Made by a program: the position numbers and the translations under genes
Shown: piece by piece, positions 1-64,000 of the stretch
Position numbering within the stretch: the stretch's first letter is position 1
Layout: each line of letters begins with the position of its first letter
From: Minisyncoccota bacterium
Lineage (GTDB): Bacteria; Patescibacteriota; Minisyncoccia; Phycocordibacterales; UBA9973
Assembly: GCA_041664745.1 (NCBI GenBank)
Contig: JBAYKD010000001.1
Location: 27,097 to 91,096, forward strand
Reading direction: 5' to 3'
Length of the DNA stretch: 64,000 bases
The notes under the pieces: model-generated
The model's database searches: none
What the model was told of the DNA's origin: nothing
Seen by the model: only the letters and a program-made list of their open reading frames with translations

Positions 1-114
1 ACAGGGCTCGGATTATTTAGTGCTAGGCTCATTGCCCATGCTCATGGAGGTGAATTGTATTATGAGTCACTTCCAGGTGGTACGCAGTTTACCTTAAAAA
101 TACCATTAAAGTAA
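1..114 (+). CDS. sensor histidine kinase, C-terminal fragment (5' end outside window)
   Basis: Frame 1 reads TGLGLFSARLIAHAHGGELYYESLPGGTQFTLKIPLK*, the G2 box and tail of an HATPase_c domain. Confidence 0.8.
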   Translation, partial: TGLGLFSARLIAHAHGGELYYESLPGGTQFTLKIPLK

Positions 115-156
115 TTTTTAATTTTAAAAACAGGTTTATATAAAACTTGCTAAAAG

Positions 157-187
157 CTGGTCTCAATAAAATGGGACCAGTTTTTTC
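157..187 (+). terminator. rho-independent terminator
   Basis: CTGGTC..GACCAG stem followed by a T7 run. Confidence 0.6.
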
Positions 188-261
188 GTTTTTTGAATAG
201 TAATTTTTATGAATTTAAAGTATAATAGAATTATCTTATTAATAATAAAAAGAAACAAAAT

Positions 262-402
262 ATGGCAAAAAGAGCTACAGGTTTAAAGCCTCATAAGAAG
301 TCACCAAGGTCACACAAGACGGTAAAGCGTTTAGCAGTTAAGAAGGTTATGCTTAAAAATAAGACAGATAAGAAAAAGTCAGTTCATAAAAAAACTAAAT
401 AG
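262..402 (+). CDS. small, highly basic 46-aa protein of unknown function
   Basis: ATG ORF MAKRATGLKPHKKSPRSHKTVKRLAVKKVMLKNKTDKKKSVHKKTK*. It is too short for the supplied ORF track and is bracketed by two terminators. Confidence 0.45.
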   Translation: MAKRATGLKPHKKSPRSHKTVKRLAVKKVMLKNKTDKKKSVHKKTK

Positions 403-418
403 AATTTTATATAGAAAA

Positions 419-446
419 AGCAGGACATTTTAATGTTCTGCTTTTT
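419..446 (+). terminator. rho-independent terminator
   Basis: 8-bp stem AGCAGGAC/GTTCTGCT followed by a T run. Confidence 0.65.
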
Positions 447-483
447 CTATATGGTAAATATTGATGATTTTTAGCCCATAAAG

Positions 484-492
484 TGGTATTAT
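484..492 (+). promoter_or_regulatory. extended -10 box TGgTATTAT, 9 nt before the ATG at 502
   Basis: Sequence motif; same layout as many other genes in this window. Confidence 0.5.
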
Positions 493-501
493 ATTAGTAG
501 T

Positions 502-1887
502 ATGTTGAATTTTCTTAATTTGAATTTTAAAAAAGGGGTTAAAAAAATATCTAATAATCCTCAACTAATATATACAATTGTTGTTGCTTTGCTCATAGTC
601 GGGTCCTTCATTTTCATGGCACAGAGGTTTGTGAGTATTGCCAATGATGCACAGGAACGCCTTATAAACGTTCGTATTGGTTCTCTTCAGGATGCTTTTG
701 TCTCTTTCGCAGGAGATAAGATAGATGATCCCCAGTATTTAAACAAAAAAATAGATGAAATAGTAAATACAAATGAAACCATTAAAAGTTTCAAGGTTAT
801 AGTTAAGAAGATAGAATTAAATCCAGATACAAATACAACTGAGACAGTCTATAAGATAATTGCTTCTAATAATAAGGAGGAAGTTGGTTCAAACGATACA
901 GAAGTTTCCTTTCTTTTTACAATTGCAACAGGGGATCCGACTCATTCTATAACAATCGCTTTAAATAATAATGGTGAAAGATTATTTAGAACAACTCGAT
1001 CTATTACAGATAATATGGGGAATATTCTTGGGGCTGTTGTTACTACACAGACTTTGTCATTAGCTGATATTGCCATACAAAGTAGTATTACCAACAGTCG
1101 AATATTACTTTTTGTAATTTTATCTCTTATCATGCTTTTGTTTTTCAGACTTTCAAAAATTATAGATTACATGGATTTATACAAAAAATTAAAAGAAGTT
1201 GATCAACTCAAGGATGACTTCGTTTCTATGGCGTCTCATGAACTACGTACTCCGCTTTCTATTATACGAGGCTATGCTGATTTTATGAAGGGAGCTCCTG
1301 AATTATCAGTAGAAACAAAAGACTATGTAAACAAGATTGATTCTTCAGCAAAAGACCTTGATGTATTAGTCAGTGACATGCTCGATGTTTCTAAAATACA
1401 ACAAGGTAGAATGTCTTTTGAACTTGCTAAATTAAATCCAACTCAAATGATAGAAGAAGTAACTTCATCTTTAGTTTTACCTGCCAAAGAAAAAAATCTA
1501 AATATTTCTTTTGACAAATCTGGAGTAAAAGATACTCAATATATAAATGTAGATGCTAATCGTTTAAAACAAGTTCTAATAAACATTATTGGTAATGCTG
1601 TTAAATATACAAAGAAAGGGGAAGTAATAGTGAGAACTTATGAAGAAAAAGGAAGGCTCTATATAAGATGTAGTGATACAGGTATCGGTATGAGTGAGGA
1701 AGAAAGAGAAAAATTATTTGAAAAGTTTTATCGTATCAGAAACGAAGAGACCAAAGAAATTCGTGGTACAGGTCTTGGGCTTTGGATTACTGCTCAGATA
1801 ATAAAACAAATGAATGGTATTTTATCGGTTGAATCTATAAAAGGGGTCGGTTCGCATTTTATAGTATCTTTCCCATTAGTTAGCTAA
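502..1887 (+). CDS. membrane sensor histidine kinase
   Basis: 461 aa. Two TM segments flank an extracytoplasmic region. H-box MASHELRTPL, N-box NIIGNAVKYT, G-boxes DTGIGM and GTGLGLWI. Confidence 0.92.
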   Translation: MLNFLNLNFKKGVKKISNNPQLIYTIVVALLIVGSFIFMAQRFVSIANDAQERLINVRIGSLQDAFVSFAGDKIDDPQYLNKKIDEIVNTNETIKSFKVIVKKIELNPDTNTTETVYKIIASNNKEEVGSNDTEVSFLFTIATGDPTHSITIALNNNGERLFRTTRSITDNMGNILGAVVTTQTLSLADIAIQSSITNSRILLFVILSLIMLLFFRLSKIIDYMDLYKKLKEVDQLKDDFVSMASHELRTPLSIIRGYADFMKGAPELSVETKDYVNKIDSSAKDLDVLVSDMLDVSKIQQGRMSFELAKLNPTQMIEEVTSSLVLPAKEKNLNISFDKSGVKDTQYINVDANRLKQVLINIIGNAVKYTKKGEVIVRTYEEKGRLYIRCSDTGIGMSEEEREKLFEKFYRIRNEETKEIRGTGLGLWITAQIIKQMNGILSVESIKGVGSHFIVSFPLVS

Positions 1888-1908
1888 TTTTTATTATAAT
1901 TTTTAATC

Positions 1909-3708
1909 TTGTCTAAAAGTATGAATAAAATTAAATCAAATATGCATAAGGGTAACAAACATTTCGTTTTAGGTCTTAGTTTTTTTGTTTTTGCTTTAAT
2001 ATCTTCAGTTGTTTGGGGATTGATATATGCTGAAGGTGATATTACTTCTTTGGATAGACTTTCAACTTCTACATCTTTATCTACAACTATTCCTACTACC
2101 TCTACCACTTCTATCACTTCTCCTATTTCTTCTACTTCTCCTACTACATCTACTCTAATTCCTACAACTAATACAGAGCTTCCAACTACTACAATAACAA
2201 CTGTTACCACGACAACTCCAATAATTAATACAACAACCACACAATTACAAAGTACTACAACCAGTGGAAGTGATGAAGGAAGTGGGGGTGGTAATACTTC
2301 GAGACTTTATATTCCATCTACTCCATCTGATTTACGATTAGATAATATTGTAATCCCATATAATATTTCACTTTCATGGAATGATAATTCTAATAATGAA
2401 GATAAATTTAATATTGAGAAAAAATTAAGTAGTGCCTCAGTTTGGTCTAGTCTTGCTCAAGTGGGTACTAATGTACTTCATTATATTGATACCAAAGTAA
2501 TTCCTAATACTCCTTATGATTATAGAATATCAGCTTGTTTGTCAGGTACTCCATGTTCTGGTGTAGTTAAATTAGAGAAGGTTTATACAACAACTATCAC
2601 TACAAATCCTACAACACCGATTGAACCAGTTAAACCAATTGTACCAATTATAACAACACCAACGGAAACCATCAAACCGGTTATACCTATAGCAACGATA
2701 CCAACAGAAACAATAATTCCTAAAACTCCAACTACAACAATTCCTAAAATACAGATAGATACATTACCAAAAGTCATAATACCAACAGCTACTATACAAA
2801 CAACCACTCTACCAACAGTGGAGAATATTTCAGGTGTTAATGTCGCTTCTACTACGACAGAAATTAAAACACCAATCCCACTCGAGACTCCAAAAGAAAT
2901 GATTGAAAGTGTTACAGCAGCTCTTAATATTCTTCCTGCGACCTTGCCTGAAATAAAAACAGACATAACCCAAACAAAGCAAGTTAAAGAACAGATAAAA
3001 CAAGAAGAAACAGCAAGGAAAGAAGTTGTACAACAAGAAATAACCAAGCTTGTATATCAAGATACAAATAAAGATGGAATTTCTGACTATGACTCTAAAT
3101 ATGTTTACAATATGGACCCTGTAAAGCCTTCGCCAACTTCTACTTATGAAGGAAAGAGTATAAATGCAGGAGAGAAAATTTTGCTTGGATTTGATCCTGG
3201 TAAAAAAGAATTGGAGAAAGTTGTAGTAGAAGAACCTGCTACTTCTAAATCAGAGGTAGTTGTATCTTTATATAAAGTTAGGGAAGTAGCTCTTACAGAA
3301 AAGAAAGAAGTTAAATTGAAGGGCCAAGCATTACCAAATAGTTTCATCACGCTTTACATTTATAGTACTCCTATCATGGTAACAGTGAAGACTGATAGTA
3401 ACGGAGAATGGCAGTATACACTTGATAAAGAATTAGAGAATGGTAATCATACAGTTTATACAGCAACAGTTAACAATACAGGTAATATTGTGGCGAAGAG
3501 TACACCATTTACATTTGTAAAGACGGCAGAGGCTGTGACATTACAAGATCTTACCCCAATACAAAGTTCAACCAGTACTACTATGGTAGAGAGGCCTGTG
3601 TTTGTGCAAACTAAAAACATATTTTTCTTAGGAATAGTCTTATTAATGATAATTGGGGTCATTTTGGTACTAATTGGTTTATTTAGTAAAAAGGTTGACC
3701 AAGCTTAA
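1909..3708 (+). CDS. mosaic cell-surface protein (signal anchor, Thr/Ser/Pro-rich linkers, FN3-like, calcium-binding-like DTNKDGISDYD, Ig-like domain, C-terminal TM anchor)
   Basis: 599-aa ORF. The track start at 1909 is TTG; the ATG at 1921 (MNKIKSNMHKG..) is an alternative. The hydrophobic N-terminus and C-terminus are visible. Confidence 0.8.
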   Translation: MSKSMNKIKSNMHKGNKHFVLGLSFFVFALISSVVWGLIYAEGDITSLDRLSTSTSLSTTIPTTSTTSITSPISSTSPTTSTLIPTTNTELPTTTITTVTTTTPIINTTTTQLQSTTTSGSDEGSGGGNTSRLYIPSTPSDLRLDNIVIPYNISLSWNDNSNNEDKFNIEKKLSSASVWSSLAQVGTNVLHYIDTKVIPNTPYDYRISACLSGTPCSGVVKLEKVYTTTITTNPTTPIEPVKPIVPIITTPTETIKPVIPIATIPTETIIPKTPTTTIPKIQIDTLPKVIIPTATIQTTTLPTVENISGVNVASTTTEIKTPIPLETPKEMIESVTAALNILPATLPEIKTDITQTKQVKEQIKQEETARKEVVQQEITKLVYQDTNKDGISDYDSKYVYNMDPVKPSPTSTYEGKSINAGEKILLGFDPGKKELEKVVVEEPATSKSEVVVSLYKVREVALTEKKEVKLKGQALPNSFITLYIYSTPIMVTVKTDSNGEWQYTLDKELENGNHTVYTATVNNTGNIVAKSTPFTFVKTAEAVTLQDLTPIQSSTSTTMVERPVFVQTKNIFFLGIVLLMIIGVILVLIGLFSKKVDQA

Positions 3709-3734
3709 CTTAATTTGACTACTTTTTGACTTCA

Positions 3735-3763
3735 TTGATTAATACCTATAAGGGTGGTACTAT
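3735..3763 (+). promoter_or_regulatory. sigma70-type promoter TTGATT-17-TGgTACTAT for the cold-shock gene (5' UTR about 75 nt)
   Basis: -35 at 3735-3740, -10 at 3758-3763, with TG at -15/-14. Confidence 0.55.
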
Positions 3764-3843
3764 TATAAGTACAAAAGCTATTATCTGAATAAGTCGATTT
3801 AGTAATTTCTATTTTGTACATTATTTATTTAAAGTCTATTAAC

Positions 3844-4056
3844 ATGAAAGGAACTATCAAAAAAATCGTTACTGATAAACCATTTGGTTTTATCACAGTT
3901 GAAGGACAATCAAATGACGTCTTTTTCCACAAGGATAAAGTAGTAGGAGTATCATTTGAGGATCTTCGCGAAGGTGACACTGTCACATTTCAAATAGAAG
4001 AAAATGAAAGAAACGGAGAGAAGAAAACAAGTGCTGTAAACGTAGAACGCGTTTAA
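3844..4056 (+). CDS. cold-shock domain protein (CspA family)
   Basis: 70 aa. KGTIKKIVTDKPFGFI and DVFFH correspond to RNP1/RNP2-like motifs. The ATG at 3844 is preferred over the track start at 3814. Confidence 0.88.
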   Translation: MKGTIKKIVTDKPFGFITVEGQSNDVFFHKDKVVGVSFEDLREGDTVTFQIEENERNGEKKTSAVNVERV

Positions 4057-4068
4057 TATTGTTTTTAC

Positions 4069-4097
4069 AAAAAACACCCTCTATCGGGTGTTTTTTG
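4069..4097 (+). terminator. rho-independent terminator
   Basis: ACACCC..GGGTGT stem flanked by an A run and a T run. Confidence 0.7.
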
Positions 4098-4124
4098 TTT
4101 TGTCTTATTTTTTACATATATTTA

Positions 4125-4133
4125 TGGTATTAT
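4125..4133 (+). promoter_or_regulatory. extended -10 box TGgTATTAT, 6 nt before the ATG at 4140
   Basis: Identical 9-mer to the box at 484-492. Confidence 0.5.
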
Positions 4134-4139
4134 TAGTAT

Positions 4140-4514
4140 ATGGAAATATTCAAGAAAGTTAATAATTTTTTTAATCGTATTGGTTCAAAGTTTAGGCATC
4201 AATTAAGTCACTGGCCGCTTGTCTATGCATTTCTAGGTAGTATCGGGGTGGTTCTTATATGGAGAGGAGTTTGGCATATCGCGGATGATATGAATATGTC
4301 CGGGTTATCATCATTATTTTGGGGTGTTTTTATATCTATAGCTACAGGGCTATTTGTGTCCTTTTTTGTAGGAGATAAAATTATAATTACAGGTATTAGA
4401 GAAGAAAAGAGAATTGATGAAAAGACAGAAGATGAAATAAAGAAAGAAGAAATTTCTTTAGTTGAAATTAAAAAGGATTTAAAAGAAATTAAGGAAGAAA
4501 TAAAAGAAATTTAA
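4140..4514 (+). CDS. hypothetical membrane protein with a charged Lys/Glu-rich tail
   Basis: 124-aa ORF with two predicted TM helices followed by EEKRIDEKTEDEIKKEE.. Confidence 0.65.
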   Translation: MEIFKKVNNFFNRIGSKFRHQLSHWPLVYAFLGSIGVVLIWRGVWHIADDMNMSGLSSLFWGVFISIATGLFVSFFVGDKIIITGIREEKRIDEKTEDEIKKEEISLVEIKKDLKEIKEEIKEI

Positions 4515-4532
4515 TTAATTTTTTAAAACACA

Positions 4533-6032
4533 ATGAATAATTTACCTATAATTTTAGCACTACTCCCTTTTGTATTTTTTGTTTTTTTCCTTTTAATTTA
4601 TAAAACGTCATTATTGAAAGCCTCGTTAATTACTTTCCTTCTTTACGTATTGTTAGCAATTTTTTATTGGGGTATAATTCCTGGCTTTTTGTTGATATCT
4701 TTTGGCAAGGGCTTCTTCGTTGCCTTTGATATTTTAATAATTATTTTTGGAGCTATTTTCTTTTTGGAAATATTGAAGGACCTTAAGGTTATCAACAATA
4801 TCTCTTATTATTTGGAACATTTATCTCACGATTATAGAGTCCAGATAATAGTTATAGCTTGGCTTTTTGAGGCTTTTCTAGAAGGTACAGCAGGGTTTGG
4901 GACACCAGCTGCTATAGCTGTACCTTTGCTGATTGGGCTTGGCCTTACGCCAATTAGGGCCCTTATTGTTGGGTTACTAGGGAATAGTACTGCTGGAGTC
5001 TTTGGAGCTGCTGGTACGCCTATCACCGTTGGTTATGCGGGGTTAAACGTTGCATCTGTTCCATATATATCTTCACTTTTAAATATTGCCGGGATTATTG
5101 TACCAATATTTATGCTTTGGGCTATTACTCTTGGTAGAGAGAATAGAAAAAAGGAGTTTTTAGATGCATTACCATTTGCAATTTGGTCAGGATTTGTGTT
5201 TATTATACCTTCTATTTTATTTGCAAAATTCTGGCCGGAATTTCCTTCCATTTTAGGTTCGGTTGTAGGAATAATTTTAGTTTTAATTACTACTAAACTT
5301 CATATCTTTGTTCCAAAAGAAAACTTAAGTTTGAAAAATGAAAAAGATTTGACCAGCACTATGTCACCATTTAGATCCTTTTTGCCTTATATTATTTTAG
5401 TCCTATGTTTAATAATAGGTAAGATTTTTTTAGGAAAGACAGGAATAACCCTAAACCTAGGTTTCAAACATGTTTTTAATTTGTTTAATCCAGGGTTTGC
5501 TTTCCTTGTAGCTGGTTTCATTGTGGCAGCTATATGGAAAAGTAAAAAGACAGTTTTAGTAGATTCTATCAAGGTTGGTTTTACAGAAGCTATTGGTCCA
5601 TTTTTTGTGATCGTATCAATGCTGGCAATGGTGCAAGTAATGATAAATTCTGGTCAAAATTCTTCAGGATTACCTTCTGCTATTGTGATCATTGCTCATT
5701 TCTTTGAAACTTCACTGTTGCCGTTCTTTTCACCATTTATAGGTGCTTTTGGTGGATTCATTACAGGTAGCGTCACTGTTTCAAATATTTTATTTGGTAA
5801 TTTGTTTTATACTGCCGCAACTCCACTTGGCTTAAATCCACAAACAATTTTATCCTTAGGAGTAGTTGGGGCAGCAGCTGGTAATATGATTGCCTTGGCT
5901 GATATACTAACAGCAGAAGCTGTCGTACGCGTGAAGAATCAAGAATTAGATATCTTAAGGGGAGTATTTATTCCTTGTATGGTTTATTTAATTATTGTTG
6001 GTTTGATAGGTATGTTACTTTTTGGTAAATAA
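4533..6032 (+). CDS. L-lactate/glycolate permease (LctP family)
   Basis: 499 aa, polytopic. EGTAGFGTPAAIAVPLLIGLGLTP resembles the LctP signature region. Confidence 0.85.
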   Translation: MNNLPIILALLPFVFFVFFLLIYKTSLLKASLITFLLYVLLAIFYWGIIPGFLLISFGKGFFVAFDILIIIFGAIFFLEILKDLKVINNISYYLEHLSHDYRVQIIVIAWLFEAFLEGTAGFGTPAAIAVPLLIGLGLTPIRALIVGLLGNSTAGVFGAAGTPITVGYAGLNVASVPYISSLLNIAGIIVPIFMLWAITLGRENRKKEFLDALPFAIWSGFVFIIPSILFAKFWPEFPSILGSVVGIILVLITTKLHIFVPKENLSLKNEKDLTSTMSPFRSFLPYIILVLCLIIGKIFLGKTGITLNLGFKHVFNLFNPGFAFLVAGFIVAAIWKSKKTVLVDSIKVGFTEAIGPFFVIVSMLAMVQVMINSGQNSSGLPSAIVIIAHFFETSLLPFFSPFIGAFGGFITGSVTVSNILFGNLFYTAATPLGLNPQTILSLGVVGAAAGNMIALADILTAEAVVRVKNQELDILRGVFIPCMVYLIIVGLIGMLLFGK

Positions 6033-6037
6033 ATTTT

Positions 6038-6262
6038 ATGTATATAAAAGTTAAGGTAGAGGCAGGTGCGAAAAAAGAGAAGATAGAGAAAAAATCAGAA
6101 AACAATTTTCTGATAAAAGTAAAAGAACCCGCAGAAAGGAATTTGGCAAATACTCGTATTAGAGAGATTATAGCCTCTATTTATGCGATAAACGTCAAAT
6201 CTGTGCGTATTATAAGTGGGCATCAAGCTCCTAGTAAAATATTGTCTATCAATATTCTCTAA
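6038..6262 (+). CDS. DUF167 (YggU-like) family protein
   Basis: 74 aa. Family-like pattern ..KVKEPAERNLANTRIREIIASIY..VRIISGHQAPSKIL. Confidence 0.7.
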   Translation: MYIKVKVEAGAKKEKIEKKSENNFLIKVKEPAERNLANTRIREIIASIYAINVKSVRIISGHQAPSKILSINIL

Positions 6263-6307
6263 AATTTGCGATAATGTAAGTATTATTAATAATTCATAAT
6301 TTCACAC

Positions 6308-6691
6308 ATGAGTACAAATATAAAAGCAACAAATATGGAGTTAACTAGTGCTATAACGGATTATGTTAACAAAAAGGTAGAATCGATTAATAAGTTTGTT
6401 TCATCTGGGGAAGAAGTTATTGTTTATGTGGAAGTAGGGAAGACGACGAAACATCATAAACAAGGAGATTATTTTAAAGCTGAATTTGATGTAAATATAA
6501 ATGGAGAAAAGTTTTTTACTGATTCTGAACAAAGTGACTTATATAAAGCAATCGATGATGCGAAAGACGAACTAATAAAAAAAATTAAAAATAGTAAAGA
6601 TAAAAAGAGCACCCTTTTCAAAAGAGGTGCGACTAGTGTAAAGAAAATGATGAAAGGAATTTCTAAAAGAAATCCATTTACTTCCAAATAG
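6308..6691 (+). CDS. hpf: ribosome hibernation promoting factor (HPF/RaiA family)
   Basis: 127 aa. The N-terminus NIKATNMELTSAITDYVNKKV and overall size are typical of HPF/YfiA. Confidence 0.8.
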   Translation: MSTNIKATNMELTSAITDYVNKKVESINKFVSSGEEVIVYVEVGKTTKHHKQGDYFKAEFDVNINGEKFFTDSEQSDLYKAIDDAKDELIKKIKNSKDKKSTLFKRGATSVKKMMKGISKRNPFTSK

Positions 6692-7502
6692 TTTCTTTTT
6701 TCCCTTCAGGAATAACTCTCTTTATTATGAATGAACCATTTTCATAAACAGCTTCAGTTATTTTAATTCTTTTACCATTTTGAAAAAAGAAACTCCCTGG
6801 CCAACCATAAAAGGCTCTGTATTTGTTCCAATTTTCTATACCATTCCCATTAGGGTCTATTTCTCCATCTTCTTTCTTTATTTTCTTACAAAATATTGCC
6901 TTGGCCTCATCTTGTGCTTTTGGTGTTATTTCTTTATTTTTAATTTGTGGCAAAATCTCACAGAGAACATTTGCTCCTAGATTTATAAGAGTCAGACGAA
7001 GTTTTTCTTTAGTATCACTTATCCCTATTTCTATTTTCTCTTCTGCCAGTATCGGTCCACTGTCAAGTTTGTATTCCATTTGCTGGATACTTACACCTGT
7101 TTCTTCATCTCCGTTTAAGAGACACGCTTCAAGTGGAGAAGCACCTCTCCATAAAGGAAGAAGGGAATAATGAATATTTATAGTACCAAGTTTAGGTTTA
7201 TTTATTATTTCTTCTGGGAGTATTTTTCCATAAGCAACCACTATAGATAACTCATAGTTTTCAGGTTTTATTTCATTTATAAATTCAGGTGTTATTTTTT
7301 CTGGCTTTAAACATTTGATGTTATTTTCTTTTGCCCATATAGAAACAGGAGTTTCGTGCATTTCAAGTCCGCGTCCAGACGGTTTATCAGGAGAGGTGAC
7401 TATAGCTTCTGGTATATATCCTTTTTCTTTTAAAATATCTAGCGTTTTACTTGCTACATCTGGAGTACCAAAGAATATAAATTTTAAATTTTGAGAAGAC
7501 AT
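6678..7502 (-). CDS. fmt: methionyl-tRNA formyltransferase
   Basis: 274 aa. FFGTPDVASKTLDIL, SPDKPSGRG, NIHYSLLPLWRGASP. Confidence 0.92.
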   Translation of the reverse strand: MSSQNLKFIFFGTPDVASKTLDILKEKGYIPEAIVTSPDKPSGRGLEMHETPVSIWAKENNIKCLKPEKITPEFINEIKPENYELSIVVAYGKILPEEIINKPKLGTINIHYSLLPLWRGASPLEACLLNGDEETGVSIQQMEYKLDSGPILAEEKIEIGISDTKEKLRLTLINLGANVLCEILPQIKNKEITPKAQDEAKAIFCKKIKKEDGEIDPNGNGIENWNKYRAFYGWPGSFFFQNGKRIKITEAVYENGSFIIKRVIPEGKKETIWK

Positions 7503-7515
7503 TTATATATAATTA

Positions 7516-8073
7516 TTAATTATTATCTTCAAATTCATTTAAGAGGGGAGCATCATGCAAATCTTTTGCTTTATCTGTAAAGAGTATTCCATCTAGATGA
7601 TCATTTTCATGTTGAAATATATGAGCAAGTAATCCAACCCCATCTTTTACAATTTTTTTACCATTTTCATCATAAGCTTCAACGGTGGCACGAGTGGCAC
7701 GACGGACTTTACCATACACAGGTCTTACAGATAGGCATCCTTCAGAAAGGAGTTTTTTATCTTTAGATATCTTTTTTAGTATTGGATTAATGAAAACCAA
7801 ATCTTTCTGACGGGCTTTTTTGTATAGTTCACCTTCAGTTGAACCCTTACCTCGAATAAAATCTTCATCAAAAATTTTTCCAGAAATGACAAAAATACGC
7901 AAAGAGACTCCTATCTGTGGAGCGGCGATCGCGACCCCATCACTTTGAGAACCTAGTGCTTCACTCATCTCACTGACGATTTTCCTGATTTTTGGTTTTG
8001 TGATACTAGCAACAGGAACTTCTTTGGCGATTTTTCTTAAAACTGGATCTTCATTTTGAACAATTGGAATCAT
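7516..8073 (-). CDS. def: peptide deformylase
   Basis: 185 aa. Motifs GVAIAAPQIG, EGCLS, HENDHLDG. Confidence 0.95.
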   Translation of the reverse strand: MIPIVQNEDPVLRKIAKEVPVASITKPKIRKIVSEMSEALGSQSDGVAIAAPQIGVSLRIFVISGKIFDEDFIRGKGSTEGELYKKARQKDLVFINPILKKISKDKKLLSEGCLSVRPVYGKVRRATRATVEAYDENGKKIVKDGVGLLAHIFQHENDHLDGILFTDKAKDLHDAPLLNEFEDNN

Positions 8074-8081
8074 ATATTTGT

Positions 8082-9380
8082 TTACTTAAGATTTTTTATA
8101 TAATCAAGTAAGTTAGATAATTTTACAGTATCTTGTGATCTATTAGTCATATCTCTAAAGATAACCGAATCTTCCATTGCTTCTTTTTGTCCAAAGATTA
8201 TAGCGTAATGCATTCCAAGTTTCTCAGCGACGGCTAGTTGGGCGCCCAAATTATCTTTAGAGATAGATTGTGCTATTGGAATCTTACCTTTTCGAAGTAT
8301 TTCAATAACATTTAATGATTTTAATTTAGCATCAAAACCAAGCTGAATAAAATATATTTTAGGCTTTTTTATTATACGAGGAGAAAGTTTTGCAAACCAA
8401 GGTGCCTCTACTACTCGATCAACTCCAATGGAAATACCGACAGATGAAACATCCTTTTTACTTCCTAATTGCTTTGCTAAGTAGTCATATCGTCCTCCAC
8501 CAGCGATTGTTATCATTTTACCTGTTTCTTTGTCTTCTATCATTATTTCAACAACAGTTCGAGTGTAATAAGAGAGGCCTCTGACAAGGCATTTATTTAT
8601 TGTGTAAGGTATTTCCATCTTCTCAAGATACTCTAAAACTTCTTTGAAATGTTTTTGACAGTCTGCGCATAAGTGCGATAGGGAATCTGGAGCATTTTTA
8701 TTGAGCTCAATAGTTCTTTCTTCTTTAGAGTCAAGAATTCTTAGGGGATTTGTTTTTAGTCTTTCGTGATCTATGGCAGGGAGGAATTGAATGTTTTTCT
8801 TGTAGTAAGAAACAAGCTCTCTTATATATGAGGCTCTGCATTCTTTGTCTCCAATAGAGTTGATATCTACAGATAGCTTTTTAGCACCAGCTTCTTCTAA
8901 TATTGTCCAAGCAGTTTTAATTACCAAAGCGTCCATAATACTTTTCTCACTTCCAAGAGAGTCAATATCAAATTGATAGAATTGTCTATAACGTCCTTTT
9001 TGTGGATTATCGTGTCTAAAGCTTGGTCCATAACTGTAGAAGAGGAGTGGTTGAGGTAAAGACTGCATTCCATGCTCTATGTAGCTACGCATAAGCCCCG
9101 CAGTGTGCTCAGGACGCAATGCTAGATGATCTCCGCCTTTTGTTTTAAGAGTATACATTTCTTTGTCGATTATATCCGTGCCTTCTCCAATAGAAGAAGT
9201 GAAAACTCCTTCCTGCTCCACTATTGGTGTATCGATAGGTTTGAATCCATAATAAACAGAAACTTCTTGAGCTTTCTCAAAAAAACCTTGGAATTGATAA
9301 TATTCTTCATCTATAATATCTCGCATTCCTTTCAAGGATAAGAATGGTTCTTTATTTGTTTTTTTCTTTGGATTATTCAT
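8082..9380 (-). CDS. hisS: histidyl-tRNA synthetase
   Basis: 432 aa. KGMRDI, LRPEHTAGLMR, YRQFYQFDID, GGGRYD. Confidence 0.95.
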   Translation of the reverse strand: MNNPKKKTNKEPFLSLKGMRDIIDEEYYQFQGFFEKAQEVSVYYGFKPIDTPIVEQEGVFTSSIGEGTDIIDKEMYTLKTKGGDHLALRPEHTAGLMRSYIEHGMQSLPQPLLFYSYGPSFRHDNPQKGRYRQFYQFDIDSLGSEKSIMDALVIKTAWTILEEAGAKKLSVDINSIGDKECRASYIRELVSYYKKNIQFLPAIDHERLKTNPLRILDSKEERTIELNKNAPDSLSHLCADCQKHFKEVLEYLEKMEIPYTINKCLVRGLSYYTRTVVEIMIEDKETGKMITIAGGGRYDYLAKQLGSKKDVSSVGISIGVDRVVEAPWFAKLSPRIIKKPKIYFIQLGFDAKLKSLNVIEILRKGKIPIAQSISKDNLGAQLAVAEKLGMHYAIIFGQKEAMEDSVIFRDMTNRSQDTVKLSNLLDYIKNLK

Positions 9381-9385
9381 TTTGT

Positions 9386-9973
9386 TTATTGATTATAATT
9401 CCCTGGTAAATAAGATACTGTACTAAAAGGTATAAGTCTCAAAAATGCTTTGCCGATCATTAATTTTTGCGGCAAGACCCCCCATGTTCTAGAGTCAGAA
9501 CTTCTATTCCTGTTGTCTCCCATAACGAAATACTCATTATCTTTTGTTGTATATTCTCCGCCTGTAAATTCTTTCTCATTAATGTAAGGTTCTACCATTT
9601 TAAATCCATCTGGATGGTCTTTATTTGTTATTGTGATTTCTCCATTTATAATAGTTATCTTTTCATTTGGTAATCCAATAATTCTTTTTATGAAAAATCT
9701 TTTTGTATCTCCGGGGTAGCGGAAGATGACGACATCTCCTCGATGGGCACTTCCTAATATATAAGATATCTCGTCAACAATTAAATATTGTCCATTATCA
9801 AACGTAGGGTACATAGATTCGCCAGAGACTACGAATGGTTGTGCTATCCACATGCGTATGGGTATTACGACTGCGAGAGCAATAATTGCGAACTTAAGCA
9901 AATCCCAACCATCTTCTAAAAACTTTTTAAATTTTGATTTTTCAGGAACGTTCATATTTGTATTATTTTCCAT
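9386..9973 (-). CDS. lepB: signal peptidase I
   Basis: 195 aa. SGESMYPTF, KRIIGLP, GDNRNRSSDSR. Confidence 0.93.
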   Translation of the reverse strand: MENNTNMNVPEKSKFKKFLEDGWDLLKFAIIALAVVIPIRMWIAQPFVVSGESMYPTFDNGQYLIVDEISYILGSAHRGDVVIFRYPGDTKRFFIKRIIGLPNEKITIINGEITITNKDHPDGFKMVEPYINEKEFTGGEYTTKDNEYFVMGDNRNRSSDSRTWGVLPQKLMIGKAFLRLIPFSTVSYLPGNYNQ

Positions 9974-9982
9974 ATAGGGCTC

Positions 9983-9991
9983 ATTTTATCA
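9983..9991 (-). promoter_or_regulatory. extended -10 box TGaTAAAAT, 9 nt before the lepB ATG (lepB-hisS-def-fmt operon)
   Basis: Read on the minus strand. Confidence 0.5.
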
Positions 9992-10056
9992 CACAAATAG
10001 TATTGACAGAATATGTATTTATGTGGTGTATTGTATTTTTCTTTATTTCATAATTC

Positions 10057-10065
10057 TGATACTAT
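10057..10065 (+). promoter_or_regulatory. extended -10 box TGaTACTAT, 6 nt before the pth ATG
   Basis: Sequence motif. Confidence 0.5.
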
Positions 10066-10071
10066 AGAAGA

Positions 10072-10695
10072 ATGATATTAATTGTTGGTTTAGGGAACCC
10101 GGGCGAAGAATACAAACAAACTCGTCATAATACAGGGCGAATAATTTTAGAGAATATTGCTAATAGTAATGATTTTTCAGATTGGAAGGACAATATGAAA
10201 TTAAAATCTCTTTGTTCGAAAGGGGAAATTGGAAAACCTGCCCGCCCTCACGGATCTTCGGGAGCAGGCGGGGAAAAATTTGATTTTATGTTACCTGAAA
10301 CTTTTATGAATAATTCAGGGAATGCAGTTTGTCAAATTATTGATGATAAAAAGAAATTAAAGAATCTGGTGGTTGTTTATGATGATATAGATTTACCATT
10401 AGGAAGTCTTAAAATATCTTTCAATCGAAGCTCAGGAGGTCACAACGGACTTGAATCTGTAATAAAGAAGGTGAAGTCTCGTGAATTTGTCCGTATACGT
10501 ATCGGAGTGTCTCCTGCAACGCCAAGTGGTAAATTAAGAAAACCAAAAGGAGAGGAGGCAGTTCTTAAATTCTTATTAGGTAAGTATAAAGAAGATGAAC
10601 TAAAAGAAATAAAAAAGATTTCCAAAAAAGTTGGAGAGATTATTGAGATGGTAGCATCTGAAGGAAAAGATAAGGCGATGAGTCTATATAATTAA
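10072..10695 (+). CDS. pth: peptidyl-tRNA hydrolase carrying a short GC-rich in-frame insert
   Basis: 207 aa. LIVGLGNPGEEYKQTRHNTG, FMNNSGNAV, GGHNGLES. Confidence 0.93.
   Translation: MILIVGLGNPGEEYKQTRHNTGRIILENIANSNDFSDWKDNMKLKSLCSKGEIGKPARPHGSSGAGGEKFDFMLPETFMNNSGNAVCQIIDDKKKLKNLVVVYDDIDLPLGSLKISFNRSSGGHNGLESVIKKVKSREFVRIRIGVSPATPSGKLRKPKGEEAVLKFLLGKYKEDELKEIKKISKKVGEIIEMVASEGKDKAMSLYN
10241..10272. repeat. GC-rich imperfect hairpin inside pth (CCCGCC CTC..GAG GGCGGG)
   Basis: Outer 6-bp stem CCCGCC/GGCGGG plus inner CTC/GAG and CG/CG pairs. Encodes ..KPARPHGSSGAGG.. Confidence 0.6.
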
Positions 10696-10699
10696 ATAC

Positions 10700-10740
10700 A
10701 AAACAAAATCACCTGGTAATTCTCCAGGTGATTTTGTTTT
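10700..10740. terminator. bidirectional terminator between convergent pth and the S1 gene
   Basis: 17-nt arms AAAACAAAATCACCTGG / CCAGGTGATTTTGTTTT. Confidence 0.8.
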
Positions 10741-10749
10741 GTATATTTA

Positions 10750-11886
10750 TTATTCTACTTCCTTTTTTGCTACATCATCCAAGTGAACTAAGGTCATCCT
10801 TTGATCTTTTGACTCAAATAGTGTGATTTGGAAATTGTAAGTTTTACCAAGTTCCAAAGTTTTCTTTAGCTTCTCTTCAGAACCGAAGCTTGAATTGTGA
10901 ACGAGTCCAGCAACTCCTTGTTTGATAGAAACGAGAGCACCATGTTTGTTGAACTTGATGACAACTCCTGAGACTATATCTCCCTTTTTAAGTTTATTTT
11001 CAAATTCTTTCCATGGGTTTTCTTTAAGAGCTTTTATCGATAAGGAAATCTTACCATCTTTAATATCAATAATTTTAGCCTTAATTTTGTCTCCAATCTT
11101 AAACATAGTCCTTGGATCTTCTACTAGACCCCAATCAATTTCAGATATGTGGACAAGTCCTTCAAGACCTTCTTCAACTTTAAGGAATATACCAAAGTCT
11201 ACGATTCCAGCGACAGTACATTCTATCTCATCGCCAACACCATACTTACCGATAATCTCTTTGCGTTCTTCTGGATTATTGTCTTTCTCAGAGAAGATAA
11301 GCTTGCCTTCTTTTGGAAGAGCAGAGATCATCACTACGTTGATACGCTTACCAACAAGCATTTTCAAAGCTTTCAAAATTTTATCCTTATCTGAATCCTC
11401 TACGCGAGGATAGTGCTCACTCTTAAGTTGACTTGCAGGAAGGAATCCAGCAATACCTTGCCAGTCGAGTATAAGTCCACCTTTGTTTGCTTCTTTAACA
11501 ACAAGTTCAAGAGGCATTTTAGATTTAATAGCTTTGTCAGCTTCACTCCAAATGAGTGCCTGCTTAGCTTCTTTCAAAGACAATTCAATATAACCTTCAT
11601 CGTTATCTGTACCGGTTACTTTTGCTTTTACGAAGTCGCCGATATTTATCTTTTTGATTATATCTTTGGCATTTATAAATTCACGTCCATATATGATACC
11701 TGTTCCAAATGGAGCGAGGTCAATATAAACTGAAGATTTCTGTATAGAAATAACAGGACCTTCTACGAGGGCATCCACTTGTGGTGGAAGATCTGCTTTA
11801 TCAAGCATTTTACCAATACTTGAAAGTTCAATTTTTGCATGTTCTGCGATGCTTGCAACTACATCATTTTCATCTTTCTTTGTCAT
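10750..11886 (-). CDS. rpsA: 30S ribosomal protein S1-like (four S1/OB repeats)
   Basis: 378 aa with repeated G..V.G.V......G.F(V/I)....GL.H.SE type modules. Confidence 0.85.
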   Translation of the reverse strand: MTKKDENDVVASIAEHAKIELSSIGKMLDKADLPPQVDALVEGPVISIQKSSVYIDLAPFGTGIIYGREFINAKDIIKKINIGDFVKAKVTGTDNDEGYIELSLKEAKQALIWSEADKAIKSKMPLELVVKEANKGGLILDWQGIAGFLPASQLKSEHYPRVEDSDKDKILKALKMLVGKRINVVMISALPKEGKLIFSEKDNNPEERKEIIGKYGVGDEIECTVAGIVDFGIFLKVEEGLEGLVHISEIDWGLVEDPRTMFKIGDKIKAKIIDIKDGKISLSIKALKENPWKEFENKLKKGDIVSGVVIKFNKHGALVSIKQGVAGLVHNSSFGSEEKLKKTLELGKTYNFQITLFESKDQRMTLVHLDDVAKKEVE

Positions 11887-12045
11887 AATTTCTATTGTTT
11901 TTAAAAATATAAATAAATTTATATTTTTGGAACTAAAAAAACCGCATATTGCGGCGCAGTTTGAATGTCTTTATATTGTTTGGCTTTCAAATCAAAACCA
12001 AATAAAAATAAAGGGTTAAATCCAATCTGAGCTTATAATATGATT

Positions 12046-12074
12046 ACTATACTATAAAAGGGAATATTGTGCAA
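12046..12074 (-). promoter_or_regulatory. sigma70-type promoter TTGCAC-17-TATAGT, about 150 nt upstream of the S1 gene
   Basis: Minus strand; -35 at 12074-12069, -10 at 12051-12046. Confidence 0.45.
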
Positions 12075-12081
12075 TCTCTTC

Positions 12082-12106
12082 CAGAAAGGGCCTAAGGCCC
12101 TTTCTG
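12082..12106. repeat. REP-like hairpin copy 1 (CAGAAAGGGCC TAA GGCCCTTTCTG)
   Basis: Perfect 11-bp stem with a 3-nt loop, 30 nt upstream of the transposase ORF. Confidence 0.9.
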
Positions 12107-12120
12107 TGAATTTCTATCTA

Positions 12121-12129
12121 TGATATAAT
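12121..12129 (+). promoter_or_regulatory. extended -10 box TGaTATAAT, 6 nt before the ATG at 12136
   Basis: Sequence motif. Confidence 0.55.
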
Positions 12130-12135
12130 TTAAAA

Positions 12136-12810
12136 ATGAGGAAACAACCTATTATTACAGGTGAGAACTATCATATTTATAATCGTGGTGTAGATAAACG
12201 CGATATTTTTGGTGACAAATTTGACCTAAGACGTTTTGTAGAAAGTATAAAAGAATTTAATCAAGTGGATACAATAGGAAGTTTAATTAACTTAAGAAAG
12301 ACTAAAAAGATTCAGAAAGGGCCTAAGGCCCTTTCTGAGGAGTCGCTTGTTTCAATAGTTGTATATTGTTTAAATCCAAATCATTTTCACTTTATTTTGA
12401 AGCAATCTACGGATGGTGGAATAGCTAAGTTTATGCAGAAATTGCAAAGTGGGTATACCTCATATTTTAATATTAAAAACAAACGATCCGGATCATTATT
12501 TCAAGGTACTTTTAAGGCACAGCATATAGGTAGTGAAAATTACTTCAATAAGACTCTTGGATATGTAAACAAAAATTATCAAGTTCATGATATTCCAGAA
12601 GATAAGAAAGAATTAGTATTTGCTAGTGATTATGAATACGAGAATAATAATTTTAAGATTGTTTCAAAAGTAGAAGGGAAAAGAATTTTAGAAATTTTTG
12701 GTGGAGCTGGTAGGTTTAAAAAACATTCAGATGAAATTGTGGAAATTATTAGAAAAGAAAGAGGAAAGACTTTACTTTCGGAAGATGAAAACTTACCAGA
12801 AAGGGCCTAA
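12136..12810 (+). CDS. HUH (Y1) transposase, IS200-like / REP-associated tyrosine transposase (RAYT)-like
   Basis: 224 aa. YHIYNRG start, HUH motif NHFHFIL, SLFQGTFKAQHI and GYVNKNYQVH blocks. The stop codon lies in the loop of hairpin copy 3. Confidence 0.8.
   Translation: MRKQPIITGENYHIYNRGVDKRDIFGDKFDLRRFVESIKEFNQVDTIGSLINLRKTKKIQKGPKALSEESLVSIVVYCLNPNHFHFILKQSTDGGIAKFMQKLQSGYTSYFNIKNKRSGSLFQGTFKAQHIGSENYFNKTLGYVNKNYQVHDIPEDKKELVFASDYEYENNNFKIVSKVEGKRILEIFGGAGRFKKHSDEIVEIIRKERGKTLLSEDENLPERA
12313..12337. repeat. REP-like hairpin copy 2, in frame inside the transposase ORF
   Basis: Identical 25-mer, translated as QKGPKALSE. Confidence 0.9.
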
Positions 12811-12821
12811 GGCCCTTTCTG
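12797..12821. repeat. REP-like hairpin copy 3, supplying the last 4 codons and the stop codon
   Basis: Identical 25-mer, translated in another frame as PERA*. Confidence 0.9.
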
Positions 12822-12843
12822 TATATTTTAGAAGTTAAATTTA

Positions 12844-12852
12844 TGATAGAAT
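12844..12852 (+). promoter_or_regulatory. extended -10 box TGaTAGAAT, 7 nt before the ATG at 12860
   Basis: Sequence motif. Confidence 0.5.
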
Positions 12853-12859
12853 ATACAAT

Positions 12860-13738
12860 ATGATTAATTTTGAAAAACAATTTTTTCCACAAGGAAAAGA
12901 AAGAAAAGATTTACTCAAATCTAATGCAGAAGGTATAAATAAGGCACAAGAAGAAGATAGATTGGAAATGAGGGAAAATCATAATTACGGTAATATAGAT
13001 TCACATCTTGAAAAAGAAGGTGCTAGTTTTTCTTACTTTTTCAGAAATATTTTACCAGAAGGACAAAAAGACTTACGATCTTATGTCGAATCATCATTTA
13101 AAGAAAAACAAGGTAAAGCTTTGGGTGTTGAATTTGGTGGAGTTGGTTCGAATCTTTTTCGTGGATTTAGTAAGGGGTTCTTCAAGGAAACATTTGGTAT
13201 CACATTGGCAGATCACAGGGAAAAATGGAAGACAAAAATAGATGCATACAAAAATTCAAAACATAAATTAGATCATAATGTAATTGAAGGAGATATACTT
13301 TCCGATAACTTATATGATAATTTGGAAGAAAAATTGAATGGTAGAAAAGTTGATATTATAATTGAGCGTATGTTTCTAGGGATAGAATTTATGCCAGCTG
13401 AACCATATAAACTGTCAAGCATTTTGGAGAAGTGGTATGTAATGCTTAATGAAGGTGGAATTATGTTTATTCAATCACCTGTAGTATTTAATAATCTTTT
13501 AGATAAGTGGGCAGAAATGCTTCATGATAAATATATAGATAGTATTGAATTTCAATATGAGAAAGGAATACATGATGCTGCTGTTGAGAATGAAGGATAT
13601 TCGTCTTTTCGTTTACGCAAATTAAAGGGAGCACCTAAAGATTTACCTTTTTTAGATTCAAAAACAGTAGCAAGAACAGAAAAATGGATTTCTTCAGAAA
13701 AAGAGAAAAGTAAAAATTTTGATTGGTATTTAAAGTAA
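12860..13738 (+). CDS. hypothetical protein, possibly a divergent Rossmann/methyltransferase-like fold
   Basis: 292-aa ORF. Weak motif-I-like LGVEFGGVGSN and a later LNEGGIMFIQSP segment. No confident family recognised. Confidence 0.6.
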   Translation: MINFEKQFFPQGKERKDLLKSNAEGINKAQEEDRLEMRENHNYGNIDSHLEKEGASFSYFFRNILPEGQKDLRSYVESSFKEKQGKALGVEFGGVGSNLFRGFSKGFFKETFGITLADHREKWKTKIDAYKNSKHKLDHNVIEGDILSDNLYDNLEEKLNGRKVDIIIERMFLGIEFMPAEPYKLSSILEKWYVMLNEGGIMFIQSPVVFNNLLDKWAEMLHDKYIDSIEFQYEKGIHDAAVENEGYSSFRLRKLKGAPKDLPFLDSKTVARTEKWISSEKEKSKNFDWYLK

Positions 13739-13757
13739 TCATTCTTTGTCATATATC

Positions 13758-13783
13758 AAGCCTTTTATTTTAAGGCTTTTTTT
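13758..13783 (+). terminator. rho-independent terminator
   Basis: AAGCCTT..AAGGCTT stem followed by a T run. Confidence 0.65.
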
Positions 13784-13791
13784 GCTAGTAT
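13783..13791 (+). promoter_or_regulatory. extended -10 box TGcTAGTAT, 6 nt before the lepA ATG
   Basis: Sequence motif. Confidence 0.5.
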
Positions 13792-13797
13792 AGGGAT

Positions 13798-15627
13798 ATG
13801 GATATTAAATATATCAGGAATTTTTCAATTATTGCCCATATTGATCACGGCAAGAGTACTTTGGCTGACCGAATGCTTGAAGTCACGGGCACAATCGAGA
13901 AACGTAAAATGAAAGACCAAGTTCTTGATTCAATGGAGCTTGAAAGAGAGCGTGGCATCACTATTAAAATGCAGCCTGTCAGAATGGAGTACACACTAGA
14001 TAATCAAAAATATATTTTGAATCTTATTGATACACCTGGCCATATTGACTTCTCTTATGAAGTATCACGTGCGTTGAAGGCTGTGGAAGGCTCAATCTTA
14101 CTCATTGATGCTACTCAAGGCGTTCAAGCTCAGACTTTGACAACTCTACAAATGGCTCGTGACTCGGGGTTGGTTATAATTCCTGTTTTATCGAAAGTTG
14201 ATTCTCCACTCGCAATGGTGGATGAAGTGAAAATGGAAGTAGCTCTTCTTCTAGATATTGATCCGGATTCTATTCTGCTTGTTTCTGGGAAAACGGGTGA
14301 GGGTGTTGTAACTCTTTTAGAAGAAGTTATTAAGAGGATTCAACCACCTGCCCATTCAAATTTTGATGTTGCGAAAACAGATGGAGCTCAAGCTCTCGTA
14401 TTTGACTTTAAATATGATAATCATAGAGGAGTCATTGTTTACGTACGTGTTGTAGAAGGAGAATTTAGAAAGGGTGAGTCATTATTATTTGCTGTGTCAG
14501 AAGAGAAATTTATTTGTCTCGAAGTTGGAACTTTTTCTCCGGAAGAAGAACCAAAGAGTCAAATAGGTACAGGGGAGATAGGTTACATAGTGACAGGTAT
14601 TAAAAAGCCAGGAATTGCATCCGTTGGAGATACTATTACATACTTAAAGAAACCCGCAGCGGCCTTACCAGGATACATGAACCCAAATCCAGTTGTATGG
14701 GCTTCCGTTTATCCTGAGAGTCAAGATGATTTTCCAAATCTAAAACAAGCCTTAGGGCGCTTACGTTTATCTGATTCATCATTTTCTTATGAAGAAGAAT
14801 CTTCTGGTTCTTTGGGTAGAGGATTTCGTTGTGGATTTTTAGGAATGCTTCATCTTGAAATTATTGCCGAGAGATTGAATAGAGAATTTGACCTAGAGCT
14901 TATTGTGACTATGCCATCTATTACATATAAAGTAACTGTTCGAAATGGAAAAGAAGAAACTATATACTCTCCGCATTTATTTCCAGATGATGGAAACGTT
15001 CTTAAGGTTCTCGAGCCTTGGGTAAACGTAAAAATTATTACCCCTTCAATTTATACAAGCTCCCTCATGCCTTTTTTATATGATCATGAAGGAATTATTA
15101 AATCGACAGATAATTTCGGAGATAACAGATCTACTATTGATTTAGAGATGCCACTCCGTGAACTCATGAGAAACTTTTTTGATGACATGAAAAGTATTAC
15201 TTCTGGCTACGCCTCGATATCTTATGAGATAGGTGATTATAAGCCTGCTGACGTAGTCCGTATGGATATCATAGTGGCAAATGAAGTTATGCCAGCTTTC
15301 TCTCGTGTGGTGTCACGTAGACGTGTTGAAGATGAAGCAAAATCTCAAGTGGAGAAACTCCATAAAATTATTCCTAGACAGCAATTTGCTTTCAAAATTC
15401 AAGCCAAAGCCTTGGGGCGTATTATATCGTCGGAAGGAGTTTCCGCTTTCCGTAAGGACGTCTTAATGCATGGTAGTAAGGTTGTAGGAGGTGGAGACGT
15501 AAGTCGTAAGAAGAAGTTATTGGAAAAACAAAAGAGAGGCAAGAAGAGAATGCAGTCAAACGCAAAAATAAACATCTCTCATGATGTTTTCCTTAAGATG
15601 ATGCGAAGTAGTAATGATAAGGGTTAA
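13798..15627 (+). CDS. lepA: translation elongation factor 4 (LepA)
   Basis: 609 aa. IRNFSIIAHIDHGKSTLADR, DTPGHIDF, and the LepA-specific C-terminal region. Confidence 0.96.
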   Translation: MDIKYIRNFSIIAHIDHGKSTLADRMLEVTGTIEKRKMKDQVLDSMELERERGITIKMQPVRMEYTLDNQKYILNLIDTPGHIDFSYEVSRALKAVEGSILLIDATQGVQAQTLTTLQMARDSGLVIIPVLSKVDSPLAMVDEVKMEVALLLDIDPDSILLVSGKTGEGVVTLLEEVIKRIQPPAHSNFDVAKTDGAQALVFDFKYDNHRGVIVYVRVVEGEFRKGESLLFAVSEEKFICLEVGTFSPEEEPKSQIGTGEIGYIVTGIKKPGIASVGDTITYLKKPAAALPGYMNPNPVVWASVYPESQDDFPNLKQALGRLRLSDSSFSYEEESSGSLGRGFRCGFLGMLHLEIIAERLNREFDLELIVTMPSITYKVTVRNGKEETIYSPHLFPDDGNVLKVLEPWVNVKIITPSIYTSSLMPFLYDHEGIIKSTDNFGDNRSTIDLEMPLRELMRNFFDDMKSITSGYASISYEIGDYKPADVVRMDIIVANEVMPAFSRVVSRRRVEDEAKSQVEKLHKIIPRQQFAFKIQAKALGRIISSEGVSAFRKDVLMHGSKVVGGGDVSRKKKLLEKQKRGKKRMQSNAKINISHDVFLKMMRSSNDKG

Positions 15628-15764
15628 TATCCTTACTGAAATAAAACAGGCATATAAAGTAGTATCATACTGACTATCACCAATATTGAAATTACTGCAA
15701 AAATCTTCTCTATTCTTTTTTTATTTTTTTGACCGAAAAACATGATACAATAATAGCATTAAAT

Positions 15765-16148
15765 ATGTCTGAATTCAATAGGAAAAATAAATACAATTTT
15801 TGGCACTCACCTTTGATGTTGATACTACTTTTTTGTATTTTAGTTTTATTCATATATAATATTATCGGTTTAATGGAAAAAGAAAGAGAAACAGCAAGGA
15901 AAAAGGATATAATTTTAGCTAATATTGAAACTCTTCGTAATAGGGAAAGCATATTGACTACAGATATAAATAAATTGAAAACTGAAGATGGAATAGAAGA
16001 AACCATCCGAGATAAATATCAAGTAGTAAAAGAAGGGGAGAAAATGGTTACAATTGTTGATGAAGAGAAAAAGGGTAATGTAGAAATAGAGGCACCTGTC
16101 GAGGATTCAAGTTTTTTGGGTTGGATAAAAAGGTTGTTTAAAATTTAA
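15765..16148 (+). CDS. septum formation initiator family protein (FtsB/DivIC-like)
   Basis: Single TM followed by a coiled coil, and IEETIRDKYQVVKEGEKMV. The ATG at 15765 is preferred over the track start at 15729. Confidence 0.7.
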   Translation: MSEFNRKNKYNFWHSPLMLILLFCILVLFIYNIIGLMEKERETARKKDIILANIETLRNRESILTTDINKLKTEDGIEETIRDKYQVVKEGEKMVTIVDEEKKGNVEIEAPVEDSSFLGWIKRLFKI

Positions 16149-16151
16149 AAT

Positions 16152-16222
16152 GCGGGGTTAGTATAATGGTAATATGCGACCTTCCCAAGGTTGAGACACG
16201 AGTCCGATTCTCGTACTCCGCA
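16152..16222 (+). tRNA. tRNA-Gly (anticodon CCC)
   Basis: Hand-folded 71-nt cloverleaf: acceptor GCGGGGT/ACTCCGC, anticodon arm CGACC-TTCCCAA-GGTTG, T arm ACGAG-TCCGATT-CTCGT. No encoded CCA. Confidence 0.88.
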
Positions 16223-16343
16223 CATTGACTTAAAAGTCTTTTTATTGACTTATGTGTATTACGTGTCAATATTGTAAATTTGACGACTATGATATAATAG
16301 AGTGAGGAAAGGAATTATTAATTAATAATAAAGAATTACAATT

Positions 16344-16586
16344 ATGAAAAAAGTTACAATATATAGCACACCAACATGTCACTTCTGTCACATGGCTAAG
16401 GATTACTTTAATGAGAAAGGAGTAGTTTTTGAGGATTTTGATGTGTCAAAAGATTTAGACAAAAGAAAAGAGATGCTTGAGAAAAGTGGTCAGATGGGAG
16501 TACCAGTTATTATCATAGATAATAAAGATATTATTGTTGGTTTCAATAAACCTCAAATAATAGAACTCCTCGGTATTACAGAGTAG
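16344..16586 (+). CDS. glutaredoxin-like protein (NrdH/Grx family)
   Basis: 80 aa. Active site CHFC near the N-terminus; GVPVIIIDNKDIIVGF. Confidence 0.88.
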   Translation: MKKVTIYSTPTCHFCHMAKDYFNEKGVVFEDFDVSKDLDKRKEMLEKSGQMGVPVIIIDNKDIIVGFNKPQIIELLGITE

Positions 16587-16612
16587 TAATTTATATAAGA
16601 ATGTCGTATTAT

Positions 16613-16642
16613 AAAGGCACCAGAAATGGTGTCTTTATTTTT
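16613..16642 (+). terminator. rho-independent terminator
   Basis: 9-bp stem AAAGGCACC/GGTGTCTTT followed by a T run, ending at the tRNA-Arg 5' end. Confidence 0.7.
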
Positions 16643-16714
16643 GCCCCCGTAGTTCAATGGATAGAACAGTCCCGTCCTAAGGGATAGATGCACGTTCGAT
16701 TCGTACCGGGGGCA
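16643..16714 (+). tRNA. tRNA-Arg (anticodon CCU)
   Basis: 72-nt cloverleaf: acceptor GCCCCCG/CGGGGGC, anticodon loop GTCCTAA, T loop TTCGATT. One C-A mismatch in the T stem. Confidence 0.85.
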
Positions 16715-16735
16715 CTTCTGTTTTTATGAATTATA

Positions 16736-16744
16736 TGATAATAT
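16736..16744 (+). promoter_or_regulatory. extended -10 box TGaTAATAT, 7 nt before the ATG at 16752
   Basis: Sequence motif. Confidence 0.45.
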
Positions 16745-16751
16745 CCGTTAT

Positions 16752-16991
16752 ATGGAGCAAGAAGAAAGATCTTTATTAGAAGAAAATTTAAGGGTATCTA
16801 GAGAGAACAACAGACTCCTTATTAAAGTTCGTAGTGTTCAACGTTGGGCTCAGATTACACGTGTTATTTATTGGTTTCTTATTATAGGGGTTTCAATAGG
16901 AGCTTTCTATTTTATAGAACCATTCTTGTCTAGTTTAGGTGATGTTTATGGAGTAGATACTTCTAATTTTGATAGTTTCTTGAAAAATTAA
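16752..16991 (+). CDS. hypothetical small membrane protein
   Basis: 79-aa ORF with one TM helix (VIYWFLIIGVSIGAFYFI). Confidence 0.55.
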   Translation: MEQEERSLLEENLRVSRENNRLLIKVRSVQRWAQITRVIYWFLIIGVSIGAFYFIEPFLSSLGDVYGVDTSNFDSFLKN

Positions 16992-17076
16992 AAAATAATA
17001 ATATGCCGAGATATGCTGTCTTGGTGGAAAAGCACCAAGATAAAATAATTAAAGTTTGAAAGTTAAATAGTATTAT

Positions 17077-17149
17077 GCCGAGATAGCTCAGTTGGTAGAG
17101 CGCTCCCCTGAAGAGGGAGATGTCCCCAGTTCAAATCTGGGTCTCGGCA
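17077..17149 (+). tRNA. tRNA-Phe (anticodon GAA)
   Basis: Perfect 73-nt cloverleaf: GCCGAGA/TCTCGGC, D arm GCTC-AGTTGGTA-GAGC, anticodon loop CTGAAGA, T arm CCCAG-TTCAAAT-CTGGG. Confidence 0.95.
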
Positions 17150-17157
17150 CATAAATC

Positions 17158-17185
17158 AAAAAATCCCCCATATGGGGGATTTTTT
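17158..17185. terminator. bidirectional terminator (AAAAAATCCCCCATATGGGGGATTTTTT)
   Basis: Perfect 28-nt palindrome between tRNA-Phe (+) and the hsp20 gene (-). Confidence 0.8.
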
Positions 17186-17187
17186 GA

Positions 17188-17691
17188 TTATATTGATTTT
17201 ACTTTCAACTTCGTTTCTTTATTCTTATCTATTTTTGGTAATTTAATAATTAAGAGTCCATGCTTCTCAATAGCTTCAGCTTCTTCTGGATTAACTTCTT
17301 CAGGTAATGCGATAGTTCTTGAAAATGTCCCCCAGAAAAGTTCTTGAACAAAATAATTTTCTCTACTGATTGATTGATTCTCCTCTCTTTTACCTTGAAT
17401 AGTTATAGAATCTCTCGTTATATTTATGGTTAAATTGTCTGGATGTACTCCTGCTATCATAGCTTGAACGATGATTTCACTATTTGTCTGGTATAAGTCT
17501 ATGGTAAGCTCTGCTTCTTGATCTTCATCCCACTTAGAATCTTTCTCTTTATTTACTAATTTTTCTGAGTCTCTGATATTTAGATTTATTTTTTTAATAG
17601 AATTAGAAGAGGATCCAGCTTGTTCTTCTTCCTCCTGATCTTCTAAACGAATACTTCCTGTAAGGCGCTCTAAAAATGATCTTTTTTTCAT
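17188..17691 (-). CDS. small heat-shock protein (Hsp20/alpha-crystallin family)
   Basis: 167 aa. Alpha-crystallin domain LTIDLYQT..IVQAMIAGV...ITIQGKRE...F.RTIALPEEV...GLLIIKLPK. Confidence 0.88.
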   Translation of the reverse strand: MKKRSFLERLTGSIRLEDQEEEEQAGSSSNSIKKINLNIRDSEKLVNKEKDSKWDEDQEAELTIDLYQTNSEIIVQAMIAGVHPDNLTINITRDSITIQGKREENQSISRENYFVQELFWGTFSRTIALPEEVNPEEAEAIEKHGLLIIKLPKIDKNKETKLKVKSI

Positions 17692-17700
17692 GATATATAT

Positions 17701-18411
17701 TTATGAGATAGCTTGAACTATCGTCATACGTTTTAATTTCTCAAATATAAGAATGTTAATAATTGCGACGACCCATAAGAATCCAAAAACAGAAAGAAAA
17801 TTTCCTCCATTTCCTTTCATTATAAAAAAATTGAAAACACTGTGTAATATTATAGCACAGATTATTCCTATTAATAAGTAAAATACTCTATACTGTTTTA
17901 AATAAAACGATAACCCCAAGGCAATTCCTAGCATTGAGCTTGCGATAGCATGTAAGAGGGTAGATCCAAGGAATCGCAAGTTACCAGTTAACATCCCCAC
18001 GATAGTATTGCTAGCGCTCATTGGTTTTATAAGATAAAGAACATTTTCAAATGCTGCAAAACCAAGTGCTGTAGCAATGAAGTACATTGGATAGTCTATA
18101 GGTCTTCGTATTATATTATTACCGAAAATCATAAGTGAGACTCCAACTAATTTGAGTATTTCTTCTATTCCAGCCCAAACTATTATTTGCATGGTATTAT
18201 CTTTAACAAAATTCATTGAAAATTTCTCCATCCACATAGCTACGAGGACAAGGATTGCTCCTAATATAAAAGCTACTATGACAAGAATTATTGGTTCAGG
18301 ATCGTCTCTGTCTTCTTGATACATCCAAAACCACAACCATAATAAAGCAGGTACTACTCCTACTAATATTGCATATGGTATTGTACTTGTATTACTTAAT
18401 AATGTGTCCAT
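17701..18411 (-). CDS. PrsW-family intramembrane metalloprotease
   Basis: 236 aa, polytopic. Motifs EEILK, FAAFEN, LHAIAS, HSVFNF. Confidence 0.8.
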   Translation of the reverse strand: MDTLLSNTSTIPYAILVGVVPALLWLWFWMYQEDRDDPEPIILVIVAFILGAILVLVAMWMEKFSMNFVKDNTMQIIVWAGIEEILKLVGVSLMIFGNNIIRRPIDYPMYFIATALGFAAFENVLYLIKPMSASNTIVGMLTGNLRFLGSTLLHAIASSMLGIALGLSFYLKQYRVFYLLIGIICAIILHSVFNFFIMKGNGGNFLSVFGFLWVVAIINILIFEKLKRMTIVQAIS

Positions 18412-18423
18412 ATTATTTATTAA

Positions 18424-20580
18424 TTATTCTGGCCATTTCTCCACCATTAATAATTTTTTATTCTCTATTGGTAGTATACTCCATATTTCTTCTGTTACGA
18501 AAGGCATGAAAGGGTGGAGAACTTTTAGTGACTTTTCTAGTATTTCAATCAGAAGAGTTTGTCTTGATATTTTTGATTTTTCGTCCCCACCTGAGATTAT
18601 TGGTTTACTTTCTTCTATTATTATACTTGCGAATGTATCCCAGATGTAATGATAAATTTTCTCAGAAGCCATATAGAATCGGAAATTTTCCATGTCTAGT
18701 GTAATATCTTTTATTATAATATTAAATTCATCTATTATTTTTTTATCAGATTCATTTAATTCAGATTTTTTAAAATTGTCATTTGGAACACTAGACATAA
18801 CAAATCTTGTAATATTCCAAAGTTTGTTTGCAAAATTCTTATATCCTTTTATTCTATCGCGAGAAAGAGCCAAGTCCATACCAGGAGTATTTCCAACAAC
18901 GAGAGCTATACGTAAAGCATCAGAACCAAAAGTATCTATAAGGTCTATAGGATTTACTACATTACCTTTAGATTTACTCATTTTTTCTCCTTTTTCATCA
19001 TTTACTAATCCATGCAGATATACATTATGAAATGCAACTTCATCTCGAAGATATAAAGCAAATATAACCATTCTAGGAATCCATTTAAATATTAAATCAC
19101 GTCCAGTTTCCATAACATTTGTAGGATGATATATATCTAAATCTTTTGTGTCTGGGTATCCAAGTGACAGGAGCGTCCATTGGCCTGAAGAGAACCATGT
19201 ATCAAAAGTATCAGTATCTTTATGTAATTCTCCACCACATTCACATTTAACAAGCTCATCTTTTAAATCCGAATATCCTTTTTTACAAATGTTACAGATT
19301 TTTGCAGGAATAGGTATGCCCCAAACAATTTGGCGAGAAATATTCCAGTCAATAGTATTAGTCATCCAATAACGGAAAATTTTTTCATAATTTTCAGGGT
19401 AGAATTTTATCTTGCCACTATCTACTGCATCAAGAGCTCTGTCCGCAAGTGGTCGCATTTTTACGAACCATTGATCTTTAATTTGAGGTTCAATAATTGT
19501 ATTACATTTAAAACATGTTTTTACGCTATGCTTATAGGCTTCATCTATTTTTACTAAAAGACCTTTTTCTTTCAATTTCTCTATAATCATAGGTCGTGCT
19601 TTAGATATGTGTATACCAACAAAATCTCCAGCTATTGGGAGGAGCTTGCCTTTCCAGTCTATGATTTGTTCTTTATCTAAGTTGTGTCTTTCAGCTATTT
19701 CAAAGTCTACTTGAGAGTGCCAAGGAGTGATAGTCATAATTCCTGTACCAAACTCCATGTCTACACTGTCATCTTTTATAACTGTTGTTGTGATAGGTCC
19801 ATTTATCCATTCAAGTTCAATTTTCTGTCCATGTTTGTATTCTTTATATCTTTCATCTTTTGTGTTCATTACGACATACTTATCTCCAAATTTAGTTTCT
19901 GGACGAGAAGTACTGATCACGAACGGTCCGTATTGAAGGTAATAGTAAGGCTCTGTTCTTTCTTCAAATTCAGTTTCAACTTCTGAAAGGGAAGTTTGAT
20001 GTTTAGCACACCAGTTTACAATTCGGTCGCCACGATAAACTAAACCATCTTTAAACATTTTATCAAAAGTTTGCTGGACAGTTTTTACAATTTCTGGATC
20101 AAGAGTAAATTTTTCACGAGACCAATCACAAGATGCTCCAAGTCTACGAACATCATTTTCCATGAATTCTTTATTGGCTATAGTGAAGTCATAAATTTCT
20201 TTATATAAATCCTCTGGCTTCATGTCAAACCTTGAGCGTCCTTCTTTTTCTAATTTTCGCTCGTAAACTATTTGGGTTTCAAATCCAGCGTGATCTGCTC
20301 CAGGTACCCAGAGAGTACGATCACCCTTCATGCGATGGTATCGAGTCATGATATCTTCAAGTGTTACGAAAAGAGCGTGCCCAGCATGAAGTCGGCCATT
20401 AGCGTTTGGAGGGGGCATGACAATAGTGAAAGGCTTTGCTTTTTCATCTGTGACACCTTTTTCAATACAAACATCAGGATTAAAGAATCCACTTTCTTCC
20501 CATATTTTATATATACGATCTTCCGTTTCTTTTGGGTTGTATGGTTTTAATAGCTTTGGGTCTATATTGGGCTCATTCAT
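18424..20580 (-). CDS. valS: valyl-tRNA synthetase (compact form)
   Basis: 718 aa. PPPNANGRLHAGHAL, GTGIMTITPWHSQVDF, KMSKSKGN. Confidence 0.92.
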   Translation of the reverse strand: MNEPNIDPKLLKPYNPKETEDRIYKIWEESGFFNPDVCIEKGVTDEKAKPFTIVMPPPNANGRLHAGHALFVTLEDIMTRYHRMKGDRTLWVPGADHAGFETQIVYERKLEKEGRSRFDMKPEDLYKEIYDFTIANKEFMENDVRRLGASCDWSREKFTLDPEIVKTVQQTFDKMFKDGLVYRGDRIVNWCAKHQTSLSEVETEFEERTEPYYYLQYGPFVISTSRPETKFGDKYVVMNTKDERYKEYKHGQKIELEWINGPITTTVIKDDSVDMEFGTGIMTITPWHSQVDFEIAERHNLDKEQIIDWKGKLLPIAGDFVGIHISKARPMIIEKLKEKGLLVKIDEAYKHSVKTCFKCNTIIEPQIKDQWFVKMRPLADRALDAVDSGKIKFYPENYEKIFRYWMTNTIDWNISRQIVWGIPIPAKICNICKKGYSDLKDELVKCECGGELHKDTDTFDTWFSSGQWTLLSLGYPDTKDLDIYHPTNVMETGRDLIFKWIPRMVIFALYLRDEVAFHNVYLHGLVNDEKGEKMSKSKGNVVNPIDLIDTFGSDALRIALVVGNTPGMDLALSRDRIKGYKNFANKLWNITRFVMSSVPNDNFKKSELNESDKKIIDEFNIIIKDITLDMENFRFYMASEKIYHYIWDTFASIIIEESKPIISGGDEKSKISRQTLLIEILEKSLKVLHPFMPFVTEEIWSILPIENKKLLMVEKWPE

Positions 20581-20586
20581 ATATAG

Positions 20587-20595
20587 AATATAACA
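20587..20595 (-). promoter_or_regulatory. extended -10 box TGtTATATT, 6 nt before the valS ATG
   Basis: Read on the minus strand. Confidence 0.5.
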
Positions 20596-20602
20596 TATTT
20601 TA

Positions 20603-21706
20603 CTACAAAGATAAATTTCCTTGAGCTTTTAGAGATTTTAAATTTTTTACAAACTTTTTGTTTCTGCTTCCGTAGTATCCCACGATTCCTATCATTAGGG
20701 CATTGTCACCCGTAAGACTTTTGATAGGAAAGTGGGTTTTAATATTAAGGAAGTCGGACTTCCTTAGTTTTTTAATTTCATTTTTCATTACTTCTTGCAG
20801 ATAAGTATTTGCTGATACTCCACCTCCTACTATTAGAGTTTTGATTTTGTATTGTTTAATAGCCTTGATTGTTTTATAGACCAAAGTCTCAACAACTGCA
20901 TCCTCGAACTCTTTAGCAATTTTTTGTTTAATGTTTATGTCTTCCAATATATTTGGATTTTTTTCTTTCAAATCACGTATAAGGTAAAGTACTGCAGTTT
21001 TCAATCCAGAAAATGAAAAGTCATAATCTTTAGAATGAATCATAGGGCGGGGGAGAATAATAGCTGGTATTTCGCTCGAAATGTTTGAACGCTCGATGTC
21101 TGCCATCTTTGAAATTTCTGGTCCTCCAGGATAAGGAAGCCCAAGCATACGAGCCACCTTGTCGAAAGCTTCTCCGGCTGCATCATCGCGAGTCTGACCA
21201 ATCTTTTTATATTTGTGCCAATCTTTTACAAGTATAAGTTCTGTGTGCCCACCGGAAACTAATAGTGAGAGCATTGGAAATATTTTTCTATTAGAATTAA
21301 TTGTGAAGGTTTTTCCTTTTTTAGGGAATATAGAGAAAATGTGCCCCTCCATATGGTTCACTTTTATTACTGGAATTTTGTATTTTAGTGATAGTTCTTT
21401 TGCAAAGACGATTCCTGTCCAAAGTGCTGGCTCGAGTCCTGGTCCGTATGTTACGGTGATAACGTCAATTTTTTCCATTTTCATTTTAGCCTGCTTAAGC
21501 GTCTCTTCCAGAACTATTGGTAAATTTTTCTGGTGCTCTCTTTTTGCCATCATAGGGAAAACTCCTCCAAATTCGGCATGGATTTTGATTTGTGAATTAG
21601 TATTGTTGCCTAGAATCTTAAAAGTATCATTTTTACCAGATTTTTTGACTTCCAATATGCTTATTCCTGTATCATCGCATGATGTTTCTATGGCTAAAAC
21701 TTTCAT
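20603..21706 (-). CDS. tsaD: tRNA N6-adenosine threonylcarbamoyltransferase (TsaD/Kae1)
   Basis: 367 aa. LAIETSCDDTG, HMEGH, SGGHTEL, GGVSAN. Confidence 0.93.
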   Translation of the reverse strand: MKVLAIETSCDDTGISILEVKKSGKNDTFKILGNNTNSQIKIHAEFGGVFPMMAKREHQKNLPIVLEETLKQAKMKMEKIDVITVTYGPGLEPALWTGIVFAKELSLKYKIPVIKVNHMEGHIFSIFPKKGKTFTINSNRKIFPMLSLLVSGGHTELILVKDWHKYKKIGQTRDDAAGEAFDKVARMLGLPYPGGPEISKMADIERSNISSEIPAIILPRPMIHSKDYDFSFSGLKTAVLYLIRDLKEKNPNILEDINIKQKIAKEFEDAVVETLVYKTIKAIKQYKIKTLIVGGGVSANTYLQEVMKNEIKKLRKSDFLNIKTHFPIKSLTGDNALMIGIVGYYGSRNKKFVKNLKSLKAQGNLSL

Positions 21707-21712
21707 CTTAGC

Positions 21713-21721
21713 ACTATATCA
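21713..21721 (-). promoter_or_regulatory. extended -10 box TGaTATAGT, 6 nt before the tsaD ATG
   Basis: Read on the minus strand. Confidence 0.55.
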
Positions 21722-21748
21722 TAAGGGTTTTTATTTGACTATCATTTA

Positions 21749-21757
21749 TGTTAGAAT
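21749..21757 (+). promoter_or_regulatory. extended -10 box TGtTAGAAT, 6 nt before the ATG at 21764 (head of the cmk-murE-murD... operon)
   Basis: Sequence motif. Confidence 0.55.
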
Positions 21758-21763
21758 GAAAGT

Positions 21764-22342
21764 ATGAACAAAAAGCATATTATTACGATTGCAGGTAAGC
21801 TTGGAAGTGGTAAATCTTCAACTGCTAAAATGGTTGCAGAAATTCTTGGGTATAAACATTATTCTACTGGTGATTTTTTTAGATCTATTGCAGACGAAAG
21901 AGGAATTTCTACTGTCGAATTAAATAAAGCTGCAGAAACAGATCTATCTATAGATAAAGAAGTAGACGATAGAAATATAGAAATAGGAAAGATGGAGAAT
22001 GTAGTGTTAGATTCACGTTTAGGTTTTCATTTTATCCCGGAATCTTTTAAAGTTTTTCTTGAGCTTAATCCAATAATCGCATCTCAAAGAATTTTGAATG
22101 ATAAAAAAAATAATTTAAATAGACATAATGAAACTAGCAGCGCTTTTGACACAGCTGAAAATATTTTAAATTCTATATCGGAAAGAATGCTATTAGAAAA
22201 AAATAGATATAAAGAATTGTATGGAATAAATGATAATACTTCTCATGATAATTTTGACTTAGTTATAGACACAGAAAAAATACCACTTGAAGATGTTTCT
22301 AAAAAAATTATAGAAGAATATAATAATTGGTTAAACAAATAA
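21764..22342 (+). CDS. cmk: cytidylate kinase-like P-loop kinase
   Basis: 192 aa. IITIAGKLGSGKSSTAKMVAEILGYKHYSTGDFFR. Confidence 0.8.
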   Translation: MNKKHIITIAGKLGSGKSSTAKMVAEILGYKHYSTGDFFRSIADERGISTVELNKAAETDLSIDKEVDDRNIEIGKMENVVLDSRLGFHFIPESFKVFLELNPIIASQRILNDKKNNLNRHNETSSAFDTAENILNSISERMLLEKNRYKELYGINDNTSHDNFDLVIDTEKIPLEDVSKKIIEEYNNWLNK

Positions 22343-22345
22343 TAT

Positions 22346-23743
22346 ATGAAAATATTAAGTGAATTATTAGAAGATGTAAAAATACTAGAGAGCCATGGAA
22401 ATCTCGAAGCTCTAGTTTCTTCGCCTTCACTTAATTCAAAAAATATTGAGCCGCATTCAGTTTTTGTAGCGCTTGCTGGGAATGTACTAGATGGGCACTC
22501 TTTTATAAATGAAGTTATAGAGAAAGGAGCAACAGCGATAGTTCACGAGAAAGATATAGAAGAATTTAAATCTGGTGTCACGTACATTAAAGTCGCAGAT
22601 ACTCACAGTGCTATAGGGATAATCACAAGTAATTTCTATGATAATCCATCTCGTAAATTGAAATTAATAGGAGTGACAGGAACTGCTGGTAAAACTACAA
22701 CTGCAACTTTACTGCACCAGCTTTTTAGAGATTTAGGTTATAAGGCTGGAATGATAGGTACTGTTGTAAATAAAATAAATGACACAGAAGAAGAAGCTCA
22801 TCGTACAACACCAGATGCTGTTACTTTAAACGAATTGCTTGCCAGAATGGTAGATGATGGTTGTATGTATTGCTTTATGGAAGTATCTTCTCACTCTGTT
22901 AGTGAAAAACGTATCTCGGGAATCTCTTTTTGGGGAGGAATATTTACTAATCTTACTCTTGATCATCTCGACTATCATAAAACAATGGATAATTATTGTG
23001 ATGCAAAGAAGGGCTTCTTTGATATTCTGCCAGCTACAGGTTTTGCTATCGCAAATATCGACGATGAAAGAGGCGAGTATATACTAAGTACTACAAAAGC
23101 TCATAAGTATACTTTGAGTTTAAAGAAAGAAGCAGATTTTAATGAGAGATTTGAATCAAAATTGATAGGAGAATTTAATGCTTATAACTTACTTGGTATT
23201 TATGCTGCTGCAGTTCTTCTTGGTGAAAGTAAAGAATATGTAAAAGAAAAAATAAAAAATCTTGAAGCGGTTCCAGGAAGATTTCAGTATTATAAATCAG
23301 AAAATGGAGTTACAGGTATTGTAGATTATGCACATAAACCAGATGCACTTTTAAATGTTTTAAAAACTGCAAATAATATGAAGGGTAAAGGTAAGCTTAT
23401 CGCTGCAGTAGGTTGTGGTGGAGATAGAGACAGAAGCAAGCGTCCTATAATGGCCAAGCTCGGTTATGATATGAGCGATATTCTTATACTTACGTCGGAT
23501 AATCCTCGTACTGAGAAACCCGAAGATATATTAGAGGAAATGAGTAAGGGTATAGAAGGGTTATCAGAAGATAAAGTTTATATTATAGAAGATAGACATG
23601 AAGCTATAAAGAAGGCTTGCTTCCTTGCTATGCCTGGTGACTTCATACTTATCGCTGGTAAAGGTCACGAAACTTATCAAGAAGTGAATGGAGTCACGAC
23701 TCACTTTGACGATATGGAGGAGCTAAAAAATAATCTTAAATAA
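22346..23743 (+). CDS. murE: UDP-N-acetylmuramoyl-L-alanyl-D-glutamate--2,6-diaminopimelate (or L-Lys) ligase
   Basis: 465 aa. GVTGTAGKTTT, DYAHKPDAL, SDNPRTE. Confidence 0.92.
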   Translation: MKILSELLEDVKILESHGNLEALVSSPSLNSKNIEPHSVFVALAGNVLDGHSFINEVIEKGATAIVHEKDIEEFKSGVTYIKVADTHSAIGIITSNFYDNPSRKLKLIGVTGTAGKTTTATLLHQLFRDLGYKAGMIGTVVNKINDTEEEAHRTTPDAVTLNELLARMVDDGCMYCFMEVSSHSVSEKRISGISFWGGIFTNLTLDHLDYHKTMDNYCDAKKGFFDILPATGFAIANIDDERGEYILSTTKAHKYTLSLKKEADFNERFESKLIGEFNAYNLLGIYAAAVLLGESKEYVKEKIKNLEAVPGRFQYYKSENGVTGIVDYAHKPDALLNVLKTANNMKGKGKLIAAVGCGGDRDRSKRPIMAKLGYDMSDILILTSDNPRTEKPEDILEEMSKGIEGLSEDKVYIIEDRHEAIKKACFLAMPGDFILIAGKGHETYQEVNGVTTHFDDMEELKNNLK

Positions 23744-25080
23744 TGCAAAATTATAAAAAACAATTTAAAGGGAAGAAGATTACAGTCATGGGACTGGGTC
23801 TTTTGGGGAGGGGGATTGGATATACAAAATTTTTGGCTGAATGTGGGGCGGATTTGATAGTCACGGATTTGAAGACGAAGAAACAGCTCGCGACGTCGCT
23901 TAAGGCACTTGAGAAATTTCCCAATATTAAATTTGTATTAGGTGAACATCGATTAGAAGATTTCAAGGATAGAGATATGATAATAAAGGCTGCAGGAGTA
24001 CCTTTTGATTCTATTTATATAAAAGAAGCTCAAAAAAATAATATTCCGGTTGAGATGGATGTATCGCTTTTTGCTAAGTGTGTGCCTGAAGTAATGATTA
24101 TAGGAGTGACTGGCACAAGAGGGAAATCTATGACTACGACTCTTATATATGAAATCCTTAAAGCAAATGAAAAGTTTTTGAAAAAGAATATATATATTGG
24201 GGGAAATCTTCGCGGAATTGCTACTTTGCCGTTACTTAAAAAAGTAAAAGATGGAGATATACTAGTTTGTGAACTTGATTCTTGGCAACTTCAAGGATTC
24301 GGCGAAGCAAAACTTTCTCCTTCTATTTCTGTCTTCACAACTTTCATGCCTGACCATATGAATTATTATAAAAATGATATGGATAAGTATTTTGGAGATA
24401 AATCAAATATTTTTAAATATCAAAAGAAAGATGATACATTAATAATCTTGTCAGATATGAAGAAATGGATAAAGAAAGAAGATGTAAAAGGCAAGTTAAT
24501 TGTTACTGATAAAAAAGAAGTTGATGTTTGGAAGTTTAATGTGAAAGGGGATCACCATAGAAACAACTTATCCTGTGCAGTAAAAGTTGCAGAAGTATTA
24601 GGAATTCCAGAAGCTAAAATTAAAAAAGTTGTTGCTAATTTTAAAGGATTAGAGGGACGCTTAGAATTTTTGAAGAGTTATAGGGGTATAAAAATCTATA
24701 ATGACAATAATGCTACGACTCCAGAAGCTACAATCGCTGGTATCGAAGCGCTAAAGACTAATAAGAAAAACATTGTGCTTATTTGCGGTGGAGCTGATAA
24801 GGGTCTCAACTTAGAAAATTTTGTAAAAACTGTAAATACTAACTGTAAGAGTGCAGTGATGATTCCGGGAACGGGAACAGAAAGACTAATTAAGAATTAT
24901 GAAATTAAAATTAAGAATGAAGTTGGAAGAGATTTGAAAGGCATAGTAAAGAGTGCTTTGTCTCAGGCGAAGAAGGGAGATGTAATTCTTTTCTCCCCGG
25001 CATTTGCTTCGTTTGGAATGTTTAATAATGAATATGAACGAAATGATTTATTTATGAAGATAATTAAGAAGTTAAAATAA
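23743..25080 (+). CDS. murD: UDP-N-acetylmuramoylalanine--D-glutamate ligase
   Basis: 445 aa. N-terminal Rossmann KKITVMGLGLLGRG, GVTGTRGKS, NDNNATTPEAT. Confidence 0.92.
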   Translation: MQNYKKQFKGKKITVMGLGLLGRGIGYTKFLAECGADLIVTDLKTKKQLATSLKALEKFPNIKFVLGEHRLEDFKDRDMIIKAAGVPFDSIYIKEAQKNNIPVEMDVSLFAKCVPEVMIIGVTGTRGKSMTTTLIYEILKANEKFLKKNIYIGGNLRGIATLPLLKKVKDGDILVCELDSWQLQGFGEAKLSPSISVFTTFMPDHMNYYKNDMDKYFGDKSNIFKYQKKDDTLIILSDMKKWIKKEDVKGKLIVTDKKEVDVWKFNVKGDHHRNNLSCAVKVAEVLGIPEAKIKKVVANFKGLEGRLEFLKSYRGIKIYNDNNATTPEATIAGIEALKTNKKNIVLICGGADKGLNLENFVKTVNTNCKSAVMIPGTGTERLIKNYEIKIKNEVGRDLKGIVKSALSQAKKGDVILFSPAFASFGMFNNEYERNDLFMKIIKKLK

Positions 25081-25083
25081 TTT

Positions 25084-25593
25084 ATGTATAAAAAAGTAAT
25101 TATCATCGGTGGAGGAGGATCAGGCAAATCATCTTTAGCAGATAGGATGGGGAAGTATACTGGTTACCCTGTGTACCATTTAGATAATTTACTTTTGGAT
25201 TCAAATTGGCAACAAAAGCCTAAAAATCAATGGGAAGAAATTAGCCAGGTATTTTTAACGAAAGATGCTGGAATTGTGGATGGAAATTATTCAAGCTCTA
25301 TACCAAACAGAGTAAAATGGGCCGATGTAATTATTTATATTGATATACCGACCCACGTTCAGCTTTGGCGTATTACACGTAGATATATAAGGAATAAACT
25401 TGGACTAGACAAAAGATGTGGTTTTCCAGATGGTTCAAAGGAAAAAATTGGCATGAAATTTATTCTATGGACATATCACTGGAATTCTAACCATAGAGAA
25501 AAACTACTCTCAATGTTAGACTTAGAAAAAGATAAAAAAGTTTTAATTATAAAAGAAGCAAGGAGTTTAGACATTAAAAGTTTATTTGAATAA
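25084..25593 (+). CDS. P-loop NTPase, adenylate-kinase-like (FlaR / topology-modulation type)
   Basis: 169 aa. IIIGGGGSGKSSLADRMG..PVYHLDNLLL..NW. Confidence 0.75.
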   Translation: MYKKVIIIGGGGSGKSSLADRMGKYTGYPVYHLDNLLLDSNWQQKPKNQWEEISQVFLTKDAGIVDGNYSSSIPNRVKWADVIIYIDIPTHVQLWRITRRYIRNKLGLDKRCGFPDGSKEKIGMKFILWTYHWNSNHREKLLSMLDLEKDKKVLIIKEARSLDIKSLFE

Positions 25594-25597
25594 AATT

Positions 25598-25801
25598 ATG
25601 AAAAAAGAAATTGAAAAAAAATATACAAAAAAGCAAACTATTAAAATATTGGAAAGATTAGTAAGGTCTCTAAATAATGGAAAACCTTTTAAAATGCAAA
25701 TAAAAGGTAAGAAAGTTTATCTTCCTAAGGAATCTGAAATTGAAATAGAATATGAAAAGGAGAAAAATGAAGAAAAAATAGAAATAGAAATTAAGTGGTA
25801 A
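25598..25801 (+). CDS. small acidic protein, amphi-Trp-domain-like
   Basis: 67 aa ending ..EIEIEYEKEKNEEKIEIEIKW. The ATG at 25598 is preferred over the TTG at 25586. Confidence 0.55.
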   Translation: MKKEIEKKYTKKQTIKILERLVRSLNNGKPFKMQIKGKKVYLPKESEIEIEYEKEKNEEKIEIEIKW

Positions 25802-25810
25802 AATAAATAT

Positions 25811-26443
25811 ATGAAATACAATAAAAATTTAAAAGATACATACAATAGAATCGCCGAAGATTGGCATAAAGATCATCAATCAGATGATTGGTGGTATGAA
25901 GGTACTGATAAATTTATTTCTTATTTTAAAAAAGGAGATAGTATTTTAGATGTAGGATGTGGGTGTGGTACAAAAAGTAAATATCTTATTGATAAAGGAT
26001 TAAATGTGACAGGTATAGATTTTTCAGAAAATTTTATAAATATAGCCAAAAAAGAAGTAATTGGTGGAGAATTTTTAGTTATGGATATAAATGACACAAA
26101 TAAATTGGAGAAAACTTTTGATGGAATATTTATACAGGCTGTATTATTACATATTCCTAAGAATGAAGTTGAGAGTCTTTTAAAAGAAATTATAAAAAAA
26201 TTGAAAGTCGGTGGTTATTTATATGTTGCTGTTAAAGAAAAAAAAGAAGGGGGAGTAGATGAAGAAATTAAAAAAGAAAATGATTATGGCTATGAATATG
26301 AAAGATTTTTTAGTTATTTTACTTTAGATGAAATTAAAAATTATTTTAAAAACATAGGGTTAAAAGTAATTTTTGAGAATGAAGCACCACCAAGTAGGGC
26401 CACAAGAAAAACTAATTGGATACAAGTAATTGGTAAAAAATAA
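25811..26443 (+). CDS. class I SAM-dependent methyltransferase
   Basis: 210 aa. Motif I ILDVGCGCGTKS; later GGYLYVAV. Confidence 0.85.
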   Translation: MKYNKNLKDTYNRIAEDWHKDHQSDDWWYEGTDKFISYFKKGDSILDVGCGCGTKSKYLIDKGLNVTGIDFSENFINIAKKEVIGGEFLVMDINDTNKLEKTFDGIFIQAVLLHIPKNEVESLLKEIIKKLKVGGYLYVAVKEKKEGGVDEEIKKENDYGYEYERFFSYFTLDEIKNYFKNIGLKVIFENEAPPSRATRKTNWIQVIGKK

Positions 26444-26447
26444 ATAT

Positions 26448-27074
26448 ATGAAATTAATATTATCATCAGATGGTAGTTTTCTACTGAAATATGGTTATGA
26501 GCAAACTGGTATATCTAAAGATCAGATGAGGATTGGATATATTACAACTGCATCAAAAAAAGCTCGAAATAAAGATTTTATGGAAAATTTTAAAATCTCA
26601 ATAGAGAAAGAAAAATATAATTTTGAAGAAATAGATATTGAAGGTAAAACAGAAATAGAATTAAGAGAATTTTTTAAAGATAAAAATGTAATACACATAG
26701 AAGGAGGAAATACTTTTTATTTATTAAAAATAATAAGAGAAACAGGTTTTGCTGTAATTTTAAAAGATTTAATTAATGAAGGGAAAGTTTATATAGGAAC
26801 TAGTGCTGGTTCATATATTACTTGTCCTAATATAGAAGTATCAGATTGGGATAAAACAGGAAGAGATAGGTTTGGTATAACAGATTTTACTGCTTTAGCT
26901 TTGGTGCCTTTTGTTTTAAAAGTTCATTATAAAGATGAACAAGAGATAGAGACCAGAGAAAATAGTAAGTTATTAAAATATCCAATTAGAATATTACGGG
27001 ATGGACAAGGTATAATCGTGGAAGATGGTAAATATACATTTATGGGTGATGGAGAAGAAGTAATATTAAATTAA
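26448..27074 (+). CDS. peptidase E-like (S51 family / class I glutamine amidotransferase-like)
   Basis: GGNTFYLL and GTSAGS motifs. The ATG at 26448 is preferred over the overlapping track start at 26430. Confidence 0.8.
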   Translation: MKLILSSDGSFLLKYGYEQTGISKDQMRIGYITTASKKARNKDFMENFKISIEKEKYNFEEIDIEGKTEIELREFFKDKNVIHIEGGNTFYLLKIIRETGFAVILKDLINEGKVYIGTSAGSYITCPNIEVSDWDKTGRDRFGITDFTALALVPFVLKVHYKDEQEIETRENSKLLKYPIRILRDGQGIIVEDGKYTFMGDGEEVILN

Positions 27075-27086
27075 TAAAATAATTTT

Positions 27087-27326
27087 ATGAAAAAATTAGA
27101 AATCGGGGCAATATATAAGCATTACAAGGGGACCAAAGCGAAAGTTATTGGGGAGTGCTTTCACAGTGAGACACAAGAACCGATGGTTATTTATATACAT
27201 TTAGAAGATGGAGTCTCTTGGGCTCGTCCAAAAGAGATGTTTTTAGAGAATGTTATAATAGACGGTAAGGAAGTAGAAAGATTTGAAAAAGTTGAACAAG
27301 AAATATTAATTAAACCAAGTAAATAA
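27087..27326 (+). CDS. DUF1653 family protein
   Basis: 79 aa. YKHYKGTKAKVIGECFHSETQEPMVIY...WARPKEMF matches the family pattern from memory. Confidence 0.8.
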   Translation: MKKLEIGAIYKHYKGTKAKVIGECFHSETQEPMVIYIHLEDGVSWARPKEMFLENVIIDGKEVERFEKVEQEILIKPSK

Positions 27327-27776
27327 ATGCAAAAATTTGAAGATTTAATAAATAAAAATAAATATCAGGTTTTTGTATTTTGTTGCCCTGCGTATTTCCC
27401 ATTTAATTATTTTAGGCATCCTTGGTTTGTATTAAATAAAAAAGGAGAAATATCAAGATGGGAAATACGACATTATATAAATAAAAAAACTCTTGATTAT
27501 TTATTTTTAAATCAACAGATGCCATTTGAGGGAACTAATATGACTTATTTAATAAATAAAAAATGGAACGCAAGTCTTTTGGGTTCTATAGAAGACGATG
27601 TTGCAGTAAAAGCAATAGATTTTATTGAAAATTCTCCCAAAAATTATCCTTATTGTAAAAAGTATTCTTATGTGGGTCCTAATAGTAATACATATGTTCA
27701 AATGGTTTTAAACAAATTTCCAAAGTTTAATATTAAATTATCTAACCGGTTTATAGGAAAGGATTTTCATGTATAA
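27327..27776 (+). CDS. hypothetical protein (possibly DUF3750-like)
   Basis: 149-aa ORF abutting the previous stop codon. RHPWFVLNKKGEISRWEI. The family assignment is uncertain. Confidence 0.6.
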   Translation: MQKFEDLINKNKYQVFVFCCPAYFPFNYFRHPWFVLNKKGEISRWEIRHYINKKTLDYLFLNQQMPFEGTNMTYLINKKWNASLLGSIEDDVAVKAIDFIENSPKNYPYCKKYSYVGPNSNTYVQMVLNKFPKFNIKLSNRFIGKDFHV

Positions 27777-27777
27777 T
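27770..27777 (+). promoter_or_regulatory. -10 box TG-TATAAT overlapping the preceding stop codon, 8 nt before the murC ATG
   Basis: TATAAT at 27772-27777. Confidence 0.45.
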
Positions 27778-27785
27778 AAGAATAT

Positions 27786-29120
27786 ATGACAGAACTTGAT
27801 TTAAAGACAATTAAAAACGTTCATTTTATAGGAATCGGAGGGATTGGAATCTCGGCGGTGGCTAGGATGATGCTTCATGATGGGAAGAAAGTGAGCGGGC
27901 AGGATATGCAAGGTGGGGAAATAGTAGAGGAACTTATAAAGCTAGGTATAGATATTAAAATAGGTCAGTCTTATGAGAATATACCAGAAGATACTGATTT
28001 GATAGTCTATACTATTGCTATAGATACTTACGATAAAGAACTTGCAGATAAGATAAAAGCTCAAGATATTGTGCCTGTCCGTTCATATCCACAAATGTTG
28101 GATATTATAAGTCGTGATAAATATACGATTGCAGTATCAGGAACTCATGGCAAGACGACAACGACAGCAATGATCGCACAGATATTAGGTGAAGATGGGG
28201 AAGACCCTTCTGTCATAGTTGGAAGTTTAATTAAAAATAAAGATGGCACTCGTTCTAACTTTATATATGGTAAAAGTAAATATCTAGTGGTAGAAGCATG
28301 TGAATACAGAAGATCATTTTTAAATATTAATCCGAAAGTTCTAGTTATTACAAATATAGATGAAGATCATCTTGATTATTACAAAGATATAGAAGATATA
28401 AAAAATGCATTCCATGAGATGGCAATGAAAGTACCTACCGATGGATTTGTTGTTTGTAATCCAAATGATAAAAATATTGCTGATGTAACAAAAGATATAA
28501 AAGCAAAAGTTATAAATTGGGAAGAATTTTATAATAGTGAATTGAAGTTAAAAATTCCAGGAATTCATAATAAGAAGGATGCAGCGGCGGCTATAGCCGC
28601 CGCTGCCACTTTGGAAATTTCCAAAGAAGTAGCAGAGAAATATGTTGTGAATTTCCCAGGTACATGGCGACGATTTGAATTCAAAGGGAAGCTCTCAAAT
28701 GGAGTTTTTATTTACGATGATTACGCTCACCATCCCGTAGAAATTACTTCTACACTCGAAGGCTTTAGAGAATTGTACTCTAAGGCGGACGGATGGAAAT
28801 TAACAATAGTCTTTCAACCTCATTTATTTAGTCGTACAAAATTACTTTTAAACGACTTTGCACAAAGTTTCAAAGATGCAGACAAGGTTTTAATTCTACC
28901 AATTTATTACGCAAGAGAAGTTGATGATGGGACTATTTCCTCAAATGTCTTAATGAGTGAGATAAATAAATACTCGAACAATGGAGAGGCCTTTTCCTCT
29001 TTTGAAGAATTAGAGAAATATCTAGAATTAGGGCTCTCTCATATGGGGGAAAAGGATATAATAGTGACTATGGGCGCTGGGGAAGCCTTTAAGGTTGGGG
29101 ACTTCCTTTTAAAAAATTAA
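27786..29120 (+). CDS. murC: UDP-N-acetylmuramate--L-alanine ligase
   Basis: 444 aa. HFIGIGGIGISAVARMM, SGTHGKTTTTAMIA, DDYAHHP. Confidence 0.94.
   Translation: MTELDLKTIKNVHFIGIGGIGISAVARMMLHDGKKVSGQDMQGGEIVEELIKLGIDIKIGQSYENIPEDTDLIVYTIAIDTYDKELADKIKAQDIVPVRSYPQMLDIISRDKYTIAVSGTHGKTTTTAMIAQILGEDGEDPSVIVGSLIKNKDGTRSNFIYGKSKYLVVEACEYRRSFLNINPKVLVITNIDEDHLDYYKDIEDIKNAFHEMAMKVPTDGFVVCNPNDKNIADVTKDIKAKVINWEEFYNSELKLKIPGIHNKKDAAAAIAAAATLEISKEVAEKYVVNFPGTWRRFEFKGKLSNGVFIYDDYAHHPVEITSTLEGFRELYSKADGWKLTIVFQPHLFSRTKLLLNDFAQSFKDADKVLILPIYYAREVDDGTISSNVLMSEINKYSNNGEAFSSFEELEKYLELGLSHMGEKDIIVTMGAGEAFKVGDFLLKN
28581..28606. repeat. perfect 26-nt GC-rich palindrome inside murC (GCAGCGGCGGCTA TAGCCGCCGCTGC)
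   Basis: Encodes AAAAIAAAA in the HN..A.AA.A region of MurC. Confidence 0.7.
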
Positions 29121-29122
29121 TA

Positions 29123-29872
29123 ATGATATATAATGTATATATGGAAAACAACAACAAATTTTTAATGTTTTTAAATACGAGAATATTTATTGCGATAGGA
29201 ATTGTAGCGGCAGCATTTATAGGAGCTTACGCTTTTTATCAAATTCGTTCTCTTGATAATACTTTGACAGTTACAGGCAGTACTACAAAACAAGTAACCT
29301 CAGACCACGTAAAATGGGTCGGGGCTATAAATCGTGTAGTGAAAGCAAGTACACTCAAGACTGGTTATGCTGATATGGCAAGTGATTTAGTATTTGTGAA
29401 AGAATTTTTAAAGAGTAAAAATATTCCAGATAATCAAATAGTTATTTCTCCTATTTTTATGGATCAAAATTATGATGGGCCACAAGGTGGAGAGAGGAGT
29501 TATACTCTTCGTCAAACTATAGATATCAATTCTTCTGATGTGGATGCCATTGGAGAAGTAGCCAAGAATGTACAACCACTTATAGAAAAAGGTGTAATTT
29601 TCTCAACTCAATCTCTTGAATTCACTTATTCAAAACTTCCAGAGGAACGTGTCTCAATGTTAGCCGATGCAGTCAAGGACGCGCAAGCACGTGCCATGAG
29701 CCTAGCTCAATCAAGTGGTAAAGTTGTAGGACAATTGAAAAGTGCAACTTCTGGTGTAGTTCAGGTGATGTCTGCCAATTCAACAGATGTAAGTGACTAT
29801 GGATCTTATGATACTTCAAAAATAGAGAAGAATATCATGATGACTGTCAAAGCTTCATTTACTCTAAAATAA
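29123..29872 (+). CDS. SIMPL domain (DUF541) protein
   Basis: 249 aa. N-terminal TM; AVKDAQARAMSLAQSSGKVVGQLKS. An alternative ATG lies at 29141. Confidence 0.75.
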   Translation: MIYNVYMENNNKFLMFLNTRIFIAIGIVAAAFIGAYAFYQIRSLDNTLTVTGSTTKQVTSDHVKWVGAINRVVKASTLKTGYADMASDLVFVKEFLKSKNIPDNQIVISPIFMDQNYDGPQGGERSYTLRQTIDINSSDVDAIGEVAKNVQPLIEKGVIFSTQSLEFTYSKLPEERVSMLADAVKDAQARAMSLAQSSGKVVGQLKSATSGVVQVMSANSTDVSDYGSYDTSKIEKNIMMTVKASFTLK

Positions 29873-29884
29873 ATTTATTTTATT

Positions 29885-30724
29885 ATGAAAAAATATTTTC
29901 TTTTTCTAATAATTACATTTTCTTTTTTATTATCTTGTAGTGTTTACGCTCAAGCTACTATTAATTCCGGTTTTATTCCGGGGCAAATTTGGTATTCTAA
30001 AGAATCTTTAATAGAAGGAGAAACTGTAAATATATATACCGCTATTTGGAATGGAGAAAAAGATACAGTATCTGCAAAAGTAGAATTTTATGATAAAAAT
30101 GTTATTTTGGGTACCAGAGAAATTTCTATTTCATCCGGAGAACTAAAGGATGTTTACATTCCTTGGAAAATTACAGCTGGTGATCATGTCATATCTGCTA
30201 AAACTATTTCATCAACAGTCGTTATATCAGGTAAGAAAGAAAAGGTGGTACTCAATCGTACAACAACTGCGAGCGACAAGCAGTTCGTACCAGTTCTTAT
30301 TAAGAATGCTGAAGGAGAGCAAGTAAAAGAGACAGATGTTTTGAAGAATCAAATAGATAAAGCAAGTAATGATATAGGAAGTATTATTCCGGACAATGTC
30401 AGTATTCCTATTACCAGTGGATTAGGTGTAGTAGATAATTTAAGAACTAATATTTTAGCGCAAGTAAATACCGTTATAGATGCGACCAAAAAGGATATAG
30501 GTAAAGTCCTAGGTACATCAACAGTGGAGCAAAAAATTCCCAACAAAATAGAAAAGGTGGGTAGTACGCAAGATGCCATAAAGAAACCTATCGCTTATAT
30601 AAAACTTTTTTTATTTTCAGTACTCTCTTTCATTCTCGGAAGTCGTATAGTTTTTTATTCTCTAATCGCTTTGATTTTATTTTTTATTTTTCGAGGAATT
30701 TATCGTAAAATACGAAACAGATAA
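29885..30724 (+). CDS. hypothetical exported protein with a C-terminal membrane anchor
   Basis: 279 aa. Signal peptide MKKYFLFLIITFSFLLSCSVYA and a C-terminal TM followed by RKIRNR. Confidence 0.65.
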   Translation: MKKYFLFLIITFSFLLSCSVYAQATINSGFIPGQIWYSKESLIEGETVNIYTAIWNGEKDTVSAKVEFYDKNVILGTREISISSGELKDVYIPWKITAGDHVISAKTISSTVVISGKKEKVVLNRTTTASDKQFVPVLIKNAEGEQVKETDVLKNQIDKASNDIGSIIPDNVSIPITSGLGVVDNLRTNILAQVNTVIDATKKDIGKVLGTSTVEQKIPNKIEKVGSTQDAIKKPIAYIKLFLFSVLSFILGSRIVFYSLIALILFFIFRGIYRKIRNR

Positions 30725-30737
30725 CCCCTCCACCTAT

Positions 30738-31019
30738 ATGAAAAGACTAATTTTTGACATATTTCTATTTATCTTTATATTCTTATTACCTTGGTGGGTG
30801 GTGTTAATTTTATCAATCATTGGATTATTTATATTTACGAGTTTTTATGAGTTTATTGTTTCTAGTATTGTAATATATGTGCTATATTCTGTTCCCTTAG
30901 ACACATTTTTAAATAAATCTATTTTTGTTTATGCTGGTATTATAGTTTTTTATTTAATGTCAGAGTATTTACGTCGTCATATAATTCTATATAAAAATGA
31001 AATTCCATATAAAACATAA
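30738..31019 (+). CDS. hypothetical small membrane protein (MreD-like position upstream of PBP2; unproven)
   Basis: 93 aa with three TM helices; overlaps the next gene by 23 nt. Confidence 0.5.
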   Translation: MKRLIFDIFLFIFIFLLPWWVVLILSIIGLFIFTSFYEFIVSSIVIYVLYSVPLDTFLNKSIFVYAGIIVFYLMSEYLRRHIILYKNEIPYKT

Positions 31020-32691
31020 ATACATAAAACGTGATATTGCTCCAGATGAGATATTTCTTGATTCCAAGAATTTACCCGAGTTCAATACTCAACAATTCGA
31101 AGGTAGGTTAGAGAAGCCAATACCCAAAAAGACAATTTTTTTAGTTGGGCTATCTTTCTTATTTTTTTCTTTTATTTTTATTTACCAACTAAGTAACTTA
31201 CAAATAATAAAAGGGGCACTATATTTCAAAAAAAGTCAAAATAATACTTTAATGAGGCAACCTATTTTTGCAGATCGTGGTCTTATATATGATAGGAATG
31301 ATGTTCTACTTACTTGGAATTCTTGGAATAAAGATGATTTGAATAAATTTTCCTCTCCAATTAGATCTTATATAAATGATCCAGGGTTTGGTCTTTTGCT
31401 TGGATATGTCAGTTCTCCAGCAAAAGATTCATCGGGGCGTTATTGGCAGGATTCTTTTATTGGTAAAGATGGCATTGAAAAGTCTTATAATTCTAATCTT
31501 ATAGGTAGTAATGGTGTTCGTATAACAGAAACAGATGTAAAAGGAATTATTCAATCAGAAAATGTTGTCACACCACCAGTAGCAGGGGAGAATTTAAAAC
31601 TCTCTGTTGATAGTAGAATACAAAAGAAGATGTATGATTCAATTTCGAATATGGCTCAAAGTGTAGGTTTTATGGGAGGAGCAGGAGTTCTTTTAGATAT
31701 TAAGACAGGGGAGGTATTGGCTATGACTAGTTATCCAGAATACAACAGTAATATTTTATCCCTTGGTAATGATAGTAAAACAATAAATGGATATTTTTCT
31801 GATAAAAGAAAGGTCTTTTTGAATCGTTCCGTTTCAGGACTCTATAGTCCAGGATCTATAGTTAAACCATTTTTAGGCTATGCTGCTCTAGTTGAAAATG
31901 TTATATCTCCACTCAAAACAATCTTTGCCAATGGAACAATATCAGTTCCTAATCCATATTTTCCAGATAAGAAGACAATATTTAAAGATCACGGAACTTT
32001 CGGTAATGTAGATATGAGGAAGGCCATTGCTATTTCATCAGACATTTATTTTTATGAAATTGGAGGAGGGTTTGAAAGTCAAAAAGGACTTGGAATTTTA
32101 AATATTGATAAATATTCAAAAATATTTGGTATTGGAGAGGAGACCGGAATTAATGTTAATGGAGAAAAAGCTGGGACGATTCCAACGCCCGAGTGGAAAG
32201 CTAAAACTTTTAAAGGTGATCCATGGAGAGTGGGTGATACTTACAATACCTCTATTGGTCAGTATGGTTTTCAAGTAACTCCTATTCAAATGGCACGAGC
32301 CGTGGCAGGTATTGCAAATAATGGAGTAATTTATACTCCCCATGTTACATTGGCTGATAAGAATTTTTCAATACCGGAAGTTGTTCTAGTTGATACTACT
32401 AAGATGACCGTAATAAAAGAGGGTATGAGAATGGCCGTAACTGAGGGAACTTGTATGGCTTTGAATCTTTCATCTGTGGAAGTAGCAGCCAAGTCTGGTA
32501 CGGCTCAGGTAGGTCTTGGAAATACAAATACAAATTCTTGGATAATAGGATTCTTCCCTTATGATAATCCCAAATATTCTTTTGCTTTAGTTATGGAACG
32601 TGGACCAAAAGCTGCATCAGGAAATGCTACTAGAGTTATGAGTGAAGTTATAGACTATATGAGTGTCTATATATCAGAATATCTTAAATAA
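30997..32691 (+). CDS. mrdA: penicillin-binding protein 2 (elongation-type transpeptidase)
   Basis: 564 aa. SPGSIVKP (SxxK), SSD, KSGTAQ. Confidence 0.88.
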   Translation: MKFHIKHKYIKRDIAPDEIFLDSKNLPEFNTQQFEGRLEKPIPKKTIFLVGLSFLFFSFIFIYQLSNLQIIKGALYFKKSQNNTLMRQPIFADRGLIYDRNDVLLTWNSWNKDDLNKFSSPIRSYINDPGFGLLLGYVSSPAKDSSGRYWQDSFIGKDGIEKSYNSNLIGSNGVRITETDVKGIIQSENVVTPPVAGENLKLSVDSRIQKKMYDSISNMAQSVGFMGGAGVLLDIKTGEVLAMTSYPEYNSNILSLGNDSKTINGYFSDKRKVFLNRSVSGLYSPGSIVKPFLGYAALVENVISPLKTIFANGTISVPNPYFPDKKTIFKDHGTFGNVDMRKAIAISSDIYFYEIGGGFESQKGLGILNIDKYSKIFGIGEETGINVNGEKAGTIPTPEWKAKTFKGDPWRVGDTYNTSIGQYGFQVTPIQMARAVAGIANNGVIYTPHVTLADKNFSIPEVVLVDTTKMTVIKEGMRMAVTEGTCMALNLSSVEVAAKSGTAQVGLGNTNTNSWIIGFFPYDNPKYSFALVMERGPKAASGNATRVMSEVIDYMSVYISEYLK

Positions 32692-32724
32692 TATGAGTTA
32701 GGGGTTTACTTATTAATCATAAAT

Positions 32725-32733
32725 TGCTACAAT
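32725..32733 (+). promoter_or_regulatory. extended -10 box TGcTACAAT, 10 nt before the greA ATG
   Basis: Sequence motif. Confidence 0.5.
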
Positions 32734-32743
32734 CCAGAAACTT

Positions 32744-33208
32744 ATGGAAGAAACAAATTATATAACAGAGGAGAAGAAACATGCATTACAAGAAGAACTT
32801 AAGCATTTAAAAACCTTTAAAAGAAAGGAAATTTTGGAATCTTTGGAAGCCGCTAAGGCTTTAGGGGATTTGTCTGAAAACGCTGAATATCATCAAGCTC
32901 GTGAAGATCAAGGTAAAACAGAAGATCGTATTAATCAGATTGAATACATGCTTCAGTCTTCAGTCGTAGTGAAAAAGCACCAGAGTTCAAAAGTTGAGAT
33001 AGGAACAACTGTAGTAGTAAATAAAGAAGGGAATAAGGATCATGTTACTTATAGTATTGTCGGAGCTGAAGAAGCAGATATGACCCATAATAAAATTTCA
33101 AATAAATCACCTCTTGGTGAAGCACTCTTTGGCAAGAAGAAAGGAGACGTTGTTTCTATTAAAACTCCCAAGGGACTAGCCAAATACACTCTAATTGATA
33201 TACAATAG
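32744..33208 (+). CDS. greA: transcription elongation factor GreA
   Basis: 154 aa. GDLSENAEYHQAREDQG and the C-terminal S..SPLGEALFGKKKGD. Confidence 0.93.
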   Translation: MEETNYITEEKKHALQEELKHLKTFKRKEILESLEAAKALGDLSENAEYHQAREDQGKTEDRINQIEYMLQSSVVVKKHQSSKVEIGTTVVVNKEGNKDHVTYSIVGAEEADMTHNKISNKSPLGEALFGKKKGDVVSIKTPKGLAKYTLIDIQ

Positions 33209-33212
33209 GGAT

Positions 33213-35132
33213 ATGGCATCTATTGAAGAATTACGCATTGCGCGATTTACTAAAATTACTAAATTAAAAGAAGCGGGTATGGATCCGTATCCTCCTTCTG
33301 TTAAACGCGATTACTCAATTAAATATGTTAAAGCTCTCTTTGAAGATCTTGCCCCCCAATCGGAGGACAAGAATATTTCTATTGCTGGTAGAGTAATAGT
33401 TGTGCGAGGTCAGGGGTCTATTTTATTTATAGTATTACAGGATGGAAATGAGAGATTCCAAGCTGTGCTTAAAAAGGATTCCCTAGAAGAAAAATTATTT
33501 AATCTATTTGTTGATACTGTTGACAGTGGAGATTTTATTTCTGTAACTGGTTCATTATTTATTACACAAAGAGGGGAACAAAGTATTTTGATAAAAGATT
33601 GGCAAATGGCTACAAAGGCTCTACTCCCGTTGCCTGATAAATGGCACGGATTGCAAGACATAGAAGAGATTTATCGAAAGAGATACCTTGATGTACTTAT
33701 GGATCAAGAGACTTACAATCGTTTCGTGATTCGTTCACAAGTTATAAAGTATATACGTGAATTTCTAGATAATAAAAATTTCTTAGAAGTTGAAACTCCG
33801 ATTTTGCAGAACGAAGCCGGAGGTGCCATGGCGAAAGTTTTTGAGACGCATCACAATGACTATGATATGCCTATGGTTCTTCGTATTGCTCTCGAGCTTG
33901 AGCACAAAATGCTTATGGTAGGTGGATACGAAAGAGTTTATGAAATAGGTAAAACTTTTAGAAATGAAGGATCAGACCCTACACACCTTCAAGAATTTAC
34001 AATGCTTGAATGGTACGCTGCATATCAAACGCTTGAGACGAATATGGAATGGACTGAGGAGCTTATAAAATCCATTGCCAAAGATTTAATGGGTAAGACA
34101 GTTTTTAAAGTTTATGATAATGATGGTAATGGAGTCGATGTAGATGTTGCTGTGGCTTGGGAGAGGATCACTTTTGGTGAATTACTAAAACGTGATGCAG
34201 GTATAGACATCGAAACTATAACCGAAGAGGATGCCAGGGCACAAGCTATCAAATGGGGAGTAAAAGAAGACGAAGCTAAAAAATTAGGAAGAGGCAATCT
34301 ACTTGATAAAATTTATAAAAAATGTTCAAGGAGGAAAATTATCAACCCAACCTTTATTACAGATTTCCCAGGAGACTTAAAACCTCTAGCTCAACAAAAT
34401 TCAAATGGAACTGCAAGAGTTTGCCAACTAATAATTGCAGGAGCTGAGATTACGAATCAATATGCGGAACTTGTAAATCCTGTGATTCAGAGAGAGTTAC
34501 TTGTGTCTCAAGGTAAAGCAAAAGAAAATGGAGATGAAGAAGCTATGGGTGTGAATGAAGGATTTATAACTGCTATGGAGCATGGTATGCCACCGATGAC
34601 AGGATTCGGAATGGGTATTGATCGCTTGGTGGCAATATTTACCGAGCAGAAGAATCTTCGTGATGTGATTTTCTTTCCCATAATGAAACCGAAGGAGAAT
34701 ATACAAGAATCTAAAGAAACAATGGTTGCGGTTGCAGTATTAAATACAGGAATTTCTCTTCTACCTTGGCAAGAATTAAATACAATAGCTCACTTGAATG
34801 CAGCTTTTGGAGCCAGAGTTGGTAAGAATTTATTCTCTCAAGATACAATAGAATCAAAAGATAATCATAAAATAAAATTGAATATTAAAAATGCAATAAT
34901 GATTAAAAAAGTAGACAGCTCAGATAAATTGAAGGTTTTGGCACTTGAAGCAAAAGGAAAAGAACTAGAGGTAGATGAATTTACTCGAGAAATGATTGAA
35001 ACAACGAATGACAAAAAAGTTGTTTCGATTACTTTGTCTAAAGATTTTAAAGATATTGAGTACCTAGGAGTATTAATTTATGGACCTAAAAATATTGTTG
35101 ATAATTTAACTTCAGAACTAGAAATGTATTAA
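33213..35132 (+). CDS. lysS: lysyl-tRNA synthetase (class II) fused to a C-terminal DUF2000-like domain
   Basis: 639 aa from the ATG at 33213 (MASIEEL). Class II motifs FRNEG, GGAMA, GFGMGIDRL. About 146 extra residues follow ..FFPIMKP. Confidence 0.9.
   Translation: MASIEELRIARFTKITKLKEAGMDPYPPSVKRDYSIKYVKALFEDLAPQSEDKNISIAGRVIVVRGQGSILFIVLQDGNERFQAVLKKDSLEEKLFNLFVDTVDSGDFISVTGSLFITQRGEQSILIKDWQMATKALLPLPDKWHGLQDIEEIYRKRYLDVLMDQETYNRFVIRSQVIKYIREFLDNKNFLEVETPILQNEAGGAMAKVFETHHNDYDMPMVLRIALELEHKMLMVGGYERVYEIGKTFRNEGSDPTHLQEFTMLEWYAAYQTLETNMEWTEELIKSIAKDLMGKTVFKVYDNDGNGVDVDVAVAWERITFGELLKRDAGIDIETITEEDARAQAIKWGVKEDEAKKLGRGNLLDKIYKKCSRRKIINPTFITDFPGDLKPLAQQNSNGTARVCQLIIAGAEITNQYAELVNPVIQRELLVSQGKAKENGDEEAMGVNEGFITAMEHGMPPMTGFGMGIDRLVAIFTEQKNLRDVIFFPIMKPKENIQESKETMVAVAVLNTGISLLPWQELNTIAHLNAAFGARVGKNLFSQDTIESKDNHKIKLNIKNAIMIKKVDSSDKLKVLALEAKGKELEVDEFTREMIETTNDKKVVSITLSKDFKDIEYLGVLIYGPKNIVDNLTSELEMY
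34614..34692 (+). repeat. direct repeat copy 1 (inside lysS)
   Basis: 77/79 nt identical to 35885-35963. Confidence 0.9.
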
Positions 35133-35143
35133 ATTCTGAAACT

Positions 35144-35182
35144 AAATACTAGTCCTAAGCGTGGCTTAGGACTAGTATTTTT
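35144..35182 (+). terminator. strong terminator of the fused lysS
   Basis: 17-bp stem AAATACTAGTCCTAAGC/GCTTAGGACTAGTATTT with a 3-nt loop. Confidence 0.8.
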
Positions 35183-35188
35183 GCAGTA

Positions 35189-35217
35189 TTGACTTATGTA
35201 GTTAAACATGTTATACT
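35189..35217 (+). promoter_or_regulatory. near-consensus promoter TTGACT-17-TGtTATACT
   Basis: -35 at 35189-35194 (the TTG used as ORF start in the track), -10 at 35212-35217. Confidence 0.6.
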
Positions 35218-35263
35218 TGAAAAAAATCCAAGACATGTGTTTTGGCAAAAAAATTTAAAAACA

Positions 35264-35785
35264 ATGGTTACAAAAAAACAGATTGCGGCATTGAAGTATA
35301 TGATCTTCGTGTCCAGGAATGATAATGAGCTGTCAAAGAGAATACTAGCGTTTCTCATTGATAAGTCAGAGAAATTGACAAAAGAAGTATGCATAACTCT
35401 TGTGGCAGATCGTGAAGGTTATACTGCTAGCGAAATAGAAAATGCTGCACATGCCATAGGTGGAATGAATAGTTCCAGTGGTACGACGCATCTTCATGCA
35501 CTTCTTTGCCTGATGGGGGGTAAATTTAGTTTTAGTCATCACTATGGTGATGTTGATCCGACACGTATTGGTAATATCTTCAATAATGATGGACAATTTG
35601 CTGGATTTGCTGTTTCCCAGGTACGGAGTCCTAATCTTGCTATTGAGGGGATGCCAACTCGTTACACTTTCTGGTTTTCAAAAAAAGACTACTCAAGACA
35701 AGCTCTTTACGTTGTCGCAACACGCGACATTCTTGAAAAAATTAACATCAAGAAATCTGGCTTATATACAAGTCTTGATTGCTAA
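35264..35785 (+). CDS. hypothetical protein (cargo of the lysS insertion)
   Basis: 173 aa from the first ATG downstream of the promoter. No family recognised. Visibly less AT-rich than its neighbours. Confidence 0.6.
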   Translation: MVTKKQIAALKYMIFVSRNDNELSKRILAFLIDKSEKLTKEVCITLVADREGYTASEIENAAHAIGGMNSSSGTTHLHALLCLMGGKFSFSHHYGDVDPTRIGNIFNNDGQFAGFAVSQVRSPNLAIEGMPTRYTFWFSKKDYSRQALYVVATRDILEKINIKKSGLYTSLDC

Positions 35786-35791
35786 AAATGG

Positions 35792-35845
35792 AACCTCACA
35801 CTAACAGAAAGCTTCATGCTTCTGGTGTGAGGTTTTTTGTTTTTT
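35792..35845 (+). terminator. compound terminator hairpin
   Basis: AACCTCACAC..GTGTGAGGTT outer stem, CAGAAAGC..GCTTCTG inner stem, then a T run. Confidence 0.7.
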
Positions 35846-35854
35846 AGAATAGGT

Positions 35855-35877
35855 ATCGTGAGGTCTTGCCTCACGAT
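35855..35877. other. 9-bp hairpin ATCGTGAGG-tcttg-CCTCACGAT abutting repeat copy 2
   Basis: Perfect stem; function unknown. Confidence 0.5.
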
Positions 35878-35884
35878 GTTGGTA

Positions 35885-35963
35885 GGTATTGATCGCTTGG
35901 TGGCAATATTTACCGAGCAGAAAAATCTGCGTGATGTGATTTTCTTTCCCATAATGAAACCGA
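35885..35963 (+). repeat. direct repeat copy 2 (orphaned)
   Basis: 77/79 nt identical to 34614-34692; both differences are synonymous in the lysS frame. Confidence 0.9.
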
Positions 35964-35971
35964 GAGAATAA
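35885..35971 (+). pseudogene. lysS: displaced original 3' end of lysS (..GIDRLVAIFTEQKNLRDVIFFPIMKPRE*)
   Basis: Reads in the LysRS frame to a TAA at 35969-35971 and is followed by a terminator. Confidence 0.8.
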
Positions 35972-35994
35972 ACAATAATACAATATAAAATGTG

Positions 35995-36031
35995 AAAAGG
36001 CTGTGTCTTTGGAAAGACGCAGCCTTTTTTT
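35995..36031 (+). terminator. presumed original lysS terminator
   Basis: GGCTGTGTCTTT-gg-AAAGACGCAGCC stem followed by a T7 run. Confidence 0.75.
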
Positions 36032-36274
36032 GTTCATGTTCTTTTATTGAGAGAACCCACTATGTAGTATGGCCTCATTTTGCTTGAATAGAGACTCCTA
36101 TAGAGTTACATTTGTTGCCGAAGTTTTCTTATCAGCAGCTAACTACTATATATTCCCCAATATGGTGGTTGCTTTTTTAGTATCAACCTGCCATTAAAGA
36201 ACCTAATTGATTTGATATTAGAACAATGTAGTAAATAAGTCAAATTTTAGGGGTAAAAAGTTATGCACAGTTTT

Positions 36275-36340
36275 GTGGGGGAAGAGTATTGCATTGTGGG
36301 ATAGAGTGGTTTATAATAGAAGCAGGTGGGATAAAGTGGG
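36275..36340 (+). promoter_or_regulatory. candidate MraZ operator: five GTGG(G/T) boxes in helical phase around a TATAAT box
   Basis: Boxes start at 36275, 36296, 36306, 36326 and 36336. TATAAT at 36312-36317. Confidence 0.6.
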
Positions 36341-36353
36341 TTAAATAAATTTT

Positions 36354-36788
36354 ATGTTAATTGGAGAATATACACACACATTAGATGATAAAAACAGAAT
36401 GTCATTACCTGTTAAATTCCGAAAGGAGATGGGGAAGAGTATTGTTGTTGCTCCAGGACTTGATAATTGTCTTTCAATTTTTACAACGAAAGAATGGCAA
36501 AAAGTTTCTGCCAAATTGTCCGACTCGTCCATGCTTACAACAGATAATAGAAGTTTCTCGAGATTTATGTTTGGTCAGGCTGTAATTGTAGATGTAGATG
36601 CAAATGGCCGAATACTAATCCCGGAAAATTTAAAAATAAGATCCAATCTTGCAACCAAGGTGGTTGTTATCGGCGTGCAGAATCGTGCAGAAATCTGGAA
36701 CGAGAAAGCTTGGAATGATTATAAGAAAGTTGTTGAGACACAGGCTGACGCCCTCGCTGATAAATTAGGGCAGATAGGAGTTCTTTAA
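36354..36788 (+). CDS. mraZ: transcriptional regulator MraZ
   Basis: 144 aa. LIGEYTHTLDDKNRMSLPVKFR and a second SpoVT/AbrB-like half with GRILIPENL. Confidence 0.93.
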   Translation: MLIGEYTHTLDDKNRMSLPVKFRKEMGKSIVVAPGLDNCLSIFTTKEWQKVSAKLSDSSMLTTDNRSFSRFMFGQAVIVDVDANGRILIPENLKIRSNLATKVVVIGVQNRAEIWNEKAWNDYKKVVETQADALADKLGQIGVL

Positions 36789-36789
36789 T

Positions 36790-37683
36790 ATGACACATAT
36801 ACCAGTATTGAAAGATGAATCTATAGATGGTCTCGCAATCAAAAATGCAGACACAATAGTAGATGGAACTTTAGGTGGTGGGGGGCATACCTTTGAAATG
36901 ATCAAACGTTACGGTAATAGTATAAAAATCATTGGTCTTGACCTTGATATAGATGCAAAAAGCAGAACTGAAATTCTAATAGGTGATACTCCTTCCGATT
37001 TTGTTTTTGCAAATAGTGGATTCCAAGACATCGATAAAGTTCTAAGTGATTTGAAAATCGAGAACGTAGATGGAATATTGCTCGACTTGGGTATAAGTTC
37101 TTTTCAACTAGAAGTCGCAGGAAGGGGATTCTCATTCTTGAAAGATGAACCACTTTTGATGACTATGAAGAAAGAACCAACAGAAGAAGATCTAACAGCC
37201 AAGGAAATAGTGAATACTTGGGATGAGGAGAATATAGCAGACATCATTTATGGTTTTGGCGAAGAAAAATATTCACGAAAGATAGCTAAGAAGATAATTG
37301 AGAGTAGAAAAGAAAAAGAGATTGAGACAACATTTGATTTGGTGAAGATTATACAGGATGCAGTCGGAGGGTATTATAAGGGGTTAAGAATCCATCCAGC
37401 CACTCGCACCTTCCAAGCATTACGCATAGCTACAAATAGTGAACTTTCAAATTTAGAGGAAGTTTTAGATAAAGGATTTAATTGTTTGAAGAAAGGAGGG
37501 CATATGTCAGTTATTAGCTTTCATAGCTTAGAAGATAGGATTGTGAAAAGAGCCTTTGTAGGATTAAAAGAAAAAGGCTTAGCGAAAATTATAAACAAAA
37601 AGCCAATAATACCAACAGAAGAAGAGCTAAGATCAAACCCTCGTTCACGCAGTGCAAAATTAAGATTATTAGAAAAAATATAA
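36790..37683 (+). CDS. rsmH: 16S rRNA (cytosine1402-N4)-methyltransferase RsmH
   Basis: 297 aa. HIPVL, DGTLGGGGH, DLGISSFQL, SFHSLEDRIVK. Confidence 0.94.
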   Translation: MTHIPVLKDESIDGLAIKNADTIVDGTLGGGGHTFEMIKRYGNSIKIIGLDLDIDAKSRTEILIGDTPSDFVFANSGFQDIDKVLSDLKIENVDGILLDLGISSFQLEVAGRGFSFLKDEPLLMTMKKEPTEEDLTAKEIVNTWDEENIADIIYGFGEEKYSRKIAKKIIESRKEKEIETTFDLVKIIQDAVGGYYKGLRIHPATRTFQALRIATNSELSNLEEVLDKGFNCLKKGGHMSVISFHSLEDRIVKRAFVGLKEKGLAKIINKKPIIPTEEELRSNPRSRSAKLRLLEKI

Positions 37684-37696
37684 TATAAAACAAAAT

Positions 37697-38020
37697 ATGA
37701 GCAAAACAAAAGCAATAGCAAATGATATAGTAGTAAACACAAACACACAGAGAGTTTTATTTAATATACTTTTGGGCTCTCTTTTGTCATTTTTTATTGT
37801 TTATATATATATTATCGGATCTATTACTTTTAATGTTATTGCTCGTAAATCGCTTGAAAATACTGAAAGAATCTTAGGTAGTAACATAAGTAATTTAGAA
37901 TTAACTTATTTAAGTAACATAAATGAAGTGAACAAAACACGAGCAGAATCATTAGGCTTCGTAGATACAAAATCAAACATTTTTGCTACTAGATCTATTA
38001 CTCATGTTGCTATACGCTAA
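37697..38020 (+). CDS. FtsL-like small bitopic membrane protein (assigned by position)
   Basis: 107 aa with a single TM, between rsmH and the division PBP. Confidence 0.55.
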   Translation: MSKTKAIANDIVVNTNTQRVLFNILLGSLLSFFIVYIYIIGSITFNVIARKSLENTERILGSNISNLELTYLSNINEVNKTRAESLGFVDTKSNIFATRSITHVAIR

Positions 38021-39729
38021 TGAATCTCTCATCGTTCCACTCTCGAATAATAATAGTATCAATTTGTATTTTCTGTTTCGCTAGTATATTAATAGGGAAA
38101 CTTTTTTATGTTCAGATAGTACATAAGAATTTATATATAGACAAAGCTGATAGGCAGTACTCTACTCCTACCAGTAATATTTTTGATCGTGGATCAATCT
38201 TTTTTACTAAGAAGGATGGCTCATTAGTTGCCGGAGCAACTGTCTCATCTGGATTCAAAATTGCAATTAATGCAAAGAATATAGTTGATGCGGAAATGAC
38301 TTATCAAGCTCTTGACCCATATACGGAGATGGATCATGACACTTTTATATTAAAAGCCAATAAAAAAACTGATCCATATGAAGAAGTTGCTTTTCACCTA
38401 ACAAAGGAACAAGTAACAGAAATAGATAATTTAAAACTTCCCGGAGTTTCTATATATAAAGATAATTGGAGATTTTATCCAGGCGAGACTCTGGCTTCGC
38501 ATACACTCGGATTTCTAGCTTATAAAGGGGATGATAAAGTGGGGCAGTATGGTCTTGAACGTTCTTATAATGATATTCTATCAAAACCTCAAAATGATAC
38601 TTATGTGAATTTCTTTGCGGAAGTATTTTCAAATATTAAAAATTCAGTTTTAAATGTAAAAAAACAAGGTGACATAGTGACGACAATAGAACCCGCTGTA
38701 CAAGATACATTAGAATCTGAACTTAGAGATGCATTTTCAAAATGGACTCCAGATATTGCTGGTGGAATAATTATGAATCCACAAACAGGGGAGATATATG
38801 CGATAGCCGGAATGCCTGATTTTGATTTAAATAAATTTGGGGAAGTCAAAGATCCGAGTGTATATAGAAATATAATGGTTGAAGATGTTTTAGAATTTGG
38901 CTCAGTTATCAAACCTCTTGTAATGTCAGCAGCATTGGACGCAGGGGCTGTTACACCAGAGACAACATATCTTGATAAGGGCGTCGTAACAGTCGATAAA
39001 AAAGGTATTTATAATTTTGATAAAAAAGGACGAGGAACTGTTTCCATGCAGTCGGTATTAGATCAATCATTAAATACAGGAATGGTTTTCACTGAAAATA
39101 AATTAGGTCACGATAAATTTCGCACATATATGAAGTCTTATGGGATAGGAGAGAAGACTGGAATAGATCTACCAAACGAGACAAGTGGATTAATTAAGAA
39201 CTTAGATAGTCCAAGAAACATAGAATATGCCAATGCTTCATTTGGACAAGGTATAGCCCTTACTCCTATTGAAGCAGTGCGTGCCTTCTCAATAATAGCT
39301 AATGGTGGTAATATGATAACGCCACACTTAGTTAAACAGATTAGGTACGACGATGGAACTTATGAAAATAAGGATTATGGAGTGACATCTTCTTCTGTAA
39401 TAAAAAAGGAGACGTCGGTAACTATTTCTAGAATGTTGGCTCATGTTTTTGAGGCATATGACAGTGGAGCACATAAATTTGAACATTATACCGTAGCGGC
39501 AAAAACAGGAACTGCTCAAGTGGCCATGGATAATGGTAAGGGATACTATCCTGATCGCCATACACACTCATTCTTTGGATACTTTCCAGCTTATGATCCG
39601 CAGTTTCTAGTCTTTCTCTTTTTAAAGAATCCTAAAGGAGTAGAGTATGCATCGCAGAGTTTGATCCCACCATTCATGAACATAACAAAGTTTTTATTAA
39701 ATTATTATAACGTACCACCAGATCGCTAA
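38020..39729 (+). CDS. ftsI: penicillin-binding protein (FtsI/PBP3-like transpeptidase)
   Basis: 569 aa. GSVIKP (SxxK), SLNTG (SxN), KTGTAQ. Confidence 0.88.
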   Translation: MNLSSFHSRIIIVSICIFCFASILIGKLFYVQIVHKNLYIDKADRQYSTPTSNIFDRGSIFFTKKDGSLVAGATVSSGFKIAINAKNIVDAEMTYQALDPYTEMDHDTFILKANKKTDPYEEVAFHLTKEQVTEIDNLKLPGVSIYKDNWRFYPGETLASHTLGFLAYKGDDKVGQYGLERSYNDILSKPQNDTYVNFFAEVFSNIKNSVLNVKKQGDIVTTIEPAVQDTLESELRDAFSKWTPDIAGGIIMNPQTGEIYAIAGMPDFDLNKFGEVKDPSVYRNIMVEDVLEFGSVIKPLVMSAALDAGAVTPETTYLDKGVVTVDKKGIYNFDKKGRGTVSMQSVLDQSLNTGMVFTENKLGHDKFRTYMKSYGIGEKTGIDLPNETSGLIKNLDSPRNIEYANASFGQGIALTPIEAVRAFSIIANGGNMITPHLVKQIRYDDGTYENKDYGVTSSSVIKKETSVTISRMLAHVFEAYDSGAHKFEHYTVAAKTGTAQVAMDNGKGYYPDRHTHSFFGYFPAYDPQFLVFLFLKNPKGVEYASQSLIPPFMNITKFLLNYYNVPPDR

Positions 39730-39730
39730 G

Positions 39731-41035
39731 ATGAAAAATTTATTCAAAAAAATAATAGTCAGTATTCTCACTTGGCAAGCTAGAATTGTTCTTAAAAAAT
39801 ACAAACCGAAGATCATTGCTATTACAGGCTCAGTAGGGAAGACTTCTACAAAAGATGCTATTTTTACAGTGCTTTCTAAATTCAAAACAGTTAGAAAAAG
39901 TGAGAAGAGTTTTAATAGCGAGATAGGTTTACCTCTCACTATTTTGGGGATACCAAATGGTTGGAGCAATCCTGTTATATGGATTGAGAATATAGTGCGT
40001 GGTTTCTCTTTGATTTTATGGAAAAAGTCTTATCCAGAATATTTGATTTTAGAAGTTGGTGTTGGTAAACCAGGAGATATAAAGAAAAATGTTGCTCCTT
40101 GGCTTGCACCTGATATCGTCGTCATTACTCGCTTCCCTGATAAACCTGTACATGTAGAGTTCTTTGATAGTGTAGATAAAATTGTTGAGGAGAAAAGTGC
40201 CTTAGCTTTTGCCTTGAAAAAAGATGGTTTATTGATTCTAAATCATGATGACGAGAAAGTTTATGCTATTCATACCAAGGCGAATCGTCGCACTGTGTCT
40301 TATGGTACGAACAGCAATGCGACTTATAAAGCAACTTACACTTCCTATATAAATACCACAGATACAAATGGAGATGAGATTACTCGTGGTATAAGCTTCA
40401 AACTTGAGCATAATGGACATACTTTCCCAATAATACTACCGAATATAATAGGAATGCATTATATTGATTCAGTTTTGGCAGCGCTTGCTTGTTCTATGGA
40501 GCTTGGTTGTGATTTACTTTTGTCTATTGGTTATATAAGTGAATATAATACTCCTCCTGGTAGATTATCTTTAATCGAAGGAGTAAATAATTCTACTATT
40601 ATAGATGATACTTATAATTCCTCGCCGGTCGCTGCTATTGCCGCTCTCAATGTTTTGAAAGAAATGAAAAGTAAGAGGAAAATTGCCGTACTAGGGGATA
40701 TGCTTGAATTAGGAAAATTTACAGAAGAAGAACACCATATACTTGGTGAGAAAGTATCTCATGTCGCCGACATGTTGATTTTAGTTGGGCCAAGAGCAAA
40801 ATTTATTGCGGATGGTGCACTTGAGAGTGGATTTAATATTAAAAATTTATATAGTTTTGATTCATCTAAAACAGCTGCTAAATTCTTGAGTGGAGTGGTA
40901 GAGAAAGGGGATTTGGTCTTGGTGAAAGGTTCCCAAGGAGTACGATTAGAACGAGCTGTAGAGGCCATAATGGCCCACCCAGAGCTTAAGAATAAACTCT
41001 TATGTAGACAAGAGCGTGAATGGCAAAATAGATAG
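39731..41035 (+). CDS. murF: UDP-N-acetylmuramoyl-tripeptide--D-alanyl-D-alanine ligase
   Basis: 434 aa. ITGSVGKTSTKD, DDTYNSSP, VLGDMLELG. Confidence 0.92.
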   Translation: MKNLFKKIIVSILTWQARIVLKKYKPKIIAITGSVGKTSTKDAIFTVLSKFKTVRKSEKSFNSEIGLPLTILGIPNGWSNPVIWIENIVRGFSLILWKKSYPEYLILEVGVGKPGDIKKNVAPWLAPDIVVITRFPDKPVHVEFFDSVDKIVEEKSALAFALKKDGLLILNHDDEKVYAIHTKANRRTVSYGTNSNATYKATYTSYINTTDTNGDEITRGISFKLEHNGHTFPIILPNIIGMHYIDSVLAALACSMELGCDLLLSIGYISEYNTPPGRLSLIEGVNNSTIIDDTYNSSPVAAIAALNVLKEMKSKRKIAVLGDMLELGKFTEEEHHILGEKVSHVADMLILVGPRAKFIADGALESGFNIKNLYSFDSSKTAAKFLSGVVEKGDLVLVKGSQGVRLERAVEAIMAHPELKNKLLCRQEREWQNR

Positions 41036-41214
41036 TTTGCACAGGTTGGAGCTGTGAAAGTTGACTTTAGTTTTTTAATATGCAAATATGAGAATATGTC
41101 ACTTATTAGTAAAAATCAAAATTTAAATAAGAGCTTCTGGGGAAGTTTCTATTTCTATACTTTCAATTTGAAGGTTGATTTTTGTTAATAAAATTCTCGA
41201 ACTAATTTTTTATT

Positions 41215-41246
41215 AAAAACCAGCTTTCAAACGAAAGCTGGTTTTT
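41215..41246. terminator. bidirectional terminator
   Basis: 14-nt arms AAAAACCAGCTTTC / GAAAGCTGGTTTTT. Confidence 0.75.
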
Positions 41247-41305
41247 AATTTAGTTCTTTCAAATATAAATATAAATAAATTTTTAATTTTTTTAATCAAT
41301 TAATT

Positions 41306-41470
41306 ATGGAAACAAAAAGAATTAATGGCTATCTTTATATGGTAGCAGTAGACCCTTCAACAAGATTAGAGTCAGGAATACAAGAAGAACAACTAAGTGC
41401 TGAAGAGTATTTAGCTTCTAAGGGAATTCCAGATAATGAAATTAGAAAAATAATAATAGAATCAGAATAG
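41306..41470 (+). CDS. hypothetical 54-aa acidic protein
   Basis: ATG ORF METKRINGYLYMVAVDPSTRLESGIQEEQLSAEEYLASKGIPDNEIRKIIIESE*, sitting between two terminator-like hairpins. Not in the ORF track. Confidence 0.4.
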   Translation: METKRINGYLYMVAVDPSTRLESGIQEEQLSAEEYLASKGIPDNEIRKIIIESE

Positions 41471-41547
41471 GTTTCTATTAAAGCATTGCCTTAATTGGCG
41501 TAAATTATTAAAGCACTCTCGGGGAACTGAGATGCTTTTTTATTTTG

Positions 41548-41619
41548 TGACCCTACAGAGAATCGAACTCTGATTTTATCCTTGAGAAGGATACGTCCTA
41601 ACCGTTAGACGATAAGGCC
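41548..41619 (-). tRNA. tRNA-Glu (anticodon CUC)
   Basis: 72-nt cloverleaf on the minus strand: GGCCTTA/TAGGGTC (two G-U pairs), D region TCGTCTAACGGTTAGGACG, anticodon arm TATCC-TTCTCAA-GGATA, T arm CAGAG-TTCGATT-CTCTG. Confidence 0.85.
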
Positions 41620-41733
41620 AATAACAATACTCTTATAAAGTACCAGAAAAATGGCTTTTTTACAAGAAAATTCATTGCTAATTTAATGGGATTATTATAG
41701 AATAATATTGAAGAATAAGGATAATATGTCCTA

Positions 41734-41762
41734 TTGACAAATGCCCAAAATAGTGATATACT
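41734..41762 (+). promoter_or_regulatory. near-consensus promoter TTGACA-17-TGaTATACT
   Basis: -35 at 41734-41739, -10 at 41757-41762. Confidence 0.6.
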
Positions 41763-41780
41763 ATACACAAATTCGTTGAG

Positions 41781-41840
41781 TTAGTTTTTGGTTTGTTTGA
41801 GTAGATTAATATTAGTCTTTTCAAACAAACTGAAAACTAA
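41781..41840. repeat. 60-nt near-perfect inverted repeat in the 5' UTR of the 41864 gene
   Basis: 25 of 30 positions pair, including 8-bp TTAGTTTT/AAAACTAA and 10-bp GTTTGTTTGA/TCAAACAAAC blocks. Confidence 0.7.
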
Positions 41841-41863
41841 TCATTCATTTAAAATTCAATTTT

Positions 41864-42286
41864 ATGAAAACAAACATTTTTTTTCTTTTAGGAAGTGTAG
41901 GTATCATTGCTCAAGTTTTACGGGTCATAATGGATCCTATCAGAGCTCATGAGTGGAGCAGGTTCGGATTACTCTTACTCGTGATCGTTCTATGTTCTAT
42001 GTTGGCTTGGTACCTAATCAAACAAATTTGGTCAGAAATGAAAAAAATCAGCATAACGAAATCTTTGCTGGAAAATTACAAAAAAGACAAAGTTGTTTGG
42101 AAATTCATTTTTTTCGCCCTAGTGTTGCTATCAACAGCAGAAAGTACAATTGAAGCGCTTATTAATTTAAACACTTCTACGCAAGCATTCGTTTTATATG
42201 CTTTGGATGCAAATTGTATTTTTTTGGTCATATGCTATTGGCCAAGCGTTAGAAAAAGAATTGAAGAAATACCTGATACAAAATAA
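41864..42286 (+). CDS. hypothetical membrane protein
   Basis: 140-aa ORF with about four TM helices. Confidence 0.6.
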   Translation: MKTNIFFLLGSVGIIAQVLRVIMDPIRAHEWSRFGLLLLVIVLCSMLAWYLIKQIWSEMKKISITKSLLENYKKDKVVWKFIFFALVLLSTAESTIEALINLNTSTQAFVLYALDANCIFLVICYWPSVRKRIEEIPDTK

Positions 42287-42312
42287 TTGTTAAAGGTAAA
42301 GAATTAGAAAAG

Positions 42313-42351
42313 ATCCCGCATATTTGTAATATAATATGTGGGATTTTTTTG
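42313..42351 (+). terminator. rho-independent terminator
   Basis: 11-bp stem ATCCCGCATAT/ATATGTGGGAT followed by a T7 run. Confidence 0.75.
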
Positions 42352-42360
42352 TGCTTTTTA

Positions 42361-42369
42361 TGCTATAAT
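42361..42369 (+). promoter_or_regulatory. extended -10 box TGcTATAAT, 8 nt before the rsmI ATG
   Basis: Sequence motif. Confidence 0.55.
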
Positions 42370-42377
42370 ATACACCT

Positions 42378-43073
42378 ATGATAGATAGCGATATAGGCAC
42401 TTTATATATAGTAGCGACGCCAATAGGGAATTTGGAGGATATTACTTTGCGAGCCTTACGTATCCTTAAAGAAGTGGATTATATTTTATGTGAAGATACT
42501 CGGACGACCCAAGTCTTACTCAATAAGTACGAGATCAAGACAAAGACGATGAGTTATCACGCTCACAGTACTGATAATAAAGAATCGGTGATAATTAATT
42601 TATTAAAAAATGGCAAGAATTTAGCTCTAGTTTCCGACGCAGGGACGCCTTGCATTTCTGATCCAGGAGTCATGCTTGTCGCCAATATAAGAAAGGAGTT
42701 TGGTGATCAAGCCTTAGTCTCTCCAATTCCAGGAGCTAGTGCTCTAGTCTCTGCACTTTCTGCGAGTGGTGTATCTTCTGCAGAATTTGTATTTCTTGGA
42801 TTCTTACCTCACAAAAAAGGAAGGGAGACATTATTTAAAGAGATTGGTAATAGCAAAAGAGTAATAGTTTTCTATGAATCAACTCACAGAATTTTAAAAA
42901 CACTTGCATCCCTTATCAAATATGCTCCAAAGTTCAAAATAGTAATAGGTAGGGAACTTACAAAGCAATTCGAACAATTTGTTGAAGGTACACCCGCCGA
43001 AGTTTTGGAGTATTTTACTAAGAATACAGACAAACAAAGAGGTGAATTTGTGGTTATTGTGGAGCCTAAGTAA
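42378..43073 (+). CDS. rsmI: 16S rRNA (cytidine1402-2'-O)-methyltransferase RsmI
   Basis: 231 aa. GTLYIVATPIGNLEDITLRALRILKEVDYILCEDTR, SDAGTPCISDPG. Confidence 0.92.
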   Translation: MIDSDIGTLYIVATPIGNLEDITLRALRILKEVDYILCEDTRTTQVLLNKYEIKTKTMSYHAHSTDNKESVIINLLKNGKNLALVSDAGTPCISDPGVMLVANIRKEFGDQALVSPIPGASALVSALSASGVSSAEFVFLGFLPHKKGRETLFKEIGNSKRVIVFYESTHRILKTLASLIKYAPKFKIVIGRELTKQFEQFVEGTPAEVLEYFTKNTDKQRGEFVVIVEPK

Positions 43074-43091
43074 ATAATATATAATGTGAAT

Positions 43092-43307
43092 ATGACAAAA
43101 GAACGCAAACTATTTTTAATCGGTATATGGGTAGCCATCTTGCCATTCCTTGGTTTTTTTGAAAGTTGGAGAAAAATATTATTTGTATTGACTGGTATCG
43201 GTATTATTTACTTAGCCTATTTATTTTACAACGAAGCCAAGGCGCGTAACAGTAAAGATGAAAATGTAATTAAATCATTTATAGATAATATAGGTAGCGG
43301 AGAATAA
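43092..43307 (+). CDS. hypothetical small membrane protein
   Basis: 71 aa from the ATG at 43092, which lies 6 nt after a TATAAT at 43080-43085. Two TM helices. Confidence 0.55.
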   Translation: MTKERKLFLIGIWVAILPFLGFFESWRKILFVLTGIGIIYLAYLFYNEAKARNSKDENVIKSFIDNIGSGE

Positions 43308-44524
43308 TGCGACACAAAAAATCCATCAACTTGTTCATTTTTATAATACTCGCATTACTTATTGCGGGTTCATTTATTTATTTTGTATTACCTAAATTAC
43401 AAAACCAAATAGAATATAATAGTGAAGAAATTTCACAGAAGATTTTAGATAGTGGGGAAGTTGCTAAAACAGAAAAAATTGTTGTACCAGTAGTTGTTCC
43501 AGTTATTAGCCCTATAGTGGTTACTCACATAAGTACTCCTAAAACAGTTAAGGCAGTTTATATTTCAGCATGGGTGGCTGGATCACCAAAATTTCGCGAT
43601 ACAATTATTAAAATGATAGATGATACGGAGTTGAATGCTATTGTTATTGATGTGAAGGATTCTACTGGCAGGGTTAGTTTTGATATGCCAGTTCCAGACG
43701 TGCAAAAAGAGGGTAGTATAGAAAAACGTATTTCAAACATACGCGAATTAACAGATATGCTTCACAAAAAGAATATTTATATAATAGGGCGTGTGTCTGT
43801 TTTCCAAGATCCTTACATGACGAAAAAGCATCCCGAATGGTCTGTTACAAAGAAAAGCGATGGGACTGTTTGGAAGGATCGCAAAGGTTTATCATTTCTT
43901 GATCCAGCTAAAAAGGAAGTTCATGATTATATAATTTCTGTAGCCAAAGGTGCATATGAAGAAGGTTTTGACGAACTTAATTTTGATTATATTCGTTATC
44001 CTTCCGATGGCAATATGAAAGACATCAATTATCATTTAGCAACTGGAGAAACGAGGTCAGATAATATAGAAAAGTTTTTCAAATATTTATCAACTGAGAT
44101 GAAGAAAGAAAAAAATATTCCTCTCTCGGCTGATCTATTTGGATTAACTACTGAAGCTACGGACGATATGGGTATCGGTCAAGTATGGGAGAAGGCGTTT
44201 CCTTATTTTGATTTTCTTTGTCCTATGGTTTATCCTTCTCATTATCCACCAGGTCATGCTGGCTACAAGAATCCATCGATGTATCCGTATGAAGTCATCA
44301 ATCAAGCACTTTTGGGTGCAATAAAGAAGACGGATAAAATACAAGGTGACAAGAATAAAGTGAGAGCGTGGCTTCAAGACTTTGATATGGGGACTACTTA
44401 TACCAAAGAACTTATTCAAAAAGAAATGAAAGCTGTATATGATAATGGCCTCACATCTTGGATGCTTTGGGACCCAGCGAACAAATATACTCCATCTGCA
44501 TTAGAGCTTGAATTAAAACAATAA
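43307..44524 (+). CDS. putative glycoside hydrolase (DUF4015/GHL-type TIM barrel)
   Basis: 405 aa. N-terminal TM; VKAVYISAWVAGS...NAIVIDVKDSTGRVSF; FDYIRYP. Confidence 0.7.
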   Translation: MRHKKSINLFIFIILALLIAGSFIYFVLPKLQNQIEYNSEEISQKILDSGEVAKTEKIVVPVVVPVISPIVVTHISTPKTVKAVYISAWVAGSPKFRDTIIKMIDDTELNAIVIDVKDSTGRVSFDMPVPDVQKEGSIEKRISNIRELTDMLHKKNIYIIGRVSVFQDPYMTKKHPEWSVTKKSDGTVWKDRKGLSFLDPAKKEVHDYIISVAKGAYEEGFDELNFDYIRYPSDGNMKDINYHLATGETRSDNIEKFFKYLSTEMKKEKNIPLSADLFGLTTEATDDMGIGQVWEKAFPYFDFLCPMVYPSHYPPGHAGYKNPSMYPYEVINQALLGAIKKTDKIQGDKNKVRAWLQDFDMGTTYTKELIQKEMKAVYDNGLTSWMLWDPANKYTPSALELELKQ

Positions 44525-44527
44525 TTT

Positions 44528-44536
44528 TGTCATAAT
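44528..44536 (+). promoter_or_regulatory. extended -10 box TGtCATAAT, 6 nt before the ATG at 44543
   Basis: Sequence motif. Confidence 0.45.
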
Positions 44537-44542
44537 AAATAT

Positions 44543-45769
44543 ATGAAAATAAAAGTAAATTACAGAAAAATTAGTTATATTGTTGTATCAATTTTGCTTT
44601 TGGGTGTAGTCTTTGGAATCGGCTTATATTTTGGATATTCTCGTCGTCCAGATATTGATAAGGTTACTTCTATAATAAATAAAACTCCAACCTTTGAAAC
44701 GACAGCTGACTTTGCACCTTTCTGGAAAGCATGGAATACATTGAAAGAAAAGTCTATATACTCTGACAAAATTACAGACCAAGAGCGTGTCTGGGGAGCT
44801 ATAAAGGGCCTAGCAGGAGCCACAGGCGACCCATATACTACTTTCTTTAATCCAGAGGATAACAAGCTGTTTAAAGATGAAATAAAGGGGTCTTTTAGTG
44901 GAATAGGTGCTGAAATAGGCATGAAGGACAATGTTCTGACTGTTATTGCGCCTTTGAAAGGTACACCAGCTTTCACTGCTGGTATCAAGAAAGGAGACAA
45001 AATTATAAAAATAGATAATGTTTCTACAAATGATATGTCCGTAGACATGGCCATCAATAAAATTCGTGGAGAGCGTGGTACTACTGTGACTCTTAATATT
45101 TTTAGAACTGGAGAGAATCAAACTCGCGATATAAAAATAGTCCGAGATACGATAGCGATTCCGACAGTAGATACAGAGGCTAGGCCCGATGGAATCTTCG
45201 TCATCAAGTTTTATAGCTTCTCAGAAAATTCTGACAATTTATTTGCGGGCGCTCTCGATGAATTTTCTAAATCAGGAAGTCATAAACTCCTTCTCGACTT
45301 GAGAGGTAATCCAGGTGGATATCTAGACGCCGCTGTTAATATTGGCTCTTGGTTTATCGACGAAGGGAAGGTAATTGTTAGTGAAGATTTTGGTTCTAGT
45401 AAGAAAGCTCAAGTATATCGTAGTCACGGCCCTAAATTATTTACTGATAAGTTGCAATTTGTTGTGCTTGTGGATGGAGGCTCTGCGTCTGCTTCTGAGA
45501 TTCTAGCTGGAGCCTTAAAAGAGCAAGGTGTAGCAACGCTTGTCGGAGAGAAAACTTTCGGTAAGGGTTCAGTTCAGGAGCTGGTAGATATAACAAAAGA
45601 TACTTCTCTCAAGGTAACTGTTGCCAAGTGGCTCACTCCAAACGGTGTTTCTATTTCTCAAGTAGGTATTGATCCTGATGTGAAAGTTCCTTATACCTTA
45701 AAAGACTTTCAAGCTCTTCGTGATCCACAAATGGATAAAGCTGTCGAAATATTAAAAGCTAAGCAATAA
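44543..45769 (+). CDS. S41 family C-terminal processing peptidase with PDZ domain
   Basis: 408 aa. GIGAEIG, PDZ segment PAFTAGIKKGDKIIKID, DLRGNPGG, GGSASASEILAGALKE. Confidence 0.9.
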   Translation: MKIKVNYRKISYIVVSILLLGVVFGIGLYFGYSRRPDIDKVTSIINKTPTFETTADFAPFWKAWNTLKEKSIYSDKITDQERVWGAIKGLAGATGDPYTTFFNPEDNKLFKDEIKGSFSGIGAEIGMKDNVLTVIAPLKGTPAFTAGIKKGDKIIKIDNVSTNDMSVDMAINKIRGERGTTVTLNIFRTGENQTRDIKIVRDTIAIPTVDTEARPDGIFVIKFYSFSENSDNLFAGALDEFSKSGSHKLLLDLRGNPGGYLDAAVNIGSWFIDEGKVIVSEDFGSSKKAQVYRSHGPKLFTDKLQFVVLVDGGSASASEILAGALKEQGVATLVGEKTFGKGSVQELVDITKDTSLKVTVAKWLTPNGVSISQVGIDPDVKVPYTLKDFQALRDPQMDKAVEILKAKQ

Positions 45770-45775
45770 AATTAT

Positions 45776-46213
45776 ATGAAAATTATTTTAACAACAGATG
45801 TGCCAAAGATGGGTAATAAATATGATGTAAAAGATTTTAAGAATGGATATGCGAACCTTCTCATATCTAAAGGTTTAGCTATCCTTGCGACTCCGGCTGC
45901 ACTTTCTAATTTAGAAAACATGAAAAAGGAAGGAGAGAAAAAGAAAGAGGAAGGAATGAAAGCTTTCGATTCGCTTGTCTCATCTATAAATAACACAAAG
46001 TTGAACATAAAAGTTAAAGCTAATGAGAAGGGTCATTTATTCAAAGCTGTCGGTCCTCGCGATATAGTGGAGGCTGTGAAAAAAGTAACGGGTGTAGACA
46101 TAGATGAAAGATCAATAGTTATGGAACATATAAAAGAAATAGGTACTCATAAAATAGAAATCAAAAAGGGAAGTAAGAAGGGAATATGCGAGGTGATAAT
46201 AGAGAAAGAATAA
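45776..46213 (+). CDS. rplI: 50S ribosomal protein L9
   Basis: 145 aa. MKIILTTDVPKMGNKYDVKDFKNGYANLLISKGLA. Confidence 0.92.
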   Translation: MKIILTTDVPKMGNKYDVKDFKNGYANLLISKGLAILATPAALSNLENMKKEGEKKKEEGMKAFDSLVSSINNTKLNIKVKANEKGHLFKAVGPRDIVEAVKKVTGVDIDERSIVMEHIKEIGTHKIEIKKGSKKGICEVIIEKE

Positions 46214-46255
46214 AAGTAAAAATCTCTGACACATGTGTCAGAGATTTTTACTTTT
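46212..46255. terminator. 44-nt perfect palindrome, bidirectional terminator between rplI and rpmA
   Basis: AAAAGTAAAAATCTCTGACACA|TGTGTCAGAGATTTTTACTTTT. It overlaps both stop codons. Confidence 0.85.
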
Positions 46256-46526
46256 AGATTACGTGAACTATTTTTTTAACGGATGATGTTCGGTTGAAGT
46301 TTACTTTTCTTTTTGTACCGTATTTGATTGTTCCAGGTTTTAAAGCAAATAATGTGTGATCTTTACCTAGTCCAACATTATTACCAGGGAGAATTTTAGT
46401 ACCTCTTTGGCGAATAATGATTGATCCTGCTTTCGCAATTTCACCAGCGTAAAGTTTCGTACCTAAGTACTTTGGATTTGAATCTGTTAAGTTTTTAGCC
46501 GATCCACCGGCTTTTCGATGTGCCAT
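46254..46526 (-). CDS. rpmA: 50S ribosomal protein L27
   Basis: 90 aa. [33 protein letters not shown]. Confidence 0.95.
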
Positions 46527-46532
46527 ATGATA

Positions 46533-46560
46533 AGTTTATAGTTCTAAGTTTATAGTTCTA
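46533..46560. repeat. tandem duplication of the 14-mer AGTTTATAGTTCTA just upstream of rpmA
   Basis: Two identical adjacent copies. On the minus strand each carries a TATAAA -10-like box; the proximal box lies 8 nt from the ATG. Confidence 0.8.
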
Positions 46561-46633
46561 AAGATAGGATAATGGCCTAAAATTACTATATAATCTAGCA
46601 AACTACGGAAAAATGATTTATAATTAAACTCAT

Positions 46634-47014
46634 ATGAGTATAAATGATTTTATGAATAAAATCAAGGGTAAAATAGGTATTGACAGTATGACTCTAGTGT
46701 GTTTTTGTATAATAGTCTTGGTTTCATTGGGTTCTTTTGGTTTAGGGCGCCTTTCTGTAGCTAAAATAGACAATGTTGACCAATTAAACGTAAAAGAGGA
46801 GGGGATAAATATTTCAAAAAATGAAGGGGATACGGTACCGGATAATTCCATTACTTCGAAGGAGAAGCTGTATGTAGCTTCAAAAAATGGTAAACTATAT
46901 TATAGTTTAGGTTGTGCTGGAGCTAAGAGGATATCTCCAAAGAATGAAGTATGGTTTGCTTCATCTATCGATGCAGAGAAGTCTGGGTACACTTTATCAA
47001 CATCTTGTAAATAA
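46634..47014 (+). CDS. membrane-anchored protein with a C-terminal Ada/sunset-type Cys motif
   Basis: 126 aa. N-terminal TM; KLYYSLGCAGAKRISPKNEVWFASSIDAEKSGYTLSTSCK. Confidence 0.65.
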   Translation: MSINDFMNKIKGKIGIDSMTLVCFCIIVLVSLGSFGLGRLSVAKIDNVDQLNVKEEGINISKNEGDTVPDNSITSKEKLYVASKNGKLYYSLGCAGAKRISPKNEVWFASSIDAEKSGYTLSTSCK

Positions 47015-47019
47015 TAAAA

Positions 47020-47979
47020 ATGAAAACTATAAATCAAATCATAACAGTAATAATTTTTCTAGCATTGATATTCTTCTTTAGGAATGATCTTACATCTTTA
47101 TACTCGAAAGCTGTTTCTTATATACAAAATGGTATCACTCAATATACATCCATTTATAAAAGTGATTATAAAGATAAAGTAGATCAAGCGATAGTGTCTT
47201 TGGGTAATGACTTAAATTTAAATAATAATACGAAACAAATAAACAAAGTAGAGACGCCAGGACCTCTAGTAGTACCAAAGGATTATCTAACAACAAATAC
47301 AAAGAGTATTAATCTATCTATTAAGGGCGTAATAAATATAACCAATATTTATAGAGCCTCAAATGGTAGTTTGCCTCCATTAACAGAAAATCCTAAATTA
47401 AATTTTTCTGCTGAGAAAAAATTACAAGATATGTTTCAGAAAGGATACTTTGAGCACATCTCACCAGATGGAGTTGGCGTAGGAGATCTGGGTACTTTAG
47501 TATCTTATGAATATATTATTATCGGAGAGAATTTAGCCCTAGGAAATTTTAAAAATGATCAAGCTTTAGTAGATGCATGGATGGCAAGTCCTGGGCACAA
47601 GGCAAATATTTTAAATAAAAGATATACCGAGATAGGAGTTGCTGTTGGTAAGGGTCTCTATAATGGAGAAAATGTTTGGATGGCTGTGCAGCATTTTGCA
47701 CTACCAAAGAGTGCTTGTCCTTCTATAAATGAGGTCCTACGGGGCATAATAACCATCGATCAAGATAAGATAAAGACCATGGAAGGTGATTTAGCCTCAA
47801 AAAAGGCCAATATCGACACAGGGGCCGTTTATGAGGGGCAAACGACAAATGGCCAGATAGATAGCTATAATTCTTTAGTAAGTGATTACAATAAAATAAT
47901 TGTAGATATAAAAGAAAAAATAAATACTTACAATGCGCAAGTTCGTGATTTCAATAACTGTATAGAAGGGGTGAACTAG
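47020..47979 (+). CDS. CAP (SCP/PR1-like, YkwD-type) domain secreted protein
   Basis: 319 aa. N-terminal TM; GYFEHISPDG, ENLA, WMASPGHKANIL, YTEIGVAV. Confidence 0.85.
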   Translation: MKTINQIITVIIFLALIFFFRNDLTSLYSKAVSYIQNGITQYTSIYKSDYKDKVDQAIVSLGNDLNLNNNTKQINKVETPGPLVVPKDYLTTNTKSINLSIKGVINITNIYRASNGSLPPLTENPKLNFSAEKKLQDMFQKGYFEHISPDGVGVGDLGTLVSYEYIIIGENLALGNFKNDQALVDAWMASPGHKANILNKRYTEIGVAVGKGLYNGENVWMAVQHFALPKSACPSINEVLRGIITIDQDKIKTMEGDLASKKANIDTGAVYEGQTTNGQIDSYNSLVSDYNKIIVDIKEKINTYNAQVRDFNNCIEGVN

Positions 47980-48100
47980 GGTTTGGGGGCATCTTTTACG
48001 ACGTTTAAATACCCTTATGGGTAGTTTAATGTCGCAAAAGATATATTGTGCGACACTCACATATATAACTCCCCTAACAATATATAGATATAATTATGTA

Positions 48101-49408
48101 TTAGACAAACGTTAGTGCTACCCCTTTGTGATTTATCCTGCCCGTTCTGCCGATTCTGTGGATGTAAGTATCATAAGTTTGTGGAATTTCGTAATTTATT
48201 ACGTGAGTTACTTCAGGAATATCGAGTCCTCTAGCAGCTACGTCTGTAGCTACCATTATGTTGATCTCATTTTTCCTGAATTTGAGGAGGGTACGCTGAC
48301 GGTCATTGTGCCTCTTATCGCCATGAATTGAGCCTGCTTTATATCCCCTTTTTATTAATTCAACAGAAAGTTTTTCTACTGAATGTTTCATCTCAGAAAA
48401 AATTAAAACTTTTTTAAATTCATCTTCTTTATCCAAAAGATTGCAAAGTGCATCTATTTTATCTACACCACGTTCAAGTCTTATTACGTCTTGCTCGACG
48501 TTCTTAGAAGTCTCTCTGGTCTTGACCATGACTTTCACTGGATCGTTTGCAAATCTTTCAATAAGCTTCTCTATTGGCTTAGGTAATGTTGCTGAGAAGA
48601 AGAATCCTTGTCTATCCTTTGGAGTTTTCTCAAGGAGGAATGTTATATCATCTATGAATCCCATATCGAGCATTCTGTCAGCTTCATCGAGAACTACAGA
48701 GCGAGTACCTGATAAGTTGATCTCTCCACGCTTCACTAGGTCGAGTAATCTGCCGGGAGTTCCTATGACTACATTGCATTCTCTCTTCAAGCTTCTTATT
48801 TGTGCTCCGATAGGTGCCCCACCGACACATACAACTCCATAGATTTTCATTCCACGAACGAGTTCGTTGAATTCTGTTTCTATTTGGATTGCTAATTCAC
48901 GTGTTGGAGCGATGATTATTGCAGTCTCATCTTTGTTTCCAATTATTTTATTTACTATAGGAATAAGAAAGGCTGCTGTTTTACCAGTACCTGTATCGGC
49001 AATACCCAAAATATCTCTTCCTTCAAGTGAATGAGTGATTGATTTGTCTTGAATAGGACTTGGATAAACGTAATTCTTATTTGCAATAGCAAGTTTTAGT
49101 TTAGGATCTATTTTAAAATCATTAAAGGTGTGAGTTGGTATGTAGATCTCTTCTTTTTCTATGACAGTAGATTTATTTATAAAACGAGTGACGTCTATCC
49201 TCTCATAAGAAGATTTTCTTTTGTTTCTACCACCACCACTTCTACTTCCACCACCTCTATTCCCACCAAATGAAGGTCTTGCATTTCTACTTCCAAAAGA
49301 AGATCCACCTCTCGAAGGACCATTTGATCTAGAACTACCAGTGGACTTGTTGCCACCAGAATAATTAGAGGACCTGCTAGGGCCTCTTTGTTTTGTATTG
49401 TTATACAT
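48101..49408 (-). CDS. DEAD-box ATP-dependent RNA helicase with an N-terminal Gly/Arg/Ser-rich region
   Basis: 435 aa. Q motif, ADTGTGKTAAF, VLDEADRMLDMGF, SAT, HRIGRTGR. Confidence 0.93.
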   Translation of the reverse strand: MYNNTKQRGPSRSSNYSGGNKSTGSSRSNGPSRGGSSFGSRNARPSFGGNRGGGSRSGGGRNKRKSSYERIDVTRFINKSTVIEKEEIYIPTHTFNDFKIDPKLKLAIANKNYVYPSPIQDKSITHSLEGRDILGIADTGTGKTAAFLIPIVNKIIGNKDETAIIIAPTRELAIQIETEFNELVRGMKIYGVVCVGGAPIGAQIRSLKRECNVVIGTPGRLLDLVKRGEINLSGTRSVVLDEADRMLDMGFIDDITFLLEKTPKDRQGFFFSATLPKPIEKLIERFANDPVKVMVKTRETSKNVEQDVIRLERGVDKIDALCNLLDKEDEFKKVLIFSEMKHSVEKLSVELIKRGYKAGSIHGDKRHNDRQRTLLKFRKNEINIMVATDVAARGLDIPEVTHVINYEIPQTYDTYIHRIGRTGRINHKGVALTFV

Positions 49409-49484
49409 ATTTTATTTCTTTGCGTGTTTCAAAATTAAAATTGAAACACTCATACACACAAAGGAGTCTCTCAATATGTTTAAT

Positions 49485-49513
49485 ATATTAGCATCTATCC
49501 TATTTTTTGTCAA
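49485..49513 (-). promoter_or_regulatory. promoter TTGACA-17-TAATAT for the DEAD-box helicase (5' UTR about 70 nt with a 9-bp hairpin at 49424-49449)
   Basis: Minus strand; -35 at 49513-49508, -10 at 49490-49485. Confidence 0.55.
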
Positions 49514-49551
49514 TATCACTAAAAAGCCTTATTTATAAAGTTAAAATAACA

Positions 49552-49589
49552 AAAAAGAACTATGCTAATAAATTAGAATAGTTCTTTTT
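49552..49589 (-). terminator. terminator of the 49603 gene (symmetrical, A run / T run)
   Basis: 12-nt arms AAAAAGAACTAT / ATAGTTCTTTTT with an inner CTAAT/ATTAG stem. Confidence 0.7.
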
Positions 49590-49602
49590 ATGCGTCGAAT
49601 GA

Positions 49603-49833
49603 TTATAGAGTACCTAAGTCTGTATCAATTGCTTTTAGATCAGCATCAATACCTGAATCAACTTCTATGTTATTTACATCTTCATTGATAGTAGCAGCGG
49701 TCTCTCCACTAAGAGTTGTAGGAGTTTCTGTGTTTATATCCCCTACTTTATCTTTTTGAGAATTTTTCCAAACTAAAGTGAATACAATTATTACTATAAT
49801 AATTAATGCACCGTATAATAAATTTTTATTCAT
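49603..49833 (-). CDS. hypothetical small secreted/anchored acidic protein
   Basis: 76 aa. N-terminal TM LLYGALIIIVIIVFTLV. Confidence 0.55.
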   Translation of the reverse strand: MNKNLLYGALIIIVIIVFTLVWKNSQKDKVGDINTETPTTLSGETAATINEDVNNIEVDSGIDADLKAIDTDLGTL

Positions 49834-49884
49834 AAATATTTTATATTAGCTCGCTAAAGCTTTAGCGTAAGCGGCTATTAATTA

Positions 49885-50925
49885 TTAATTAGTAGGAGTT
49901 ACAGGAGTCACAGCTGTAGTTTCAGTGTCTTCTTCATCATCATCAATCTTTGGAGTTTGAGCAAGAGTTGTAGCAGCTGACTTTACGTTCTCGTGTACAA
50001 CTTTGACTTGATCACGTAGAGCTTTAATATCAGTATTTAAACTTTCTTTGATTCCACTCATTGCAGCCTTCAATTCTGCTTCTGTTGTGATGTTTGCTGT
50101 ATATACCTTTCCAGATTGAGCAAGTATTAGAGCCTTCACTTCTGTGATGGATGATTTAGCTTTCTCTATTAGAGTACGAGTAGAGGCTACATCTATGCCT
50201 CTTGTGTCAGCATCATTTGCACGAGCCTCAATTCGGAGCAAGCTTTCTTCTATTTTATCTGTTATTTCATTTAGATTATTTACTGCTTTTGTATTAAGTT
50301 CTGCAATTTTTGCAACGATTTTCTCTACAGTTACTTGTTTCTTCTCATCTTTAATCTTAGCAATGTCAGCCTTGAACTTTTCTTTATTTGCTTCCATTTT
50401 TGCTTTTTGTTCTTCCTTATTTAATTCCATTTCTTTCTTGAATTCTTCTTTCTTTAATTCAAATTCATTCTTTTTTGCTTCTCTATCTGCCTCATTTAGT
50501 TTCTTCAACTCTTCTCTTTTGGCTTCGAATTCATCCTTCTTGGCTTCCCTATCAGCCTCGCTTAAATTTTTGAATTCTTCTCTATTTTTTTCAAACTCAT
50601 CCTTTTTTATTTCTCTTTCCTCTTCTATTTTATTTCTAAATTCTTCTCTATTTTGTTTTAATTCTTCTTTTTTTACATCTTTATCTTCTTTTATTTTATC
50701 CTTTACTTCAACTCTTTTTTCTTTTAGATCTTCTCTGTTCTCTTTTATTTGATTACGGATTGCACCAAGTGGTGGTTGTTTAAGATCTGCTCCGGCTGGT
50801 ACTGGTGCATTTATGGGTTGTATTTGTGGTTTATCTTCTATTTCATTTTCTTCTGCATAAGCTACAGGAGAAACAAGTAAGATTCCTACAAAAATTAATG
50901 ATGCATATTTGATGTATTTTTTCAT
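49885..50925 (-). CDS. secreted coiled-coil protein with Lys/Glu-rich repeats
   Basis: 346 aa. Signal peptide ..VSPVAYA. Repeats such as EADREAKK(D/N)EFE.K.EE.KK across about aa 61-196 (nt 50338-50745). Confidence 0.7.
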   Translation of the reverse strand: MKKYIKYASLIFVGILLVSPVAYAEENEIEDKPQIQPINAPVPAGADLKQPPLGAIRNQIKENREDLKEKRVEVKDKIKEDKDVKKEELKQNREEFRNKIEEEREIKKDEFEKNREEFKNLSEADREAKKDEFEAKREELKKLNEADREAKKNEFELKKEEFKKEMELNKEEQKAKMEANKEKFKADIAKIKDEKKQVTVEKIVAKIAELNTKAVNNLNEITDKIEESLLRIEARANDADTRGIDVASTRTLIEKAKSSITEVKALILAQSGKVYTANITTEAELKAAMSGIKESLNTDIKALRDQVKVVHENVKSAATTLAQTPKIDDDEEDTETTAVTPVTPTN

Positions 50926-51006
50926 AATTTTTTATGTTTAATTAACTTTATTAATAACTAATAATGTTTACATTATAACTCTTCTACAAAGTTACGCTAA
51001 TTTTTC

Positions 51007-51978
51007 TTATTTTATAACACTATTTATGGGGTTTCCAGTCTCTAATACAGAGATTATGTTTTTGGCAGCTATCTCAGACATAAGGTCGCGAGCAGATTGT
51101 CTTGCAGAAGCAATATGTGGAGTTATGATAACATCAGGCAATTTGATAAGACCTTTTGTTAATTTAGGCTCAAACTCAAAGACGTCTAGTGCAGCCCCTC
51201 GGATAATATCATTTTCTAATGCATAGACTAAAGCTTTCTCGTCTACAACAGGACCACGGGAAGTATTTATTAAGAATGCAGTTTTCTTCATTGTTTTAAG
51301 TGACTCTGTATTTATCAAATGTCTTGTAGAAGGAAGTAGTGGAACGTGGAGAGATACGATATCTGCTTCTCGCAATACTTCTTCAGTCGTCATTCTAGTT
51401 GTATTTTCAATTTTATCTAATTCAACACTAGGAGATACATCACTATATATAATACTTGAGCCGAAACCATAATGAAGAATTTTTGCTACTTCTGTTCCTA
51501 TCTGGCCAGCACCTATTAGGCCTATCTTCTTACCTTTCATATCTGTCCCTATAAATATATCAGGGTCCCAGCCTTTGTATTTTCCTTCACGCATGAATTC
51601 ATCAGCTTCTACTAAGCGAGTAGTGAGTGCAAGCATAAGAGCAACAGTATGTTCCGCGACAGCAGTAGAAGAAGTGCCTGGAGTGTTTGTAATGAAAACA
51701 TTACAAGCTTTTGCATCTTCTATATTTACATTATCATAGCCAACAGAGAAGTTCGCAAAGATTTTTGCTGTAGGGCAAGCATTGAATACTTCTTTATCTA
51801 TAATATCAGTCAGAAAAGCAATAACTCCATCATAGGGTTTCTTTTTCAATTCTTTAATAATGTCTTTTTTTGTTGGAGCACCTTTTGATGTTCCTATATC
51901 AAATAGAATCCCCTTTTCTCTTAGTAATTTTAATCCTGATTCTGGTATCTTTCTTGTGATGTAAATTTGTTTGCTCAT
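51007..51978 (-). CDS. D-isomer-specific 2-hydroxyacid dehydrogenase (glyoxylate/hydroxypyruvate reductase-like)
   Basis: 323 aa. NAD motif GLIGAGQIG; SRGPVVDEKAL; ITPHIASA. Confidence 0.9.
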   Translation of the reverse strand: MSKQIYITRKIPESGLKLLREKGILFDIGTSKGAPTKKDIIKELKKKPYDGVIAFLTDIIDKEVFNACPTAKIFANFSVGYDNVNIEDAKACNVFITNTPGTSSTAVAEHTVALMLALTTRLVEADEFMREGKYKGWDPDIFIGTDMKGKKIGLIGAGQIGTEVAKILHYGFGSSIIYSDVSPSVELDKIENTTRMTTEEVLREADIVSLHVPLLPSTRHLINTESLKTMKKTAFLINTSRGPVVDEKALVYALENDIIRGAALDVFEFEPKLTKGLIKLPDVIITPHIASARQSARDLMSEIAAKNIISVLETGNPINSVIK

Positions 51979-52002
51979 AATATAATTTGCGTAGCGTGTT
52001 AT

Positions 52003-52800
52003 TTAAATAACAATATCTTTCTTACTCAAATGCTTCTCTGCTGCTAATGCGATATTCTCCATCATTGTTACAGTTTCTATTGGATATTTACCCATTGCTG
52101 ATTCTTCTGAGAGCATCACTGCGTCTGCTCCATCGATTATTGCATATGCGACGTCGGAGACTTCAGCACGAGTAGGGACAGGGCTGTTCACCATTCCTAG
52201 CATCATTTGAGTTGCGACTATTACCATTTTACCTTTCTTGTTACATGCGTCTATTATTTTATGTTGGATAAAAGGTATTTCTTCGAGTGGGTATTCATTA
52301 CCAAGGTCGCCACGAGCTACCATAATTCCATCAGTTGCTTCAAGTATCTCATCTAGGTTATCTACTGCCATCTTACGTTCGATTTTTGCAATAATTTTTT
52401 GTTTACCACCTTTTGCATTTATTAAACTTCGAAGCTCTATTATATCTTTTGCGCTTCCGACGAATGAGAGTGCTATATAGTCTACATTTTGTTCAATTCC
52501 AAATATTAAATCATTCTTATCTTTCTCTGTGATAACTTCTGTCTCAGTATCTCCTCCAAAGTGGTGCCCCGATTCTTCTTGAACTCTAGGTCCTGATAAG
52601 TCCTGCATTATTTCTATTGACTTTCCGCACTCTAAAGCTGCTTCTCTGATATGTGCAATGATAATTCCGTGGCCTTCATGTGTATCCCAAGAGAAATTCA
52701 ATCGGGCTATATTAAGATTGTGTTTAATGAGCTCTATGAGCATCTCCTTACTCTGACTCGAAGGCCCCATTGTGGCTATAATTTTTGTTTTTGATTCCAT
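52003..52800 (-). CDS. pyk: pyruvate kinase, barrel-only mini form (no lid B domain, no C domain)
   Basis: 265 aa from the ATG at 52800. [41 protein letters not shown]. Confidence 0.8.
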
Positions 52801-52811
52801 AATAATTGTAT

Positions 52812-52820
52812 TATAACAAT
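52812..52820 (-). promoter_or_regulatory. extended -10 box TGtTATAAT, 11 nt before the ATG at 52800
   Basis: Minus strand. It lies inside the longer track ORF, which argues for the shorter start. Confidence 0.55.
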
Positions 52821-52906
52821 AAATGAGGAGCATAAGCAAATAAAGTAATCTTTAATTTGTTTAATGTCCGAATGCCATTGTTATATCGTAATCGATATAA
52901 CCTATA

Positions 52907-54613
52907 TTATATAAAAAGTTTAGCGAGGCGGATGTCTTCGAAGGAGAGGCTAGAGCCTTCTTTCTCGAGAATTAGTTTGATTGGATTTAATTTTCCTATT
53001 TCCTCCCCTTTCAACTTCTTATTTACTTTTTTTACTAGATCAATATTTTTCTGTGATGGACGGATGTGTGTGATGATCGTCTCTGGATATTCTTTCATTA
53101 TTTGTTCTATGTGGTGAGTGATTGTGCCGATTGTTAAGCTTCTCTCCTTAGCTATTTCTTTAATATTATTTCCCTTGTCTAATAATTCTTTTGTAATTAA
53201 AATAGTTGGGATTTTCGTATCAATGATTCTTCTCTTAAGCAAGGACCGTCCTTGCTTACGTGATTCTTGAGAGTGGTTTATATTTATGGTGCCCCCCATT
53301 CTATTTATGAATTCAACTTCAAGTAATTCTTGCTCGCCATTTTTAAGTTTCTTAAACATTAATTCGTTCTGGAAACTCTCATTTTTTAATTCTTGATCAA
53401 GCTCGAGAATCTTCGGATTTACTAGCAGAGATTCCTTGGTAAAACCTATTAAACATATGCCTGAAAGTGTCCTTACGCGGGAGAGGGCTACGTACCCCAT
53501 TCCGTAGGTAAAAGTGCTTCTAAGGTCAATCAGAGCGTTATCTAGGGACATTCCTTGGCTCTTGTGGATAGTTATAGCCCAAGCTAGCCTTAAGGGGAAT
53601 TGGGTGATGGAAGCCTTTATTCGGCCGTCTTCCTCTATAGCCCAGATTTCAGGTGCTACGACTACACTCGTGCCATTATAAAGTTTTACTATTGGATAAC
53701 CAGACTCAACTTCAAAGCCAGTAATTTTCCCTCGTGATCCATTTACATAACCTTTATCAAAATTATTTTTAATACACATTACCTCAGCGCCAACCTTCAA
53801 TCTTAGTTCTTCGTATGCTAGGCAACTCTTTTTTAAAATATCTACAATTATTTCGTGACCTTTTGAAGTCATATTATAAACTTTTTCTTTTTCATCTATT
53901 TGTGCAAGCTCTTCATAATTCTCTTTATCGACATTTATGTTGTGAGTATAGAGCTTCGTCGCTTTAATTCCCTTGAGTTCCCTATCTATACATTTGTCCA
54001 AGTACTCATAATGCTTTTCTTCCAAAGTATTTGTACGAATATTATTTAATATTTCAGTTAAGGTGTCGTCTTCTTGTCTGTGTTGTTCGGTCAGATAACA
54101 GATAGCAGGATTCAATATTTTCCATGCTTCACTTTCGTAAATCATACTACTCTTTCCATCTTCTTTTTTAGATTTCTCTACAGGTGGGAGTTGAAAGAAG
54201 TCGCCTGAGAGGATTACTTGGAGTCCACCAAATGGCTTGCCATTTCTCTTAAATCTTTTGCAAATTTTATCTACCATGTCCAGCTGGAAGCCGTGAAGCA
54301 TGGAGACTTCATCAATAACGAGGACGCGAGCCTTATCGAATCTTTTCCAAAGATATTTCTTTTCTTCGAGAGCTTCTAATTCGTGCTCTCCCATTACATT
54401 CTTCACCCCTATTCCTGACCAACCGTGAATAGTCATGCCGTTCATATGAGTCGCAGCGATGCCTGTCGAAGCTGTAACGGCGACAGCGATCTCGTGGTCC
54501 TCTAGGTAATCTATATATTTATTCAGAAGATAAGTTTTGCCAGAGCCGGCACTGCCTGTAAGGTAAATATTTACTCCAGTTTTCATTATTTTGAAAGCTT
54601 GCTCTTGGGTCAT
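52907..54613 (-). CDS. PIF1/RecD-like SF1 DNA helicase with a C-terminal helix-turn-helix module
   Basis: 568 aa. LTGSAGSGKTYLL, VLVIDEVSML, TIHKSQG, and the C-terminal ..IKEIAKERSLTIGTITHHIEQ. Confidence 0.88.
   Translation of the reverse strand: MTQEQAFKIMKTGVNIYLTGSAGSGKTYLLNKYIDYLEDHEIAVAVTASTGIAATHMNGMTIHGWSGIGVKNVMGEHELEALEEKKYLWKRFDKARVLVIDEVSMLHGFQLDMVDKICKRFKRNGKPFGGLQVILSGDFFQLPPVEKSKKEDGKSSMIYESEAWKILNPAICYLTEQHRQEDDTLTEILNNIRTNTLEEKHYEYLDKCIDRELKGIKATKLYTHNINVDKENYEELAQIDEKEKVYNMTSKGHEIIVDILKKSCLAYEELRLKVGAEVMCIKNNFDKGYVNGSRGKITGFEVESGYPIVKLYNGTSVVVAPEIWAIEEDGRIKASITQFPLRLAWAITIHKSQGMSLDNALIDLRSTFTYGMGYVALSRVRTLSGICLIGFTKESLLVNPKILELDQELKNESFQNELMFKKLKNGEQELLEVEFINRMGGTININHSQESRKQGRSLLKRRIIDTKIPTILITKELLDKGNNIKEIAKERSLTIGTITHHIEQIMKEYPETIITHIRPSQKNIDLVKKVNKKLKGEEIGKLNPIKLILEKEGSSLSFEDIRLAKLFI
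53236..53258. repeat. perfect 23-nt palindrome TAAGCAAGGAC C GTCCTTGCTTA, in frame inside the helicase gene
   Basis: Translated as RKQGRSLLK in the linker between the helicase core and the HTH module. Shares the AAGGAC-N-GTCCTT core with 61766-61812. Confidence 0.8.
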
Positions 54614-54620
54614 AGGGTAT

Positions 54621-54628
54621 ATTATAAT
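54621..54628. promoter_or_regulatory. palindromic -10 element ATTATAAT shared by two divergent start codons 21 nt apart
   Basis: TATAAT reads on both strands, 7 nt from the helicase ATG (54613) and 6 nt from the ATG at 54635. Confidence 0.5.
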
Positions 54629-54634
54629 ACAGAT

Positions 54635-54796
54635 ATGGACAAAGACGAAGAAACAATTAAAGAGGTAAAAGAACCTATTTGTCCTCGTTGTGGTCTACGT
54701 TCTTACGATGAGGTTTGCCAGAATTGTGGCACTCCTATTGTGGACAATAAAGACGACGAAGAGGAAGATACAAATTGGCGCGAGAAGTATAGATAA
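54635..54796 (+). CDS. small zinc-ribbon protein with acidic tails
   Basis: 53 aa. CPRCG...CQNCG. The ATG at 54635 is preferred over the track start at 54599. Confidence 0.65.
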   Translation: MDKDEETIKEVKEPICPRCGLRSYDEVCQNCGTPIVDNKDDEEEDTNWREKYR

Positions 54797-54832
54797 TCAA
54801 AAGCACCGCGACGTACGTCGCGGTGCTTTTGA
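54797..54832. terminator. 36-nt perfect GC-rich palindrome, bidirectional terminator
   Basis: TCAAAAGCACCGCGACGT|ACGTCGCGGTGCTTTTGA, immediately after the stop codon. Confidence 0.85.
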
Positions 54833-54838
54833 TTTGAT

Positions 54839-54901
54839 TTACTTTTTTACTACTTTCTTTGGTTTCTTAACTTCTTTTCTGTGACCATCTCCTTTTGCCA
54901 T
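54839..54901 (-). CDS. possible 20-aa basic peptide MAKGDGHRKEVKKPKKVVKK
   Basis: ATG ORF on the minus strand ending 6 nt before the bidirectional terminator. Speculative. Confidence 0.25.
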   Translation of the reverse strand: MAKGDGHRKEVKKPKKVVKK

Positions 54902-55029
54902 ATTATTTCAAGCAAAACAAATTATTTTATAAAAAACTAGTCTGGCTCCTCGTCCTCCCTCATCCGAGGACTTTTTTTAGAATATAATTTGTGAAGCTTT
55001 CTATTTATTATTAATTATTTTATTATACT

Positions 55030-56019
55030 TTATTTATTTTCACTTGAATAGTCCAAACTTGAAGTAATGATCATGTTTCTGTGACTGATGTAATAGTTAG
55101 TTGCGAGTATTCCCCCGATAATTACGAGAGTTATGAGCCCGTTGGTTATAAGGTCAGGATGATGATTCTTTATTCTAATTATTATATTTAAGATTAAGGA
55201 TAGAAGAATTATTCCGAAGATAATAAAGAAGATTACATTGGTACTATTGCGAGGTGAGGAGAATATCTTTTGTAGGAATGTTGGCGTAGTTATATTAGCT
55301 TTTGCTATTTCCGTATCTATTTCGGCACCCAAGACATTAGCAACCTCTTTTATATCTACAGTCTTAGCTACTTCGGTAATATTTTTAATTTCTTTTTGTA
55401 TTTGTGGCTTGATTATATTATTCTGTATATCTTTTAATTCTGCTGTTGGTGTCGGCATTGGGTTCGCATATACTTGAGCGACGAAGACCGTTTCTCTCCC
55501 TTCGTACATACCATTTGCTACACCTGTGCCCATCTCCGTATAGTTACCCTTCACGATATTTGCTTTGTGCGTAGGAGAGGCCATCCATGCATTGGTCACG
55601 TCTTGTGAGTCTGTAAAGTTCACAGCCAAGTTCTCACCAGCGTACTGGTATTCATAGCCGGCCTTTGCGAGCCAGTACCAAGGAGTCTTCCCTTCTGGGC
55701 TGGTGTGGGCAAAGTAGCCATACGTTGCCATATCATTTGCTTTCATTTCGGCTGCTTTGTTTAAAGTAGGATTTACCGCTAGAGTATTTAATTTTTGTGT
55801 TTGACGTTCTTCGTTGGTAAGGTTGGCAAGTATTGCTGGCAAGACTGCAGCCATACCACCAGTGTTATTTATGCGAGTGATAGTAGGGATAAGGAAAGTA
55901 AACACTTCCAAGAATAGAAGCACGAATATAACTTTGCGGATATTCTTGCTACGCAATATGTGGGGACGATTATCGTTCCCATCTTGTGGAATAAAGTGTT
56001 TTTTAAGCCAAGAAATCAT
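55030..56019 (-). CDS. CAP (SCP/PR1-like) domain membrane protein
   Basis: 329 aa from the ATG at 56019. GYFAHTSPEG, ENLA, WMASPTHKANIV, YTEMGTGVA. N-terminal and C-terminal TM helices. Confidence 0.85.
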   Translation of the reverse strand: MISWLKKHFIPQDGNDNRPHILRSKNIRKVIFVLLFLEVFTFLIPTITRINNTGGMAAVLPAILANLTNEERQTQKLNTLAVNPTLNKAAEMKANDMATYGYFAHTSPEGKTPWYWLAKAGYEYQYAGENLAVNFTDSQDVTNAWMASPTHKANIVKGNYTEMGTGVANGMYEGRETVFVAQVYANPMPTPTAELKDIQNNIIKPQIQKEIKNITEVAKTVDIKEVANVLGAEIDTEIAKANITTPTFLQKIFSSPRNSTNVIFFIIFGIILLSLILNIIIRIKNHHPDLITNGLITLVIIGGILATNYYISHRNMIITSSLDYSSENK

Positions 56020-56025
56020 GTTTGC

Positions 56026-56031
56026 ATTATA
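56026..56031 (-). promoter_or_regulatory. TATAAT box 6 nt before the ATG at 56019
   Basis: Minus strand. It lies inside the longer track ORF (start 56049), which itself begins only 2 nt after the upstream terminator. Confidence 0.5.
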
Positions 56032-56051
56032 CATAATAATTGCGTACATGT

Positions 56052-56088
56052 AAAGAAGAGCCCGAAGTTTCGCTTCGGGCTCTTCTTT
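56052..56088 (-). terminator. terminator of the giant surface-protein gene
   Basis: 16-bp stem AAAGAAGAGCCCGAAG/CTTCGGGCTCTTCTTT. Confidence 0.85.
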
Positions 56089-56103
56089 TATTATTTTGTA
56101 ATG

Positions 56104-59100
56104 TTATTTATTTAGCTCTGCTCTAGTCTTTGCTCCTATCACTCCATCCCCTACTAGCTTGTTTGCTATTTGGAACTTGATGACGGCGGCCTTAGTCTTT
56201 ACTCCAAAGTTTCCATCAGCTGTCAAAGTATATCCAAGAGTAGTTAAGAACTTCTGAAGCTCTATGATTTCATTTCCTTTTGAACCCTTCTTCATGAACT
56301 TTGTGAAGTTGAATTTCTCCGCACCGAGAACTTGTCCAATAGCTGGAGTTGTCTTCACAACTGGTCGCATATAACTTCCGCTAGCTCCATGACTATTGGT
56401 TGCAGTTTGAGTATAAGTAGCAAAAGTTGTAAAGTGTTTGGTCCAGATTACCATGTCAGAACCTACATCCATTTTACAATCACCTTCTACTGGGAATAGA
56501 GTACCAGAATTTATAGTTGTGCTACCTATATCAGCATCACAAGTATTTGTTATCTCTGTAAAGACTCCACCTCTAGAATATCCTGCAAATTTACCTGCTT
56601 GCCCTGGGATGAGAATACGAACTGCATTATCAAAAGTTAATTTGATATCACCATATCCAACTTCAATAACTGATAGAACTGTTGAAGTCATGCCACTATC
56701 TGGTGTTGCTGTGACCGTAGAGTTCTCTTTTACTGTTGGAGCATTGATTGTTCCATCCCAACCTGTTGGAGCAGTCACTACTGTACCTGTTGGAATTTCA
56801 ACTGTGACAGGAGTTGTTGATAAGCTTGTAGTTACATTCATTGTAATATCTGGAAGAGTTGCAGTAGTGTGAGTAAGATCATCAGAAGTTAATGAACTGA
56901 CATCAATCGTGGCGTCAGGAACATTTTCAGGAATAGTAATAGTAGTTGCAACTGTAGAATTTACTACGACTTCTTTCTGTGTAGTATTTACTGTAACAGT
57001 TGGAGCAGCAGCTATTTGAGTAGCTGGTAATATTGTAACACTGACTGAATAATTTTGTGTTGTAGAGTTTGCAGCAGTGACTGTATAAACTATAGGATGA
57101 GCTACTGAATCTGTGAAATCATGAGCTACCAGAGTATTTGGGCTAACAGATGCTCCAGAAATTGTAATTGTAGGAATGAGAGCTGTTATATTTGTTCCAT
57201 TAGGAACATTAATTGCAATAGTATAGTCAGATTCTTTCACTACACCTATAGCTTCTAGTGTTGCGAAACTAAATGCAGTAATTTCTTTTGAGTTGGATGG
57301 TGTAAGAGCAAAATTTGCAGTGGCAGATTTATTTGCAGTTACGTTTGTATCAGTTCTTGTTGCACTTGTACTATTAGTGTCGCTCCAATCTACAAAGTGA
57401 TAACCACTATTTGCTACTGCAGTAACTTCTGTTCCACTTGCGCCATGATTTACTGTTTGAGAAGCTGTTCCTGTAATACTTCCATGATCTCCTGCTGTAT
57501 AAGCTAGAGTGTAAGTATTAATTGCAAAGTTTGCAGTAACTGATTTGTTTGAAGTTACATTAGTCTCTGTTCTAGCAGCAGTAAGTATTCCATCACTCCA
57601 ATTTGTGAAGTGATAGCCAGTGTTAGGAACTGCGGTAACTGTTGATCCATCTCCACCATAATTTACTGTTTGCGGTGAAGTTCCCATAATATTTCCATGT
57701 GCTTCAGCTGTATAAGTGAGAGTGTAAGTATTAATTGCAAAAGTTGCAGATATTGTATGAGTGGAACTAATACTTGAGAATGTATATGTAGTTATTACTC
57801 CAACTGAAGATCCATCAACTAAGACATTTGCAACATGATAATTTGCATTAGGAGTAATTGTATATGTCTGACTAGACAAAGCATCTTTTGTTATTACGCC
57901 TGTTGGTGAGACTTCACCATTTGTTCCAGATGTTGCAGTAATATTATATGTATTTATTGCAAATGTTGCAGATATTGTATGAGGAGCCGTAACATTTGTG
58001 AATGTATAACTTGTAATTGCACCTTCTGAATGGCTGTCAACAAGTACATCAACTATATGATAATTTGTATTTGGTGTAATAGTGAAAATCTTACTTGTTC
58101 CAGAATCTATAGATGCAGTAGGAGTGATAGAGCCATGTTCACCAGCTGAAGAAGTCAAAGTAAATTGGTCGGCTGTTGCTCCGAATATTGCTGTCACAAC
58201 TCCAGAATCAACAACGTTTGTTGCTGTTGCTCCTGCTACTGTGAAGAAATCTGCTGGTACACCAGTTAGAGAATAACCAGTTTTTGGAGTTAGAGTAATT
58301 GTTGCTGTATAACTCGTACTTGGAAGGAAATGACTATCTGCTGGTGACCAAGTTACTGTTCCTGTGTATTGAGCTGTTTCAGTAATTGTTGTCACTGGAG
58401 TTGCATCATTTGCCGGTGTTGTTACTCCAGATATTGCTGGTGTTGAGATAGTCAAAGTGTTCATTGATGAACTAGAGTAATAAGGAATGAAGTCAACGTT
58501 TCCAGAAATTTTTGCAACGATATCAGCCTTAACGGAAGTTCCCCACCAGTTATTTTTGGCGTCAATCTGACTTATTCCATTATCAACATTCATAAAATGA
58601 GTTTGTCCATTAAAGGAGGAATGACTTACTGATACAACAGGAGATCCAATCTTTTCAAATCCTCCCACCTCTATTCCATTTACTCCACCATTAAAAACAT
58701 TTCCTGCTCCAATAGTTACTGAAGGATCAGATGTCTCACCATTATAAATTGCCACAGAAACCCCAGCAGTATTGTTGTTAAATGTATTATTTGTCAAAGT
58801 GGCCTGAGTATTAGGATCATCCCAAATTGAAATACCAGAAGAAGTAGACCCATCGATTGTAGCTACACCTGTATTGTCTGAAATAGTGTTATCAGATAAT
58901 GTTATATGTGCACCTCCCCCAATTTCAAATGCATAATCCAGCCAATTGCCAACTCCTTTTCCGGTATATGTATTTCCGCTATAAGTTCCAGTTGGAGCGT
59001 TAGCAGTGTAATATATTTGAACTCCATATCTTCCCATTTCACTAAATTGAGAATCAGTTACATCAACATTTCCACTTGTTAGAACTTCAATACCTGCTCC

Positions 59101-61629
59101 ATTGTAAGCTGGTCCACTTTCTTCATATTTTATATTGATAAACTTTACGTTATTTATGGAACCAGAACTTGAATCTACATATCTTATTGCTTGAAATATT
59201 TTATGTGTTAAACCATCCAAAGTAACTCCTTGTAAGTTAAATAGAGCATTGGAGCTTACTAAAAACCACCCCTTGGAATTTTCAGAATTTCCAGTATCTT
59301 GAGCCGGTTTAATAATCGTCGTTGCTTTATCTGCACCAATGATTGATATATTTTTATCAATAACAATTTGTCCAACTTCCGTATATGTTCCCGCTGAGAC
59401 ATTAATCGTATCACCAGAAATTGCAGCAGTAATAGCATCTACTATTGTTTCGTAACCAGTTTTTCTTGCTTCACTAGTAAGCATGACCGGACCAAATTCT
59501 GTACAATCAATATTTGTACACCATGGAGAATAATCTATATATTCTAATGTACCCGGAGTTGTGTTTGTTACTGAAGCTAAGTCAAAACCATAACCAGCTA
59601 ATTTACTTACAATGGTTGTTTTATCTGCACTTCCCCACCAATTGTTTTCTGCTTTGAAGTTAGTATCTCGATTTGCATCAGTATAAAGATTTACACGTGA
59701 GTTACTATAAATTTTATTATTACTGATATTATTATTCATAATGGAATAACCTGCTTGACTACTATTTCTTATATGTAAACCATCTTTGTTGGTAGTGAGA
59801 GTATTACCAGTTATAGTATTCCCACTTGAGCCCATCATTTCAATCCCAAAAGCAGTGTTCCCAGAAACTGTGTTGTCCGTCACTGTGTTATTACTAGATT
59901 TCCATAAATAAATTCCATTTGCTTCAAAATTAGAACTTTCTGTTGTTCCCGTAGCCCCACTTATTTCATTATCTGTTATAGTATTACTATTACAATCCTT
60001 ACCAATATAAACGCCGTCTCTAGCATTAGTAGTCATTGTATTACCAGAGATAGTGATTGTGGTAGAGAAAAGTGCAGCATTATAGGGAGAAACATCAAGA
60101 ACAATTCCATAACGTGCATTATTAGTAATAGAATTATTCCTTATCGTGCTATTACTTGCTCCTAAAACTGCAACCCCTGTTGCGTTGTTAGTGATAATGT
60201 TGTTTTCAACAGTAATGCCTGTTATAGAAGATCCGCCACCAACCAACCCAATGCCACCATCTGTAGTAATATCCGTTCCAGAATTTCTAACTGTAAAATT
60301 TTTAAATGTCACATTAATTGCTGTAATAGCAACAACAATTCCAGTAGTACCACTGCCATCAATAATAGTCGTGTTTTTATCAGCCCCTATTAAACTAATT
60401 GATTTATTAATCGAAAGATGTTCAGAGTATGTTCCTGCTGAAACATTTATCGTGTCACCAGGAGTAGCAGCTGTAATAGCTGCTTGAATGGTATCGTATT
60501 CTGTACCAGTATTTTGGTTTACAACGTTCTTTGTGTCTTCTGTTTCAAAGGTAGTGAAGTGGTCAGTAGTAAATATAAATATACCAGAATTAAAACCACA
60601 TCCAACACATACAGCGCCGATAGCTGGATAATTTGGATCTCCTAGTGGAATTATATTTCCAGAATTATTTTTTACTATAAGGTTTGGAGCGCCACCAAGA
60701 CCAGATAAGCCGTACATAGTAATAGTAGCTGGCAAATTTTTAAAAACAGATTCAGTTGTTCCAGATACATAAGTATTTAGGCCAATTTTTGCATAAGCTG
60801 TTCCATTTCCTTCAATATCTAATTTGTTTCCAGTTAATTTTAAATAATCAACAGTATTTTTATCTGTAAGATTTAATGGCCCAGCAAAAGCTATTTTACC
60901 TAAAGCGGTTGAAGGTGTATTTACATCTGTTCTCTTTTCAAAATATAGATTAGTTGCGGCGGATGGATTTTCTATTGAACCCATATTTGTTACAACTCTG
61001 TTGCCTGAAGAAAGGTCGCTTGCAATAGAAGCAAGGGTAGGAGGAACAGATGGAGACCCCGTTCCTGCAAGTTGCTCATGAGTCCACGCGATAGCATTAT
61101 TAAACCAGCCTTTAGTTGGGGTACCTGAGTTCCAAGTAGTTGGGGCAGAATAATCTTCCATTCTTCCAGATGAACCTATACTTGGTGCTGTTTGTAAATA
61201 ATTGGGCATATAAGAACCATTGGTTACGTTTCCATAAGTTACTCTGTTTACTGGAGTAGCTCCATTATAAAGCCCTATTGAATCACCAGGATCGTTAAGT
61301 CCTGAAACATCAAAAACTAAAATACCATTAGCTGGCAAAGTTCCAGAAAGTGAAATTAGTTCAACTTCAGTTGGGACAAGTGGTTGTATTGCATCTGGGT
61401 CGGTAAGCTCTGTAAGTTTCCATCCTGTTAGAGGAATATCAGAACTTGTGTTATTTAATAACTCAACCCACTCACTTCCGCTTGAAGGATGCGACATAAA
61501 TTCTGAAATTACAACATCTGGAACTGTAGCATTTGCCGTATTACTAACTAAAAATCCGCCGACTAGAAAAACCAGAGCGAAAAGAATCGTTCCGAGAAAC
61601 TTGAGATGAGATCTCATTTGTGTAAACAT
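56104..61629 (-). CDS. giant surface protein: signal anchor, lamin-tail (LTD) domain, two parallel beta-helix (PbH1/NosD-like) modules, four Listeria-Bacteroides-type repeats, Ig-like region, C-terminal PG_binding_1 domain
   Basis: 1841 aa. VVISEFMSHPSSGSEWVELLN (LTD); NNIITNNATGVAV.. repeats; two GDTINVSAGTY module starts; two NNWWG module ends; C-terminus GSKGNEIIELQKFLTTLGY..DGNFGVKTKAAVIKFQ. Confidence 0.9.
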   Translation of the reverse strand: MFTQMRSHLKFLGTILFALVFLVGGFLVSNTANATVPDVVISEFMSHPSSGSEWVELLNNTSSDIPLTGWKLTELTDPDAIQPLVPTEVELISLSGTLPANGILVFDVSGLNDPGDSIGLYNGATPVNRVTYGNVTNGSYMPNYLQTAPSIGSSGRMEDYSAPTTWNSGTPTKGWFNNAIAWTHEQLAGTGSPSVPPTLASIASDLSSGNRVVTNMGSIENPSAATNLYFEKRTDVNTPSTALGKIAFAGPLNLTDKNTVDYLKLTGNKLDIEGNGTAYAKIGLNTYVSGTTESVFKNLPATITMYGLSGLGGAPNLIVKNNSGNIIPLGDPNYPAIGAVCVGCGFNSGIFIFTTDHFTTFETEDTKNVVNQNTGTEYDTIQAAITAATPGDTINVSAGTYSEHLSINKSISLIGADKNTTIIDGSGTTGIVVAITAINVTFKNFTVRNSGTDITTDGGIGLVGGGSSITGITVENNIITNNATGVAVLGASNSTIRNNSITNNARYGIVLDVSPYNAALFSTTITISGNTMTTNARDGVYIGKDCNSNTITDNEISGATGTTESSNFEANGIYLWKSSNNTVTDNTVSGNTAFGIEMMGSSGNTITGNTLTTNKDGLHIRNSSQAGYSIMNNNISNNKIYSNSRVNLYTDANRDTNFKAENNWWGSADKTTIVSKLAGYGFDLASVTNTTPGTLEYIDYSPWCTNIDCTEFGPVMLTSEARKTGYETIVDAITAAISGDTINVSAGTYTEVGQIVIDKNISIIGADKATTIIKPAQDTGNSENSKGWFLVSSNALFNLQGVTLDGLTHKIFQAIRYVDSSSGSINNVKFINIKYEESGPAYNGAGIEVLTSGNVDVTDSQFSEMGRYGVQIYYTANAPTGTYSGNTYTGKGVGNWLDYAFEIGGGAHITLSDNTISDNTGVATIDGSTSSGISIWDDPNTQATLTNNTFNNNTAGVSVAIYNGETSDPSVTIGAGNVFNGGVNGIEVGGFEKIGSPVVSVSHSSFNGQTHFMNVDNGISQIDAKNNWWGTSVKADIVAKISGNVDFIPYYSSSSMNTLTISTPAISGVTTPANDATPVTTITETAQYTGTVTWSPADSHFLPSTSYTATITLTPKTGYSLTGVPADFFTVAGATATNVVDSGVVTAIFGATADQFTLTSSAGEHGSITPTASIDSGTSKIFTITPNTNYHIVDVLVDSHSEGAITSYTFTNVTAPHTISATFAINTYNITATSGTNGEVSPTGVITKDALSSQTYTITPNANYHVANVLVDGSSVGVITTYTFSSISSTHTISATFAINTYTLTYTAEAHGNIMGTSPQTVNYGGDGSTVTAVPNTGYHFTNWSDGILTAARTETNVTSNKSVTANFAINTYTLAYTAGDHGSITGTASQTVNHGASGTEVTAVANSGYHFVDWSDTNSTSATRTDTNVTANKSATANFALTPSNSKEITAFSFATLEAIGVVKESDYTIAINVPNGTNITALIPTITISGASVSPNTLVAHDFTDSVAHPIVYTVTAANSTTQNYSVSVTILPATQIAAAPTVTVNTTQKEVVVNSTVATTITIPENVPDATIDVSSLTSDDLTHTTATLPDITMNVTTSLSTTPVTVEIPTGTVVTAPTGWDGTINAPTVKENSTVTATPDSGMTSTVLSVIEVGYGDIKLTFDNAVRILIPGQAGKFAGYSRGGVFTEITNTCDADIGSTTINSGTLFPVEGDCKMDVGSDMVIWTKHFTTFATYTQTATNSHGASGSYMRPVVKTTPAIGQVLGAEKFNFTKFMKKGSKGNEIIELQKFLTTLGYTLTADGNFGVKTKAAVIKFQIANKLVGDGVIGAKTRAELNK
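57304..58164 (-). repeat. four tandem ~72-aa coding repeats (each ending A(T/N)FA(I/L)) inside the giant gene
   Basis: Units FTLTSSAGEHG.., TYNITATSGTNG.., TYTLTYTAEAHG.., TYTLAYTAGDHG... The recurring DNA string agtattaattgcaaa marks unit borders. Confidence 0.8.
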
Positions 61630-61765
61630 ATATTTAATTTGTATTATTAATAATTAATAAAATAGGACTAAGAAAAACAAGAACATTTTCTCTATATGCT
61701 TATAGCCTACACCGAAATAGAATCCTGTCAAGGACTTGAAAGGTGCATAAGAAGTGAAGAAGAAT

Positions 61766-61812
61766 TTCCCAAGGACGGTCCTTGGGAAGGCTCTTTTAAG
61801 GACCGTCCTTGG
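61766..61812 (-). terminator. two tandem GC-rich hairpins of the AAGGAC-N-GTCCTT family after the 61817 gene
   Basis: TTCCCAAGGAC G GTCCTTGGGAA (61766-61788) and AAGGAC C GTCCTT (61798-61810). Confidence 0.7.
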
Positions 61813-61816
61813 TGCT

Positions 61817-62806
61817 TTATTGTGGAGTATTTAGATTGGGCAATGTTGCAGTATTTATTGGGGCAGTTGTAGGAGTAATTGGTGCAGGATTTGTATGGGT
61901 TATTGTAGGAGCAGGTGTAGGAGCAGGAGTCTTAACTTCTGGAGTAGCTGGCTTTGCTGGCTGTGATTGTTGTGTTGCTTTTGCTTGTTCTATTTTCTTT
62001 TCTACTGATTTCTCTGCTGGAGTTGCTGTATGTGGGGCAGGCATATTCAAAGGCATAGTAGTGGTAGCTGGCTTCCTTAGGAGACTATAAATTCCATAAC
62101 TTCCACCTAAAAGTATCAATATAATTAACAATATTATCCATATAGACATAGGCCCACTGACGATAGCACCAACTCTTACGGCGCTGGCTGTAAGGCTATC
62201 TTTCAATTTTTCTCTTCCTGAAAGTCCATCATCACTACCATCGCTTGGCAATATTTCCTTTATATTACTGGCTATTGGGCTTATTTCTACAGCCTTACTT
62301 GTTACTGTTGTTTTGGTTGTAGTAATGGGTGGTATGGCTTTGGCGGTTGTGCTTGTTTTTGGAGGAGTGACTAATGTCGTTGTTTTACAACGATTTCCTG
62401 TATTTATATCATATGTATCCCCTGACTTAAGTGCACATCCGAAAAGCATAGGTTTTATATAGCTTGAGCAACGAATACCAGTATTCACATCAAATACATC
62501 TCCTGATCCGGCCTTGCATCCTACAAGCACTGTTTTTACGTTGTTATTACAAGGTCTTCCAGTATTTACGTCATAAAGATCCCCAGATTTTGGTGCACAT
62601 CCGACGAGTACCATTGTAGATACTGATCCATCCTTATTGATATTACTGACTGGGGATGATAATGAATAGGAAACGCCCAAAGATTTGATCGTAGTTGTTG
62701 CGGCCTCCCCTTTTGCTGTGTTTATAAAAAATCCACCGACGAAGAAAAGCATGGTGAATAAAATCGCCCCGATAAATTTGAGATTGGTTCTCATTTGTGT
62801 AAACAT
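61817..62806 (-). CDS. surface protein with a paralogous leader, three Cys-bracketed repeats, a TM segment and a Pro/Thr/Ala-rich tail
   Basis: 329 aa. The N-terminus MFTQMRTNLKFIGAILF.. mirrors the giant protein's N-terminus MFTQMRSHLKFLGTILF.. Confidence 0.8.
   Translation of the reverse strand: MFTQMRTNLKFIGAILFTMLFFVGGFFINTAKGEAATTTIKSLGVSYSLSSPVSNINKDGSVSTMVLVGCAPKSGDLYDVNTGRPCNNNVKTVLVGCKAGSGDVFDVNTGIRCSSYIKPMLFGCALKSGDTYDINTGNRCKTTTLVTPPKTSTTAKAIPPITTTKTTVTSKAVEISPIASNIKEILPSDGSDDGLSGREKLKDSLTASAVRVGAIVSGPMSIWIILLIILILLGGSYGIYSLLRKPATTTMPLNMPAPHTATPAEKSVEKKIEQAKATQQSQPAKPATPEVKTPAPTPAPTITHTNPAPITPTTAPINTATLPNLNTPQ
62387..62599 (-). repeat. three 27-aa-period coding repeats G-C-x(3)-SGD-x-(Y/F)-D-(V/I)-NTG-x-(P/R)-C
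   Basis: Cys pairs at aa 70/86, 97/113 and 124/140. Confidence 0.75.
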
Positions 62807-63282
62807 AAATTTTAATTCTCGCGTCTCGCAACCGGTGCGGACGGATTTGGTATTAAGATTGATAAAAAATTAGTTTCTAAAAACAAGAACACATATACCT
62901 ACAGATTATACCGAATGGAAACTAAGTCAAATATTTAATTAAGAGCGAAACACAAATCGACGTCTGTCAATACCAACTAAATTTAAAAAATAGTGGCAAC
63001 ATTTTCTGCACCTGCAGGAAATGCTGCCAGATGTTTTGAAGTTTTATTTTGGGAGAAAATTTTTAAAAAAATGACGTCTAAAAACATTTGAGAAATATAG
63101 ATATATAAGTTGTTCTTTATAAAGGACATATCTATAAAGGACACTATATGATGTCCTTTAGAAATATAGGCTATATAACCTTATCTTTTATCCTGCTATT
63201 GATAAATATGTAAATTTATGTTATTTTGTAAAAAATAGAAAAAATAGAATAATTTTTAAATTAATTTTAAATTTTAGACCAT

Positions 63283-63684
63283 ATGTACTATCCTGATCTT
63301 TTAAGTTTGAAGGGTAACACACTTAAATTGGGTGATGTGTTATCTGTTCATAACATGCTTCATGTTGCATGTTGTAATTCCCTAAGAAACTTATATCAAG
63401 ACGATTCCCAGATTTTCAAAGATCTGGGTATTGAAAACAAGGACAAATTTTGTTCTTATTATTATAAGTATCAAGCTCTTCCGGGAGAGTTCCCCCTCTC
63501 TAAGGAAGATGATTTTCCTGCCATGACTAATCTTGCTATAGCTCTCATGGAGCTATCAGAAGAAAAGATTCTGGAAGAAGAAAAAAAGATTCTCATAATG
63601 AAAGAATATCTTGAAAGTGAAGAACTTCTTCATAAAGAGATAACTAGAAAAAAAGGATTTTTCGAACGAATCCTTGGCTTCTAA
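63283..63684 (+). CDS. hypothetical protein
   Basis: 133-aa ORF; no family recognised. Confidence 0.5.
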   Translation: MYYPDLLSLKGNTLKLGDVLSVHNMLHVACCNSLRNLYQDDSQIFKDLGIENKDKFCSYYYKYQALPGEFPLSKEDDFPAMTNLAIALMELSEEKILEEEKKILIMKEYLESEELLHKEITRKKGFFERILGF

Positions 63685-63712
63685 AAATCTTCTTATAAAA
63701 CGAAATAAAGGT

Positions 63713-63741
63713 AAAACCCGCTGAAATAGTCAGAGGGTTTT
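63713..63741. terminator. bidirectional terminator
   Basis: AAAACCCGCTGA..TCAGAGGGTTTT between convergent genes. Confidence 0.7.
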
Positions 63742-63745
63742 CTTT

Positions 63746-64000
63746 TTATTTATTTACTGTGAACTTCATAACTTGAACGCTCTTGGTATCTTTATTATAT
63801 ACATAGCTGAATGTAGCCTTGTTTTGAATATGGCCATCTTCATAGGTAATTTCTCCTATTTTTGTCGCGGAATTAATGTTTGCAGATATCACATACCAAG
63901 TACCACCCAGTACTGGTTTGTTGGTAGATATTTTTCCTATATTATCTCTAATGTATTGTTCAACCACCTGTTTTTCATCTATAGAATCACAATCAGTCTG
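63746..64000 (-). CDS. hypothetical protein, 5' end outside window
   Basis: The minus-strand frame stays open to the window edge (..QTDCDSIDEKQVVEQYIRDNIGK..). The track start at 63967 is an internal GTG. Confidence 0.55.
   Translation of the reverse strand, partial: QTDCDSIDEKQVVEQYIRDNIGKISTNKPVLGGTWYVISANINSATKIGEITYEDGHIQNKATFSYVYNKDTKSVQVMKFTVNK

What the first reader, a model, noticed from the sequence alone, without database searches (positions are those of the whole stretch)
61530..62891. Paralogous promoter/leader cassette shared by two adjacent surface-protein genes
Seen: both genes start with the identical 18 nt ATGTTTACACAAATGAGA. They encode near-identical leaders: MFTQMRSHLKFLGTILFALVFLVGGFLV.NTA versus MFTQMRTNLKFIGAILFTMLFFVGGFFI.NTA. 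Their upstream regions also share blocks. TGTTCTTGTTTTT (plus-strand AAAAACAAGAACA) lies at 61673-61685 and 62879-62891, and both have TTCGGT(G/A)TA and TTGAC(A/T) motifs further upstream. The mature parts of the two proteins are unrelated. Inference: a 5' module (promoter, UTR and signal anchor) has been duplicated and joined to different passenger domains. This suggests a dedicated export or sorting leader and co-regulation. The conserved MFTQMR..LKF prefix ahead of the hydrophobic core is longer than a generic Sec n-region.
Basis: partly seen in the sequence, partly recalled or inferred. Interest (0 to 1): 0.55.

Follow-up and report, generated by a model that had tools for sequence, protein, structure and literature searches.

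The report
Shared promoter-leader module, two surface genes
Two neighbouring cell-surface protein genes of a tiny Paceibacteria (candidate phyla radiation) bacterium carry copies of one ancient start module (promoter, untranslated leader and export signal), which relatives keep while the exposed protein bodies are swapped, probably marking a host-contact locus and not a new secretion pathway.

Summary
Genes A (61817-62806, minus strand) and B (56104-61629, minus strand) share an identical 18-nt start, a 34-35 aa leader and in-register upstream blocks, all far above chance. Their mature parts are unrelated.

The same module precedes every leader-bearing gene found in about ten related Paceibacteria assemblies. 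It consists of TTGACA, a 16-nt spacer, TAnnnT, TGTTCTTGTTTTT, an AT palindrome, an optional GC hairpin, AAAT(A/T)T and ATG-MFTQMR. It occurs nowhere else in about 240 kb examined.

A and B sit at one syntenic locus next to the ATP synthase operon. Relatives keep the module and the C-terminal anchors (a membrane helix in A, a peptidoglycan-binding domain in B), while the passengers are replaced, deleted or swapped.

The A and B copies evolve as separate orthologous lineages with no gene conversion, so the similarity is held by selection. Synonymous sites are conserved through codon 11, which points to constraint at the nucleotide level.

The leader looks like an ordinary Sec/signal-peptidase-I signal. 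There are only two copies per locus, no cognate peptidase or recombinase nearby, and the same anchor works with generic leaders in other lineages.

Verdict: a co-expression and export module is supported. A dedicated sorting leader is not.

The parts
62925..62930 (-). -35 box TTGACT of the gene A promoter
   Evidence: Read directly. TTGAC is conserved in 17 of the 18 aligned cassettes, the exception being TTGAAA in L004_B. Consensus match only; the transcription start is not mapped.
62903..62910 (-). -10 region TATAATCT of gene A (TAATCT at 16-nt spacing, or TATAAT at 14 nt)
   Evidence: The TAnnnT hexamer at 16-nt spacing is the version shared with gene B and most relatives.
62879..62891 (-). 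Conserved 5'-UTR block TGTTCTTGTTTTT of gene A (about +6 to +18 of the inferred transcript)
62849..62869 (-). AT-rich block TTTTTTATCAATCTTAATACC, the degenerate counterpart of the palindrome in gene B's UTR
   Evidence: Aligned with TTATTAATTATTAATAA.
62822..62843 (-). GC-rich hairpin in the gene A UTR (CGTCCGCA-ccggt-TGCGaGACG), about 15 nt before the ATG
   Evidence: Fold. The equivalent position carries hairpins of different sequence in relatives.
62702..62806 (-). Signal-peptide coding part of gene A (MFTQMRTNLKFIGAILFTMLFFVGGFFINTAKGEA). Codons 1-11 (62774-62806) are also conserved at synonymous sites.
61817..62806 (-). Gene A, 329 aa: leader, three 27-aa Cys repeats (GCxxxSGDxYDxNTGxxC), a Thr/Pro linker, a conserved LSGRE...PMSIWIILLI membrane helix and a Pro/Thr tail
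   Evidence: (repeat family D1). No Pfam or NCBIfam family matches.
61766..61812 (.). Terminator-like hairpins after gene A (CCAAGGACGGTCCTT / AAGGACCGTCCTTGG), separating the two transcription units
61726..61731 (-). -35 box TTGACA of the gene B promoter
61704..61709 (-). -10 hexamer TAGGCT of gene B, 16 nt after the -35 box
61673..61685 (-). Conserved 5'-UTR block TGTTCTTGTTTTT of gene B
61644..61660 (-). Perfect palindrome TTATTAAT-T-ATTAATAA in the gene B UTR
   Evidence: pair I4. Conserved in all B/x/y-type cassettes.
61528..61629 (-). Signal-peptide coding part of gene B (MFTQMRSHLKFLGTILFALVFLVGGFLVSNTANA). Codons 1-11 (61597-61629) are conserved at synonymous sites.
56104..61629 (-). 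Gene B, 1841 aa: leader, lamin-tail domain, two beta-helix/NosD regions, InlB B-repeats and a C-terminal PG_binding_1 domain
56113..56277 (-). PG_binding_1 wall-binding domain of gene B (residues 1785-1839), the conserved 3' end of the variable locus
   Evidence: It is kept at 87% DNA identity with L015 while the passenger cannot be aligned, and it is shared by 14 of the 23 leader-bearing representatives.

Best explanation
Genes A and B are two separately transcribed surface-protein genes that both keep one ancient expression-and-export module.

Inferred from sequence, the module has these parts:
- a sigma-70-type promoter with a perfect or near-perfect -35 box, a 16-nt spacer and TAnnnT;
- a 5' UTR of about 70-90 nt without a Shine-Dalgarno sequence, whose first bases carry TGTTCTTGTTTTT, followed by an AT-rich palindrome, an optional GC hairpin and an A/U-rich run before the ATG;
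- a Sec-type signal peptide of 34-35 residues, probably cut by the ordinary signal peptidase I after ANA (B) or GEA (A).

The module would give both genes the same strong, coordinated transcription. In a genome where most genes are leaderless or lack a Shine-Dalgarno sequence, it would also give them the same mode of translation start and mRNA stability, and it would send both products through Sec. A stays in the membrane through its C-terminal helix. B binds the cell wall through its PG_binding_1 domain.

Shown here: the two copies diverged before the sampled species did. They have been kept by purifying selection and not by gene conversion. Nucleotide-level constraint runs into codon 11. The module and the anchors stay while the exposed middles are exchanged among relatives.

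Inferred, not shown: the transcription start, the factor that reads the conserved blocks, high expression, the cleavage site and a role in host contact.
For: - The cassette is aligned in register in 18 genes of four passenger types from about ten assemblies.
- In about 240 kb of window plus related loci the cassette occurs only upstream of leader genes, and the leader HMM finds only those genes.
- The blocks are far above chance.
- A terminator lies between A and B, and each gene has its own promoter.
- Only 2 of 54 window ORFs have an SD-like motif, and 12 have TGnTAnWWT ending 6-10 nt before the ATG. A long UTR is therefore unusual in this genome.
- A-B leader identity within a genome (65.9%) equals that between genomes (65.9%), whereas A-type leaders are 95-96% identical among relatives whose A locus (gene plus upstream flank) is about 83% identical.
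- Synonymous codon identity between A and B/x types is 0.745 in codons 2-11, against 0.487 expected from codon usage. In codons 12-28 it is 0.395 against 0.41 expected.
- Met1 is invariant, while position 5 is T, I, K, V or L in homologues.
- The leader has R6 and K10, an 18-residue hydrophobic core and small residues at -3 and -1. Signal peptidase I is present at 9386-9973.
- The locus is syntenic, and B's passenger cannot be aligned between relatives whose flanks are 82-87% identical. B is deleted in L010 and replaced in L003, and A's ectodomain is swapped in L016 while its leader and membrane anchor are kept.
- Related Paceibacteria highly express extracellular proteins with peptidoglycan-binding domains (PMC10936435).
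Against: - There are no expression data. The promoter is a consensus match with an ambiguous -10 box (TATAAT at 14 nt or TAATCT at 16 nt), and B's TAGGCT is weak.
- The conserved blocks have no identified reader.
- The UTR hairpin is absent from gene B in the window, so it is not essential.
- Pairing between the UTR block and codons 4-7 is notable only in A-type genes and shows no covariation.
- Only 74 kb of the 281-kb source contig was seen, so further copies in this genome cannot be excluded.
- Gene callers in public data start both genes at Met5.
Confidence: 0.6

Rival explanations
1. Dedicated sorting leader. MFTQMR..LKF..VGGF would be a specialised signal read by a cognate peptidase or secretion factor that directs a class of surface proteins, in the way YSIRK-G/S signals do in staphylococci.
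For: - The leader is found only on surface-anchored proteins, either with a PG-binding domain or with the conserved membrane helix.
- GG in the hydrophobic core and the LKF motif are nearly invariant.
- The leader is more conserved than the rest of gene A.
Against: - There are two copies per locus and one locus per genome.
- No candidate partner gene lies within +/-10 kb in the four related genomes whose flanks were read. The nearby S24 gene is LexA.
- No known leader family matches.
- The layout is an ordinary n-h-c/AXA signal.
- In more distant A-type proteins the leader drifts along with the mature part, from MFTQMR to MFTKKR to MSIQKKK.
- The same anchor module is exported with generic signal peptides in other CPR lineages.
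Confidence: 0.12
2. Recombination scaffold. The conserved 5' module and the conserved 3' anchors would be kept mainly as homology arms or recombination sites, letting whole passenger cassettes be replaced and so giving surface variation. Expression would be secondary.
For: - Passenger replacement has breakpoints at the end of the leader and at the start of the anchor, between relatives whose flanks are 82-87% identical.
- B is deleted, replaced or split from A by a HicAB insertion, and A's ectodomain is swapped in L016.
- Synonymous-site conservation in the first 11 codons is also the hallmark of the recombination sites in the 5' ends of mycoplasma variable surface genes (PMC2268961).
Against: - No recombinase, silent cassette or inverted copy lies within +/-10 kb.
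- A and B are direct repeats, each with its own promoter.
- There is no exchange between the A and B modules.
- Homology arms do not explain why promoter and UTR blocks are conserved between A and B.
- This reading is compatible with the best explanation as an added role.
Confidence: 0.2
3. The real start codon is the second ATG (Met5). In that case ATGTTTACACAA would be untranslated and the leader would be a canonical MR..LKF signal, as public gene calls have it.
For: - Gene callers start P0001, P0024 and many homologues at Met5.
- MRSHLKF is a textbook n-region.
- Nucleotide-level conservation of codons 1-11 would suit a UTR.
Against: - ATG1 is present in all 18 cassettes, and Met1 is invariant in the 21-leader protein alignment. 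Position 5 is Thr, Ile, Lys, Val or Leu in many homologues.
- Most substitutions in codons 2-4 are third-position or conservative changes.
Confidence: 0.08

Closest known systems
Mycoplasma agalactiae vpma and M. bovis vsp variable surface lipoprotein families
   Same: The 5' untranslated regions and the signal-peptide coding regions are conserved within the family, while the mature parts share little or nothing. The genes are clustered, and the organisms are small-genome, host-attached bacteria (PMC2268961).
   Different: Those families have six or more lipoprotein genes, an adjacent tyrosine recombinase, recombination sites in the 5' UTR, and a single active promoter moved by inversion. Here there are two non-lipoprotein genes in direct orientation, each with its own promoter, no recombinase within 10 kb, and no sign of exchange between the copies.
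Staphylococcus aureus lpl tandem paralogue cluster (Tsuru and Kobayashi 2008)
   Same: In adjacent surface-protein paralogues the conserved, co-evolving unit includes the intergenic region plus the 5' end of the downstream ORF, and variable parts are shuffled by recombination (PMC2568036).
   Different: The lpl genes are homologous along their whole length and recombine at a central conserved region. Here the mature parts are unrelated, and the conserved pieces are the two ends.
YSIRK-G/S signal peptides with LPXTG anchors on Gram-positive surface proteins (my own knowledge)
   Same: A family-specific conserved signal peptide at the N-terminus, a conserved wall anchor at the C-terminus, and a variable passenger in between.
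   Different: The YSIRK motif is absent and the HMMs do not match. Anchoring is non-covalent (PG_binding_1) or by a membrane helix, and there are only two genes per genome.
S-layer and cell-wall protein genes with strong promoters and long, structured, stabilising 5' UTRs, such as Lactobacillus slpA or the Clostridioides difficile cwp family (my own knowledge)
   Same: Abundant envelope proteins with a long structured leader, a Sec signal, a conserved wall-binding module and a highly variable exposed part that is replaced between strains.
   Different: There is no sequence relationship. Abundance and UTR function are untested here, and S-layer formation is not indicated.
Highly expressed extracellular proteins with peptidoglycan-binding domains in archaea-parasitising Paceibacteria (PMC10936435)
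   Same: The same bacterial class, the same kind of signal-peptide plus PG-binding-domain proteins, and a proposed role in host attachment.
   Different: That study does not describe a shared promoter/UTR/leader module or locus hypervariability. Homology to A or B was not tested.

Membership tests
Sec-type signal peptide cleaved by signal peptidase I | Positively charged n-region, hydrophobic h-region of about 10-20 residues, and a c-region with small residues at -3 and -1 | tested here: met
   R6 and K10 are present. The hydrophobic core runs from residue 11 to 28 (mean Kyte-Doolittle 2.5-2.7 over 15 residues). ANA|T in B and GEA|A in A.
Sec-type signal peptide cleaved by signal peptidase I | Signal peptidase I encoded in the genome, and actual cleavage | tested here: inconclusive
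   The gene is present at 9386-9973 (TIGR02227, E = 8.6e-38). Cleavage itself cannot be tested with these tools.
Lipoprotein, Tat and type IV pilin signal peptides | A lipobox L-x-x-C, a twin-arginine motif, or G|F-T-L-I-E after a short leader | tested here: not met
   Neither leader has a Cys, an RR pair or a pilin motif.
YSIRK-G/S or other curated special leaders | A match to the curated leader HMMs or motif | tested here: not met
   No NCBIfam or Pfam hit for the 44-aa N-termini at E up to 10, and none on the full proteins.
vsp/vpma/vsa-type phase-variable surface gene family | Conserved 5' UTR and signal-peptide region in front of divergent mature parts | tested here: met
vsp/vpma/vsa-type phase-variable surface gene family | Adjacent site-specific recombinase, and copies in inverted orientation sharing one promoter | tested here: not met
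   No recombinase lies within +/-10 kb in the four related genomes whose flanks were read. A and B are in direct orientation, each with its own promoter and with a terminator between them.
vsp/vpma/vsa-type phase-variable surface gene family | A multigene cluster of many paralogues | tested here: not met
   Two copies per locus and one locus per genome in the scans.
Known cis-regulatory RNA (Rfam) | A match to an Rfam covariance model | tested here: not met
   Nothing matches over the UTRs in the window or in four related loci.
Sigma-70-type promoter | -35 TTGACA and -10 TAnnnT at 16-18 nt spacing, with a transcription start downstream | tested here: inconclusive
   The hexamers and a 16-nt spacing are conserved in most of the 18 cassettes. 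No transcript data are available.

The most novel reading that the evidence does not exclude
The conserved stretch from the transcript's 5' end (TGTTCTTGTTTTT), through the AT palindrome and structured hairpin, into codon 11 would be a previously undescribed cis-regulatory element of Paceibacteria. It would be read by an unknown protein or RNA, and it would control translation or stability of the few leadered, Shine-Dalgarno-less mRNAs that encode the host-contact surface proteins. It would define a small surface regulon whose passengers are exchanged like cassettes.
Probability: 0.2. Interest if true: 0.6.

Novelty: new variant of a known kind. Interest (0 to 1): 0.4.

Why it matters
Candidate phyla radiation bacteria live attached to other microbes, and how they recognise and hold their hosts is largely unknown. 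This locus pairs a fixed expression, export and anchoring frame with freely exchanged exposed domains. That is the pattern expected of host-contact or phage-exposed proteins under diversifying pressure, so it marks candidate adhesins in Paceibacteria. The module also gives a defined, testable example of how a long, Shine-Dalgarno-less leader is used in a genome where many genes look leaderless. It does not point to a new secretion pathway.

Tried and rejected
- A word-indexed protein search with the leader profile found nothing. The exhaustive HMMER search then found 23 representatives.
- The first look-up of gene A's exact product failed because public calls start at Met5.
- The JGI metagenome scan gave only 3 loci, and the viral-contig scan gave none.
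- Rfam gave no match.
- Pairing of the UTR block with codons 4-7 is about -9 kcal/mol in A-type genes only. It is weak or absent elsewhere and shows no covariation, so I rejected it as a general feature.
- Gene conversion between A and B is rejected, because identity within a genome equals identity between genomes.
- The S24 peptidase gene next to the locus in relatives is LexA, so it is not a cognate signal peptidase.
- The AlphaFold model of protein A had a mean pLDDT of 52.5, too poor for a fold search.
- A LexA-box reading of the GTTC-containing block was checked by eye and does not fit.
- The search with B's C-terminal module returned only proteins of up to about 530 aa, so it says nothing about long B-type alleles.
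Full report
OBSERVATION

The window is 34% G+C. Two adjacent ORFs lie on the minus strand: gene A (61817-62806, 329 aa) and gene B (56104-61629, 1841 aa).
- Both begin with ATGTTTACACAAATGAGA. There are two exact copies; about 0.16 matches at up to 3 mismatches are expected, and 0 of 100 shuffles reached the observed count.
- The leaders share 21 of 38 residues, and the DNA is 78% identical over 91 nt across the start codons.
- TGTTCTTGTTTTT lies exactly at the stated coordinates.
- TTGAC(A/T)-N9-TTCGGT(G/A)TA occurs in register upstream of both genes and nowhere else exactly in 64 kb.
- Without their leaders the two proteins are unrelated (best E = 0.13).

The only adjustment is that A's promoter reaches 62930.

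THE TWO PROTEINS

B has a lamin-tail domain, beta-helix/NosD regions, InlB-type B repeats and a C-terminal PG_binding_1 domain.

A matches no family. It has three 27-residue Cys repeats (family D1), a Thr/Pro linker, a strongly conserved juxtamembrane segment plus membrane helix (LSGRE...PMSIWIILLI...GGxYGxY) and a low-complexity tail. An AlphaFold model was too poor to use (pLDDT 52.5).

WHERE THE WINDOW COMES FROM, AND RELATIVES

The window is part of a 281-kb ENA metagenome contig. Relatives are MAGs labelled Candidatus Nomurabacteria, Paceibacterota or Paceibacteria.

An exhaustive profile search with the two leaders against 1.84 billion representative proteins found 23 proteins (E <= 1e-3), 74-1837 aa long. 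In 21 the match is at the extreme N-terminus; the other two have a longer called N-terminus. Their middles are very diverse. Fourteen end in the same PG-binding module, and five are A-type. A search with protein A found 41 clusters.

THE MODULE

I aligned the region upstream of 18 leader-bearing genes from the window and about ten related assemblies. The order is conserved:
- TTGACA;
- a 16-nt spacer that usually ends in TTCGGT;
- TA(A/G)nnT;
- 15-25 nt;
- (A/G)TGTTCTTGTTTTT;
- about 10 nt;
- TTTTATTAATTATTAATAAT, which contains a perfect palindrome in gene B;
- a variable segment that usually holds a GC-rich hairpin;
- AAAT(A/T)T;
- ATG TTT ACA CAA ATG AGA.

In about 240 kb of window plus fetched loci, this cassette occurs only in front of genes that carry the leader. 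Conversely, a leader HMM scores only those genes (38-72 bits, plus one diverged copy at 17.5 bits, against at most 6.4 bits for everything else). Promoter, UTR and leader are therefore inherited as one unit.

The unit precedes four passenger types:
- A;
- B;
- an Ig-like x type in L005 and L009;
- a 180-aa PG-binding y type in L005 and L009.

CONTEXT IN THIS GENOME

Only 2 of 54 ORFs in the window have a Shine-Dalgarno-like motif. Twelve have TGnTAnWWT ending 6-10 nt before the start codon, with a sharp peak at 6 nt, which looks like leaderless transcription.

Against that background A and B stand out, with inferred UTRs of about 90 and 68 nt and no Shine-Dalgarno sequence. A terminator-like hairpin separates A from B's promoter, so they are two transcription units with the same control region.

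HOW THE SIMILARITY IS MAINTAINED

A-type and B-type leaders form separate orthologous groups. Over the first 96 nt, A-B identity within a genome averages 65.9%, the same as between genomes. So there is no ongoing gene conversion, and the duplication predates the sampled species.

A-type leaders are 95-96% identical among relatives whose A locus (gene plus upstream flank) is about 83% identical.

Between the A and B/x lineages, synonymous codon identity is 0.745 in codons 2-11, against 0.487 expected from codon usage. In codons 12-28 it is 0.395 against 0.41 expected. Constraint at the nucleotide level therefore runs from the UTR into roughly codon 11. Beyond that, only the peptide is constrained. 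The sequences are not independent, so I treat this as a clear trend and not a calibrated test.

THE START CODON

Public gene calls start both genes at Met5. However, ATG1 is present in all 18 cassettes, while position 5 is Thr, Ile, Lys, Val or Leu in many homologues. Changes in codons 2-4 are mostly third-position. The first ATG is the likelier start.

IS THE LEADER SPECIAL?

It has the ordinary layout: charges at R6 and K10, an 18-residue hydrophobic core, and ANA or GEA before the mature part. A length of 34-35 residues is normal for Gram-positive-type envelopes (my own knowledge).
- It matches no curated leader family.
- The window encodes one ordinary signal peptidase I, 52 kb away. The S24 gene beside the locus in relatives is LexA.
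- No secretion or peptidase gene lies within 10 kb in the four related genomes whose flanks were read.
- Each genome has one locus with two copies.
- In more distant A-type proteins the leader drifts along with the rest of the protein.
- B's C-terminal module is widespread in other CPR lineages behind generic signal peptides.

A dedicated sorting pathway is therefore not supported.

THE LOCUS

Synteny is conserved: ATP synthase operon, MgsA, one or two small genes, A, B, a CAP-domain gene, sometimes LexA, PIF1 helicase, pyruvate kinase.

Flanks are 82-87% identical to L015, but B's passenger (about 61524 to 56351) cannot be aligned. Only the cassette plus leader and the last 250 nt survive. 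Across relatives:
- B and the CAP gene are absent in L010.
- B is replaced by an unrelated secreted protein in L003.
- A HicAB pair is inserted between A and B in L015.
- In L016 the A slot keeps the cassette, the A-type leader and the A-type membrane anchor, but carries a different ectodomain.

Both genes thus have fixed ends and exchangeable middles.

UTR STRUCTURE

Hairpins of different sequence occupy the same position in most cassettes, and L015_A carries two of them. In B/x-type UTRs a closing stem shows compensatory changes, and three members share an irregular hairpin of about 75 nt. Numbers are small, and gene B in the window lacks the hairpin altogether.

Pairing of TGTTCTTGT with codons 4-7 is appreciable only in A-type genes and shows no covariation. 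Rfam has no match.

INTERPRETATION

The best-supported reading is a shared expression-and-export module that couples transcription, translation start, mRNA stability and Sec export of a membrane-anchored and a wall-bound surface protein. The conserved ends may also serve as landing sites for passenger replacement.

The closest analogue is the vpma/vsp system of mycoplasmas, which also has a conserved 5' UTR and signal peptide in front of unrelated mature parts (PMC2268961). Its defining switch machinery is absent here. The S. aureus lpl cluster shows that a unit made of an intergenic region plus the 5' end of an ORF can be the unit of evolution (PMC2568036). Highly expressed PG-binding extracellular proteins have been reported in related Paceibacteria and proposed to act in host attachment (PMC10936435).

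VERDICT

This is a real, conserved, lineage-specific module. I class it as a new variant of a known kind, of moderate interest (0.4). It is mainly useful as a pointer to host-contact proteins and to control of leadered mRNAs in these bacteria.

Noticed in passing
whole window, e.g. 12120-12135, 13782-13797, 21748-21763: Only 2 of 54 ORFs have a Shine-Dalgarno-like motif. Twelve have an extended -10 box (TGnTAnWWT) ending 6-10 nt before the start codon, seven of them at exactly 6 nt. This suggests widespread leaderless transcripts in this organism.
   Followed up: partly
window 63117-63164: AAAGGACAT / ATGTCCTTT inverted repeats plus a third copy lie about 300 nt upstream of gene A, in the divergent intergenic region. 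They are 92% conserved in L003 (2758-2807) and recognisable in L013. They could be an operator or a bidirectional terminator.
   Followed up: partly
L005 2895-2985; L009 865-957; L013 11135-11225 (approximate): Some relatives have an irregular hairpin of about 75 nt in the 5' UTR of x/B-type genes, with conserved single-stranded motifs GACUCACUCC and CCAUAGC and some compensatory pairs. There is no Rfam match, and it is absent from the window's genes.
   Followed up: partly
window 62385-62604; proteins P0007, P0008, P0009, P0012, P0018, P0021: The Cys motif of protein A (GCxxxSGDxYDxNTGxxC, three copies) resembles a single C-x-x-G-x-K-F-S-x-T-T-G-x-x-C motif that sits just before the PG-binding domain in several B-type proteins of relatives. 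It may be a small wall- or glycan-binding unit. It matches no Pfam family.
   Followed up: no
window 63283-63684 (+): A 133-aa ORF with no family match is transcribed divergently from gene A. It is conserved next to A in L001, L010 and L015 but is replaced by a DNA_alkylation gene in other relatives. A regulatory role is possible but untested.
   Followed up: no
window 55030-56049 (-): A gene for a CAP/YkwD-family protein with an N-terminal membrane helix directly follows gene B here and in every relative that has B, and it is lost together with B in L010. This suggests a functional pair.
   Followed up: no
L015 10896-11367: A HicA/HicB-like toxin-antitoxin pair is inserted between A and B in one relative. 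This is consistent with the locus being a hot spot for insertion and replacement.
   Followed up: no
window 50948-50964: TTATTAGTTATTAATAA, one mismatch from the palindrome in gene B's UTR, lies 22 nt upstream of another secreted-protein gene (49885-50925). In this AT-rich genome it could be chance.
   Followed up: no
window 62965-62970: A second perfect TTGACA lies 40 nt upstream of gene A's proximal -35 box. It is conserved in most A-type cassettes (two boxes 39-40 nt apart in six of the nine; L007_A has only one) and could be a second promoter.
   Followed up: no

Follow-up and report, generated by a model that had tools for sequence, protein, structure and literature searches.

Organization of the locus

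The window analysed here is a stretch of 64,000 nucleotides with a G+C content of 34%, and corresponds to the reverse complement of positions 190200-254199 of a contig of 281,295 bp (ENA ERZ27249449 k141_1165549). By its protein matches it belongs to the Nomurabacteria/Paceibacterota part of the Patescibacteria (CPR). At 61766-61812, two palindromes lie between two minus-strand genes, one for a secreted or membrane protein and the other for a giant surface protein (Table 1). An initial annotation had placed the palindromes 9 nt apart, directly after the stop codon of the gene at 61817, and both sequences are present there: ORF 61817-62806 ends on the minus strand with a TAA stop at 61817-61819, at a distance of 6 nt from copy 2, and the centre of copy 2 is 27 nt from that of copy 1. 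The spacer of the doublet reads GGGAAGGCTCTTTT. Centre base included, CCAAGGACGGTCCTT, a 15-mer of copy 1, and AAGGACCGTCCTTGG of copy 2 are exact reverse complements. The start of the giant gene is 137-181 nt downstream of the doublet. Recurrence of the core inside a helicase gene at 53236-53258, also noted initially, was found as well (copy 3).

Table 1. Window coordinates of the repeats, hairpins and genes discussed in the text
Feature	Coordinates	Strand	Description
REP copy 1	61766-61788		TTCCCAAGGAC-G-GTCCTTGGGAA; perfect palindrome, 11-bp arms, centre G at 61777
REP copy 2	61798-61810		AAGGAC-C-GTCCTT; 6-bp arms, centre C at 61804; inverted relative to copy 1
REPIN-like doublet	61769-61812		copies 1 and 2 paired; perfect 15-bp helix, 14-nt loop
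Upstream gene	61817-62806	-	secreted or membrane protein, 325-329 aa; stop 6 nt before the doublet
Downstream giant surface-protein gene	56104-61629	-	beta-helix, LTD, PG_binding
REP copy 3	53236-53258		TAAGCAAGGAC-C-GTCCTTGCTTA; in frame (RKQGRSLLK), hypervariable linker of PIF1/HTH_40 helicase
Hairpin in divergent promoter region	63136-63159		AAAGGACA-ctatatga-TGTCCTTT; 8-nt spacer; only the hexamer in common with the family
AAGGAC-type (type A) palindrome, written forms			(T)AGCAAGGAC-S-GTCCTTGCT(A); TAGCAAGGAC-S-GTCCTTGCTA
RAYT-like Y1/HUH transposase, type B lineage	12136-12810	+	Pfam Y1_Tnp, 32.6 bits (cutoff 23)
Type B REP upstream of the RAYT gene	12082-12106		CAGAAAGGGCCT-A-AGGCCCTTTCTG
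Type B REP inside the RAYT CDS	12312-12338		in frame (IQKGPKALSE); low-confidence loop 48-67 of the AF2 model
Type B REP	12797-12821		overlaps the RAYT stop codon

In the minimum free energy (MFE) structure of the minus (sense) strand, copy 2 pairs with copy 1 in a single perfect helix of 15 bp (-33 kcal/mol, z = -4.3), which is possible because the centre bases G and C are complementary. By itself, copy 1 reaches -16.6 kcal/mol as minus-strand RNA, -17.7 kcal/mol as plus-strand RNA and -9.9 kcal/mol as DNA; copy 2 by itself reaches just -3.1 kcal/mol, a value that 78 of 200 shuffles match. The folding picture is the same on both strands with DNA energy parameters as with those for RNA. No Rfam 15 family other than tRNAs was found in the whole window at the gathering threshold, and at a permissive threshold nothing in 61650-61900 came near any gathering score.

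The locus differs in a close relative, L067. The orthologue of ORF 61817-62806 in that genome (332 aa) has no AAGGAC palindrome past its stop, and the entire block made up of the giant gene and CAP, which follows the doublet in the window, is missing. The site of the doublet is the exact breakpoint in gene order between the two genomes.

Copies of the core AAGGACNGTCCTT are exact at three sites in the window (61766-61788, 61798-61810 and 53236-53258), against about 0.16 expected, a figure that allows one mismatch; for exact matches, base composition gives an estimate of about 0.002. The hexamer AAGGAC occurs 29 times in the window, and its permutations 27 times on average. The lone hexamer is thus not over-represented, and the repeating unit is the palindrome. 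On this contig, the 9.5 kb next to the left edge of the window contain three more copies, bringing the total to six in 83 kb (about one copy per 14 kb); two of these three, imperfect and inverted, flank mscL within a direct duplication of about 95 bp. The outer arms differ among the three window copies; in some other genomes the copies are uniform.

A longer-loop copy had also been proposed at 63137-63159. The sequence is indeed present, at 63136-63159, and is kept at the orthologous promoter region in L067, but its membership in the family is unsupported. We rejected this hairpin as a member because it lacks the one-base centre.

Distribution of the family across CPR genomes

A scan for CAAGGACSGTCCTTG that covered 185,579 species, each represented by a single genome, gave at least 118 matching stretches. 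Among the matches listed, 61 carry the names of CPR (Patescibacteria) lineages, namely Saccharibacteria, Kaiserbacteria, Nomurabacteria, Paceibacterota and Taylor-, Adler-, Colwell-, Curtiss- and Moraniibacteria, and seven more, low-G+C "bacterium" MAGs that resemble the named ones, are probably CPR. CPR make up a few percent of the species, and about 1-2% of the bases, in a collection of this kind. Their share of more than half of the matches listed therefore represents a large enrichment. Among these matches the arms of CPR copies have a mean length of 10.1 bp and a maximum of 16, and those of non-CPR copies are mostly 7-8 bp long (mean 7.8). Viral contigs gave 64 single core matches with minimal 7-bp arms and a random centre base, and were set aside as background. 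Judged by their sequences, the non-CPR and viral matches look like chance occurrences.

A position-frequency profile of 97 oriented copies among the matches listed gives the consensus TA[G/C]CAAGGAC-S-GTCCTTG[C/G]TA; an asymmetric flank, or a tetranucleotide of the GTAG type by the foot of the hairpin, was not found in this profile. The outer arms are specific to the genome yet always complementary among the matches listed; all copies of one Kaiserbacteria MAG, for example, have TACCAAGGAC..GGTA, and TTGCAAGGAC..GCAA is found in a Saccharibacteria MAG. At least ten copies were found in one Kaiserbacteria MAG and at least six in one Saccharibacteria MAG. The 13-nt core is identical in classes of 29-59% G+C. 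The short dispersed hairpin family postulated initially is thus real, with six copies in 83 kb and many extended copies in CPR genomes. The pattern search on the 83 kb and on the 185,579 species genomes yielded copies beyond chance.

Inverted doublets and in-frame copies

In all 21 pairs no more than 300 nt apart among the matches listed, the two copies have opposite centre bases, which means that paired copies are always inverted. Folding of 17 doublets, the window pair included, gave one long hairpin of -28 to -46 kcal/mol as the MFE structure each time, with a single exception. The 27-nt spacing of the window pair recurs in a Saccharibacteria genome (L100) and in another MAG (L163), and the spacers of all three pairs are nearly identical (GGG(G)AAnCTCTT).

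By crude ORF calls, 64 of the 97 CPR copies among the matches listed are intergenic and 33 lie in ORFs, so that the copies are not almost exclusively extragenic. Just over half of the stop-facing copies among these matches (31 of 58) are within 30 nt of the stop codon. The intragenic copies translate in frame to QG[R/P]SL, RTVL or KD[G/R]P, and lie in real genes, whose Pfam domains are found on either side of the insert or around it: PurH (two cases, at one and the same site), RecG, UvrA, PurL, MiaA, MgsA, a GT4 glycosyltransferase and DNA polymerase III delta'. Such peptides are also found in the transposase's own CDS, at a fixed loop.

Copy 3 occupies codons 452-460 of the PIF1-type helicase ORF 52907-54613. 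An identical insertion is present in the helicase linker of a Nomurabacteria MAG (L121); the linker is empty and short in a 91%-identical orthologue (P0002, L193), and in L192 and L067 it carries a different palindrome, CTCCGCNAGGA-AAG-TCCTNGCGGAG. The helicase linker and the stop of the L067 orthologue of ORF 61817-62806 are thus two sites at which close relatives differ by the presence or absence of an element.

Association with RAYT-like transposases

The window encodes a RAYT-like transposase at 12136-12810. In NCBIfam, the sole match of this ORF is REP_Tyr_transpos (NF047646), at 28 bits, which is below the cutoff of 80. The RAYT-like proteins in general score 26-37 bits against this equivalog and do not reach the cutoff, which indicates that they are distant relatives outside the proteobacterial RAYT clade. 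Homologues of the ORF are annotated by JGI as "REP element-mobilizing transposase RayT". A search of the PDB with the sequence only gave no match. With an AF2 model of the protein (pLDDT 78), the best PDB match in Foldseek is 4ER8 (E 5e-5, probability 1.00), a structure of the E. coli RAYT in complex with a REP hairpin; the TnpA proteins of IS608 and ISDra2 come next. N-H-F-H and the conserved Y are invariant in the transposase alignments.

Linkage between the palindrome and the transposase was found from both directions. Among the matches listed, 11 loci fetched by the AAGGAC palindrome alone encode homologues of the window transposase, with 33-46% identity to it; blastp gave E values of 1e-23 to 1e-40 for L103, L116, L150, L182, L188 and L191. 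In seven of the 11 (L103, L116, L117, L150, L151, L182 and L188), the palindrome directly flanks the transposase gene, and in L150, L182 and L188 a copy is also present within the gene, in the same loop (YQGRSLV, KGPSLV and TQGPSLS). In the reverse direction, 80 metagenomic loci were fetched via the transposase alone. Nine of the ten closest loci carry (T)AGCAAGGAC-N, GCAAGGAC- or GCAAGAAC-N-type palindromes beside the gene; at these nine, a palindrome is found about 28-32 nt from the start on the upstream side, 3-27 nt from the end on the downstream side, or at both places. Perfect odd palindromes, that is, with a one-base centre, are present beside the transposase gene at 39 of the 80 loci.

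The core of the palindrome changes with the transposase lineage (CAAGG-AC/TT/CT/GT/CG...), with the AAGG/CCTT stem kept. Relatives of the window RAYT likewise show compensatory changes in their REPs (GGGCCT/AGGCCC, GAGCCT/AGGCTC, GTGGTT/AACCAC). The window RAYT is itself flanked by a palindrome of type B and not of the AAGGAC type. The AAGGAC flanks at other loci, the change of core by lineage and the co-variation in type B together indicate that the AAGGAC family and the family at 12 kb are the REPs of two sister transposase lineages. The view that the AAGGAC element is distinct from the REP family at 12.1-12.8 kb therefore holds for the sequence, which differs, but both are REPs of sister RAYT-like lineages with a common AAGG...CCTT stem.

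In L198 (82% protein identity), the left neighbours of the window RAYT (Pth, an S1 protein and others) are kept; in L200 (72% identity), the RAYT is at a different location. No AAGGAC-flanked RAYT was found in 83 kb of this genome's contig, and among the best 120 protein matches none was a second, type A, RAYT on the 281-kb contig. A cognate type A RAYT would be expected elsewhere in this genome.

Interpretation of the doublet

From the sequence comparisons above, 61766-61812 is probably one REPIN-type doublet of a CPR-wide REP family, most likely mobilised by a RAYT. Mobilisation of the AAGGAC element by a RAYT is suggested by the linkage, the co-variation and the insertion polymorphism described above, and by analogy with E. 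coli TnpA-REP/IS608; the E. coli TnpA-REP and IS200/IS608 enzymes are the established hairpin-recognising model for such a mechanism. The hairpin would fold in single-stranded DNA and be recognised in this folded form by the RAYT-like HUH/Y1 tyrosine transposase, which would cut beside it and then copy or move the element to new sites. In compact genomes, the surviving copies would be of two kinds: those that landed a few bases past stop codons, like the doublet, and those that are read in frame where a protein tolerates an insert, in a loop or a linker, like the helicase copy at 53236-53258.

A bolder proposal, for and against which we see about equal chances, is that the family represents an ancient, vertically maintained REP-RAYT partnership across the CPR, with a constant AAGG...CCTT stem and often one and the same 13-nt core, AAGGAC-S-GTCCTT, in classes 30% apart in G+C content, with inverted doublets of 45-110 nt and with peptides written into essential proteins. 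If true, the tie between REPIN and RAYT would be closer than usual and of a kind not yet described, in the most streamlined bacterial genomes known. The copy at a fixed loop of the transposase's own CDS hints at self-recognition or autoregulation.

The initial annotation had read the doublet as a tandem pair of terminator hairpins. A Rho-independent terminator pair, or one composite terminator, for the gene at 61817-62806, whose resemblance to other copies would be due to convergence or local duplication, is in our judgement improbable. A strong, stable stem-loop containing G+C is indeed present directly downstream of this gene, beginning 6 nt past the stop and upstream of the promoter-like region of the next gene, and a consensus scan lists a terminator-like stem of 10 pairs on the minus strand at 61788-61766, with ATTCTTCTTC as its tail. 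The T-run of this tail is, however, interrupted (6 T in 10 nt), whereas the clear terminators of the same genome are long stems flanked by long A/T tracts. In the family at large, only 4 of the 58 stop-facing copies among the matches listed are followed by 10 nt with at least 6 T, and the average, 3.3 T, is at background level. Since most copies thus lack a U-tract and the second hairpin is unstable alone, the doublet forming one 15-bp helix instead, the reading as tandem terminators is unsupported. Also against it are the in-frame copies in housekeeping genes, which belong to the third of copies inside ORFs, the identical core at the flanks of transposase genes and the L067 orthologue, which has no such hairpin. 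Rho-independent terminators, including bidirectional ones, resemble the window copy in having a G+C-containing stem-loop right after a stop and, in part, a T-rich tail, but the AAGGAC family has no consistent U-tract, is conserved in core sequence and not in structure alone, and has copies inside ORFs and around transposase genes. The annotation of the window should accordingly be changed from a terminator pair to a repeat element.

As a REPIN-type doublet, the element may still affect transcription. As far as the reference list of bioRxiv 10.1101/2021.07.10.451892 indicates, attenuation of transcription or protection of mRNA 3' ends has been reported for REP hairpins elsewhere, and by analogy the doublet could possibly act as a secondary terminator, a 3'-end barrier or an attenuator. 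In the transcript, its hairpin may hold back RNA polymerase or stand in the way of 3' exonucleases where the upstream gene ends; such an effect would be a by-product and not what defines the element.

The 13-nt core is conserved across CPR classes to a depth unusual for REPs, which stands as a counterpoint to the mobile reading; it could reflect an additional function at the level of the host. Other points on that side are the different outer arms of the window copies, the third of copies inside genes, the low NCBIfam scores of the RAYT-like proteins, the lack of a GTAG-type flank in the profile and the type B flanks of the one RAYT found in 83 kb of this genome. A stronger version, in which the core serves a host function instead of selfish spread, for example as a signal for DNA uptake or RNA processing or as a site of chromosome organisation, and the transposase-like protein is a domesticated partner, seems to us as improbable as the terminator. 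Identity of the core across classes of 29-59% G+C would fit it, as would the kept left neighbourhood of the window RAYT in L198, which vertical inheritance predicts, and persistence of REPIN-RAYT systems through benefit to the host has been argued (bioRxiv 10.1101/2021.07.10.451892). However, the copies are tied to no particular class of genes, and the centre base has no strand bias with respect to transcription (33 G and 25 C among the matches listed). Uptake sequences differ from the family both in density and in enrichment of the lone hexamer. The DNA-uptake idea was therefore rejected, because the half-site hexamer is unenriched and the density low.

It is very unlikely that a dimeric transcription factor uses the palindromes as operators to control the giant surface-protein gene and the gene beside it. 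The dyad symmetry is perfect, two sites are adjacent at 137-181 nt upstream of the giant gene, nine of the 29 AAGGAC hexamers of the window are grouped within 61730-63439, and the AAAGGACA inverted repeats upstream of the neighbouring gene are kept in L067. Against this, the outer arms vary by copy and genome yet remain complementary, which argues for a hairpin rather than a fixed duplex site; the half-sites are just 7 bp apart, centre to centre; and the family is directly linked to RAYT-like genes. Most copies among the matches listed lie past the stops or in the ORFs of unrelated genes. No fixed duplex sequence in the promoter regions of a regulon was found among these matches, in which only 6 of the 64 intergenic copies have a start-only context.

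Chance similarity, or mere local duplication, might be considered for three window copies of which two are adjacent, but is already refuted by the expectation of about 0.16, the further copies 70 kb away on the contig, the orthologous helicase copy in the MAG L121 and the many extended copies across the CPR.

Comparison with known systems

REP/REPIN-RAYT systems have been described mainly from Gammaproteobacteria, where the repeats are said to be almost wholly intergenic. Systems of REPs or REPINs with a RAYT (TnpA-REP) are known from E. coli and Pseudomonas, among the Gammaproteobacteria (PMC3116915, PMC3337134, bioRxiv 10.1101/2021.07.10.451892). The CPR system resembles them in its short multi-copy palindromes, in the inverted REP doublets that form one hairpin, in a Y1/HUH gene flanked by its own REPs, in REPs that change with the transposase lineage, in the location of copies mostly just downstream of genes, and in a transposase fold closest to 4ER8. 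It differs from them in that the units are perfect palindromes of 13-33 nt with a single unpaired centre base, and in that the doublet measures just 45 nt, against about 100 nt. No GTAG-like flank was found, whereas E. coli REPs have GTAG. About a third of the CPR copies among the matches listed are in frame in genes, with a copy in the transposase gene as well, and the core is superphylum-wide rather than species-specific. The proteins score well under the NCBIfam RAYT cutoff, and the hosts are Patescibacteria.

In the literature covered, which is incomplete, we found no work that links REP/REPIN-RAYT with CPR or contains the AAGGAC palindrome sequence. The tiny perfect palindromes with a one-base centre, the class-wide core, the frequent in-frame copies and the copy inside the transposase gene set the CPR system apart from the known ones. 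That a related system pervades the ultra-small, gene-dense CPR genomes implies that miniature mobile DNA can persist under extreme streamlining. The consensus TA[GC]CAAGGAC-S-GTCCTTG[CG]TA provides a conserved, searchable marker for CPR contigs and assembly breakpoints, and the compact pair of hairpin and transposase would be useful for testing target recognition by RAYTs.

The in-frame copies recall the Rickettsia palindromic elements (RPE), which are about 100-150 bp long and lie in frame in the coding genes of a reduced, host-dependent genome, where they add a short peptide in tolerant regions. Palindromic repeats, in-frame peptide insertion and a reduced genome are thus common to both. To our knowledge, RPE have no link to a Y1 transposase. 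The two are unlike in that they have no sequence similarity and in that the CPR inserts add just about 5-15 residues. These copies provide natural examples of tolerated peptide insertions in essential enzymes.

The ends of IS200/IS605 elements and their miniature derivatives (PATEs) are also hairpins read as single-stranded DNA by a Y1 HUH transposase. Unlike the AAGGAC palindrome, the left and right ends of the IS form two imperfect hairpins that differ from each other, and their cleavage tetranucleotides are defined. IS elements are multi-copy together with their gene, whereas the CPR gene looks single and keeps its neighbours on one side in a species at 82% protein identity, and in CPR the solo hairpins are far more numerous than the genes.

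The RAYT-like gene and its palindromes

Positions 12082-12821 of the window are a complete "REPtron". One 25-27-nt palindrome accompanies the RAYT-like Y1/HUH transposase gene (12136-12810) in three copies: the first upstream, the second within the coding sequence and the third across the stop codon. The second is in frame and falls in a loop predicted to be disordered. The layout is kept in the related loci L198 and L200 with compensatory base changes. Very short contigs (1-3 kb) carry many of the RAYT-like genes listed in the protein tables, from both lineages, which suggests that the palindromes flanking these genes often break metagenome assemblies.

Palindromes within coding sequences

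A perfect palindrome with a one-base centre lies in the essential gene tsaD (see table). It is read in frame and matches the position of a 6-residue insertion in the window TsaD relative to the solved TsaD 8iey. A related palindrome, GGAAGTC-C-GACTTCC, follows the helicase stop codon in L067, a locus of another genome (11716-11744).

The linker of the PIF1-type helicase is an insertion hot spot. In the close relatives L192 and L067 the same linker is filled by another palindrome family, TCTCCGC(T/G)AGGA-AAG-TCCT(A/C)GCGGAGA, which there encodes the peptide SPLGKSSRK; L067 has a second site of this family outside the linker (6365-6391).

REPs at segment borders

The synteny break between the window and L067 falls exactly at the REP doublet, the inverted pair of AAGGAC-type REPs. 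The block of the giant beta-helix/LTD/PG-binding gene and a CAP-domain gene (window 54850-61816) is missing in L067 (compared at L067 8700-8880), where a LexA-like S24 peptidase operon stands in its place; the helicases of the two loci are 89% identical. On the minus strand, at 61560-61830 and 62740-63290, the giant gene, encoding a 1837-aa surface protein, and the 325-aa gene have the same signal-peptide-like N-terminus, MFTQMR..., and their upstream sequences (TTCGGT.., GTGTTCTTGTTTTT) are paralogous. These similarities point to a duplication of promoter and 5' end.

On L196, the contig just left of the window, two imperfect, mutually inverted AAGGAC-type REPs (485-505 and 1008-1030) enclose mscL. 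The whole segment (323-1130) is bordered by a direct duplication of about 95 bp, the duplicated unit being the 3' end and terminator of a neighbouring 98-aa ORF, and resembles either a cargo insertion bounded by REPs or a duplication.

Inverted repeats other than REPs

The eight long inverted repeats listed in the table, which have arms of 13-23 bp and are flanked by A-tracts at one end and T-tracts at the opposite end, are the ordinary bidirectional intrinsic terminators of this genome, and are quite unlike the REP copies in appearance.

Inverted repeats also occur in front of genes. The hairpin AAAGGACA-N8-TGTCCTTT in a divergent promoter region (63136-63159) does not have the architecture of a REP and is possibly a regulatory site. 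A direct copy of AAAGGACAT lies 15 nt from it. The hairpin is conserved, with identical arms, in L067 (7435-7487), which additionally has ACATGTCCTT-N4-AAGGACATGT. Four species share a perfectly conserved repeat immediately ahead of their DEAD-box helicase gene, for which it probably serves as an operator or 5'-UTR element. Three relatives carry a GAAC-N4-GTTC repeat, resembling a LexA box, upstream of an S24 peptidase gene that is absent from the corresponding place in the window.

Coordinates of palindromes, inverted repeats and mscL
Feature	Sequence	Position	Gene context or strand
Palindrome in tsaD	TAAGGAAGTC-G-GACTTCCTTA	window 20746-20766	within TsaD gene 20603-21706, minus strand
DEAD-box helicase repeat	GTGTTTCAA-N8-TTGAAACAC	window 49424-49449; L067 14172-14197; L070 8780-8805; L072 15969-15994	
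S24 peptidase repeat	TGTGAACG-NN-CGTTCACA	L067 9130-9147; L070 8-25; L072 9076-9093	
mscL		L196 530-931	minus strand
Long perfect inverted repeats		window 4067-4098; 10696-10744; 17154-17189; 35144-35180; 41212-41249; 46211-46256; 54795-54834; 56052-56088
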